A DNA stretch of 64,000 bases from Hydrolagus colliei (taxonomy: Eukaryota), in NCBI GenBank assembly GCA_035084275.1, contig CM068748.1:16182001-16246000 (forward strand), in the 5' to 3' direction. How positions within the stretch are numbered: the stretch's first letter is position 1; each line of letters begins with the position of its first letter. Below are positions 1 to 64,000 of this stretch, in pieces. The notes under the pieces are model-generated. The model saw only the letters and a program-made list of their open reading frames with translations. It did not search any database and had not been told where the DNA came from. The position numbers were made by a program, and so were the translations under genes.

Positions 1-208
1 GGAACATTTTACTAAAATAAATGATCCCTGCCATGGATTTGTATGGCATAGAAAGCTCAGGGCCATCACAGGCGATTTCAGACCAAGGCTTTCCATTTAC
101 CTTCAATCGGACTCCCATGACCAATATTCAGGAGTCTAATGGAACCAGAGTCTAGGAAAAAAACACAATGCTATAATTATGATCGACCCCAAATGTCTTC
201 AAGCCATA

Positions 209-210
<2 letters not shown>

Positions 211-250
<40 letters not shown>
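211..250. repeat. (AT)20 microsatellite
   Basis: Perfect AT dinucleotide run read directly from the sequence. Confidence 0.97.
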
Positions 251-256
<6 letters not shown>

Positions 257-1184
257 AGGGTTCAACAATGTATAACAATGGATATACCATACAACGTGCC
301 TTTCTACATTTGCAAGACGCAAATATTCTAGAAACAGTTTAATAAATAGAATTTTGCACTTACTAAAGCGTAGTGACATCTAGTGACAGATCACTGAAAT
401 TTCAGCAACCTTTCTAATTTTATCGGTGGGCTATTCAACTTGGGAAGGATTTTACTCTCTCTTGTTGATGAGCTGAACCTATGCTTACGTTGGACCATGA
501 TCTTAGGTGTAAGTGAGTTATGGTTACCTTTAACCCAAGCGACAGAAGCACCAGCCACATACGCTTTGGGATGTATTTCCGAATCAAATTCTTAATTTTA
601 AAATTCGACAGTAATTTTTACAGGTTACATTTTAGTTGACCAAACTCCAACAAAAGGGATACTGTCTCCATAAACTGTTGGCTTTCCATATGTCAGGAAC
701 AATAATTGGTATAGACCAAAGATATGTTTGCTGCTGGTGCCAACAGTTGCTGAGCCATATGCCTTGAGTGAATAAATTGAAAGTGACACTAAGAGGAATG
801 TGCTGCAAAGGCACTTTTTTAATTTTAAACCTTTTGTTATATTCGTTTTGGTTAACTTTGATAACTTAAGTTTAAACCTAAATTAAATACAGATGCTGCC
901 TGTTACGAATGCAAAGATTGTCAGTTTCCATTTCCAACCCCCCGGCGCTTGCTGAAGACATCCGATCTGCTACAGTTCTACGAGGGAGTCGACACCCGTG
1001 TTTGCACGCGTTCAACGTGCAGTAAAAAAGAACAGAAGCGGTCTGAGGGCATCTGTGAACCCTCCTGCATTGTACTCATGTAAGCGTGTTTTATTGTTAA
1101 AAAAAACTTGGCCCTTTGGACCAAAAGTGCTGCTTTCAGTGTAAATTGTTATCAGCGATAACGGATGATGAGGTGCAGGTATAC

Positions 1185-1228
1185 CTGAATGTGCTCAAAG
1201 GCCAGCAACCTACCACAAGAAGGAACCT
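1185..1228 (-). CDS. Weak candidate internal exon (44 nt) of the minus-strand host gene
   Basis: Minus strand reads ttttttttctaattag|AGGTTCC...ATTCAG|gtatac. Open readings include (E)VPSCGRLLAFEHIQ. The donor is weak and the peptide is not recognised. Confidence 0.2.
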
Positions 1229-1710
1229 CTAATTAGAAAAAAAACGCGCCTCTCAAGCCCTTTCTCGCATAATCTGAGTCAGAGAAACTGAGACGCAGCT
1301 CAAAGTCCACGGGAACAGAATGATGAGCTGATACATAATGATAAACCATATTGTGTGGGGCATAGAGTCAGCTAGATACTCTCAGGCCACAAGTATATTA
1401 CCTTATACAGACATGGCTGACATACATTTAAAGCTCTATACACATTAAGAACCCATTAGCCTGACAGATTAAAAGTTATCTTGAAGCTAATGTTTCCATT
1501 ATGTACAAGTTGGCACTGGAACAATCAACACTTTGTTCCTCATATGTCATACTTTGTTTAAAAAAACAGGAGGGTATCTTTGCATCCTTGAATGACATTG
1601 ACATGTTCAGCTTTGATGTAGACACTCGCTGTCTTCAGATTCACTGCTAGTGTCGAATGATCATCCTGTAGTGGTGATGACAGGAAAGGGTTGAATTATT
1701 TTTTTTTGGC

Positions 1711-1737
1711 GGGGGGGGGGGGGGGGGGGGGGGGGGG
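1711..1737. repeat. Poly-G tract (G27)
   Basis: Direct observation. Confidence 0.95.
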
Positions 1738-3352
1738 TCGGGGGAGGAGTAGGGAGTGAGCCAGCAAGCAAGGGGGAGTTAGCTCTCAAGACACAATTTC
1801 CACTCTGAAATATTGGTGCTCTTGAGGTTACTGGGGCCTTGTGTTAAACTAGAACCTCCAGGAAAAAACAAATTAATCAACAGGGCACTGAAGTGGGTTT
1901 AATGATTGCATTCTGCATACAATCAGCTTTTCCCATTCCAGGGCCATCAATATGTCAAAAAAAGACGTATCCAAAGGATGTAGCTCTTAACATCAAGGTT
2001 ATCTGTTCTCCACAAGGCTCTCGCTCCTTACTGCCCTGGTACTTTACGTTTAACATTTTCATCAACACTGCAATCAATCAAGGTAATAATGCTGTGCAAA
2101 AAATCAATTAACAATGCAATTAAACTTTCCTTATTATCTGAACAGCCTGAAATAATACCTGAAGGAAAAAGATAGACTCACAGAGTGCGAACATCCATAA
2201 CCACGTGTGAGACTGAATTATGGGTTCACCCAGAGATAGGGCGTGTAGTGGCATTGTTATTTTAGACTGGATATATCTCATGCAGACTCTTTATCAGTCT
2301 GCACCAACACCAGTCTTCAGAGTTACCATTCACCCTCCAGTCATTAGCAGAAAGATATGGCGAGTTCAGCAAACACTTCCGATCAAAGTGTGGTGAAGGT
2401 TAAAGCTAGGTTACCAAAACGAAGGCAGCAATCGGGATGTTTTATTGCACAAGAGCAGCAGAAAGGAGAAAATGCTACGATGCAAAAGGGAAAAAAAAAT
2501 CCAGGCAATTTTGCTTCATTAAAGTTAACTAACTGAAGGCAGAACCAATTAGTCATTATATTGTTTAGATTTTTGCTTCCTTACAGACTATTTGATATGG
2601 CAGCCATCTCCCCCAGACGGTACTGCAAACTTAAATCCAGAACCTTCAAAGTTAAGCTGACATTTGTTCTCTTCCAGTAAAAAATATTTAGTCCATTAAA
2701 CATAAATACCTGTCATTATGATACATGTACTGAGTACAAGTCTCCAGTTTTCCTCCAATGTTTATTACATCCAAACAACTGCAATGCCTGCATGTTTTCA
2801 ACTTTAGTGTATTGATTAAACTTTTAAATGCCTGCCATATAACCTAGGGACATCAGAAAGATTAATTTGCGTCAATGTTCATCTGTAATTCATTAGCCAT
2901 TTATACTCTACAACCACATGGACTATCAAGAAAATGCATGCCATTTTTCACTATAGCCGGGCTTGGAAGCAAATCTTGGCAGTTCCACTGCATAAAATTA
3001 GGACACAGGGGCCTGTCCTTTTACAGAACATTGCTATGTATTGCCAAAGTGCAACTAATTAAAGGAACAGGAGATACACAAAAAAAAACTGAAACAGCAT
3101 TCTGCTTTCTATAATGTGCAATAAACGGCACCATAAATTGCCTGTTATTGGGAGCCAAACAATTTAGGGATTTTTGTAACCTAAATACCCAATTAATCTA
3201 TATTGTTAAACTGATTGGTTCAAGATCAAAATATTGGAAGCACTCTGATGTTCCTCTGAAGCAAGGAGCTCAGTCTGATAGGGACAACCCGGTAAATTCT
3301 CGCTGCAGTATTTTCTCTAAAATAAAATCTGTTTACATGTGTTCTTCTGCAC

Positions 3353-3757
3353 AAACAAACAACAACAAAATTACATTTGTACAGAGCCTTTCAAGTTGGA
3401 GGACGTACCAAGTTGCTGGACAGTCAGTGTTTCATACCCAAGCTGGGGTCGGGATCAGTGAGGGTGGACGGAAAGGAGGGGATATGGGGTGACCGATGGG
3501 ACTGTCGAAGAGGAGGGTCTTGAGGCGGTATTGAAGGAGCCTATGGAAGGTGCAAGTTGGAGGGATTGCGGGATGGAATTCCAGATGTTGGGGGCAGAGT
3601 GGTTGAAAGCTCACCTGTTGATGGTGGGGCGGGTGGGTTGGGGTACATGGAGCAGCCCGGAGCCCATTGGTTGGAAGAAGTAGGCTGGTTGGTAGGGGGG
3701 GGTTAGGAAGTCACAGAAATAGGGTAGGGCAAGGCCATTGAGGGCTTTAAAGGTGAC
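3353..3757 (-). mobile_element. L2 LINE 3' fragment (ORF2 C-terminus, 3' UTR and (TTG)n tail)
   Basis: Minus-strand translation TFKALNGLALPYFCDFLTPPYQP...GSGLLHVPQPTRPTI resembles the L2 ORF2 C-terminus. The tail matches other copies in the window. Confidence 0.9.
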
Positions 3758-4811
3758 ATATTGGTGGTGGAAACGTGTAGCATGAACTGAAATACATAAT
3801 TTACTCTTCATTATTTTTGGATTCACAATCGATCCACTGATTAATTATTCCACAGTCATAGGATATTTGGATTCAAATGCAAATGATTTGTTTCAGAGCT
3901 TTGGGCCCTAACAAGTTGCATATTCCTGTACAATAACCATAAACAGCCAGATCGCCACACAGCCCTTTAAAGAACGAGAAGCACACACCACCTCTTTAGA
4001 GAAGATTCTGCCAGCTTCTGGTGGACATACTCTGTTATTGGCTATACAACACTGCCATTTTATAAAAGTATTTGTTATTAAGGACATCAAGTGGTCAAGA
4101 TTCCATTAATATAAAAGTCTAAATAGTGTTTCTTTTAAAATTACAGTAATCTCATTTTACATCCATTCTTTGTGCCCCTCATGTTGAGTTTCTGAAGAAA
4201 ATCAATATAATTTACCTAACTGGTCTCAAGCATTAAACACAATATTGCTTTGGAGGCATATGCCATTGAATAAACAAATTTATTGAACCAAATGGAAAAT
4301 GTTTCAAGAAATACTGCAATACGATTACAAGTCAGATGTAATCTTGCCACTCAGTGAAATCTATTACCACATACAAAACTCCTTCCTGTGAGATCAAGTC
4401 ATTTGCAACACAAAACATCTTAAGAAATGGTTGCTAATCAATAGAAGAATCAATATTGATTTGCAATTTATTCAGAAAGATCTGGAAGGGTTACTATAAG
4501 CCTATTAATTAGTGAATATGATGATGCTTTGACATGCCATCATGAATCCATAACCAGGAGTGAAATTTTTCATCACAATCAGTATCGTTTGTACATTGAA
4601 TGATCAAGCAATGGAAAAATCTGAATTTCTCTCCAAAAGAACCTACAATTACTGCAAGTGTGTTGATTCTGTTTTCTTTCACAAAATTGATAACTCATAT
4701 GCTCCTGAAAATACTAAACATAAATATATTAAGGTACATCCTCAGAGTAATATTAATAATGCTTGCATTTGACGAAGTATACCTGCACCCTTGAGCTGTT
4801 ACTTCAGTTAC

Positions 4812-4887
4812 CTGTAACGAAGGATGTAAACAGACCCTTCCATTATTTAATAGACAGTACAACTCAGTGACAATCGATTCAAAGCCC
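4812..4887 (-). CDS. Candidate internal exon (76 nt, phase 2 to 0), GFESIVTELYCLLNNGRVCLHPSLQ
   Basis: ctttatggttccag|GGGC...TTACAG|gtaact. The only open frame is phase 2, matching the phase-2 end of exon 32218-32344. The peptide is not recognised. Confidence 0.25.
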
Positions 4888-5126
4888 CTGGAACCATAAA
4901 GAGCTTACTTCATGGAACTAGTCATAGTCTATATACACATTAAACATGAACTAACCACAAACAGGTTTTTATTATAATTCAGCGTGTACAGAACCAAAAA
5001 TATTAACCACAGTATAATATTCCACCCACAGGTAAAACACTACACTGGAGCGGAACCAATGAGGACTTTTAAAAAAAAAAGATCCAGTGGCAAACAGGGA
5101 GAATGTTACCACTGATTTTCAGCGGT

Positions 5127-5298
5127 AACAACAACAACAAAATTGCACTTATATAGCACCTTTCACGTCAGGAGGACGTCCCAAAGCGTTGAACAGTCAG
5201 GTCGGGACTCGAGCAGGGGTGGGGGAGGGTCAGGGGAAGGGGAAGGAGTGTGGGAGAGGGGGAAGAGTTGGTGGGACAGCCAAATCCCATCAAAGAGG
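5127..5298 (-). mobile_element. L2 LINE 3' UTR fragment
   Basis: aacaacaacaacaaaattgcacttatatagcacctttcacgtcaggaggacgtcccaaagcg tail followed by 3' UTR sequence shared with the 3353-3757 copy. Confidence 0.85.
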
Positions 5299-5384
5299 AT
5301 TCAGTGAGTCCCACATCTCCTTGATTATAGGAGTGAAATTAGTTGCATAGGGTAAGAATGAAAGCCCCACTACAATTAGCAAGG

Positions 5385-5605
5385 TGTCAGTATGGCTCAG
5401 TTGGCAACACTATTTCCTCTGAGTCAGAAACTCAGAAGGTTCTGTGTTCCAAGCCCCATGTTAGAACTTTGAGCTCTCAGTCATTTTGGGGATGTGCTAC
5501 CATGTTCACCTACAAGATATACAAAGAATGCAATACATCTTGTGAAGCACTTTGAGACATCCTCCCAATGTGAAAGACGCTATAGCAAATGCAAGGATGA
5601 TGATA
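5385..5605 (+). mobile_element. tRNA-headed SINE (degenerate, internally deleted)
   Basis: A-box-like TGGCTCAGTTGG head and tail gtgaagcactttgagacat...gctatagcaaatgcaaggatgatgat. Confidence 0.7.
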
Positions 5606-5745
5606 ATAATAATAGCATTTGATATTGCACTTTTCACATCTTCTGGAAGTCGCAAAGCGCTTCACAAATATACTGTACGTGAATTGACTGCATATTTGTT
5701 GGGGGAAAGCAGCAGCCAATTGCACAGAGCAGTGATAGTTATGAA
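5606..5745 (-). mobile_element. Deu-domain SINE 3' part, tail-to-tail with the previous copy
   Basis: Reverse complement of the SINE tail and core (gcagccaattgcacagagcagt). Confidence 0.8.
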
Positions 5746-6596
5746 TACTCTCCATGTCCATCTCAGCAAAGTCACAATTTGGGGAACTCTGCAAGTTGTG
5801 ATTTATATAATGATTCAAAGAAGATTTCATACGTCAGAAGGATGTGGGTAATTGAAGAAACACTACAAGCAAGATTTCCACAAATTGTATGTGTCAGCTG
5901 CCTGTGTTACATAGAATGTCCTCAGGTAAAACAAAGTTACACTTAAATTTAACTTTATTCCCCACCCGGCAGCTGAATTCAGCTGTTGCGTGATTCTGGG
6001 ACTCATCTTCAAAGTGCAATGGCAACCGAGAATGACAGACAATAACACAGGACAGACGAGTGGCAAGTCCTCAAACTTCAGCTTTGAGCTATACGAAGAC
6101 TGACGATAAATTATTACCAGAGTGCACTGACCTCCCAGCAGGCAGTATTTTTACACTTTCCACAAGATGAAAAGTATAAAAATACTGCCCACTGAGAAGG
6201 CATTACGCTCTTGAAATTACATTTTATTGTCAGTTTGCGCTAAGCATAGTGTTAAAGTTTGTAAGTATTGAATTCAACTGCCAATGTTGCTGTAGTCGCA
6301 AAGAATCACATTCAAGTACCACAGAGCTCCTAAAAGGAGTGATGGTTGTTGCATCTGTACTGCTATGGAAGACAGCCACCAAATAAATCAATTGGCATTT
6401 CTTATGCACCCTTCACACAGGGCAGTGCCTCGAAGCATCGTATAAAGATGCAGTCAGACATTGAACAAGGGAGAGAGGACGGGTTGGTGGCCGTATTTGT
6501 GGTTGAAGAAGATTTAACGCGAGACTCAAGTGTGCCATACAGAGGGTGAGATGGAGGGAGAGTAAGGAGATCCAGAGATTAGAGATGCAGTATTTG

Positions 6597-6646
6597 AAAT
6601 ACATTTGTATAGCGCCTTTCATGTCGGGAGGACGTCCCAAGGTGCG
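6597..6646 (-). mobile_element. L2 tail-only fragment
   Basis: acatttgtatagcgcctttcatgtcgggaggacgtcccaaggtgc matches the L2 3' end. Confidence 0.8.
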
Positions 6647-9029
6647 GTGACATCCCAAGTGCAGCTTATCAGGTGTGTGTTGGAGACTCCCAAATGTTTT
6701 AAAGGGATCAACCCAAAAAATGTATGCACCACCTGTGAAGGAATGTAAAATAAAGAACAGAATGTTTTTGTATCAGGAGAAAGGGAAAAATGTAACAGAA
6801 GATGTTGTGTGTTGTGTTCGTTTGAATTTCTGTTGTACCAAATACATTTATAAATAAATATATACTTTCAATATAAATATTATATAGTAATAAATATAAA
6901 ATATATTTTCAAAAAAGGCTACTGTGATGAATGCATTAATTTCATGATTTACAAATAGTCGTTAATGAAGTTGAGCAATGCATTACATTGAAGAGTTAAC
7001 TGCCAGACAGTACAGTGCACTAAATATTATACCTGGCCCATGATTATTCTTAGTATATATGTACATCTTAAACTTAATTATTGACAGTAGATCTCACCCT
7101 CAAGTCACTGATCTCAAAATAGTATTTAAAAGTCAATTTGCATTTCAAAATCAGAAACTTGAAAGGAAATCCATATCCCTAACACAGTTCAGACGTCAGT
7201 GGTATTGGGTGACAGATGTTCCTTCAGAGACAAGGGGAGGTTACAACATAAATACTGACAGCAAGATTTTCAGTGAATGTAGAGCAACCTACTATTGTTA
7301 CAATCCTCCAAGTAAATGATCATCGAACTAAACTGGAACATATTTTTTGTAGTTCCACACGCAAGGAACAAAGATTTACTGCAGTGTAATACTTCATTAC
7401 CACCTGCAGGTGCAAACAACAGGGCCCTACAGATGGAGAGGGATTTTGTTTTTGAGGGTGGGGTGGGTGGGGAGAATTATTGGTTGAAACATCCAGTGCC
7501 AAACTGAGGAAAATTGGTTTCTTTGATTTCCATTAATACCCAAAATAAAGTTTAGTGAATCCCACATTTCTTTGTTAAAAGGGATAAAACAGTTGTAATG
7601 AGCGGGATTGCAGCTTCATTACAATACACAGCACATACGGCAACTCCTACCCCTCCTCCCTTCCCAACCATGTCCATCTTGAAGGAGTACTCATCATCCT
7701 CCACCAGTAGCCTGCTCTTTGAAGCTTCCGCAGGGACCAAGTAGCCTCAGATCTCTGCTAGGGGCAAGAATTTGAGGCAGACGAGATCTTCTTTAAACAG
7801 CATTCATCAACTGAGGAAGACTGAGATCTTGTCAAGATTGGAGTAAAGTATGGGCCCCCTGTGAAGAATGCTCACTCCGCTGAAAAATGACTGAACATAA
7901 AAAGATCTTGTAAATAAAGCCAATTATAAACACAATTTAAAGTCAGGGATTTTTTCCCCCCTCTGATTTATGTATTGTTTTCTACCACTGGATACCAATT
8001 TGTACCCAGAAAAGAAAACAGGGTTAAGAAATTTGATGTGCAATGTGGTCATTTCAATCGGCAAAAATTACAGGTCAGGAAACATCCTTTAATTGTCGAC
8101 TCCTTTGGGTGCGATTGCCCTTTGTAATACTACCCTTCCAAACCAATGTTGTTTTGTGGGATAGTGCCCTCATTTTGTTTCTCTCTTCAACAGCAAAGCT
8201 TTCAGCATCAAGCAGTTCATCATCGTAAACCTGGTCAGTCTGTGTGCGACAGTAAAGCTCATCCTAGGGATGACTGCTCAGGACCCCTCATAGAAAATGT
8301 TAAGTCAATTTTGCGTACAGTTCTTACAATAAGACGACCCCCTAAAAACCAGGCTGACACATTTATATGCATTTCCAAATAAATTGGAATAGAGGGCAAA
8401 GGTTCCTTCTGGACAGATAAAATAACATGAAAGGATTTTGCTACACATGCCAAAGAAAGTATGCTCATCTGATAGAAATTTAAAAAGAGAAGGTTGCCAG
8501 AAACCAGGGGAATGCTGCCACAGCACTCATTCACGTGGGCTGGAAGATGCCAGATTTGAAATAAAAAATGGTGTCAGCTGAATAGCAGAATCTGTTTACC
8601 ATGTGTTTTCAGTCAAAGAACATTCAAGGATGAAATTTTAGGCAAATATAAGCGGTATTATAAGTCAACTGTGGGAATTAAACACACATTTTTATATAAT
8701 TTTAAAATAAAACAACAGGAGCTACTTAAGAAATCGAACAACACCAAATGACAACTGTCATAAAACATTTGTGTACTGTATTGTATTCTTTGCCAATTCA
8801 GCTACAAGGAAAGTGATCTTAAGGGCCAATGCACTGCACTATGTATATTTTGTGACTAAGAAAGAAATCTTCTACGATCATGTAATGATCATATTCATTC
8901 AATATGATAAAAGTTACTATCTCTTCATTGGATGAGTTCCAACACCTGCAATATTTTGCATCTATATAGTGCTTGTATGCAGGATAGTGACTAGGGCTGA
9001 AAATTCCACCTATATCTATGTTTGCCTCA

Positions 9030-9295
9030 TCAGATCCTTATCCTTCAATGCATTGACTTTAAAATCCTCAATCTAATTTTCAAATAGTTTTCATGTCCTT
9101 TCTCCACTCAACCTCTGTAATTTGCTGCAAGCATTCTCTCCCATCCATTCCCTCCCCTCAACTTTGTATTGTTCAATTATCAGTAGGAGAGCCTTCCGTT
9201 ACTTCACTCCAGATTTCTGGAAATCCATCCCTAAATCCCTACATCTTGGATCCTCCCTCTCAGCTTTCGAAATCCTTCTTTTAAAAAATACTTTC
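9030..9295 (+). mobile_element. Old, diverged L2 ORF2 C-terminal fragment
   Basis: cattgactttaaaatcctc...gccttccgttacttcactccagatttctggaaatccatccct...ttcgaaatccttcttttaaaaa corresponds to the IDFKIL...AF.....P..WNS.P...FKS.LK pattern. Confidence 0.6.
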
Positions 9296-9589
9296 ACTGG
9301 ACCTTCGGTTCTCTCCTTCCTAACCTTCGATCTCTGTTTTGGCTCCCAGCAGTTGTTGTTGTTAAGTACATGTAGTTTATCTCTACTGGGGCTCCCCTAC
9401 GGCTCAGTTAACTAAGCCACTTTTGAATGTGAAATTGACTATGGATAGCTTCAATCAGTTCTGGCTCTGCTTATTTTAACTAAAGTGGTTGTTGGAGAGC
9501 CACAAATAACATCAGGATCCCTTAGTTAGAAGTGGGGCTGGAGGAAGAGGGAGAAATCTGATGGTCTCCCTTTATTATTTATGACATCT

Positions 9590-9823
9590 AGGCAGGGTGA
9601 AACCTTGGGCACGTTTCCTTATTCCACATGCCTAATAATAATCCCTCAAAAAAAAAGTCATTTCAATCCACGACTGTTTGTTGGACTGTTTGTGCGAAAT
9701 TAACTGCCATGTTTCGCCCACAAAGTATACAGTGAATTCACTTTACAGTATATTCTGTGAAGCACTTTGAGACTTCTAGAAGACGTGAAAAGTGCCATAT
9801 CAAATGCAAGGATTATTATTATT
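9590..9823 (+). mobile_element. Deu-domain SINE, 5'-truncated
   Basis: aaaccttgggcacgtttcctt...tctgtgaagcactttgagacttctagaagacgtgaaaagtgccatatcaaatgcaaggattattattatt. Confidence 0.9.
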
Positions 9824-12800
9824 TAGAAAAGCTGGAAGAGAAAATACAGTGTGTGGATATCGGAACAGTGTAGGATTAGTCTTAATTGTGATATCACTCC
9901 CCCCCCAACCACTCCATCTCTGAGATGAATCCTATGCTAGTATACATGCTTCATGCTTGCACAAAGAATGTCTGCAGTACAAAATGCAAGGAGGTGGCTG
10001 GAATCCGTGTTACTCTACCAGCCAGCAGAATTCAACATTTTCAGGCGAGGAGGAAAGAAACTGGAAATTCCATTCAGTATTTGCAAAATATATCCCATAC
10101 TTGTGATGTACACCCTGACAAAATCAGTCTCAAGTATAAATAGGCCTAAGGGACTGCCTAAAGTCCAAATTGATGACATTTACATACTTGTTACTTTTTT
10201 TTAAATATAAAAAGGAATCAGCAAAGAAACTCAAAGAAGATCCCCCTCCGGGAGTCTCAAAACAAAGGAAGACTGAAATGAGACTGTTCAAATTATGTTT
10301 GAGATTAAATGCTATTGGAGATGCTCTTGTATATTAATGCAATCTACTCGTGTTCTCCAAAAAGCTGAGTATTAAATGAAAGTATTTGCACTTTGCTGCC
10401 AAGAGACAGTGCATCTCAGAAATAAAAAGCACTAGATATCATATTGGTTTCAGCTATCTCTAAATGGTACTATTAAAGTGACAGATTGTGGCATTCTGTA
10501 GCATGCGCTTGACTTTAAACATTCCTGTGGAATGAAAAAGGGCTACTGATATCAGGCGTAATCCTGGGAGTTTTCCTTTTGAAATAAAATACACAAAAAG
10601 GAAATTTAATTCTCAAGGAAATAACGTTATGGGAAGCAGAGGATCACATCGAGGAACTAATTTAAGTGAAATTGAAATGAATTTTATTGACATTTATTCT
10701 TTCTAGTGGAAAGTTGGACAAGGCATAGAGTTGCTCTGGTACCCTGAGATAAGAGAACAGTAATCTAAGTTGTAGAAGTGGTTATGATCACAGATTTAAT
10801 CCTGGTAGTGGTACCTTGTCCCACGTGACCCATCAGAGAGGATTTCATGTGTAACTGACAAACATTGGAGACCAATCAGATTTTCCATAATAGTCTTTCC
10901 TTTGGAAAACATTCCAGGAAAGTACATTAATTGATGCAGACAAAGTAATTTGGGGGAGTTTGTCATTGTCACAATATTAGCAACAACGGATAAAGATGGA
11001 GCTTTTCATTTTGATTGGAAACTTTCTGCTCGACTATCTTTCTTGCAGACAGATATTTCCAAAAGGAAGCACTTTTGTCATGCTTTTTTTTCCCTTCAAT
11101 GTTCCATGAAAGCAGCTGAACATTTAAAACAGCATGAGAAACACACTTTTTTTTTGAACAAAGTATGTCTGCATGCAGCCATGAGATCAGAAGAGAATCT
11201 CCGGGGAGCCGTTGTACTCATCAAAAGTAATTTACATTTCCCTGCTGAAGAATCTTTGAGAGACAGGATGATCTTCATCTATGTGAAGACTACCGTGACT
11301 TCTCGCCTCAGATCAAGTGTAGCAAAGGGACTGTTCATCGTGGAAGTGAGCCACACAAACCAGGAAGGAGCGGACCGAAGATTCGGAAATCAGCATTACA
11401 GTGCCTTTCACCCAATAGAGCAATTTCCCCTCTGGTTCCCTAGGCCAGGGTGGCTGAGGTCAATTGGCTGACATCAATTTTCCCCCCACCCCTACCACAA
11501 CCGCTCACAATTGCCCTGACTAACTACCTCTGAGGGGGACCTCCCTGGTCTGTATTGCTCAGCACCTAACCTGGTAGTGTCTTTATCAATCTCCACTAAA
11601 GGATGATCTCCACTGCACCACTTACAATGTACGTACTGTATGCTATAAAGTACCATATGTATAAACGTTGGTAGCAATTTGTAACATTTTATCAACATTC
11701 ACTGATGATTACGGTACCTACACTGTTTCCTTTTTGAGGCAAATCTCTTTCTATTGTTTTCCTACCATCTTATTCCAAATTATTGACAGCCTGCACCACA
11801 CCAGGGCATACATCCATACCATTCCTTTTCCTGCCTGCCTACCAGTCTTGTTGCAAAGCCAAATGAAATTCAATAGCAAAGTTGCACAATATCACAACTT
11901 TGTTGTTGCACTGAAACAATACTGTCTGGAAATTCAACCAACACTATGAAAACTGGACCATTATTCATTTTCTAGCCACGTGACCTCATAAGCTTAAGCT
12001 TTCAGTCACCGTGTATCATGGCCGGCAGGGTGGTGGAGGTGGGGGGGTGAACAGTGAAAACACCCAATACATGTGATGTGTGTGATGTGGATTGAATTGA
12101 GTACATTTTACCCTGAACAAGAATATACCACAAATAAAATAATAATAGTCCTTGCATTTGTTGCATCGCCTTTCACACCGGATTTACCATGACTTGTAGT
12201 GAGTGTGTATTTTATAGGCAAACATGGATTATATGAGTTGCAGAAGCTGCAGTTGCTTGTGAGAAAGGTTTTATTACAATTTCACTGATGAATTATAGGA
12301 CTTTCACGGTTGTAAGACGCCCTTTAATAGTCTGCTACCGTTGCACTATCCTGTATTTAATAAGCAATCCAGACAGTTTCTACTCACTGAACATTTTATC
12401 TAGATTTACTTTCAAGAAGTTTCGGTATGTTGATAACTGAATCTATGTGTATTTGGAAATAATCATTTTCCTCTGTCCATCATCTTTACAAATCCAAATT
12501 AATTCAAATATATACCAACTCCAGTGTGTTTCATGTAGAAACCACATCCAAAGAGCTTGTCTAAGCCAAAAACATTCGAGAGCTTGACAGAAATCTAAAC
12601 AAACCGCAAAATGCTGTCCAAAATGTAACAGTAATAAATAAATCATGTCTGATTGTGGGGGCCCAGTACTAGAAATGCAAACAGCAGATGAGCTCTGATA
12701 CACTGAATCACTGAGATCTATTTAACAGGCAGCTCTGTAAATAGTTCACCAAAAATAAATAAATCTGTGCTCATGATTATGAATAAACTGTATATTGAAG

Positions 12801-13454
12801 CATTGAGCACACAAGACTAATGCTTCGCCTATGTAAAGCACACAGTGGAGATTCCAGGATTTTTGTCCTAAAGCAGAAAAATTATATAAAAACTTGGACT
12901 GCTTCCCACATCATAAAGCACAAAGCTGCTGAAACACAAACAGGTTAATAAATGGCCTAAATAATATTTCCATTGCTGATATGAGAGACATTGACGGATT
13001 CTCGGTCAAAGAAAAAGTTTCAGACAATGAAACCGAGGAAGATTTAAATAATGACAAGAAAGAAATGAAGAACTAAATGCTAGTGGACATATTTTGGCAG
13101 AAGTTATTGACTGCCAAAAATGAAAAACATGTGCCATTTGAGCTAATGATATGTTGGTTATTTGTTGAGAAATTGTGTGGCGCAGAAAGCTCAAAATAAG
13201 TGATCTAAAACATGGCATAGTCAGGAATATAGACATCACATCTCCTGAAATGTGACTCAAGAAGTTCAAAGTCTGATTCTTTTCTGGCTGTTACCATTGC
13301 CATTATCTATGATGTTAACAGTGAGTTTTTTAATCTAAATTCATACCAGCCTAATAATCCTCAGCCTCACGAAATCGCCATGCGACTGAATTTTACAGTT
13401 TAAAAAACTGAAGTGTAAGTCTTGAAACCTGAATATGCTACTTTTCCAATAACC

Positions 13455-13800
13455 TGAGGGTAATAGCTTGGTCATCTTAAGTCCAAAACACATGGAGCAG
13501 AAGGCCGTGGTTTGATTCCCAGTCTATACTGACAAAGTTCATCTCACCTGGGACGCAATGCAAGTGCTACAATTGGCTTGGAACCCTTGGGCTAAGGAAA
13601 GAAAAAATGTCAGCCAGTGTTGCCACTCTTGATAGCTATCCAGTTACCTCTGTTGGAAAGCAGCTGTCTGTAGACTGCACACTAGATTGGCCTGGCAGCA
13701 TCACTGTCTGGGCTCACACATGAAGAATGCCGGCTTGGATGCAGTCCAGAAAGTTCCAAGCACAAAACACACTGACAGCCATGTATCACGACATGGTAAG
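13455..13800 (+). mobile_element. Old SINE-like dispersed repeat (second family), near full length
   Basis: B-box-like GGTTTGATTCC, plus motifs ctacaattggc...cccttgggcta and gctcacacatgaagaatg that recur at about 46.2, 49.3, 53.1, 55.7 and 37.0 kb. Confidence 0.65.
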
Positions 13801-14199
13801 CCAAGGACAACTCAAGAACACTTCGGCTTCCGCTAGAGAAATCTTCAGGTGGCTACCAAATTTGGTCGGCTAAAAGCTTAACTAGCTACTAACATGCTCA
13901 TTCTGCGGAGTTGGTCAAAAAATCAGAAAATGCAAGAATTCTAACTTTTAAATGTTCTCAAACTTCCCCAATTCCAGCAAACTGTTCTTTCATTAAATTA
14001 TTTATCACCTTTTCTGAAGTCAAATAAATTAGGATACAAAACTATAACAAGGAAGCTTGGTGAATTGACAGAAAGGAGTCTATCCTATTTTCCTCATTCC
14101 TCTATTACAATTATCTCCAGAATCACAGAACCTCATTGTGTTTTGAATAGCCACAATATTTTGGTTCCATTGACTTCTGTCACAGATTTCTCTGAATAT

Positions 14200-14420
14200 T
14201 TAGTAGCTTGGCTAACAAGCTATTTCTAATGCTTAAATTGGTTATGACTAATTTCAATTTATATCCTTGGTGCAACTTGTTTGACTTACTTTGAAGAAAT
14301 AGGCTGGACTCACTTAATCTATACCATTTAATATTTGATATACTCCAATCAGGTTCCCACTTAACTGCCTTCTTTATAGATCTCAAAGCTTAATTTACTC
14401 TAATCTTTCTGCGTAGTTGA
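14200..14420 (-). mobile_element. Degenerate CR1 LINE ORF2 C-terminal fragment
   Basis: Minus translation NYAERLE*IKL*DL*RRQLSGNLIGVYQILNGID*VSPAYFF...GYKLKL resembles the CR1 motif YEERL..L.L.SLE.RRLRGDLIE.YKIL.G.D...RGH..KL. Confidence 0.75.
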
Positions 14421-14614
14421 TCACTGTAACCTAGCAATCTGTCTTCTTATTATTTTCTATACCTTTTATATTATGTGGCATTTGATTTCCCCTCAAAGGA
14501 GATTTTTTTTCTGCTCTATTTCCTTTTTTAGTTGTTCTTGATTCCTTAAAGATTTGCCTTTTCTAAAGTCGTATCGTTTTTTCTCCCCTGATGGTTGCAT
14601 TTGTTGAGTGGTCA

Positions 14615-14795
14615 ATCTAAAATAAATTGGTCACTCAATCCACAACTGTTTGTGGGACACTGCTGTGCGCAATTGGCTGCCACGTTTTGTCCACAAATAT
14701 ACAGTCAATTCACTTTACAGTAGATTCTGTGAAGCACTTTGAGATGTCTAGAAGATGTGAAAAGCGCTTTATCAAATGCAAGGATTATTATTATT
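14615..14795 (+). mobile_element. Deu-domain SINE 3' half
   Basis: ctgtttgtgggacactgctgtgcgcaattggctgcc core followed by the canonical tail. Confidence 0.92.
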
Positions 14796-15053
14796 GCCAG
14801 ATCATTTTATATTTAACCCTACTATGGTTCTAATTCCCTAGGAGGCCCATCATGATACAAAAAAACTATATTACACCACCGTTCAAAAACAATCATCCTC
14901 ACTTGCAGTGAGGATCAACTGTGGAGAAGTATAGAAATACAGTATATCCAACATCCGGTGCTGACAAGCCAGCTTCTTGTGCTCAATAGGTCATCAGGTC
15001 CCTCCTGTTGCAATTTCCAGTGACTTAAACACATGCGCTTTATGCACAGGAAC

Positions 15054-15153
15054 ATCGGAAACATCACTGGCTCCACATTATGTGTTATACGTAAGAAATG
15101 CCAATGATGCTACTTCGCAAAAGGCATGATGTGGAGCCAGTGATGTTTCCGAT
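15054..15153. repeat. Inverted repeat with 29-nt arms and a 42-nt loop
   Basis: atcggaaacatcactggctccacattatg (15054-15082) pairs with catgatgtggagccagtgatgtttccgat (15125-15153): 28 Watson-Crick pairs plus one U-G. Confidence 0.95.
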
Positions 15154-15355
15154 TGGTGCCTCCTATGCTCACACGTTAGCATGGGGTACACTTTGAAAAA
15201 CATTGCTGCAATGAGAAAAGGCCAGCAACAGATACTCTGTTTTGATACAAAGCAACTTCTCAAAATACTTGAAAAGCAAACCTCTTAAATCATGTTTCTC
15301 TATCTAGTGGCCTCCTTGCAGGAATCACGAGAAAAGATAGGTTGAGAATTTCTTT

Positions 15356-15415
15356 CAACAACAAAATTACATTTATAGAGTGCCTTTCACGTCAGGAGGA
15401 CGTCCCAAGGTGCTG
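15356..15415 (-). mobile_element. L2 tail-only fragment
   Basis: caacaacaaaattacatttatagagtgcctttcacgtcaggaggacgtcccaaggtgct. Confidence 0.85.
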
Positions 15416-15694
15416 AGGCTAGGCATCCAAGATGTCTGGAGTCACTCAGTTGCTCATGGGTACATAGTGATCCCCTCATACCCTTCCATGTGCTGCACCT
15501 GCAGAACCACATTGAATAAATAAAAATAATAATTCTTACGTTTGATACTGTGTTGGGAGGACATCTCAAAGCGCCTCACAAAGGCTCACCTTCTTAAATG
15601 CAAGCATAAAGAAGTGGAGGGCGCTATATAAATCAAAGTTGTTGTTGTTATAAGATGGAGTGGTCAAGGATATACACTGATCAATTGTTTTAAT

Positions 15695-15825
15695 AAACAA
15701 AATGCAGAAATACTACAAATCTGAAATAAAAACAAAAGTCATTGGGAACACTCAGCAGGTCAGGCAGCATCAATGAAGAGAGGAAAGTGAGTTAACGTTT
15801 CAGGTTGATGACCTTACGTCAGAAT
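15695..15825 (-). mobile_element. Penelope-like terminal repeat fragment with degenerate hammerhead motif
   Basis: Homologous to the 45953-46058 and 61266-61510 copies. Minus strand reads CTGACGT-AAGGTCATCAACCT-GAAACGTT. Confidence 0.75.
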
Positions 15826-17044
15826 GGTTTCATTGTTTGCCTGCCAGAATTTAAACACCCAGATCTGAAACTGAGTTAAAACCAAAGTAGAGTCCTTCAA
15901 ACATTTGATCCCAAAGGCAGCCTTGCAACACATTCATTGGTTCTGATGCTGTTGTTTTACTATTATTAAGGGATTCCCAGTTGACACAATGCACAATGGA
16001 AAGAAGCTTTCAGTCTGCGCTGCTAACAAAGTTGATGAGTGTAGTTCAAAATAATAAAACAGATGATGTCTTTTTTTTGTTAATGAGAGCTCCCAGCTCA
16101 ATTTCACCTATTCAAACTAATGAGTTGGAACAGCTTCCATCGATATGCATTTGTGAGTCTGTCAGCTTCATAATACTTGGTGCCCAATGGGACAGCTTAT
16201 TTGGTTGAAGAGGCTTAATTTGCAGATGTGCCCCCAAAAAGCTAAAAGTGACCTATTTTCAGATGCTTGTGACACAGAACTGAAAGTGACTCATTGTAGA
16301 GCTTGGCCATGCAAAATACATGCTAATAACCTGAGTTTTGCAAGAGGGCAATTCAAGGATCCAAAACACCATCTTTCATTGTCACATGCAGAGTGTTGTG
16401 ACAAGCTGGCAACAAACCAGTCAGTGCCAAGTCAATATTGATCCTTCTTGTGGATTTTGCCTCAGAGCCAGCATTAACTGTTCAAGTGGATCTGCTGCAG
16501 TCTGATGGGAGTTGAACTCAGTGCAACCTTGACTGTGGATCTATAAGACGGTAGCCTGGCAAATTCAAAATTAAACCGCAGAGCCAAACGTGTTACGAAG
16601 CTGGTTTATGACTTTCAATATACTTGCAAGTCACAAATGACCTTGCAACACCAGGAAACCCACAATGATAATTTCCCGCTGATACAATAAGTGTAATAAA
16701 ACAAATAAAGTGGCCCGGCAACATATAATGGCAACTGGTCCCTTACCTCTTTTTACCTCAGTGAGTGATATACCAAAGGTGCATGCGACAAGCTCAAAAT
16801 GGCCCATGATGGACAATCGCAAACTAGGACTTTTATTTCAAAGGGCACAAACATCAATAATCTCAGAATTTGGTCAATTTCCAATTCTAATGGTTTAACT
16901 CGTAAATTACTAATGATAACTTGTTATGTACGTTACACGGAATGTAAAAGATTGAGCAAAAGTTATAAACGAAGAGAAAATTACATTATTACCAATACTT
17001 AATTGAGGATTTCACAAATAGGCTTGCTTCACAAATAGAGTTTT

Positions 17045-17183
17045 CTTGGCCACACGTGCTGTCTTTCTCTCTCTCTGTGCCGACTTGACTCAATTCACTT
17101 TATTGCATATTCTATGAAGCGCTTTGAGACGTCTAGAACACATGAAAAGCGCTATATCAAATGCAAGGGTCATTATTATTATT
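17045..17183 (+). mobile_element. SINE 3' fragment
   Basis: tgaagcgctttgagacgtctagaacacatgaaaagcgctatatcaaatgcaagggtcattattatt. Confidence 0.85.
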
Positions 17184-18570
17184 GATCTGAAGGTGGGTAT
17201 CTGTCCTCATAATCCAATAGAAATTTAACACACCACTCACATTTGGGAGCTGTTTGTTCTTTGAACTTCAAGTTTATGAAGTGTTCAATTTGCTTACAAG
17301 TGTGTGTTTGAGTGCGTGTGGGTGGGGATGGGGGGAAACATGCATCAACTTGACACTGAATAAACCCAGACAAAGACGACAAATGTAATCTCACGGGTTA
17401 TCAATGAAGAATGGGAAGAGTGTCTGAATCCTCAATTACCCCCATTCAGCTGAACCCCTGAATATACATATATAAACCTGCATTGCTTCTAACATACACA
17501 GCAATACAACAAATGTACTCCAGCCAAACATGATGTCCAATCGCAATGTACAACTGCTCCGCAACACCATCCATATATGGAACTAGTTGAAAAGATAATA
17601 AAAGAAAGTTCAGAATGTTCCCTTCTTGCCACCAGAGGATGGATGGACAATGGAGAAGGTCAAGTAAAGGATACGTAAAATGTGAAAAGAAAACAGAAAA
17701 ATTAGATTGGTAGCAGCTAAACACTCGCGACCACTAATAAATTTGGCTCCCAGATGTTTTACTCATAAATTATCTGTACCTAGAATGTGTTTGACTGCAC
17801 ACAACTGTAGTTCACTCTTCCCCCCACCCCCCTCCCCACCCCCCTTAAGAAATGTTCCCAGAATATTTATGATAATAGTCTTTCTAACCATGATTGTTTC
17901 TCTAATATTTCACTGGCATGTATTTTAAAGCATAAATTCTGGTTCTTTACCAGTGCAATTGCAATGCTTACAATTTATGTTTCCAGCTAAATGTGAAACA
18001 TGCTTCTGTGTTGACTGGAGTTGCCCATGCAATATGATTCATTCATAAATATTGCTTAACTCGGCCAATTCATAATGTTGTAAATGAATGCGGTCTGGTT
18101 TTATTCAGATCTCTCCTGCAAACAAATTTAAATCACATCATCTCCAATGTAAAACATTTGTAGTGAACTCTATATCTTGCAGAACAATTGAGACGTATAT
18201 AATATTTTAGATTCAGACAGTAGCTATTGCTATACCTCAGCTAATACACAACACAGATAGGATTATTCTGACTGATTATAATCATATAATGAGATTGAGC
18301 AAAATAAGTTTGCCACCACCAGGGTTTCAGACAACACAATATCAAAGTGAAGTTCAAAAATAAGCAATGCTCTGAAGAATCTGCCCATGGAAGGGATATC
18401 AACGGGGAGGTTCCTATTAATTACCGTGGTCGTGAATTAGTCCAAATGTGATAAGACAAGATATTTACAGTCGCTCAGTTGTAAACTGGAAAGAAAATCT
18501 TGTAAAATTAAATGTGCTGCTCTGGAAATAGCTGCTACAAAGGTTCTCCTCTAAGTTACCTGTCAATCCA

Positions 18571-18693
18571 TTCTTTACCCAGAGAATGCTCCCAAGCCTC
18601 CGTTAATCTTGTTCTGTACCAGGGAATGATCCCAGGCCTCTGGTGATGTTGCTCTGTACCCAATGAATACTCCCATGCTTTGTTAACAATGTT
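18571..18693. repeat. Degenerate minisatellite, three units of about 40-41 nt
   Basis: Units start ttctttacccagagaatgctcccaagcctc / ttctgtaccagggaatgatcccaggcctc / ctctgtacccaatgaatactcccatgctt. Confidence 0.8.
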
Positions 18694-18788
18694 CCATATA
18701 CAACGTTTGAGAGGGTGGCCGCTCTCAGTTCTCTCCCTATCCTGCTCTTTATCAATAAGGCTGCAGGAGCTGATGGTGTTGGGGGTGT

Positions 18789-18810
18789 GGGGGGGGGGGG
18801 GGGGGGGGGG
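18789..18810. repeat. Poly-G tract (G22)
   Basis: Direct observation. Confidence 0.95.
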
Positions 18811-21800
18811 ATTAGAGGGAGGAGGAATGGGGAGAGAGAAAATCTTCCTCAGTCTCTGTTCAGAAACTGTTGTGTTTGAATTGATCATGGTATAAAAACA
18901 TATGGCAGTATTGGAAACGTATAGAATAAGGGCCCAAAATATTTAATTACAATGAATCCTCAGACCAGTGAGGACAGAGAAGGTATAGCCTTTTTAAAAA
19001 AAAAACACATTAAAAGCATTCCTTTCAACTGTACAGAATTAATATTCATGTCGGTTACGGAAATTGCTGGAATCAGCAGTTACATTATATCCACTAATAC
19101 ATTAGGTATGACTTTGTAATAACCAGCACAATAACATAACAGCAATAATGTGGTGAAATGTCAATACTTGATGAGGAACAAAAATTAAGAGTGAATTCAT
19201 AGACTCTAGTTAATCCTAATCATTGCATGCCACTGCACATTAAATTATTTTTTCTGTGGTGCATAACATTACAAATTACCGATAATATACACGCTAGACA
19301 TTAATAACTAGTGCGGCACAAACATTTTAATGTGGTTCTATGATAAAGACAAGGATGTAAAATTATCTGCTATTCAGTCTCCCTACAATTGCTTTGGTAA
19401 TGTGTGCAAATTATTCTGAAACACAGAACAAGGAATTTCAGCAATATCAGATTTCTCCTTCCCAGCATGCTAGGAATTTTCCAATCTTAATCATCTCCCT
19501 CGCTGATTAATTGCAGAAAATATTTGAATATTCTTGGAGTACTTACTGTTCTGTTTTTCATTGAAATCTGAATTTTTTGGCAAATCCCCTAATTTGACAC
19601 ACTCGTTAAGACAAAAAGCTCTGAGCGCAACAGTATTTACATCAACTGTTTGACTCAAACGTCTATTTTTATAGATTTTGTATTCCATGCACAGCAGTAT
19701 AGAGTATGCCAAGAACTCATGCTGTTTTGCAGGGTCTTTCAAATAAGCAGTTTGACAGCCATGAAGTGACAGACATCAATAGTAATATGCCAAGGTTGCC
19801 TGTAACTGGACTCTCAGGCAGTATAACCCACACCTGCATGACTGGAGGATGCACGTCTGGTTTCTGCCCCACAGAAACCACTAACAACACTTATTAGATG
19901 TTCCTAGCCTGATAAGTGGTCTGTGCTAGTTTCTAGTTCACATTATTATATTCATTTTATAATGCCTCCTGAAGCTTGATACCTCAATACCTGAGGGTCC
20001 TACTTCTGCCACCAAACGATGATTAAACATGACACAGTGACAGAAAACAGGGAGAAGGGATGGAAATAAAAGAACAAGGGATGAAAACAACCATGTTTGG
20101 CTCACCACATGGGGTGTGCCTATCAACACCAATAACTGTTAGCTCAAAACCTAGTGTCACATTGATAGAAAAGTCAGATCACTCAGATGGGTGCATCATC
20201 TGACTGGAAGATATCATTCCTTCCTATCCATCCATACATAACCCCTAGCCTTGTCATCTTATGACCATCAGAAGCCTGCATGCAGAACTCTGACACATAG
20301 AATAATAATGGTTGTACATCACTGCTCTGAAAGTCCAATCATGTATATCTTCACTTGGCACTGCCTTTGAGAGTCAATTACTTTATTGACATGCAATCTT
20401 CATAAGGAGAGAAATATTGTGCATGTAAGGTCATTTGGTTATGAAGACATATTATCATATTATCTGCATAAAGGTTGTAGGGCCAGAACCTGACAAAACT
20501 AATTATTGCAGTACATGATGCAGAGCTCACAGTATATTATGTGCTTAACTGCATGACTGTATTCCCCAGCTGAAAAATGAAGGTGAAATGATAAACCAGT
20601 CATGTTGCCAGCAAGCTGATGCAACTGAAGCACAGGCTCAAACATCTCTGTGCCTTTTTATCCAAATATCAGGGTGACAGATTTGGTAAACGACAACTGA
20701 GATTACAAATAATTTAGCATTTGTTCTCTAGCGAATGGGTAAGAAGAAGCCAAAGCAAACTCCAGCTTCTGCACATAACACATTAACATTCAATATAGGC
20801 AAATGGAACCAGCATAATGTGCGCAGCTGAACGTTTATAAATGTCGGATGCATCCTCGGTTTGCATCCCTGCAATGTATTTGTCTTGTTATTAAGCAGCT
20901 CTGAGGGTTTAGACTTACCTTCAGAGAGACAAGTCACAAATTGTTATCTCCCAGTCACTTTCTTGAATAAACTTTTTTTTGTAATTGCAAGAATGGTTGT
21001 AAGTGCAAAGGTTAACTGTCAGCTTTTATGCCATTTTAGACACCGATTTTTTGAAAATCAAAGATGCTAGAGAATGAAATCACAGCATCCTGAAATCAAC
21101 GGTTAAAATTGGACTCACTGAACTGTATCATCTTGTAGTGACATTACATGTCAAAACTGATAACCCAATCAAATCCTGAAATAGAAATGAGTTGTCCTTA
21201 TTTATTAGAATGATGAGAGATACAGTACCTTACATATAAATTGAGAGTGCACAAATTCCATACCAGACAGTATAAATATTATTTAATATTAATGAATAAA
21301 AAATAATTTGAAGGTGACAACTTATTTGTTCAAGAATTCAAAGGATTATTACCTTCTCTGCAAATCAAACTATAATGCAGTTTGCATTCTAGTATTCATT
21401 CAGTGGTCCGCAGACTGCCAAAATATATTATTTTTGTTGCATTTTCTGTGAGAAGCTTACATTTAACAAGTGGTGAAATGTAATCTATCTGAATAAATAT
21501 TTCTCTGAACCAGCAGTATCTACATCACGATACGTACTGTAATTATAACATAATTAAGGGTAATTGGGTGTGGCTTGGTTTTCCTTTAAAATGACAAGCT
21601 ATTCCACATCTGCCACGGCATTAATATTTCTACATTACTCATAGAAAATCAAGCAGTTCACAAAAATAGCTGATGTATTAAATTCTAGCTAGGCAATAAC
21701 ATGAGTCCAATCAGACCCACGCCAGACCAGCAGCAAAAATACCCAGACCATCTGAATGTCTATCCCATGATGAATCTCCATGACAAATGCCTTTGTTTTG

Positions 21801-23046
21801 ATGTTCTAAAGGAAATACAGACCTGCTCAAACTTTTGGCACAGCTGAAAACATGTTGGTAACACAAGAATAAAACTCAGATGTCTAAACTGGAAGAAGGT
21901 CATTTCTAAGCTAATCATTATGACATGCAAGCATTGTTTCATTCCAGCAATGATTGCTTCAGAAAACCTAGCAGTAATAAAAAAATATTCTGACACACTA
22001 TAATTTCTAACACGCCTAAGCCAAGAGCAAAAGTCCTCGCTCTCATGGCATCCTGTTGTATTCAACATTTTGTCCATCTCCATTAATCAAAGATTTACAT
22101 GCTGTATGGTATTCTAGAATCAAGAGAGAAAAGGGGAGGGCATTTTGCTTCGCTTAACCTATTGTTGTAGATTTTCCATGCTTTTCTTTTTTTAAAAAAA
22201 GGCTCCAAAATCTTTAGGGAGGTAAAGAAATGACATCTAAAATTGAGCAGAATTTTCATCTCCAAAAGCAAAAATACAACATTCCTTCCAGATGTCCATT
22301 AAGGATCTGAAGTCACCCAACACCCAGAAAGTGTGAGAAATATGGGTGTTTCGTTGGCTAATGCCACAGAGACCAGCCAGACTCATTCTGCGAAGGCCAT
22401 GAACGAATTTATGTTGTCAGTATCAACTGGCACAAACCCCAGTTGTTTTCTTTAATTCTCAGTGCAACAGCCTACGATCATGACAGGTTTATGCTGAGAT
22501 TATTAAGGGATATTTCAGGAAAAAAGATCCAAACAATGAGTGTCAGCAGGTTGGACAAACATGAGAAGCAGCGAGGAAGACTCTTGATTTGTCTTCACCC
22601 AAACTAGAATGTGTGTTTGTTTTTAAGATGAAAATTCTGCTCAACTTCGGATGTCATTTTATTCACTTTTCTTAGGACCCAAAGTTTTTCTAGAACTTTT
22701 TAGAAATAGCAAGGAAAATCCCCCCAGACACTCGTACGCATCCAAACATGCACGCACACACAAGCATCCCAGTAAGGATCAATGGATAATGTACAGGTGC
22801 AGAAATGCTGACCAATATTTTCTAACTCAAAATCTCAGGGCCTCACTGAGGCCCCATTTCTAACTCACCTTTACAGTTTCTCTAGCTAAGAGCAGCAAAC
22901 TCAGCACTAGTCCAGGAATGTAACCGGAAGGCTTTCATGTGAAAATGAGTTTTACTCATTTTGTCAGCGTCAGGCTCTGGCACTGTCAAGTGCTCTGGAA
23001 TGCTACCCTGTGTGAGCGGCATTATACAAATACAAGTTTTTCTTTT

Positions 23047-23110
23047 AGCGCCTTGGTACGTCCTCCTGACGTGAAAGGCGCTATGCAAATGTAATTTGGT
23101 TGTTGTTGTT
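23047..23110 (+). mobile_element. L2 tail-only fragment
   Basis: agcgccttggtacgtcctcctgacgtgaaaggcgctatgcaaatgtaatttggttgttgttgtt. Confidence 0.88.
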
Positions 23111-26100
23111 TATTGTTCAAAGTGCTTGTTGCATGATTTGCTTTACCAACTTTGTAGTTCAGGTTCATTCAGCAACATAAGAGTAAATGCAAAAGCTGAT
23201 ACATTGTTTATTTTTAATGATGAGAATATGAGAGACCTTCCCAGGTCCACATATATTGTGAAGCCAAACTGTTAGTCAGATTTTCAGTCTTTCCTTTGAG
23301 ATGGGACATTTGAATGCAAACACTTTCCACTTGAAAATAGGGTTCAGCATCAAACCGACTCTATTTTTCCACCCAAACACACAGCTTTGAATCAAAATGT
23401 CACTGAAATAGGTTTTTCAACTACAGTACTTCCACCAGAGTCCAATACTTGACCCTTAACATGATAAGTAAAGTAATAATCCAGCCTATTCAACCAAAAT
23501 GCTCATGTAGAATCAATGCAGGGAAAAAAAATTTTTAATTGAAATTTAAAGTTCATACAAACTGATGGACATTTCCTAAAGCCGCATTTCACACCTTAGA
23601 CCTTTCTGGTTCTTAGCACTACAGTGGACAGATCTTGTTAACTAATTGGTGATATTTATCGAAGGAATTGATGGCTTCAAGAAGCTACATTCATTATAAG
23701 CAACCTCTTATCCTTGATCAAATCCCATCTGGCTGGGTACATTTTGGTTGGCACCATCACATTTTATTTGCTGCTCTCAACAGTGCCACAAATAATTTTT
23801 CGTTATACAGATGTCTCGGTGCACTATTAACATAATCACAGAAAATTGGCCACCATAATGCTCTTAGTTAACCACAAAGCAAATTGAGTGTGCATCATAA
23901 TATCTTCCAGGCCAGGAGAATTTCAAGACAGAACAAGCTGACTGAGCTGTCTATTATTTGCAGCGTCTACTGTACTTGTCTATTTTAATTAACTGACTGT
24001 AACTCCACAGCTTCATGCTGTTGCAGTCATACCAAGGTTGTTTACATTAATGCTCATAGCAACTTCAGTGAGCACATTGCAGGGGTTGTTCACAGAAAAC
24101 CTGACGGCTTCTGGATTTACACTGCAGTGCACTGTGGGTTGCCATGTCCACGCACACCGAAACAGGCTGCAGCCGTGCAATTGCATCAGGTCACTGTGCT
24201 CAGATCCCCGCTCTCGTGCCACCTGTTGTCTGAAGTGAGATGGAGTGGGTGGGGTGGAAGGAAACTGTCACAACAGCTTATGTCCTTGGTCTGTGAAAGG
24301 AGCAGGTTTGAGGGGCTCCATAGCATTTCTCAGAGGACGCTTTCATGTTCGTAACCAGGTTTCGTATCATTAGCAACGGGACTGGGATGACTTCATCCAC
24401 CTGGGTATATCTAATGTTGTCCAAATGACAGAGGGATTTTTTTAAAAAACGCAGTTTCTGTTTTTCTTCCTTAACCCCCGCACAGTGATGTTACCGTGTA
24501 GGTTGCGAGTTTTGCTGCCCTGAAGATTGATAGCCATCTGTGAGGTCTAAAGGTCCATAACAAGCCAGCCACCAAATGACTGGAACTCAGCAAAACAAAT
24601 CTGACCACCCTCATTCAGCTCACATGTAATAATAACTAGCCAGGATGAACCGAACAATAAACAAATATATTTGGAGGCTATTCATTGCAGGCACTTATGG
24701 ATCATGATTGAGCCAAAATAATCCAATAGCCTATTGTAACCCGTTGTGGTGCAAAATAGTACAGTTCTCAATTGCTCATTTAAACATAGTGGCCTTACTT
24801 TTTCTGCGCGCTCAAAACTCATACCAGAAATGCAGGTTATTCAGGCTAAACTCTAGCCTTGAAACAAAAGTGTTACAAAGTGCAAAAGACGTGTGGTTTC
24901 TGATACCAAAGCGTCTGAAACTAAATCACCGACTGCTGCATTTCTTCCTTGCTTACAAACTCGGATTCAATCACCGCGAAGTGTTCAGAAAGATAGGCTG
25001 TACTATTATCATGCTGAGAAAAACTGAACACTGCACATTTACTAACATATAGAAGCTCTGATTGGTAAAATATATCTCAATATCATTTCAATCCTAGTAT
25101 ACATCCCTCTGGTCCACTCATGTGGGACATAACTCGATTCTAACCAATCATTACTCCCGTCAGCAAGAAAAATGTCAAATGGGTAAGAAATGACTATCTT
25201 TCTATATACAATATTACAAAGACCATTGTGCACTGGAGTGTATTCCTAGGATTAACCCAATGAAGGATTCAGATTTTCCAACTTCATTCCTAAACTATGG
25301 TCATCCCAATCTCTCAGTTTGTATGACAGATCATTTAAAAATCCCCTGATCCTATTTACTTCAATGACATTTTATTTATTTTTCTTGCACCGCAAGTGTC
25401 ATACTCTAAGTGCATCCACCAAATGAAGATTATAGCAAAGCACTACTTTCATGACCTGATGGCCCAAAGTTTTTTTAATGAAAAAAACAAGTCTAAACAT
25501 GGTGATAAAAACTATGTGAATAAATGGTGAATTATTATTATAATTCAGTTGAAACTTCTATGATAGTTGTGGAAATGACTTACATTTGGTTTACTTGACA
25601 AATAACATTATTGTGTAGTAACTTCATTGTTCAAACTGCAGATCCACAGACGTGTTTGTGCTGCTTTATTCCACGTTGCCAATATTATTCAAAATTCTAT
25701 TTATCGCTTTAGATCAGGCATAAATAAGTGAACTGCTGCTACTTTTACAGCTTTGGACATAGCACCAACAGTGTCGTCATCTGTAAACCTCAACTCCACA
25801 GAAATAAGCTATTTCTCAATGATGTTTTCCAGTTGCTGGCACCAAATAGATTTTTTTTTGAAAAAATATTAAATCACTCTAAATTAGCCCCAGATGTTTG
25901 TTTATTTGTTCCAGTAAACTTTAAATGTTTTGTGTGTTCTGAAAGATGAATTTCCTGTGAAAAACAGCCACAAATAAACTGCAGCAACACGCAATACGTC
26001 CCCTGGGTGCTTTCAGTGACAGTTTTCTGCCTAACCCTGGATGTTGCTACACAGACATACATTGTATTGTGGAACACTCCCTGGATTTATTTTCAATACA

Positions 26101-26385
26101 CTCATTTGTTATGAGAGAGTAAACTATTGAGATCTTACTCAGTTCAAGATGCTAAAAGAATGTCAGTTAAAATGTCTTAACTTAACATAAAGTTAACATG
26201 AGGGTTGGGTGGGGGGAGGTCTGAGTGAAGTGCATGCCTCCTAATAGATGCTCATGTTGTCAAGCCCTGAGATGCAGTTGAGAGTGTGGGAAAGATTTAC
26301 AATTGTGACTCGCGGATGCATTTGTTAAAGGAAAATCCTGATGGCTAATCTGGGTTGCAGATCTGTAACTATTGTATTATAGTCC

Positions 26386-26448
26386 AGCGCCTTGATACGT
26401 CCTCCCGACATGAAAGGTGTTACAGAAATGTAATTTTGTTGTTGTTGT
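26386..26448 (+). mobile_element. L2 tail-only fragment
   Basis: cagcgccttgatacgtcctcccgacatgaaaggtgttacagaaatgtaattttgttgttgttg. Confidence 0.85.
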
Positions 26449-28186
26449 AACTCAACCAAACTAACTGCACAACTCCTGGATTTGGTACAAATATTAATTG
26501 AGCTTTTTATTTTACTCCTGGGATATTGCCATACAATGTGTTTCCCTACTGTAATGTTCTAGTACAGTATGTATTTGAAAACATCACTGTTGATAACAAC
26601 TTTCAGAGACTTCAATGTTAAACTTCTTTACAACTGCAATGACTTGAAAAAGTGCCTCAACTAGAACTTTGTCGTTTATAAATGAGGGTAGCCATTATCC
26701 ACAGTAACTCCACCTTGCAGCATATTTTATGAAGCGATTTAAGATGTTTTCCCCATGTGAAAGGCATGATATATGTAACGATTATTATGCTGACTATAAA
26801 TATGTTCTTTGCTGGTTGACAAATTGGATTATTATTGTTCTATCTTGTTATGTTTCCTTATATATGAAGGGGGTGATAGTTCATACATTGGGCAATTTCT
26901 GAAATACATTCTTGGAAATAAAGCCCTTCTACTTCTGAAAACAGTACAAACATATTGACTCGGCCAGGCACAATGTCTCAGTTGAGGCTGACAATAGCTT
27001 CCTTTGATCCCAGCTTCCACTTGCTAGTCCAGAATGTGGTTTTGATCACCTTGAGACAAACTCCTGATGTGAACGGCACTATCCAAGTGTAATTTTGTAC
27101 CTGTTGTTATTGATGTCAGAGACTTACTTGGTGGCAGTTATGATGCAACCGTATCAATCATCATACTGCAGGTCTTTCACTGTACACAGTTATTAGCTCC
27201 CCACTCCATTCCAATGAACTAGTAGATAAATGCATGATGGGACACTTGCAGAGACTTTAATCTCCAAGGCAATGGAATGGGTGGCACAAATAAATTCACT
27301 ACTTGTGTAAGGGATGGAAACTTCAAGGTGTCTCAAAGAGCTTCACAAAATGTACTGTAAAGTGGACTGACTGTGTATTTTGTGGGCGAAAAATGGCACC
27401 CAATTGCATACAGCAGTAACTAGGCTGTGCACTAAAATTAATTGGATTATGCACATACTGAATGATGAGGATTAAATCCCAGATCTGAATGCCATGTTAT
27501 TAGACTGTGTGCATTATGGGGAAAAGTGGCAAGGCACAGAGTTTAATTATGGCAAAAGGATTATGAGAAACCAGTTTATGATTAAATGCTGAGATGTATG
27601 ACAAGTTTAGAAGGTGGTTTCACCTTCAAGCGTATGATAATTTCTCACACCTTTGCACTGCAGAACTACTCAGTTAACACCTCAATTCTATGGTGTGGGT
27701 GAGATATGCCGAAAGATGTATTCATACAGAGCTAAGAATCTTTATCTTGAATCTATATCTGCTGATGAACTCAACTGAATATTGTACTGTACATGCTTGA
27801 AAAAGACTATTAAAACTACCAGCGCAGTTTGCTTCAGTAATTGGAAACAATGGACACAATTTTATACTGCAATGATATTTAAACTCACATGCTAGCCAAA
27901 GACAATTTACTGCAAAACAACCCGAAGGCACCAATAATTGAATGCTTCCGATGTTTGATAACAATTGTGTCAGTTCTAAGCCAACCAAGAGACAAATGTG
28001 CAAGTAAATAGTGCATGTTGACTCATCTCTGATCACGAACATAAGGAATCATAGGGTTAGACATTTTTTAGTTTAACAATGTTCACACGTTCAACAATGG
28101 ACAGAAAGATCCTAAAAATATAATTTTTTAATTGACCCAGACTGTGACTCATCTATAGTTAGCAATCAGAATCTACCTCAAAATGC

Positions 28187-28600
28187 AAGATGCTGGTCCT
28201 CACCTTTAAACCCCTTTATGGTCTTGCCCCGCCCTACCTCTGCGACCTCCTAAGCCCCCATCAACCTGTCCACTCCATCCGCTCAGTGGGCTCCAGCCTG
28301 CTCCATGTCCCCTGACCCACCTGCTCCACCATCGGTGGGCAACCCTTTAGCCATTTTGCCTCCAATCTTTGAAATTTCATCATGCAATCCCTTCACCTTA
28401 CCCCTTCCCTAGCCTCCTTCAAGTCCCGCCTCCAGACCGTCCTCTTCAACAATGTCTCCTTCTCCCCCTTCCCTTAACCCTGCCCAATCCCGATCCCGAT
28501 CCTGACCCCAGCTCGAGTCTGAAATCACTGATTATCCAGCTCCTTGGCAAATCCTCCTGACATGAAAGGCGCTATACAAATGTAATTTTGTTGCTGTTTT
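28187..28600 (+). mobile_element. L2 LINE 3' fragment
   Basis: KMLVLTFKPLYGLAPPYLCDLLSPHQPVHSIRSVGSSLLHVP... followed by 3' UTR and TTG tail. Confidence 0.92.
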
Positions 28601-29422
28601 TCCTAGATTACAAAATCTGATTGTTTGTACCACCAAATCCAACTCCAGGTTTGAAGTATCACAAACTTCTCTTCCAAACTAAACTTTCAGGAATTAGATA
28701 AATGCAGCATTGCTATCCTGCAACTCTCCCCTCCTGCACATCACAATATAAATTAAAAGAGTTGATAAATCAACTGGGAACGTACGCTCAACAAAGCCAA
28801 AACCTACTCCTTAAAGGAATGTACTTCCTCATCCGCTCCCCAAGGGAACAACAGAAGGACATTGAAGCATGGTTCCCACCCATGGCAGCTATAAGGCAGG
28901 GTGAATATATTAGTACAAAGAATAGCACAGTTGTACTCCAATTTGAACAATCAGGACAGTTCCTCAATATTCCAACGACTGAGGAAGTTCCAAAAAAGTA
29001 TCCAACAGTGGATATTTGAAACAAACAAAATCAGTGTTTATAGATAAAACTATAGGCATGCATATGGTTTCACTGCATCAGTTTTGAAAGGGAAACAAGT
29101 GTTTGAAGGGGGAACATTACTCCCTGAGTTCAAACAAAATATGATAAATTGTTTCAAAGTTACTGAATTGACAAGACATTCTTTACAGTGCACACAGACA
29201 ATGAGGAATTTCCAGCAGCTCCAATTTCTAAAGCGAGCTAATGCTTCTGAATTTCTAAAGTTGTGTAGCAACTGTTGGACCTTGGATCAGTTGTCAGCAA
29301 TATCCACTTACTTATAGGGGAAGGGAGAGAATGGGGAGGAGTTGGTGATGGGGAGGCTTCGCAGTACAGTATATCCTATTACTAGGGAAAACCTGTACAA
29401 AAGCCAATATGCAGTTATTTCT

Positions 29423-29880
29423 CACAACAAAAAATGAATATTTGTATGGTGCCTTTCATTCCGGGAGGACGTCCCGGTGCGCTGGACCCGAGCTGGGGTC
29501 GGTATTAGGAAAGGTGAAGGGAGGGAAGGAAGGGGAAAGGGTGTGACTGATGGCATGGTCGAAGAGGAGGGTCTTTGGGACATCCTCCCGACGTGAAAGG
29601 CGCTATATAAGTGCAATTTTGTTGTTGTTGTTGTCTTGAGGTGGGACTTGGAGTAGGCTTGCGAGGGGGTGAGGCGGAGTGATTGTGGGATGGAATTTCA
29701 GAGGTTGGGGGAAGAGTGGCTGAAGGCTCGCCCATTGATGGCAGGGCAGGTAAGTTGGGGACATGGAAAAGGCCAGAGCCTATTAAGTGGAGGGAATGGA
29801 CAGGTTGGTAGAGGATTAGGAGGTCACGGAGTTAGGGTGGGGCAAGGCCATGGAGCGCTTTAATGGTGAGGACTAGAATT
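29423..29880 (-). mobile_element. L2 LINE 3' fragment interrupted by a nested L2 tail
   Basis: Collinear with the 3353-3757 and 28187-28600 copies except for an insertion at 29576-29632. Confidence 0.9.
29576..29632 (+). mobile_element. Nested L2 tail with 5-nt target-site duplication GTCTT
   Basis: gtctt|tgggacatcctcccgacgtgaaaggcgctatataagtgcaattttgttgttgttgtt|gtctt; uninterrupted copies read gaggagggtcttgagg. Confidence 0.88.
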
Positions 29881-29925
29881 GCCAAGTTTATTTGGGGGAT
29901 TTTAGTATGTACATTCAGGAGTAAT

Positions 29926-29995
29926 TTAAGCACTCTGAGATGCCGTCCGTGTGGAGGGAGCTATATAAATCGAAGCTGTTGTTGTTGTTGTTGTT
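29926..29995 (+). mobile_element. 3' tail of a second L2-like subfamily
   Basis: taaagcactctgagatgccgtccgtgtggagggagctatataaatcgaagctg(ttg)n; a similar tail lies at about 15610-15650. Confidence 0.6.
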
Positions 29996-31708
29996 GAGTA
30001 ACTCCTGTCTGCTTTCAATTAGTGCCCGATGACTTTAATGTTCTCCTCCACAAGCAGAAGAGGCGTCAGTTAAAAATTTCATCTGATGGGCACAACAATG
30101 GAGCACTGTAATGGACACACGTGAGATGACTCTTTCAATCCTTACCATTTTTACTTTGTCTAGCTATAATATAAGGGAACGTAAGGAAGTTTTGCTCCCA
30201 TTTTACAAAGTGGACAGTGGGAATTAGAAGAAAATGATTGAAAAATAGAATGGATAGTAAACACTAAAAATATAGAAATTGAAGCACAAATCACAATAGG
30301 GCAATCCATGTTGACTTTGTAAATCAACATCCCTGGATTTGGGAAGGTAAAATGAGAAAAGAGCTCAGCATGTGAACCTCACCCTGTGAGGTCCTAGGCT
30401 CAAACATATGCATCTGATTCTATCTCCAACACATTTTTCCTACCTTAAACTCATGCGTCTGCTTACACTTGATTAAGAAGTGATCCAATGTCCATTTAAA
30501 TCTTTTAGTTGATAGATAATGTTATATGTTTCAACAGGGCAAAGCATTATGTAGCTAGATTGGAATGCTTTACAACATTGAATACAGTCTCTGAAAGTCC
30601 AAACCCTACACTGAAGTATTTTGCTTTGCTGTAAAACCTTGAGATCTTGTTGTAGCAATATGTCAATGCAGTCTTAAATTTACATACTGTGTCATTTTTG
30701 TTCTGATTCTGAATACAGCTTGACAGACCCATGAAGACTGTGTGGTTGTTCAGTCATATGGCAGGACAGAACTAGACAGGGCTGAAGAAAAAGCGCAGCA
30801 ACCTTAAGGAAGAAAACATTTGTAGGGTATGATATTCCAGAATCTCAGAATTCAGTCACCTAAAAATGTGTTTGCTGGCCGGATGTTGGAAAATAGCCAT
30901 TGTTAAATGTGATTATTTTCTACATTGAATTGTCAGATGTTTTCTTTATGGTGCACCTTACCTTTTTAAAAATCATCATAACACACATCAAAACTAAATT
31001 ATTTTTAACTTATGTGCAACAATTCTACAAAGAGCTTTGCAGTGTTCTATACAATAGACTTGTTTCTCTTAGACAACTTAGTGATAGGGTTACTTCCTAC
31101 ACAAGATTGCTTTGGAAATATTTAAAACAAGAGAATCAACCACAATAGCTTTAACATATTTGTATCAGAACACATCAAAGATGCAGACAAAACGTAGGCT
31201 GTTAAATCTCTGGTTGTAGAGTACTTAAAATTGCAGAGTACTTGCCAAAGGCTGTCACTCATTTATATGGGAAACAAAGGAATTCAGCTTTCAGGAAAAC
31301 ATTCAGTTGACCTGAGTAGCAGATAATTTTACACTGTGATAGACGATAATATTTCAGTACACTGCTGAGTTGGAAGAAATAAATAATTTGCGCAGCCCTT
31401 GGGATGCGCATTTATGGCAAACCTCCAGATAAACGCAATCATAAGTTAGTATTAATTGAAAAAAGACTTGACATGCCCAAATATTTTACTCTTTCAGTTT
31501 ATCCATATAAATAATAATAAATTTATAACGTGCCAGCTCTCTCTGTCCAGCTTCCTGTGAGAGTTCTGTGGTACATTATCACCATATTGTCTATATTGTG
31601 GGGCAAATCTGAGTCAACTTCATACAATTCAGCAGCATTTGGTCTGAGCTTTAGTTCTTTGGTCAGCCCAGGTATCTGACACAAGCAGATGCCCTTCATC
31701 ACCGTGCT

Positions 31709-32020
31709 TAATAATAATAATAATCCTTGCATTTGCTATAGCGCTTTTCACGATTTAAGACATTTCAAAGTGCTTCACAGAATATACTGTAAAGTGAATT
31801 GACTGTATATTTTGTGGGCAAAATGCAGCGGCCAGTTGTACACAGCGGTGTCCCACAAACAGTCGGGATTGAAGTAACCAATTTATTATTAAAAAAATGT
31901 TTAGGGATTATTAAGCATGTTATCAGGCAATGAAACCTGCCCAAGGTTTCGTCCCATCTGGAAACAAACCCTGGTTTCTCTCTTGGAAGGCAAGTGCTCA
32001 AACCACTGAGCTACAAGACT
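31709..32020 (-). mobile_element. Full-length tRNA-derived Deu-domain SINE
   Basis: Head GTAGCTCAGTGG (A box) ... GGTTTGTTTCC (B-box-like), Deu-like core, L2-like tail and (ATT)n. Confidence 0.92.
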
Positions 32021-32217
32021 TAAGAAATATCCAAACCAGAGTGAGTATTCCACATATATATGCCACCTACACATGGAAATCTCCCCAGGTTGTGGAATGG
32101 AATATGCACTCCATGCTTACCTAAATCTGTGTTAGGTATAGGTTGGCAGTGTGAAGCACAGATTGGCAAGGGTCAATGTTTCAGAACCACAGAATAGGTG
32201 ATGGGGTGATCACCTAC

Positions 32218-32344
32218 CGCTGAGACAGGCTGGCTGGACTACCATCACTCATCTCACGTTGGAGTCCTATGGACTGGACTACTGAGACTGCCACAGAGGA
32301 GTGACTCGATTCTGACATCCCGTTGCCTACATTGGTCTGAGGTG
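32218..32344 (-). CDS. Internal coding exon (127 nt, phase 1 to 2), (A)PQTNVGNGMSESSHSSVAVSVVQSIGLQREMSDGSPASLSQ(R); unidentified protein
   Basis: Acceptor ttttcacttcgcgttcag and donor CG|gtaggt. Only this frame is open and it continues exon 33048-33135. GC and CpG content are raised relative to the flanks. Confidence 0.75.
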
Positions 32345-33047
32345 CTGAACGCGAAGTGAAAATGATAGTTTGCAAACTAAGTGGCATCACTGAGTTGTCC
32401 CATCGCCAACTTAATCCAGCGCCCTCCTCTTCTTGCAAGCAATTCATGTCAAAACCTAATCCAATTTTATCGTGTTTGATAAGAAAACTGAATACAAATA
32501 GAGCTATCTTCGGCATTTTGTCATATCTCGATGTTACTGCTGCTGAAAAGTGAACGCTACAACACATTGCATTCACAAATTTAATTATATAAAACATTCT
32601 TAATTTTTGTTCAATAATAACAATAAAACCTGATAAATATATAATTTAACGAACAGTAAGAAATTCGGTGTTAGCCACTGTGTTACAAATACATTCCTTT
32701 AGCTATGAAAATTAATCATGAACTATTAAATGTGGACAATGGACAGGTCACTGACAATTAAAACTAATGGCAGATTTGATGTATAGATTAGTCAGAGATA
32801 TTCACTGCAATACATCTGTAACTCATAAACTAGGAAATGTGTGCTCATGCTAATAATCTCTATGCCAATATTAATAACTAAATAAATTACCTGTAATTCA
32901 GTGCCAAGGATAAATACTTAGGGCCTTTGATATGTACATCAAATAAGTGAGTCATATTCCTGTGCTTGTGAGTTATTTGCTTCTATTAAAATTTCCATTT
33001 CAAATATGTATATTTTTTACCTATGTCTCTCCCACCTTGTCACTTAC

Positions 33048-33135
33048 CTCTGTGATTGGAGGGATCCCGGTTTGCTTGCGGCAATGGGGTGTACTCCTGC
33101 GAGGCTGGTGTGCTGGAGCCAAAGCCACTGGAAGC
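33048..33135 (-). CDS. Internal coding exon (88 nt, phase 0 to 1), ASSGFGSSTPASQEYTPLPQANRDPSNHR; unidentified protein
   Basis: Acceptor ttgtttatcatgcag and consensus donor GAG|gtaagt. GC-rich island in AT-rich context; splices in frame to 32218-32344. Confidence 0.8.
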
Positions 33136-35999
33136 CTGCATGATAAACAATTATGTCAATATGACGGCTGAAAGTCAAAGGGCAACGTAAAGATCCTCTT
33201 TATTTTCTTTCTGCTATCTCTCTAACTAGCAGGGAGCAGACTGTTTTGTCATGCTCAGTCACACTCTCGCAGCTGATGGCTTCTCACACAAGAGTCTTAG
33301 TCAAGGTTGCACACAGCAGGGAACTCCATCAGCAGTGCCAGTTCTCTCCTACTTCCTTCATCCCATATGAACTTTTAAATGAAGCGCGTCACCCAAGTCA
33401 CATTTGGCAATACAGCTCGAAATCCACATTTCACTCCCAACGCTCAAGTTTTTGATTTTCCAACTCTTGTTTTTAAGATAATCTAACCTTTCACTTGAAC
33501 CAAACAGGTTGGTTACAAACACAACTAAACCAAACCAATGTAGCAATGCATCTTGCAACATTTTAGTTTTCTCCCAAAAATATCAAAAATGAAAAGGCGA
33601 CATGAAAAATATTTCTCACCTGCACCTTCAATTTGTAGAGCAAAACTTTTAGGAGCAACATTTACAAGAAAACAACTTTCAAATTTCAAAAACAAAAACC
33701 GATTACTGTATAACCCACTGCCTATATATCAATTGACAGGAGTTTATCACCCAAATCAATTCATACTGTGCTGCAACAAAAAGCTGCTTTCATCTGCATC
33801 TTGTTTATATCTGAATGAATGTAGTGCTTTCTGGAATGACGTTTATTCAATCAACAAGTTAATTTATTCAAATAAATAAACAGAACTTTTTTGGCTGCAG
33901 CTTTATATACAATAATTGATTTCCCTGGTGTTACAAGAAAATAGCTGGTCAGGAACATTTGAATGAAAGAGTTAACATCATGTGATTCTTTTAAAACAAG
34001 TTTATTTGAGACACTCTTTCTACATTTCTTTTTTGTGTTTGTTCAGATTTTCCGACGAATGTCCCTTGGCAGTCTGTCAGGGCGGATCTATAGTTGACAG
34101 TATATGAGAGGAACCTCTATCTTCAGGTAAATGGGTGATGTCACAGGGTGTTCTTGATCTCTCCTCGCCATTCTCCAATTGGAAGCAGGTGGAATTTGCA
34201 ACATGACCCCCTCCATGGATGGAGCTCGCTATTAGAATGTTACAGGTTATCTGTTGACCTCCTCGGGCTCAATATTTCAATTGACCTGTTTTACATAAAA
34301 CCTGACTCAAGGGCACTTTCATTCCCAGTTGCTTTTTAGCAGAGTAGGAAAATGTTTAGCAATCAACATTGCACCAGAAGTAGAACAACATTTGTCTTTT
34401 CCTACAATTTTAATTTCTCATCTTTTACCTGATGCCAACCTTAAAAAAAGGTACAGATAAATTAAAAAAGAGTAATCTTATGTAAATGCCAATCCCAATA
34501 TGATACAGCCGTCTGGATTCAAAAATGTTAAAAACAATGCATCAAAAATATTTGACTTCCAGGTTCTCAGGTCATCGTTTATACCACCTCCTGCACATAG
34601 CACTGCTGATGTCACTTCCTTCACAAAATGATGTCCTGCTCAAAGCATGTGCACATGCAGCAAGTGTAGTTACTTATGGTTCCTATGTGTAGCAACTAAG
34701 ACTGACCCCATGGTGACCTCAGATCCAAACATCGGCCATTTGTTTGTGTGGGTAGCTGACTAGTTAACCCAGGAAGCTGGATTTATCGCAGCATGCAAAC
34801 CCAGGATTAACCAGACCACGTTCTAATCTCTGTGCAAGCATCAAACCACAGGCAGTCAGATCACCAAATGTCACAATTTTATTCCCTCCACTGAAGGAAA
34901 AAAATTAGTCCCTGTCTCAACTATGAACCTTGTCTCAGAGATGCATTTTACAGATTCAGTAAATAGCCTCCAGCCAGGACCCTTCCTCCAACACTGATAT
35001 GCACTTGATAGAAGGTTGACAAAAGAATGGTATTTATTCCAACCGTGAAGATGGGTTGGATTGTCCTACTGCCCTGATTGTTGAGGGGAGAGTGGTAAAT
35101 TGGAATTAAGGATTACCTTATAACATTTTGAAATAGACTTGAATTGCGCAAGAAAATATAGAAAACTTGCATATAGAAAACTGAACAAATATCTTAGATT
35201 ACACAAATCCAAACCCATTTCTAAATTGCCATAAAACCAATCAACCATATTCCTGAAAAGTGATATTCAGCACTTGTAGTGAATGGGTAACCTTTCCCTC
35301 CCTCCCTACAGAACTTGAGATAAGCATAGCTTTGAACTAAGAAATGGGTCCACATTAGAACACTGAAAGATCATTCCCTGCAGCAGCTACATGATGCATT
35401 CACTGTACTCTGAGAAAATGACAGTACTAATTAATTACCAATGCACAAGCAATCCTTTTTAATTCAGCCTCTGTGCAGGAATAAGGATAAAATCCACTTG
35501 GACAAATGCTTGTCTTGAGACCATATTAACATTAAAAATCATCATTCCCCTTCCCGTTTCCTGACCACTCAATATTCAACCATGGTTTCATATTTACAGA
35601 AGGCATTTATTCTGCTTTATAATGCGGAGTGCAGATGTACAAGTATCCAGATCTCGCATGAGGGTTGATAGAGAAAGGGTAAGGAGCAAGCGAGAGCAAA
35701 CATCATCTGGCAAACCTGCATTCCTTTGTGCCATTTCAAATCAGTGATTTACCGAAAGGAAAAAAAGTCAACTCAAGATGTGTAGTGCTGACTGATGAGT
35801 TGAACAATGATTCTCCCACATGTAAAGCCAGCTATAAAGGGCACAATAGATTTCCTTTTAGGAATCATGAAATATAAATTAGGGCCATTGTTTTCATTCA
35901 TGTTTTGAAAACTCAGAATTTGTCCACAGCAGCTATTCTTGTTCATTGGTCTGAACATCTTAGGTTGGTGGGCTCAGTGATCTCAAACTATAGCAGTTC

Positions 36000-36125
36000 A
36001 ACTTTCTGGTAACCTGTTCAGTAGTGAATTACCTTCTAGTTAAAGAAATCCGTCTTGAAATTACTCTTGAAATTGCTCCTTGCAACCCTAAACCTGTGTC
36101 CTCTTGTTCCATGTCTCAGTGCATC
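36000..36125 (-). mobile_element. Degenerate CR1 3' ORF2 fragment
   Basis: Minus translation TRGHRFRVARSNFKSNFKTDFFN.KVI resembles the CR1 TRGH..KL...R..FF..RVV motif. Confidence 0.65.
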
Positions 36126-37009
36126 CGAAAGTACGCAATAGGATCTATGACTTTCAGATGGCTGAACATATAGATTCATCATAGGATTTCCCATTAACTC
36201 ATAATGAAAAGATGATTTGTTTCCATAAACAGCTCATGATGGTTTCTATAGTTGGAACTATTTAAACATATATATTATTCCAACAAACATTGAAAGTGGA
36301 GTTGATCCTCCAGCTGGAGGCAGATAGCTCCAATGCGTAACTTGCCAGATTGATGTTGGCCTGAAAATCAAACTACAAAAGCCCAAATAGTGTTGATCTC
36401 TACTTGGCTCAGGTAACAATGTTGCTTTCAATCTTCATTACGGTAAATTTTTTTATACAATATCGAGTATGTGCTTGTGATCTCTTATCAGAGCCGACTT
36501 CTCTTTTCTCTGCCTTCCAATGCCAGAATTGATCGATGTGCTCTGGACTGAAGAGTGTTGGTCTCCTCCATGCCAATGCTCAGCCGGGAACATGGTCATG
36601 ACCAAAGCACAGCACCAATACTCTGGACTAACATCATCACATTGCCAAGTCTGAGCATGTGTGTGCATCATTGGGTTGCCTAACTCTTCAAAAGGATATT
36701 TCTGCCCAGTTAGCACAGGTAGGAGAGCGTGAGAACTTCAGCTTGATGGCTAGATGCCCAACATTTCAAACTGTGCATCTTTCCTAATCTTTGTACATAC
36801 CAAATGGCTTTGATGCTCACACACATATATCTGTTCTTGACTCTAGACAAAGGTGAGTTGTTTTACTTTTACAGAAAAATTCTCCTACTTAAGCACTTCA
36901 CTTAAATGACATTTTTCATGTGCGGCACCGGACAGAGCTTACAAGCTTGCACGCAATGAGAGGCATCGCAACAAATATTGTTCCTCTCCTGGCATCAGCA
37001 AGGGAACAC

Positions 37010-37220
37010 TGTCCAGCAGGGGTCACTGTATGGCAACAATGAGGGACCTTAGGTTGATCTTCCCTTCCCTAGCCCGCAGGCACTAAACCCAGTACCTGCT
37101 GTCCACACCCGAGCTGGGATCAGTCAACACAAGACTTGGATATTACACCTATATCTTCCTAGTCTGTATGGTTTAGTTTCCCGTTTGGCAATGGTTTTAC
37201 AGATTGAGCCATTGGAGCAG
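37010..37220 (-). mobile_element. Second-family old SINE-like repeat, 5' half
   Basis: Reverse complement shows a TGGCTCAATC head, accatacagactaggaag, gggctagggaaggg and cagtgacccctgctgg, similar to the 13455-13800 copy. Confidence 0.55.
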
Positions 37221-39002
37221 TAAATTAATTCTGTACATCTCAGTACCACCCTGCACTGTGCAAGTACCCAACTAAATCTTTGTAGAGGAACAAGAAAACA
37301 CATCTTTGTACAAACAGATGCAAGTTAACCTGTTTGCACCTGAATCTGTGTCTACCTTGTAATTGCAAACAGCCAAGAATCAATTGCCATGTAAGTGTTT
37401 AACTGAAGTTATGTGTCACAATCTCTTGGCAGCATGTATCGGTAGGGCAGGAAATGGATCCCTGGATGTCTTTCATCTCTGTAAAGAGGGTGGCTTTGAT
37501 TAAGCTGGTGAAAGATGAGCAAGATATGAAGCTCCTCTTTACCCTTTCTCCATTCCCACATTCTCCCCCGCACTCGCCCAACCCCCCCGCCCACCCCCAT
37601 CACCACCCTCCACCTCCTGCTGTTTTGTGGAGTCTAGAAAAAGTCTAACTTTCTGTCAGTGATCTACGAACTGGGTCAGAGGTTAACAGAGGTCAAGCTA
37701 CTGCCGAAACTGACACTTCAATGTGCCCTGCTGTGTACCAAGAATCCAACAGGTGGCACGACATCACTGTGCTTTAAGGAACAGAACTGAGTAAAACAAG
37801 ATCTATTTAATTAGGGCATAATAAGGAAGATCAACGCAAGGTATGCTGATCCGAAGCAACTAAACAGTCCGACTTATTTCTGGATCACGCAGAGGACCCA
37901 CTTTCACAAACATGGGGTTAAAAAGGCATGTTCTGAGGAGAGTTCACATCTCTGAATAGTTCCTTGATTCAAGAAATGTGTCTTAGTCTGGTTCAGCTGT
38001 ACAACATGTATATTCAGTCCCCCTGTGCCAAGTCGTCAGATGTTTATCTTGAACCTTCAATGTTTTTTTTACTTGTTAACCATTCTCATATCCTCTCACC
38101 ATTTGGCTTTAATATCCTAAATGCTTTTTTAAGCAAACTTCTCTCTGTCCTGACTAATTTCCTCTCCAGACGACAGATCAGAGGCTTTCCTCACCACTGT
38201 TCCTTTGGACCTGTGAAGCCCCCTCCTAATCCTGCTGCTTGTCTACAATTAATCTTTCCAGTTGCCACATTATTAACACTACCACCCACAGACAGAGGAT
38301 GCCTGAGCTCCGCTGGACACTAACTCCTGCTGCAGAGTCAAAAATGTCAATCAAGCTCCAGCCAGAAAGCTGCCTGCTGTCAACATCAGAGATTTCATAT
38401 CCCTCTGGCCTTGCTGATCAAACATTTCTTCCCTGGAAGATTAATTCAGTGTCCCACCCATTTCCTCCCATATCCTCTTGCCTTTTAAGTTTATTCAATG
38501 ACCCATCCTGTATCGGAGGAAGGGGTAGTTGAATGCCCTTAAAAACTGAGCAAACTGAAGCATAAATCCCATGTGCTATAACATTTATTTCCCCTCTAAA
38601 GATGATCAGATTAGGCACGGCCAACATGATTTTCTTTGATCGTATGTTACAAGGGTTCACACAAATATAATCGCAAGATGAGGAGCGAATTGATTTGGTC
38701 GACAAGGTTACAGTGAACCTACGTAAAAGCTAATCGATTCTCCTTTGTTCAACACCTTTCTGTTCTTTTCTCGACTGACAGGATGATACTTTGAAAGAGA
38801 ACTAAACTACCAGCTCTGCAATGCCAGCTGTGACCATTTTTGCACATATAATGCACATACTGTATCTTTCAGGCAAGCTGACCAACCTTGAACCAAACGA
38901 ATTTGATCACATTTCCACTAAAAACTTGCAGACCTTATGAATATTACAGGTAGATGTCATGCCACACCCAATTATGGGCAGAAGGGGGTGCTGTGTGCAG
39001 TG

Positions 39003-39040
39003 ATATATATATATATATATCTATATATATATATATATAT
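39003..39040. repeat. Interrupted (AT)n microsatellite
   Basis: (AT)9 CT (AT)9. Confidence 0.95.
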
Positions 39041-39434
39041 TTTAAAAATTCTTATTCTGACCACAAAAATTAATAAAGAGATATGAGGCAAGAATGTGTT
39101 TCTTGCCCCCTTACAAGATTAACAGCAAATAGCTGGGAGTTAGTTTAACAGCTGGGAGTTAGTATTTTCTCTCTTGTTTTGTAACTAGTGACAGGTAGGA
39201 TTATTAAATAACCACATATTCCAAATTATTCCAAATATTCAGAAATATGGTTATGTGTTTACCAAAGAAAAATCGTTACACTTGTCCCTGATCATTTGGT
39301 TTTGCAACTCATAGAGAGAAATTCTACTTAGGTCTAGAGATTTACTCTATTTACAGTGTGTGCAGTTCAGAGTGTCCAGATTTAGGTAAATTCTTTAATG
39401 CAGCCTTAATTGTGATGTATTTTTCTTACAAATG

Positions 39435-39870
39435 TTGTCCTAATCTTTTAATTGTCCTCATGTTCAAGGCTCTCCACGGCCTTGCCCCCTCCTATCTCTG
39501 AACTGTTGACCCCCTATTATCCTGTCCACTCCCTCCATTCAGCGGGCTCTGGCCCACTCCTTGTGTCCTGCCCAAACTACCCAACCATCGGTGGCTGAGC
39601 TTTCCGCCTCTCTGCCCCACCCTTTGGAACTCCATTCCACAATAAAATAATAAATAGTCCTTGCATTTGATATTGCAAGGATTGCAATATTGCCTTGTTC
39701 CCTCCCTTACCTCCTTTAAAGCCTGACTCAAGACCCTCCTTTTCCACCGTGCCTTCAGCTGTGGCCCCTAACACACTGCCCTCCCTCATCCGACCATTCT
39801 CTCCTCTACCCTATGCTCAGGTCTTGACCCCTGACTGTTCAGTGTCTCGGGAAGTCCTCCTGATGTAAAT
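39435..39870 (+). mobile_element. L2 LINE 3' fragment with a small internal SINE-tail insertion
   Basis: ttcaaggctctccacggccttgccccctcctatctc...ctttggaactccattcc...ctcaagaccctccttttc, with an antisense SINE tail at about 39640-39690. Confidence 0.85.
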
Positions 39871-39999
39871 ATTGTTTATCAGTGAGATTAAATTTTACAA
39901 ATTGCAAATTCTGCACACTGTATAATACAACATAAAGTAAAATCTCTACCCAGGTGGAATTTCTCCCTTCAGGTTAAGATGAGTTTGTATAGTAATAAA

Positions 40000-40097
40000 A
40001 AATATACAGCCAATTCACTTTACAGTATATTGTGTGAAGCACTTTGAAACATCGCAACGACATGGTAAGGCACAATTTCAAATGCAAGGATTATTAA
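40000..40097 (+). mobile_element. SINE 3' fragment
   Basis: atacagccaattcactttacagtatattgtgtgaagcacttt...tcaaatgcaaggattatt. Confidence 0.8.
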
Positions 40098-40424
40098 AAT
40101 GAATTTTAAACCATGTCTATTGTTCTATCCTTACAGATTGAGTGCACTTGGAGTAAAAACGGTTTATCTCACACGGGTGGTGTTTCATGTGTATTGTACT
40201 AGCTTCATGTGTCAATGTTGCAACTATAATACTTTTCTACTTTCTCTGCATTGCCAATCACAATATTCTTGCTTCATAACAAATTAGCCATTGAATTCTG
40301 CCACTCTCCCCTTGTACTCATCCTTTCGATTACTTTTGGCCACCTGTTTACCGTTCATCATCTTTCTTTGTGAATTGCCCTAATATTTTGTACTCTAATT
40401 CATATTTGCTGTTTTCTTTTTGCC

Positions 40425-40640
40425 CCACAACAATAACAAATTACAGTTGTATGGTACCTTACACGTCGGGAGGACATCTAAAGGTGTTGGGACAGTCAGG
40501 ACTTGGACCTGAGCTGGGGTTTGAGATCAGGAAGGATGGAAGGCAGGGAGGGTAGAGGTAGGAGGGTGACTGAAGCTGCAGTCAAAGAGGAGGATCTTGA
40601 GGCAGGACTTGAAGGAGGCAAGGGAGGGGCAAGGCAAAGT
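40425..40640 (-). mobile_element. L2 3' UTR fragment
   Basis: Tail plus cacgtcgggaggacatc...gaggaggatcttgaggcaggacttgaaggagg. Confidence 0.8.
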
Positions 40641-41671
40641 AACTTTGGTTAAAATAAAAGTTGCAAAAGGTAGTAAGCTCTCTCAATTGTGGCCTGTCCT
40701 TACTCCTAATCATTTATTCTTTATGAAGGTGTCTGATGGGAACAATAAGCTGTACAAAACATTCCAATAGAGCAATGCTGGAAAATATTACTACAGTAGT
40801 CTGTCAAAATATGGATGCACATTGTAAAACATTGTGAAACAAAATCCACGAGCCTCTACTCAATAGTCCGAGTGAGAACAAGAGCATAAACTTTGGTGAT
40901 TTTTCCAAGGGGCACGATAAGCCACAAAGCATTTTATTGAGGACCATTGGACCATCTTTATAATTCAAGAGAAAATGACTGGAATTAACTCTGTTTCGAG
41001 CAACACTTCCACAAGGGCTGAATGCTGAAAGTGATATCAGTGGAGTAACAGTATGCCGCAAGTCAATGCAAATTCCAACACAAAATTGAAATTTGAACAC
41101 ATTGCTTAGGGGAGAATCTATATTGGGAACATAATATTGTAAAAAAAAATCCTCTTTTCCTTTGCTTCAATGAATAAATAGCAATATGATTCATGGGAAA
41201 TAAAATTCCAATTTCAATTAAATATATCTACGGGGTTTTCATTTAAAAAAATTCAACGTGGCCTATTTGATATAAAAATGTACACAATTTACACTTTACT
41301 TTGTAAAACAGATCCTGATGAATTATCACAGTTGTTTTGTGTGTGATTGGATGAGGGACTGGACACTATCCATTTCCCTGTTAGCTGAATAACTGATTTT
41401 ATTCCTAGTATCCACATCGAACACACAGAATTTTTTAAATTCAGAAACCATTCTTTTTTTTGCAAACAATCATCTTAATATGAAATGCTAGGGACTTTTA
41501 ACCTGTATTGTTTTCAATGTTTAGATAGTTTTAAATGATTTCTAAGGTCGCTAGTAGTTCTATGTCATTTGCAAACTGTCATGATTCCCCAGAAGATAAA
41601 AAAAACCATTTCAGATATGTCTACTGTCGCCAAAAATAGCAATTTAGTTTTGTGTAGATTGAAGTAGATTG

Positions 41672-42030
41672 AAACAATAACAATTTGCATTTATATATTG
41701 TCCTTCAGGTGGGATAACGTCTCAGAGCGCTTTAGTGACGGGACCTGACACCTTGTGAAAAGTGGTTTATGAAATGCAAGGATTATTAATATTATTAAGT
41801 ATGGTCGAAGAAGCAAGACTTCATATGGATCTTCAAACCCAAACAGAAAATCCCTGGCATTCCACATTAAGGTGATTGTTCCCCCCCAAAAAGGGGGAAG
41901 GAGGGGGCAAGGCCAAGATGTTGAGGGAAAGAGTTCCAAAGTTTGAGACATAGCAGATGAAACATGGCTGCCGATGGTTGAGCAGTGGGGACGAAGGACA
42001 AGCAGGAGGCTGGAGCCAGCTGAGCAGACT
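41672..42030 (-). mobile_element. Composite degenerate L2 fragment with an embedded SINE tail
   Basis: L2 tail at about 41675-41735, SINE tail gtgaaaagtggtttatgaaatgcaaggattatt, then KLWNSFPQHLGLAPS (ORF track 41867..42052). Confidence 0.6.
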
Positions 42031-45000
42031 TAATACCTCTTAATGAAGGCATTCAGAGGTATTAGTCTGGATTTTGTTGCTGCTCAATTAATTTTATCGT
42101 ACAATATTTTGGCATTGATCATTAATAATTGATTAAATGATTGAAACCAGTAGAACTAGCTTGCACTGGTTTCAAACTTGCAGCATACTATTTTGGTGAC
42201 CACTTTCTATGCCCTAGATGTTCTGGACAACACACTTTACGAGCGTGAGTAACTACTGTACTTATCTATCATAATAATTCTTAGAATTAGTACAGCAACT
42301 TCCACGTTGGGGAGTACTTTACAAGATTTACTACAAAGTGTAGTGACTGTGTGTTTTATGGGTGAACACGAAAGCAATCAGAGTTGTCCAAGTTTCAAGC
42401 ACAGGTGAGAAACCTTACACAAGCTACACTTTAGAAGTTCTTTGGATAGAAAATACTACTCAAGAAGCGGTAGTAGATTCTTTTGGCAGCTGAATCTCAA
42501 TAATCTGCATCAGTGCAAAAGATCAATGCAGAATACTAGCTGTGAACCTTCACACATTCCTTCTCCTGCCTGTCTTTTCCAGACAGCTTCACTGCTTGAA
42601 ACTCTTGTGCACTGAAATGTTTTTGTAGAGTTAACAATCATAGAAATTATAGTGGAAGAGTCCATTCAATCCATAGAATCTAAATTGGCTCTTCCAATGG
42701 CATTATTATTATTGACTGCCTGGTTTCGCAACAAAATGTAGAATTAATTCTCTATGATAAATTGTGATAAGGCACAATATCAAATGCAAGGATTATTATT
42801 ATTATTATAAAGTAGGCTAAACCAAAATCCCAGCGCTTTTGCTACATCATTAAATAAGAGGAATGCCTGCAACATCAGTTGCTTTGATATACATTTGGAT
42901 AAACATATTTACAGTATTTAAGTATGTTAATTCATTAACAAAGAGCAAATGGCTCATAATACAACCTAAATGTGCAAGCAATGAAAATGACAAAGTGAGG
43001 AAATGGCAGCAAACCAATAATGAAGGAATTAATAAATATGTAATGATGCAAACAATATTTGGTATCAGGCACTCTAAATTTTCACTAACAACACAGCAAC
43101 ATTGTTTGGATATGCAGAACTCTCCTCTCCCTCACCCATACACACATCTACTCCCTCTCACAAACATTTATTTAAATTTTTAATGGGGTTCAGAATTTAT
43201 GTAATAGCTACATTAAGTACTTTAGAGAATAATTTTGTTCTTTTACGTTTAGTTAGAGATTTGAACTTACTACAGTACAGTATTATGATAAAGACAGAGC
43301 TTTCTTACCACCATCTGGTTTAGCAATTATATTAAATAATGCTTGAACTGAAATTTTTCCAAGATTGCTTCTTTCTCAGTACAACATAAAAAGTCATGTC
43401 TGTTCAGCAGGGCATTCAAACTCTGACATTATTTGACAGAGTTTAATGCTTCAAAGCCTAACTGGCTCCATCAAGTAATCACTAATTTGTACAGTGCAGC
43501 TGGACTTAAAACTTATTTTGGAAGAACAGAACCTTTCAACAAGAATAATCCCTGGGTCAAGCGAGTTGTTGTAACACAACTCATATTTTGTCACTGAAAG
43601 CAATAGGCTTATCACAGTGAGTTCACATAATGCCCAGTGCACACACTGTGATTTGGTTTGCTGATCTGGTTAGACTGAAATAAGCAAAGCTGTAAAGAAC
43701 ATTAGTCCATAAAAAAAATCTATTTAACAACTTAAAAAAAGGTTTAAGTACATTTCCCCCTAATGGCTAAATGCCCTGCTCAGAATGGTACTGACCCAGT
43801 CATGTTGGCAAAGTTTGAACTCTAACCAGTCCTGAATTATCTGATGAAACCCATGGTCACAGCTGATGAAAGACCAACACTCGCCACAGAGAAGTTGTCA
43901 ACAGTCTGTCCCAGCTTCTTGGCTGAATGGCTCAGTTGTGAGAGACCAGAGAAGAAATAAGGGCAATGATATAAAATATAATCATGGAGCGTGTATTTAT
44001 TTCTGACTACAGTATTGTGAGTCAGTGAAATAAAGATCTATCCTGAATATGGATTTGATTTGGGTTAAAAATCCCTTTCCAAAATAAGTTTGCAGATGAG
44101 AAGTTTTCAAAGGACATGTCTATATCATCTGGTCTAATGCTGGTGCAATCAGAGCAAGCTGTGAAGAGCAGGACTAGGTGCTAGGAGCAGCACAATGTGA
44201 GTGGGGGGGAGGAGGAGGCTGATGAACCCTGATCTAAGCTTGTACACTAGTATTTATAATGAAGTTTCAGCAGTATTCTAATGAAAAATAATTTGAAAAG
44301 AACCAACAGATATGAATACTTGGAAATTGTATCTGAACATGATACTTTCTAAATACACACAGGCCAATAGCAGCCTTCTAAAGAAGAAAACTTATCTTGG
44401 GGTCCTGAAAATCAAAGATGTACACCTCCCCACCCCTCCTCACACACACACACACAATTTCTTCTCTGGTGAGCTATCAGGTGTTTCCACCTAACAAGCA
44501 GCTCCCTTCTTTCACCAAGTTGATGACTCCTTTTTCATCTCAGATCTCTCGGAGACTCATCAAAAACACAATTTAATTACAGCTCCAAAAAGTGTAAACA
44601 CAACTTCTTTTTATCTTGTGATACATCTGGACAAGTAGACAATGTGCTAAAACAAAATAAATCTGCCCTGACAGTCACATCAAAGGGTTCAGCCAAGGGC
44701 TTGCAGCTACTTAAGACATTGGAATGTTGTTGCTAGGCATCAGTCTGCAACCTATCAACCCCTTAAAGAAGAGCTTTTTTTTACAGTTGGGATGAGAAAA
44801 GTGAGAGAGTGGGAACTAGACAGTAAAAAAAGACTTTGGAATCTCAGGGGGATTTAGAAGCTTAAACTCAGATGAATAAAATTCTTCAGTTTTCCCACCA
44901 AATAAAACTTTGGATTCTTACGGTGAAAGACAAGTTTAGAAACTTGTCGATATTTTCCCAGACGGTAATGCTGTCAGGTTCGAGGGGACACAGTTCTTGT

Positions 45001-45952
45001 TAAAACCATGTACTTGCATGTAAGATCAGATGAGAGACAAGGGGAGATGAACAATGTGCTTTACCCCGCACCACTAGAGACTAATGACTGATGGGAGACA
45101 TGCATTTGTGACTCTTCAAAACCACTTTATCAGTTGAAAGATGAGTTAATGGGCTTATAGCAGCTCAACTGTGATGGAAAAGTTATTGAAAGAAATGGTT
45201 GCACAACATCCTTTGCATTTCCCTGTATTCAAGATGTGAAAGGAAAGTTCTGCTTAGTCGGGCTGGGAGAAGAAAGAATGTAAACAATAGAAACTGGGCT
45301 GGGGATATTATATTGTACTGAAATTTTCAAAGTCTTCAATCTATTTTCAAAAAGTATCTCAAGTATTGCTCTCAACTCACTGCAGGCTACAGGCAAATTA
45401 TTTCAGGATTAGCTGGTGCACAAAGAACAAATTAGTTCAAACACCTGAAATAAAATGGAGGTATGTGTCCTGCCTTTGCTCACTGCTTTTATACACCTAA
45501 GGGAATCCGTCAAACTGCAGAAAATACGAGAAGTCAACTTTTACACAATAAGTTATAGTTTACTATTGAAGCAAGCCCTTTTCACGTACATCAACTTGAC
45601 ATGTGGAGTTAATCCATCTATTTTACTGCCTTTCCACCTCTTAAATTGGGATGGATGCTAATCCAATGCTGAAGACACATTACTCAGTGGAATAAACCGT
45701 CTACAGTTCCAATATTACTGGTGTGTGTGTGTTGGGGGGAGTGGGGGGGGGATTAACATTGCATGCATTAAGAGTAGAAATTACAGGAACTGAGTCTCAG
45801 CTTCCACCAAAAGCCAAGGTAAACACACCTGGTTTCTGGTGCAGCACAAGTCCACACAAACTTCAAAGAGGCTGGTTTGAATTCCCTCTCTATACCAAAT
45901 TAGCCTATTTCATTCAAGGCACCCACCGCTGAATATGAATCAGAGACCTTTT

Positions 45953-46058
45953 CTGGAATAAAAACAGAAATAGCTGGGAACACTCAGCAGGTTCAGGCAG
46001 CACCTATGGAGAAAGTAAAGTGAGTCAACGTTTCGGGTCCACGACCCTTCGTCAGAAG
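45953..46058 (-). mobile_element. Penelope-like terminal repeat fragment carrying a hammerhead core
   Basis: aaaacagaaatagctgggaacactcagcagg...gagtcaacgtttcgggtccacgacccttcgtcag; homologous to three other copies in the window. Confidence 0.8.
46023..46058 (-). ncRNA. Minimal type I hammerhead ribozyme motif (core intact, stem I truncated)
   Basis: CUGACGA-A-GGGUC GUG GACCC-GAAA-CG-UU; stem I has only 2 bp. Confidence 0.6.
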
Positions 46059-47399
46059 CTTTTCTGGGAAGTGTGCATGAAGGGTTACTAGCACAGAGTA
46101 ATTAGTACAAATCGCCTGTTTTTATGCCATATGTAACTCTAGTTACATACACTGAATAAGGACAAAAGAAGCTCAGATTTTATGCTAACTCCCACCACAG
46201 ACCCGACCACCACCCTCTGTAGTTTGCCAAAGCTCACACATGAATAATAGCCGCCTTGGTGAAATAGCTGAAGGTCAAGTTGGAGACACACCTCCAGCTA
46301 AAATCTGAAAAGGAGTTAAAAGAAATACAGGTGAGGAGGAAAAATTGGCAAAAAGAAACACGGTTTAATTAAAAGAAAATAAAGTAATACATTTTTGCTG
46401 CTCGACCATGTTATGGTGTATACGTAATGGAGTAACTTTTCACCTTAGCACAAGTTTAGAGGCAGCTACTTCGATGCAATTGGCATTATTTGGCATAGGA
46501 AACAATCCATTTTACAATGCTGCAAGGTATTAAATCTACCACAAAGCATGAATAGTTGTGTCAAGTGTTTTGGGCTTTTTATATACAGTATATATATATA
46601 CAGATTTTCAGTATTGTTCAGGATGAAAATCTTAAAAATTATGGTTTTTACTCCTACCTTTCTAATCTTGTGACAAGTCAGATGTTGATCACCAATCAAA
46701 AGGAACCAGCAAGGATGGCCCAAACAAAGAGTCTATTGAAATCTCAAAGTGTCGAGCTATTCAGCTTGTAGTTCTTGTCTCTGATTTAACCATATTCAGC
46801 ACAATTTTTTTTGCTGTAAATTAGAAGATCAGCTACTGCAACTCATTTCACTTGTGAGTTTTAACAGCCACTGGTGACAGATGACATCTCTTGCCAGGAT
46901 TTCCTGAGGTGAAATCTCATTATACTACATTGCAATAGTTCTTGCACTATGTTGCTTTTACACTTGGAGTTTGCCTCTGGAAGTAATCTCTGAATGTAAA
47001 ATGTCCAGTTTTTTGGTGCATTATGTTGGGTTAGAGAGCAAATTCCTTTTTGAAAAAGCTCTGTACTGCAGTGACCAGGAAAATATCATTGTATAGGTAC
47101 GGTGAGGACCTCAGACTTGCATGCACGCACGATCCATTATTAAAAAATATTTTTGCAATTTCTACTAAATTACTGTATCAGAACCATGAAAGAAGCCAGA
47201 AGCAAAGTCCGCTGATATTCAGGCTCCCCTGATGTTATCTGGGTGGAGTAAAATTGTATTTTGCAAGTTTAAAATCTGCCATCAATGCAATAAGTGGTAT
47301 GAAGTCGTTCTTGGTGCATTAGTTGTATCAAGATGTTACCTTTAGAAGCCAGAAGCCGTCATAAGGCGCTATATTAAATGCAAGGGTTATTATCGTTAT

Positions 47400-47520
47400 T
47401 TGCCCACAAACTATACAGTAATTTCCCTTTACACTATATTCTATGAACCTCTTTGAGATACTTCAATGTAATGATAAGGTGCTATATCAAATGCAAGCAT
47501 TATGTGTATTAGTATTATTA
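47400..47520 (+). mobile_element. SINE 3' fragment
   Basis: ttgcccacaaactatacagt...gctatatcaaatgcaagcatt. Confidence 0.7.
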
Positions 47521-47780
47521 TTAAAGAACCCATGGCACTATTCAAAAAGAGAAGGGAGTTTTCCCAGTGTCCTGGCCAACAAACCTCCATATAAAAATTG
47601 GTAATTTCCCCCATGTCTGTTTGTGGGACATCATTGTGTGTGTGAAATTGCTATGAGCAAATTGGCTGCCGCCTTCGCCTACAACTATTTAGTCACTGCA
47701 CTTCACAGTAAGTCGCTTTGAGAAGTCCCAATGATGTGAAAAGCCATTAACTCAAATGTAAGGATTATAATTATTATTTA
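47521..47780 (+). mobile_element. Older Deu-SINE (SacSINE1/AmnSINE1-like) fragment
   Basis: aaagaacccatggcactattcaaaaagagaagggagttttcccagtgtcctggccaac...ctgtttgtggga...aaattggctgccg resembles the Deu domain as recalled. Confidence 0.75.
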
Positions 47781-49224
47781 AAGTTCTTTCTTTCATTAGA
47801 ATTTTTTGGCCAAATGATAGCAAAGTGAAACAAATATACCCCACTTACTCTTCTGTGAAGACAAAGATTTATTTTTTCTCAATGTAACTCTGCTTCACTA
47901 GGTTTGATCATTGGTGTTGTGGCTTCAAATAGCACTGAAATAGTAACAACAATTTGTTGCAATCTTGCCCATAGATTGTCAAGGTCAACTTAAAGTCCGA
48001 CTGTCAGTCATGGAGTTAATCAGGTATGTATTTACAATACAAAGGAAATTACCTAATTTTAAATACAGAGGCAGGTTAACAGAATTTATGGATTATTTGT
48101 ATTCAAAACACTATACAGGAGCTCAGCACTGATGCAACATATAATAGTACAATAATTAGTATGATCTGGTATCTTGCATACAATACCTTTATATTTAATA
48201 AATCATTGTGTGATCCACAGTTAGCATTCCTTCAATCAGATATGGATTTTGTTTAATAGTTAAACACAATCGTATTTTTCCTAAAACAGAACTTTGTTTC
48301 TTATCAGGAAATAGCCACAAACGGTCAACTGAGCTACACTAAACCAAAACAGTTTGAGCAAAGTTTCGAGCAGTTGCAATTAAAATAAAATCTAATTTCC
48401 ATGTATAAAGAGATGTAAAACAATAAGTCACAATAAAATACATGAAGAATTAACTTCTGCAGTAATCATCAGAACAAGTTAATCTGGAGCAGTAATTAAC
48501 ATGAAGGCATTCATTTGATGAGAAGCAAAAGCTGCCCCCCTCTCTTGTTAATTTCTCCTTTCCTTAGGAGCAGTCTCAGCTGCAATTGTTCCTCTTCTAG
48601 CACCGCCCCCACACACACATACCATCTTCGTGTAATAGCCTGCCAACACAATCAAATCACACATGGCTTTTGGTCATTTGGGAAATGTACTGGAGGATAC
48701 TTATGGAAACGAAGCCTAGTAGAAGAAGAGAATATGAGTCAAATGCTTTCAAAAGAGTAGGTGAGAGAAGAAAAATTAGCAGAAACAAATTCCACTGTTC
48801 ATATTAGTACCGTGGGTGATAGTGATTTTATTAGTTGCGGTAACCTCTCAAACTCAATACAATTGGAGCCTGTATGCTTTGGAAAGACATTTGTCTAAAA
48901 CAGATGGACATAGGTATTTTTACTTGGAAATGCTGAGGTTGAGTTGCAACATTGTACTGCAGGTTATACGTATGTTCCAGGTTATGCATATGGTCTTTTT
49001 TTGTAAAATATACTTCTCTGCAATTTTTGTTTAAAAAATATAAAAACTGATATACAGTATTTATGATCGCAATTTAATGGTTGATTTGTGTGAAAATTCT
49101 AAAACCGTCATTTATTTTTGCACTGATGATATGAAACTTCCACCAATTATAATCCCAGCATACAGCAGATTGGAAGCATTTAAAGAACATTATTTTTTTC
49201 AGTCAGCAAGTGTAACGACCGTCT

Positions 49225-49555
49225 GGTATTAGTGAGGGGCCAGGTTCAATTTTCAATCTCTGCTGAGTTAGCCGATCTGAGGCTGGGTGACAGTAGACAC
49301 AGTAAAGTTGCCATCAGGCCTGGGTTGAGGAGCTACAGGGCCAAAAATAATCCGCTGATGTTTATTCTCTCTCGAGATCTCTAAACAGTGGCCCCTACTG
49401 GAAGGTGTCCGTGCGTGAAAAGGTTCAACCCATTTTGGCTCCTGACACCTACGAAGATCACTGGGGTGAGGTAAAGGAGAGCTTGCTGGTACTTGTACAT
49501 CCACACCCTAACACCAGTCAATGCCTTCAGCAGAAGAATGGAAGAAAATAAGTAA
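49225..49555 (+). mobile_element. Second-family old SINE-like repeat
   Basis: ccaggttcaatt B-box-like, tgctgagttagccgatct, cagtggcccctactggaag, gtcaatgccttcag. Confidence 0.6.
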
Positions 49556-51815
49556 ATACATTCAATGGTGACAGATTCCAATCAGTCTGTCAGTGTGTCT
49601 TTTTATTCCTAAGAGGAAGGCTGCTCTGTTCACAGACAAGACCGTACTTTTGGTGAAGTTTGTCAATGGGGAACTTTGTGCTTGTAATCTAAGGAATTGT
49701 GAGTCACTGAGGTGTCAATCACAAGATTACAGAATCGGAAATAACAAAGTATTGAAATAACTTACACAAGATTGAAAATGCAGAGTGTTTTTTTCCTAGA
49801 AGTAGAAATGAACCTAGTCTCTGACACTCACGGTTTCCAAGACCTAGAGATTTATCAAAAGAATACATCAACTTGTTAAGGCAACTATTGGCTCACATTA
49901 GTTCTATGAATAATCCAAAGAATGTAAAATGTACTCCCAACAGTAATTACTGGTATAAAAACAAAAAATGAGCATTTTCTTTTATACACCATCCCTGGCA
50001 CTTTTGAATAGATGGCTCTGTAATTTCAGTATGTTTACATAGCTAGTTGCTGTACAAAGTACATGAATAGAATGCATATCTTTTGTACCAAAGAAAAAAA
50101 TGTTAGCAAGGTGTTTTTGCTTCGCAAAAGTAATTCAGAGCATGTTTTTTCAATGATTTACCCGTTCTGCTCGACTGAGCTTGCACTCCATAAAGGGATC
50201 GCATGATAGTTGGTCATAAGTCAAAACTGGCTTAATTTCTACCATGGTATAAAGCAGTAATAATGTACAGTTCGTGTGCAATTTGCTGTTAGACAAGGGC
50301 AGGTTGTGTACAACAGGCAGTTACTGACTCATACCAGTAACCCTGGACTTAATGCAGCTCATGAGGTTGAATTCTGAACACTTAAGTGACCTTGAATCTT
50401 CAATTGTGACTATGCATTTTACCCATTTATACTTGTATATGTAAACACTCATTGAGTGCTTAAACAAGTCAATCGCATTATATTGCCAGGAGCAACTTTC
50501 AATTTCTGGTTTAAGCTGAAAGGCCTCAAACAAGCAAGTCTTGTGTTACAGGATCAAGCTGTCACTGTGAAGTGTAAAAGGGTAGTTTAATAAATCATAG
50601 GAAGTTAAAAAAAAACACTATGTCAGCTGAGTGCATATGTGGGTAGATATTGGTACAGGCCTGCTCAGCTCTCCTCCTCAGGTTAATCCATTTGCTTTTC
50701 ACCATAAAGCATCAGCTGAACCATTTTTTTTAAGTTTAGACTCACAAATTGCAAATTTTGTTATTAAAAGCTTTCTTGGCTGAAGAGAACACTGCCAAAA
50801 TGATTGAAGCAAAACATAGCTGTGAGAGCTCATTTTTAAGTATACAAACACCCATCTTCTCCACCACCTCCAAGCTGGTTCGAGGGCTAATTGTCAACCT
50901 CAAAAATAGCTTGAAGATCATTTCAAATCCACAGCCTCTGACGAACATACTTAAGTTTCTAATTGCAAAAACATTCTAGATGAACGGGTGCAAGCACGTT
51001 TAATGGAGGAAGGGACATAAATTATTGAAAAACCAACACCAAAGAAAACAGAAAACTCATCAGAAATATGGCACATGTCACAAGACAGTCTAACACATCC
51101 TTGTTATTCACATAATCAAACTCCCTCTGGTTTCTCTGGTTAATAATAATGTTTTAAATGTTATACTAGGCTGTAATTGTAGCCCTCTGCTGAGTCTGCT
51201 CAAGTATATATGAGACTCATTTATCTAGAGCTAGTAACTACAAATCAGTTCTTCAGAAACACTTCTGCTATTAAATTGTTTCATCTCATCGAGCTTCACT
51301 TTCACATCAAACAATAAATCAAGAAGTCTTTGTTATTATAGACCTCCATGAGTGCCACTCCAGAAAGCAATGGATTGTGCATATATGTAATCCTGACTGC
51401 ATAAACAGCAGGATCATTGCAGGCTGAAATACCTTCATATTAGCTGCAGTGCAGCTGCTGGAACACAAACCTCTGATGGATATCTCATTTACTACGCAAG
51501 GCATCTATTTCTGGCAAATTATTACCACATAAATTTCTTGTCAACAGAAACGGCCAATTAATTAAGTTAAAAATTTACTTTGGATCACATCTACAAACCA
51601 AAGTGAAGTGTAAGGCAATTTCCAGTCAGCAAAGTACCTTGGGTCAGTTTAATAAATTATTTTTAACTCTGTCACTTACCAAAGACAAGTTAATAACTGT
51701 ATATGTCTGACAGCAAGGCAGATGTTAACCTAAAATGTGCAAAACTCGGAGTTTTTGTTTACCACTTTATTTTGCAGAGCAGAAGTAAAATGCTGGACTG
51801 GACAAACCAAGTAAA

Positions 51816-51878
51816 TACAACAATAACAAAATTACATTTATAGAGCACCTTTCATGTCGGGAGGACGTTCCAAGGCAT
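51816..51878 (-). mobile_element. L2 tail-only fragment
   Basis: acaacaataacaaaattacatttatagagcacctttcatgtcgggaggacgttccaaggc. Confidence 0.85.
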
Positions 51879-52994
51879 CCAAATAAGCAGAAGGGACTTT
51901 GTTTTCCTCATTAAATAGCACCTTCCCTGGTACTGTCCTGTACCAGTACAGAAGAAACAAACGGTGAAATATAAGAATTATCCGAGCAACCAACAATGTT
52001 AAACTTTAGAATCACATGGAAGTTCAGTGTCAGTAAACCTCTGACCAAGTTCAAAGAACACTGTCCTGTTTCTGTCACCTTTAAATATACCTCAAATGGA
52101 GAATAATTATTGCATCCTTTGCAAATTCTACGTTCCGTTTCCTATAGTGGTTAGCTCTATCTGCGAGAAGCCAAGAGAGAAGCCATCTGGTTTGAAATAT
52201 GTCACAGATCTTTGGTCAGCTAAACTTTTTGCCTCAATTATATTATGTCAAACAATCAAGTAACAAGTCACATTGCTTTTTTATATATAAGCTAATAAAT
52301 ATTCAAGAGTATTATCAGTGACCTCTTTCCCTTTCAATAAGACACATTTTTGGTGGATTACAAAGCAACGTTATCCACTAGGCCTCGGGCCAGATTGAGT
52401 CCTGCATGTGTAAATGTTGTCTCCCACACGGCCTCCCAGCCTGGTGATAAATCAAGGAGAGTGTCACAGTACACTCAGTTACTGTGCGTCATTGGAGAGA
52501 GCAGGAAGCGTTGGGGGTGTAATACTGTCCATCAAACTAATATATTATATCAGTAGCTTTGTAATCTACTCTAGTAAGTTATGGGAACTGACACCAAGAA
52601 ATGATGTTTTTGGGCAATGTGTTCATCAAAACACAGCAATCAATCCAAATCTGGTCTTTAGAGCAATTCAGCTGTTTATTGCTGTCGAACTGTGAAAAGT
52701 CGTATTAGTGCCATTGTATTGTATAGATTCATCCCCGTACCTACTCTAACTGGAGATTTACCAGCTGTAATATTATTAAAGTTTTTATTTAAAGAAACAC
52801 AAGTTTCAAAGTGACAGTATCCGTTCTGCTAAATATAAGGTCAAGCACACTGACCTCTGGAAGGATGCTCCAGTGTGTAAAACAAAAGGTCTTTGTTGTT
52901 AATTTAACCGGTTACATTAATCAAAACATGAAAGCTGCGCTTTTGTCAACTTTATTTTTTGGTAAAAAACATTTTGTAAAAAAACAAATCCTAA

Positions 52995-53310
52995 GGCAGA
53001 CTGACGAGGATGGTCCCAAGTTTGATCTCCAGACTGCGCTGTGTAAATTGATCTCATCCAGAGGAGGCATAATAATTTTGCTACAGTTGGCCTCAGTGCC
53101 CTTGGGCTAGAGAAGGGAAAACATTCTGTGCCTGTGAGGATGTTGAGCAGAATGAGGCTCAGGAGGGATACCTCCCGAGGTTAAATCGCCTCCTTACAAT
53201 CTCTTAAACTCACACCTGCAATTGGTGAGGTACTGGAAGGTGCACAGTGCTTTAGACCTGCCAATGGCCGTAAAGAGGGAAAGGGCTGTACAAGAAAATA
53301 GAAAAGATTC
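52995..53310 (+). mobile_element. Second-family old SINE-like repeat
   Basis: ggtcccaagtttgatctcc...ctacagttggcctcagtgcccttgggctagagaaggg...ggtgaggtactggaagg. Confidence 0.6.
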
Positions 53311-55385
53311 CAGTCGATATTAAGGAGATGCTCTGTTTAAATTGAGAAAGTGTTTTTGTGGTACTATATGTGAAAAAAGCAAAGCAGCAACAACGTAAAA
53401 GGCTATCACCCTCTCTCTTTAGTCACCTGGTTCAAATCAGTTCAGTTTCCACCTTGATATAATATCATTTGTTTTAATACCAAAGGAAACTTTACCGAGC
53501 AAAACTTGTAGAAATATAACTTCAAGCTACTGTACTTGCGTACGTCCTTAGCAACACTATCCAGCTTTAGTCGTAAGAGGGAATGGGATGAATTGCTTTA
53601 ATTCTTTTTCTTCCACACACCCCATCCGCCTCCAGCCACCTGCAGGATAAGGCAATGATTTTCTCCTTTGGTGTGGTGTTTGTGCATGTATGCACACATG
53701 CATGTATGATCACACTTTTGTGAAATAAAGTTCACATTCGCTCACTCTCATGCCCTTGTAGATATTAGCTTGGCCTCAGTTGATGACAGACAAAAAAAAT
53801 TATTCATTAAACTGACCTTCCGAGTGCTTTCCTTAACTAGAAAAACGTGTTACAGTTCCACTTAGTTTGTAGCTGTAATTAAAAGTAAATTTTTAACTTA
53901 ATTAATTGACTGTTACTGTTGACAAGAAATGTATGTGTTACAATTTTGACAGAAATAGATGCCAGAAACAGGAACGCAGACATCTATCACAGACCTACTC
54001 TTATTTGTGATTTTCTTTGTGTGCACAACAAGGTGAAGGATATCGGTGCTGAAAAATTGGAACATTTTACCATATTTGGGACTCAGGTATCCATTTAGCA
54101 CTTCCACTGTAAACCTTCTGCCACAGCCACACAACTCTGAAGCATGCCTAATTTCCTTTTACATCAACATGTAGCCAAACAGCCCAAGCTAAAACATATT
54201 TTAATATAGCAGAGAGAAGAAATTTGCATTCACTTAACCAGGCTGGGTGTAAACCTAAATCCAAGAAATGAAGTGACACTGTTCTGTGTGTAGAGGGGGA
54301 GAAATACAAATTCTTCCCACTCCTTGTTCCTTCTGAGAGTAAGGCTTGAAATGACTGTTGAGACTATGCACAAGTGGCCTGAAACAATCAGCCAACATTG
54401 ATAGTTTTATTTCGTAAAACAAAACAGCATTATCGTGCAAAGGGTAAACAGAGTTGATTTGGACCAGACTTTAAGCCACTGTATGTTGGTCAGAGATGCG
54501 AAATAATAAACAGTACTGTAATTATGCTTAAATAAATCATTCTTTCAAAGAAAACGTTGAAGGGCATCTACTGAAACTTCATTTCAATTTATAAATAATT
54601 TCATTAGATATCCTTCAACCTTTGATCAATTTCATAATCTTTTCACTGGTGCAACCTATTTCCTTCAATTAAAAAGTGATGATTTGTTTTTCATCTCAAA
54701 CAATATTGTGATAACAATATTTGTTAACAAATTGTAAAACGTGGAGAAAAAACGCTGTTCTCCAAAGATTGTTAGATCTTTGTTGAAAAAAAATCAGCAC
54801 AGCTTCCTTCCCAATATTTAGTGCAAGACTTGGCTCCTGCAGTAGATCAGATTTGTGCTGTCACTTCAAAGTGTTTGCTGGGATACTTCACCATTGACCT
54901 TTGGTAATCAACATCACCAAGCTTTAGGATGTGGCTATACAGATGACTGAGCTTCCTAGAGGAAGTCAATGAGATTTTGTTCACGGAAATAACTGTACAA
55001 GTTCATGTTGTATTTCAGGGGCATCGATGATGAGAGTGAGTTTACTATGAACCAGCTATTTTTCTCCTCCCTCCCCCCACCACCAAAAAACATTTTTGCT
55101 TTGTTAATCCCCCACTCACAGCTTGACACATCTACCAGAAGGCAAGGTGGATGGAGCACAGTGGGTTCTTTGGTTTCAGCATTTATCTTCAGCTGTAGGA
55201 GATGCAATTCAAAGTAGAAATACACACAGACAAGGCAAATATCAGTTTTTCTGCATGACAGGATGCTGTGTCCAACCGGCCACACTGAAATCTGAAAAGA
55301 AATCTTTAAATCCCAAAGCAGCTATGATAGTATCTCAAACCAAAGTGATAACTATATGGCCATGAAGCAGGCGCACGTCACTCAC

Positions 55386-55406
55386 CTGATACTTGGCATG
55401 TAGCAG
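55386..55406 (-). CDS. Candidate 21-nt microexon (LLHAKYQ) or 3' end of an alternative exon
   Basis: ccgtttcag|CTGCTACATGCCAAGTATCAG|gtgagt. Consensus donor; phase 0 is compatible with exon 33048-33135. Confidence 0.3.
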
Positions 55407-55589
55407 CTGAAACGGTTCGTACAATCGTAAGGGGGCCCAGCATGCATGGAGCAATGGAGCATGCATCAAAATTTATGATTGCTCACACAGCACTGTGTTT
55501 TGGAATGATTAGTAAACATGTTTTAATTAGAAATGTGAGCAGGCTCTCTCCTAGCCCACCCCTCAGCCACCATGGTCCAGTAGGAAAGG

Positions 55590-55925
55590 TAGCAAATGGC
55601 ATCACTTGAAACGACACTAACCAAAAAGTCACAGGGTTAACTCTTGGCTTGTGTTCAATTACCTGACCTCAGCTGTGAAGAGCGGCAAGGGTGATTTAAT
55701 TGGAATTAGCATTCCTGGCTTGGGGAGAAAGAGAAAGCCAGCAAGGGTCTCTTTCTTGATTGTTATCAGTGATCCTTCCTGCTGAAACATTTGTGTGCTT
55801 AGACATTAGAGGAGAGAAGAATTGAGGTTTAGCTCTGAAGCCCACAAGGTCAGAAAACTTACTGACATTCACTGCCTAGGCTTACACACAAAACATATGC
55901 CACACACTGGAGAAAAAGATACTGG
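55590..55925 (+). mobile_element. Second-family old SINE-like repeat (degenerate)
   Basis: taattggaattagcattcctggcttgggg...cagtgatccttcctgctgaaa...cactgcctaggcttacacac. Confidence 0.5.
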
Positions 55926-56049
55926 AGGGCATCCAGTTTTGTTCAACAATCGGATGTCAAACTGCGGTCCTATCTTCCTGTTCAGGTGGATGTTAAAGAT
56001 ACTATGGTACTATTCCCATGTGGTCAGATGTGAAATGCTTAACAAGTGA

Positions 56050-56240
56050 CTATGTTCCTGACCAACGATTCCCCAGACAACATTGGCCACTCACTTCATG
56101 ACTGTCCATGGGACACTGCTGTGCGCTGATTGGCTGCCTACAAAATACACAGTCATTTCACATTTACAGTAAATTCTTTGACACACTTTGGGGCATCGTC
56201 TTGACATGAAAAGGCACTATATTGAATGCAAAAATAAAAT
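56050..56240 (+). mobile_element. Deu-domain SINE fragment
   Basis: gggacactgctgtgcgctgattggctgcc...tgaaaaggcactatattgaatgcaa. Confidence 0.75.
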
Positions 56241-57218
56241 TAGCAAGAGTCAGCTTTTTCAAGAGAGAAGAGGGCGAGGATATAGCAAAATTTCAAGAAA
56301 CACTCAATGCCCCAGCTGCTAAAACATTTAAAAATCATTCCAATTAGTAAAGTGCTACAGGAAACTCAAATATCCTCAGAGCAAGGTTATTAATGTAGCA
56401 TTCAGAATCTTTTTTGAAAAATAATTGTTGAAATTGATATTGCCTAATCACATTTTAGAAATGTTTCATGTTTCTTCACAGGATTTAGCCTGTAGTGTAG
56501 TGACTGTAACTTTGCAGGCAAAAGTTGCTAAGATAGTGTTTAAGTGCACAAACACACAGTGCATAGTTGGTTTTGAAAAATCCAGAGGAAGATCTGAGAA
56601 AATCACTTGTCAACTGTAGTGGAAATTCACAAGTTTGCTTTCAAGTAATGAAGGTGACAGAACCCTATTTACAGGCATAGAACTGGAATATTATGGGCAG
56701 TTCTAAATAGGCCATTTATTTTAAAGGAACAATTGTATAATGGATGGACATTTATGCAGTTTCTGAAATTTTCATGCCATGTTTGCATAGAAGAACGGGG
56801 CTTAGTAAATGGCTTTTGATAGACCACTTTATTGTGTCTGGCAAAGATTGTGATTCAATGACACAAATTATATTATGGTGTCAAAAAACACTATTGCTTC
56901 TGTATGATGTGGGGATGAAAACGATGCAACTGTTTTATCCCTTTTCAGACACTGGGGTCTCTTTAAATGAGTGTGGCAATGAATCTCTTTCTGCAGATAA
57001 TAAATATCTTTGTGCAGACATAGGGCAGGTGGACACCTTCACTCTGATTCCCTAGCAACAATGACACAGTCTGCCAGAACCACCTCAAACATCTCGCAAA
57101 ACAATCATGCTTTGAAAGGTGGCACAGTGCAGCAATATAAGACTTTTGTTCAGAGAAGTGTGGGGGTGGAGGAAACGCATTACAGTAGAACCCATATTTG
57201 CCCTTACTTGGTGTCTTC

Positions 57219-57620
57219 ACAGCAACAAAATGACATGTATATAGTACCATTCACATCGGGAAAACGTCCCAAGGTGCCACCGATCTTCCAGTGTAGAATA
57301 ACCATAGGTTTTAGAAGCAGTAACTTCCTGACCTGGGGTAGGGTAACATTTTATGCACTGTTAGCATTTGTATCGCACCATTTATGTCGAGAGGATGTCC
57401 CAAGGTGCTGGATAGTCAAGGTTTCGCACTTGAGTTGCGGGTTACAATCAGAAGAGGTGGAGTGCAGGGAGGGTGGGGTTGGCGGCTGGTGTCCGAAGTG
57501 GAAGTCGAAGAGAAGTGTCTTGAAACAGACCTTGAAGAAGATAAGGGAGGGGGTGAGGCAAAGGGCCTGGGGTATGGAATTCCAAAGGACGGGGCAGAAG
57601 ATTGAAGGCAAGTGAGACAA
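57219..57620 (-). mobile_element. Two adjacent L2 3' fragments (tail 57219-57278; longer piece about 57345-57620)
   Basis: LWNSIPQALCLTPSLIFFKVCFKTLLFD (ORF 57351..57659) matches the L2 ORF2 end; tails are present. Confidence 0.8.
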
Positions 57621-58419
57621 AGACAATTGAAAGCAAAGATTTTCATTAATTTGGGCCAAATTTCAACAACTTTATCATGCAGTTCGCTTGAAAATATGCA
57701 GTTGCTACACTTTACAGTAAATCCTGTGAAGCCTTTTGAGCCTAATATTTTCCAGAATTAGGCTAACTGAGTACAGACCAGAGAGGAGTATGTAACCTTC
57801 TGGGCTGTGTAGTTTAAAACTGCACCTGGCAGCTTCTTTACCCACTTAGCCACTGAGAGAGCTAAGATTTAGTGTTTAATAAATATAGAAGTGGCATCCA
57901 GTAACAGAATATCAATACTGTACCAAGCTAGTTGTATTGTATTGACAGGCTGTCCAGCTTGGACACCTTGAATCTCTTCTCTAGTTTCTAAAAGGAATTT
58001 CATCCATCCAGCGGACATTTGGACAGATTGCTTGATCTAACACTGCCTTCTGGTCAGAAAGATGGATAGAGAGCACTGTAACAAATTCCCCAACGTCAAG
58101 AGGGGATTAAAAACACATTAGAGTAATAATATTGGAAGCTTTCCTTTTGATCCCTCTGAATATAGATCGTGAAACTAAGCAGCTCACAGCAGGGAACATA
58201 TACAATGGCTGATAAAACGTGAAGTTCAGGAAAGGAAAGAAGCAAGAAATGGTAAATATAACAATGAAGCAAAAAAAATTAAACTGAATTCAATACAAAT
58301 ACAATCAGCACCATATATATCCAGCAACAAAGCCAACAATAAAGCCAACAAAACGTTAAATAGCAAACAAAGAACTAGCACTAGTACAGAGGTTCATAAA
58401 GCACCCCAGTAACTCCCTG

Positions 58420-58750
58420 TCACAGAATGGATCGACATCAAGATCCTCACACTTCTGTTTAAATCCCTCCACTCCTCTGCATCCCCCTACCTCTCTAACC
58501 TCCTCTCTCCCCACAGTAGTATCAGCTGCCTCCGCTCTACTGGGTCAGGCCTCCTCCTTGTCCCCCGAATCCTCTGCTCCACCAATGGCAACCGTATTTT
58601 CAGCTAAGACACCGCAAAACTTTGGAACTCAATCACTCAACCCTTCATCTCGCCCCCCTCTTTTCCCATCTTCAACCGTGCTTATGGTTATATTCCCCCT
58701 CCCACTGGCTCAGCCTCGGGCTCCGTGACTGTGAAGCGCTCCGAGACGCC
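58420..58750 (+). mobile_element. Older L2 subfamily 3' fragment
   Basis: IDIKILTLLFKSLHSSASPYLSNLL...LRSTGSGLLLVP...LWNSI, ending in gtgaagcgctccgagacg. Confidence 0.8.
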
Positions 58751-58774
58751 GCCCGGCTTTCTTTTTCAAGTAAG

Positions 58775-59030
58775 AGGTTGCATTTGCAAAGCACTGTGTC
58801 ATGTCAAACAAACTCAAAAGTGCTTCACAGATAATTTGCTGTGAAATGTAGTAACTGTACTTGTAGGCACATGTTTCAGTCATTTGCACCGACAAGGTCC
58901 ACAAAACATAAAATGAATGAACAATTAACCAGGAAGAATGTTTACCAAGACACTGGGAGAAATTCCCTTTTCATTTAGAATCATGTCATGGGTTCTTTAA
59001 TAGGCATACGGGACCTGGTTTAATGTTTAA
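58775..59030 (-). mobile_element. Older Deu-SINE fragment
   Basis: Reverse complement of the 47521-47780 type sequence (gacactgggagaaattccc...gtcatgggttcttt). Confidence 0.65.
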
Positions 59031-59162
59031 TGTCTGACGCGGGAAACAAGAGTAACTTCTATTCTTAAACAGGAAGGTACAACAAACATGTTATGCAAGT
59101 AAAAACTGTTGAAACTAATATTTAGGTATTTTACTAGAATACAATTCACATTAATAACACAG

Positions 59163-59441
59163 TAATAATAATCATCATTCTTGCATTTGATACAGAGTTT
59201 TTCACGTCTTCTAGACCTCTCAAAGCACTTCACCAAATATACTGTGAAGTGAATTGACTGTATATTTGTTGGTGAAATGCACACAGCAGTTTCCCACAAA
59301 CAGTCGTGGATTTAAATGATCAAATTATTATTATTTTCTAGGTGTGATTGTTGCAAGGAAACTTGCCCAAGGTTTTGCTCTGCCAGGAATTGAACCCAGG
59401 TCTCTTGCTTGTAAGGCAAGCGCTCTAACCACTGAGCTACA
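59163..59441 (-). mobile_element. Full-length tRNA-derived Deu-domain SINE
   Basis: Head GTAGCTCAGTGGTTAGAGCGCTTGCCTTACAAGCAAGAGACCTGGGTTCAATTCC has intact A and B boxes; canonical tail. Confidence 0.93.
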
Positions 59442-59510
59442 CATATTGATATATTCATGTCGGGAGGGGGTCTCAAAGAGTCTCATATAGCTGGTTTAGC
59501 AACTAAGCCA

Positions 59511-59545
59511 GGGGTGGGGGGGGGGGGGGGGGGAGGGGGTGGGGG
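59511..59545. repeat. G-rich tract (potential G-quadruplex)
   Basis: ggggt, a long G run, then aggggg t ggggg. Confidence 0.85.
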
Positions 59546-59817
59546 TAGTAGCTGGAGTTTGAGAGGGTGGGGAAAGGAAAAATAGCCCAAATCTTGGTCA
59601 AAGACACAACTCTCAAAGCAGGTGTGGCAAGAACATCACTGATCAAAATATTTCAATTTGCTGTTGCTCTTTGTACAATTGGAAAAATTAAGCCAAGAAC
59701 CCCCAAAAATTAAGTTTCTCATTATTAAAAGCTATTCCTATTATAAATACACAAGAAATAGATTGTTACTGTTAGGGGTCAGTGTGTGCTACATCTTATC
59801 CATAGAGACAACCACGC

Positions 59818-59885
59818 AACAAAAATGCAAAATACTGCAGATGCTGGAAATCTGAAACAAAAACAGAAATCGCTGGGAACACCGG
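59818..59885 (-). mobile_element. Penelope-like terminal repeat fragment without hammerhead
   Basis: aaatactgcagatgctggaaatctgaaacaaaaacagaaatcgctgggaacac matches the start of the 61266 copy. Confidence 0.75.
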
Positions 59886-60909
59886 TCTTTCCACTTGATT
59901 TTGTTAATCGGATTAAGTACAATGTTAACACCAATTTAGATCTTAATTAATAGCATCTATTTGACCACCATTCCCACCCAGTCCAATGTAAAAATTACTC
60001 CAGGATCATCAACAGCAATAATCACACCCATCACAGGTTCCGTAAATGACAGGCAAAATCTCATCAGCCAGCAGGGAGAGCACTATCTTTGCTGTTCTGT
60101 CAGAATCACTTTGAAGGTACTTTGAAGTGTGTCCAGAATCTGTTTCCAAAAGCTGCTGATGAAATGTGTTGATCAGAATGAGAATGACTGTCGCACTCTT
60201 TGAAACTGACAGTGCTCTACCCTGGCTAGGATGGAAGAGAAGAGTTTTCATAGCAGTGCACCATCGTTCACTTGACTTTTCTCAGTAATTACTTTCTTAG
60301 CTGCATCACATCTGCCGGTGAAAGATGGAGCAGTATTTCTAGGAAGAGACTTTGAGATATTTTGTTGTACTCTTGTGGTGCTAAGAGTGCACAACCTAGA
60401 CATTCCCAAACTGGTGAACCTGAACTAAGGCTTGGCTGTTTTATACAGGAACAGAATCTGATTGTTTTTAAAATAAAGGATGATGTGCAGAGAATATGGT
60501 TATTTGACTCTGAGGATTAGCAGTCAGTCAGGGCCAATTTTCTTCATTGAGGCAAGAAGTTGCAATTGGCAACAGTTGACTATGGTCACATTGTGGGAAA
60601 ACCTCAACTCTTCTCAACTCATAGGATTGCTGATAGTTACATGAACGGAACAATTATGGCTTCACAGTCTGCATGCTGTTATTTCATTTTCTTCCATTTT
60701 CTTGAGCTAATTGTTCCAAATAAATATCTTCTTTCGCAAAATATTCTCGAATAACTCAAATGCATTGGAACAAACAGAATTATTTATTCCAGGAATCCGA
60801 TACTTTTTTCAAATTTACCAAGCAACACAAAGCAACACAAATTGCACTTTTTATACAGAGTGCATCAAAATATTTTGATTTGCAGCGCTCTTTGTAAAAT
60901 AAAAAATAT

Positions 60910-61092
60910 ATATATTGGTCAATTCAATCCATGACTGTTTGTGGGACACTGCTGTGCGCAATTGGCTGCCGTATTTCACCCATAAATATGCAGTCAATTC
61001 ACTTTACTGTATATTCTGGGGAGAATGTAGCATTTTGAGACATCTAGAAGATGTGAAAACCACTATATCACATGCAAAGATGACTATAATTA
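60910..61092 (+). mobile_element. Deu-domain SINE 3' half
   Basis: gactgtttgtgggacactgctgtgcgcaattggctgcc core followed by the tail. Confidence 0.9.
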
Positions 61093-61171
61093 TCAGAAAA
61101 ATGGTGCCATTGAAATGATACCATATGTACGTTTTGCTTCCCAGCTGCTGGAAAAGTGAGGAATAAAATAT

Positions 61172-61260
61172 AGTAATAATAATCTTTGCATTTAATATAG
61201 CGCTTTTCACAGGTATCACATTTATAAGTCGAGTACTCTGACCACTGAGCTATAGGACTC
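61172..61260 (-). mobile_element. Internally deleted SINE (tRNA head joined almost directly to tail)
   Basis: Minus strand: gagtcctatagctcagtggtcagagtac...gtgaaaagcgctatattaaatgcaaagattattattac. Confidence 0.75.
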
Positions 61261-61265
61261 CAAAT

Positions 61266-61510
61266 ATAAACAAAACACAAAATACCACAGATACTGGAAA
61301 TCTGAAACAAAAACAGAAGTCGCTAGGAAGACTCAGTGGGTTAGGCAGCATCTATGGAGAAAGGAAAGTGAGTCAACGTTTCGGATCCACGAGCATTCGT
61401 CAAATTTCAGTTCTGATGAAGGGTCCTGGACCCGAAATGTTGACTCACTTTCTTTTCTCCATAGATGCTGCCTGACCTGACAGCAGGGACTACTGCTTTT
61501 GTTTCAGAAA
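61266..61510. mobile_element. Inverted pair of Penelope-like terminal repeats
   Basis: Arms 61344-61404 and 61412-61472 are reverse complements (53/61 matches counted by eye), with outer ctgaaacaaaa / ttttgtttcag. Confidence 0.85.
61409..61445 (+). ncRNA. Minimal type I hammerhead ribozyme motif (Penelope-associated)
   Basis: Stem I AGUU/GACU, core CUGAUGA, extra A, stem II GGGUC-CUG-GACCC, GAAA, short stem III/loop, GUU triplet; predicted cleavage after 61441. Confidence 0.72.
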
Positions 61511-63574
61511 TAAAATAAGCTTTGTTGTAAAATGAAAAGTAAATTCTGGTCAAGCATGGAACCATTGAGAATGGGAACATCGTCTCATGATACCCTTTTC
61601 CCTTCTGCTGTTTTTCAAATGAAGCAATAAACCAAACATTAAACAAGCATAGTAACAGAACCATCAACTGAGCCCTTTTATTTAGGCTATTCATATTCCC
61701 TTACCTAAAAGTCAAATGCCTTTCACAATAAAATGGAAAAATCAATGCTCCGCCTACTGTCATGGATGAAGGAAAGGATCTAATTAGAAGTGGAGACTGA
61801 TGGAACAATCAGTATAACTCTTAATCCCAAACATAAGTACTGATAGCCCTGAGCCTCACACCATCCTTGCTTTGATTTTCATGTGAACAAGGCCTTATCT
61901 GAGAAACTTCAATTTGCATGACTTTGCTTGGAGGCAGCTCCCATGATATGTTAATTGCAGGGTGCTTAAGTACTAAAAGGTTAACATAAAATCCTTTGCA
62001 AACAAGCTAATAGTTTATGATAATTTTTTTTATTCTTGCCCTTTGTCAGTCTATCAATGGATTGCCTCTAGCTGCAGTTTTATCGAAGGGCTATAAAAAT
62101 ATAGTTTATACAAGTTCATTCATTCATAATTGATATTTAAATCACTTTCTCTAATTTAGCTATTCTGACCCACTAACAGTCTCCAAATTATAATGTAATT
62201 AAACCACCCTGTATTACAAAGAATTTTATTTCAGGACTAAATGGGCAAGTAAGCGAAAGAGCCTTCCTGTTCAAGAAGATCACTTCAGTGCTAAAATTGG
62301 CAAACTACAGAAGTATTACACACATTTTAAAGTTACTAAAACTATTATAGCATATTATGAACAGCCAACCACAGAATAATGCTGCACAAGATATATTTCT
62401 GACTCTCTTGCATTCCTACAAACCAATAATTTTCAGTGTTCAGAGAAGAAGGTGGTGCTAATCCAGTTAAAAGAATAATTGGGGAAAGGATTTTGAAGAA
62501 AATCACCCCTTCAGGTCCAAAGGTAATTATACAGTACATTGTTCTATTATGACAACTGCATTCCTTGTTTAGATACATGCAACAGGAAACGTGGAGAAAC
62601 AGAGAATCAGGTGGATTTGTGTGTGGAATGCCACAGTTTTCAGTCTGGTGGCACAGTGGAGCCTGACTACTGTAGTATCCAGTGCTAGAAATTAAACAAA
62701 TCCTATTGGTAATTACTGTAAAAGGAAGAGAGAGTGTGCAGTTTTAGTTGAAAGGCTCCATATGAATACAAGTTGTGCTCTTGTTCACACTGGAATTGCC
62801 TTTCCACAGTGAAGTGGAAAACTTCACTGACGAAGGTAAAACCGAATGAGTTCAAGTATTCTGAAAGTCTAACAATGATTTACTTCCTTCAAGCCTTCTT
62901 ACACATTTAATGCCAAGTTTATCTTCACATATGGGTGATGCAGAACAATTTCAATCCAATATGGCTCTGCATCACCTTGCCCTGCCACTTCCATCAACAA
63001 TCACTCCTTTTACATCGCTGACAGAGCCAGAGGTAAAGCGGGAACCAAAGAAACTGATTCAAAGTTAGGTTTGTGGCATAAATTCTCTGCCTGTTGAAAC
63101 CTTCCACAATTTTTGGCAAAGATCAGCATAGATCAGGGGTGTTAAACATAGCTTGCAGAGGCAGCTCAGTTCATCCATGTATAAAAACAAAATGGCTGGC
63201 AGTAACACAGATATTTTAAAGGTTGCTATTTCCAAAAGTAAAAGTGCCTCCCCAGACTGCACATTTCATTTATGTGTTGCTGTAAAGTGAATACAACACT
63301 GGAGAGGATTTATTTTGAATAGCAACATACAAAGAAACCCATCATCATGCTTAGGAGTATCCAACCAAACTGATGCAGACCATCTATACACTAGAATTCC
63401 TGTGAATTGGAATGCAGAGGGGAACGAAATCTAGGCACAGTAGATAACATATTAAATTTAATATAGGGTGATCAAAACTCGTGATATCTACCCTATTATT
63501 TAAGACTTATTAGACATTGTAATAGAATTACAACTTTTTGGTCACCCAGTAAGTATATATATTTATTTATTGTG

Positions 63575-63790
63575 TATCCTTACATTTAATGTAGTGCTTG
63601 TCACATCGAGAGGATGTTTCAAAGCGTTTCATGGGATATATTGTAAATTGCAGTGACTGAGTATTTTGTAGGTAAACGTGGCAGCCAATTTGAACACAGC
63701 AATAGCCAACAAACAGTCATGCAGTTTTTTTTAAGAGGACTGTTAAGTTAGCCAGATCACTGGGAGATCCTTACTTCACTTTTCAAATAT
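63575..63790 (-). mobile_element. Older Deu-SINE fragment
   Basis: tccttacatttaatgtagtgcttgtcacatc...aaacgtggcagccaatttg...aacaaacag...cactgggaga. Confidence 0.7.
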
Positions 63791-64000
63791 GGAGGACAGC
63801 AGTCCAGGAGATACAAATTCACTTCAAAGGCAATAGAAAAATGCTCAACTTAGCTCAAAATGTTTTGCTAGCCTACAATTATAGCTTTAAGTGAACACAA
63901 CATAAATGAGACTTAAGTAGATAATATCTCTCCAGGTGTGATAAGAATAGAAGTTTAGTCAAGAGGTATTATCTAATCCCTTTGTGCACTGGTTTGCACA

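Follow-up and report, generated by a model that had tools for sequence, protein, structure and literature searches.

What is an inverted pair of hammerhead ribozyme motifs doing in a vertebrate intron? The pair lies in a 64,000-nucleotide stretch of the Hydrolagus colliei genome (contig CM068748.1, positions 16,182,001 to 16,246,000; hereafter the window, whose own numbering we use). A first-pass annotation had described it as two reverse-complement arms of about 60 bp separated by 7 nt, one carrying a complete minimal hammerhead and the other a decayed one, and had proposed that transcripts would either fold into a long hairpin or self-cleave. We think it probable that a single old insertion, truncated at its 5' end, accounts for the site, and that it stems from an abundant endonuclease-positive Penelope-like element (PLE). 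In it, two copies of the element's hammerhead-bearing end stand head to head, likely because reverse transcriptase (RT) primed from both nicked target strands, and the ribozymes and hairpin are likely functionless passengers.

The foldback itself is real. A repeat finder placed the arms at 61339-61402 and 61414-61477 as a 64-nt inverted repeat that is 88% complementary, and the 149-nt foldback has a computed energy of -104.3 kcal/mol, compared with -39.2 +/- 3.8 for shuffled sequences (z -17.3; as good in 0 of 200 shuffles). Its dimensions differ from those first given: the arms are 64 nt, the repeat finder puts the gap at 11 nt, counting between aligned ends gives 6 nt, and the foldback sits at the core of a larger, 240-bp insertion (61268-61507), with an additional inverted match beyond the main arms (61301-61324 and 61485-61508). 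This insertion comprises a long arm on the minus strand (61268-61402), which is a PLE pseudo-LTR copy ending in a 34-nt tail that only this arm carries (61268-61301, minus strand); a 6-nt junction between the two heads (61403-61408); and a short, tail-less pseudo-LTR copy on the plus strand (61409-61507) with a small internal deletion near 61480. The inverted terminal repeats suspected at first are present, as head-to-head pseudo-LTRs.

Adjoining the long arm is an internally deleted tRNA-derived SINE (61171-61261, minus strand; weak tRNA match at 61171-61259) that resembles 59397-59439. Candidate copies of a target-site duplication, read by eye, lie at 61159-61170 and 61506-61517 (plus strand; 11 of 12 letters identical); this 12-bp candidate is short and AT-rich and requires assuming that the intervening SINE came later. 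A contig from a related organism aligns over 61520-61725, from just past the short arm, while no match to the arm is listed for its first 138 letters; this hints weakly that the related organism lacks the insertion or has it in another form.

The short arm opens with a minimal type I hammerhead motif (61409-61445, plus strand) that runs AGUU, CUGAUGA, an extra A, a 5-bp stem II with a 3-nt loop, GAAA and U17 at 61441, after which the cut is predicted. Every part of the minimal type I pattern (CUGANGA, stem II, GAAA, UH, stem I) is found on this arm. The minus arm, decayed as had been noticed, is without C3 (missing or cut off), has 3 of the 5 pairs in stem II and 2 of the 4 in stem I, and keeps its helix III palindrome. 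"Complete" nevertheless overstates the plus arm: its catalytic bases, stem II and predicted cut stand, but a CpG transition at 61438 destroys the helix III palindrome, and the helix III self-duplex that would enable dimers is computed at +0.2 kcal/mol vs -4.1 for the family majority. The Rfam hammerhead models, to which the first-pass annotation had pointed as a check, gave no match at the site or in an intact family copy, with E up to 10 or at the gathering score, so that the hammerhead call depends on the published minimal descriptor (PMC4209133, in its account of metazoan hammerheads); the motif, with its extra base after A9, fits this descriptor as first suggested. Matches to miRNA families in Rfam were set aside, as they fall far below the gathering score and reflect any long hairpin. 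The mismatches between the arms do cluster in the hammerhead part, at 7 of 8 rather than the 6 of 8 first counted, and this is what the family mutation spectrum would give (expected share 0.71, P = 0.27).

The element belongs to a large family. Searching the genome with it returned 3896 candidates, the best other copies being 81-88% alike, and three family patterns had 130, 496 and 1146 exact matches, with 0 for reversed controls. In 464 kb unselected for the family (20 spaced 10-kb stretches plus 264 kb around the site) we found 11 insertions other than the focal one, a density that corresponds to roughly 1-4 x 10^4 in the whole genome. The window itself holds three more on the minus strand: a single short arm with an intact hammerhead core (45952-46057), an older single long arm (15697-15824) and a 61-nt stub with the tail and without the hammerhead (59822-59882).

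The Penelope origin first proposed is borne out by copies that are longer than the focal one. Many extend upstream of the hammerhead into a common pyrimidine-rich stretch and then into GIY-YIG and RT remnants. One locus, L190, combines an inverted arm, a pseudo-LTR with hammerhead, the tail and a broken ORF whose pieces match, in the same order, an intact RT plus GIY-YIG protein of the same genome (E 4e-52); the broken ORFs of L123, L132, L160/L190 and L170 are collinear with this protein. The pseudo-LTR with hammerhead lies 5' of the ORF in L160/L190 (partially in L170) and 3' of it in most of L116-L170, the 3' end of L190 being lost. All family copies examined are broken and about 82-92% alike; no intact ORF was found for the family, and the GIY-YIG profile matched one of seven fragments, weakly. 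Their translations show a DKG motif, a CX2-5CxxC linker finger and two cysteines between GIY and YIG, features that define Neptune-type PLEs and are common to Nematis (PMC8557442, in its overview of PLE types); the DKG, linker zinc finger and GIY-YIG cysteines point to a parent of Neptune type. The focal element is a copy of this abundant, decayed endonuclease-positive PLE.

A subtelomeric PLE family recovered by the GIY-YIG search was rejected as the parent, since its 30 loci share no end with the focal element. This second PLE family is young (L031-L060, L091-L095; C38:25000-55000, C21:18683000-18703000 and other contig ends) and has an intact 783-aa RT plus GIY-YIG frame, repeated in tandem units that are almost identical and measure about 5.5-6.6 kb. 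These units lie near contig ends, interspersed with telomere-type hexamer repeats; a 485-aa frame without a Pfam family precedes the RT plus GIY-YIG frame, and a simple descriptor found no hammerhead in them. This young endonuclease-bearing PLE with its extra frame is apparently subtelomere-bound.

How do two ends come to lie head to head? We collected 150 anchored arms, numbering each from the start of hammerhead stem I (90 anchored on the hammerhead core and 60 on the 3' half, with 6 duplicates dropped); the anchors are exact patterns, and the sample is hence biased to young copies. Arm 3' ends are bimodal, at about 100-106 or 135-140, and the roughly 34 nt between them correspond to the optional PLE tail. 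Among the 58 arms with an adjacent inverted partner, 48 were scored as pairing a tailed with a tail-less arm, none is short-short, one is long-long and 9 were unscored; by inspection, the sole long-long case and 6 of the 9 unscored pairs are also long plus short, and 3 stay unscored. The unselected sample contains three other pairs, and one of them, L231, which has a target duplication, is short-short; so is L300. Both lie outside this scored table. The focal copy follows the common pattern, with its long arm on the minus and its short arm on the plus strand.

Target duplications, mostly of 13-14 bp and accompanied by microhomology, flank 26 of the 58 pairs, compared with 0-2 in eight shuffles. 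They also surround 14 of 86 arms without an adjacent partner, a count that has no shuffle comparison, and of these arms 6 are short and 8 long; that single arms with a duplication have either 3' end implies that both start sites prime. In 50 pairs the short arm reached further 5' in 24, the long arm in 12 and the two equally far in 14, so that neither arm is a subset of the other.

In vitro, the protein of a lizard PLE, PAc (Poseidon) of the green anole, cuts and extends both target strands and has two RT starts that bound the tail (PMC11167929, in its description of the reaction). Taken with our pairs, this suggests that each strand of the cut likely primes at a different site. The PLE protein would nick both target strands about 13 nt apart; one 3'-OH would use the inner start site and yield the tail-less arm, and the other would use the outer one and yield the tailed arm; both cDNAs would mostly extend over 105-140 nt, as far as a fixed RNA 5' end at the hammerhead 5' edge, or drop off sooner; and their 3' ends would be joined via microhomology or filler. 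The hammerhead was of use to the parent element and is decaying at the focal site. A more specific version, on which our judgement is evenly balanced, is that a PLE protein dimer, with one subunit for each start site bounding the tail, primes both strands of a staggered cut and mainly copies the first 105-140 nt of an RNA beginning at the hammerhead 5' edge, the palindromes being strong-stop-like cDNAs sealed head to head.

It is also conceivable, though we consider it unlikely, that the same PLE stump gained its second arm by self-priming, through fold-back of one cDNA or from an antisense template, and that the missing tail marks endonuclease resolution. Self-priming has been proposed in PMC3846280, and endonuclease resolution for the tail in PMC8557442, each in its discussion of insertion structure. 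Within pairs, the arms share subfamily letters at two sites (37 of 40 and 38 of 44 pairs), and junctions are enriched in stem II (15 vs 7.3 expected, P 0.008, for a window picked post hoc), as self-priming could produce. A fold-back copy is, however, expected to lie inside its template, and in the 24 of 50 pairs noted above the tail-less arm contains stretches, sometimes hundreds of bases long, that its tailed partner lacks, which favours two cDNAs, with the caveat that later asymmetric deletions at the palindrome centre could also yield arms of unequal reach. Single short arms moreover have duplications of their own, yet short-short pairs are rare.

That many copies look alike at 200-250 bp might suggest a non-autonomous, MITE- or SINE-like unit copied whole from a master, but this is very improbable, as junction position and filler differ in nearly every copy (gaps range from overlap to 66 nt), which means that the palindrome is not copied as a unit, and as either of the two arms can be the longer, arms and ORF-bearing copies form a graded series, ends are asymmetric, and duplications are about 13-14 bp with microhomology.

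Priming from both strands would produce such short arms if the copied RNA began near the hammerhead, and the arms do share a sharp 5' boundary. Position 5 is reached by 34 of the 55 arms that were anchored on the 3' half. Of those 34, 23 go no further than positions 1-5, where the stopping rate further 3' predicts 9%; in the core-anchored set the count for this interval is 65 of 89. There is no peak of 5' ends at the ribozyme cut site (9 vs 6.0 in positions 30-37, P 0.16, among 113 starts), nor an excess of copies beginning exactly there (3 vs 2.3 expected). By consensus motifs, the boundary looks like an initiator as well as a 3' splice site. Sequences like a 3' splice site, with a branch-point-like motif, a pyrimidine tract and CAG, coincide with the 5' boundary (arm positions -45 to 3) and also with the short 3' end (65-106, the latter being 61473-61507 in the window). 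Splicing could have set the boundary, given such a sequence there; it appears less likely, because 47 single arms have no common upstream exon and the target duplication adjoins arm position 2 in three copies. The Drosophila virilis element has an intron whose end falls at hammerhead helix I (PMC4209133) and which lies downstream of an internal promoter (PMC2377424), according to the sections of these papers on that element. The simplest reading of the boundary is a defined RNA 5' end, with transcription start, processing or an enzyme stop as candidate causes.

Several PLE arms lie in or beside SINE copies, and an identical target duplication recurs at more than one locus; it is possible that the PLE prefers SINE copies as targets. 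This tRNA-derived SINE is abundant (59167-59441, 60901-61093, 61171-61261 and many other places).

We now turn to whether the host could use the site. Three in-phase minus-strand exons (33048-33135 in the window, L235:5677-5907 and L241) appear to belong to a leucine-rich-repeat gene that spans the whole window. The exon at 33048-33135, which bounds the intron with the insertion, was located by a motif; it has AG/GT ends and splice phases that match the two exons outside the window. Pfam found no host exon in 84 window frames and gave a weak LRR_9 match for the upstream exon. As read from DNA, these exons place the insertion in a 77-kb intron of a minus-strand gene, which we presume to be LRMDA-like, in keeping with the intronic position first suggested. 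The last exons of a Slo-family calcium-activated potassium channel gene lie 30-60 kb before the window (L244, L246), on the plus strand and convergent with the host gene.

The plus-strand motif is antisense to this gene, and the pre-mRNA would carry the dead arm as its sense hammerhead. Whichever strand is transcribed, the antisense copy of the hammerhead precedes the hammerhead itself in the transcript. When stems I and II are imposed on the plus-strand RNA, the fold is 32.4 kcal/mol worse than the hairpin, and the computed probability of ribozyme pairing in context is 0, so a meaningful choice between two folds, as first envisaged, does not emerge. In two RNA runs from a single sample of another organism, reads matched the family as a whole, on both strands, and almost none covered the unique flanks, which makes the runs uninformative on transcription, editing or RNA ends at the locus.

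Nor do the copies bear out the genome-wide conservation and stem II covariation on which the first-pass annotation had staked the ribozyme. Among 163 arms, 95 hammerheads were unselected on the core; of these, 51 keep the core, 35 the core and stem II, and 18 the palindrome as well. Catalytic G8 is changed in 20 of the 95 and G12 in 23, compared with 22 and 25 for non-catalytic CpG bases. Stem II has 7 two-sided changes over its five pairs, with no covariation across copies, and purifying selection on catalytic bases is absent across these paralogous copies. Catalytic bases decay at the ordinary CpG rate, that is, neutrally. Because the majority sequence is intact, the parent element kept its ribozyme; the copies do not. 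The hairpins fare no better: arms of one insertion diverge by 9.1%, vs 10.5% between insertions, and have 6 changes in common over 1897 sites, and homogenisation of arms was sought and not seen. Arms that have drifted almost as far as unrelated ones indicate that hairpins are not maintained.

Could the host nonetheless have kept this one site as an intronic switch between double-stranded hairpin and self-cleavage? The plus arm does retain all catalytic bases and stem II, and the site is intronic. However, the 35 of 95 hammerheads with core and stem II do so by chance of age, and here the host strand has the dead arm, the hairpin leads by 32 kcal/mol, the palindrome is lost and arms are not kept alike. 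We give such a switch almost no credence, and nothing suggests host use of ribozyme or hairpin.

The architecture agrees with what is published on related elements, as far as the cited sections go. Endonuclease-positive PLE insertions, Pen2a_Av among others, have an inverted 5'-truncated pseudo-LTR, a tail and a target duplication (PMC3846280; overview in PMC8557442). The focal insertion shares their head-to-head pseudo-LTRs, heavy 5' truncation, flanking duplication and a tail of 30-40 bp that is often confined to one end; it differs in being reduced to two ends without an ORF, and its family differs in having duplications of about 13-14 rather than 8-10 bp and a pairing of tailed with tail-less arms that has been counted and is nearly strict. 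Like the minimal hammerheads of metazoan PLEs described in PMC4209133, the motif is type I, with an extra base between 9 and 10.1, G10.1-C11.1 and a palindromic 15.2-16.2 in the family, and occurs as thousands of dispersed single motifs; that source also reports hammerhead pairs on opposite strands, about 100-700 bp apart, in Schistosoma. Unlike those hammerheads, stem II here has 5 bp rather than 7-8, the focal copy has lost its palindrome, and activity is predicted from sequence. For PAc, hammerhead cleavage is unnecessary for insertion (PMC11167929), a further likeness; unlike our family, its ORF begins inside the hammerhead and its tail lies within the ORF, whereas the focal tail precedes the likely start codon and the focal parent has the Neptune/Nematis linker zinc finger. 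Non-LTR retrozymes are similarly non-coding, PLE-derived and furnished with a type I hammerhead (bioRxiv 10.64898/2026.07.22.740005, in its definition of them). They are head-to-tail tandem repeats with a hammerhead in each unit, whereas the focal arms are inverted, and a head-to-head pair cannot form a tandem dimer.

The literature already describes inverted pseudo-LTRs, one-sided tails, duplications and dispersed minimal hammerheads, and the focal locus is ordinary: thousands of such stumps are decaying, and this one is of little consequence. The rule that tailed pair with tail-less arms, and priming at two ends, were not found in the literature searched and may be in print. The parts of the PLE literature cited here leave undefined how inverted pseudo-LTRs and the one-sided tail arise. 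For this unsolved PLE step the family provides a natural record, and it adds a count that bears on the mechanism. Near-strict pairing of tailed with tail-less arms, together with the sharp 5' boundary, gives predictions that can be tested in the existing in vitro PLE system and, if true, two-site priming by a dimer would account for the inverted pseudo-LTR and the one-sided tail of PLEs.
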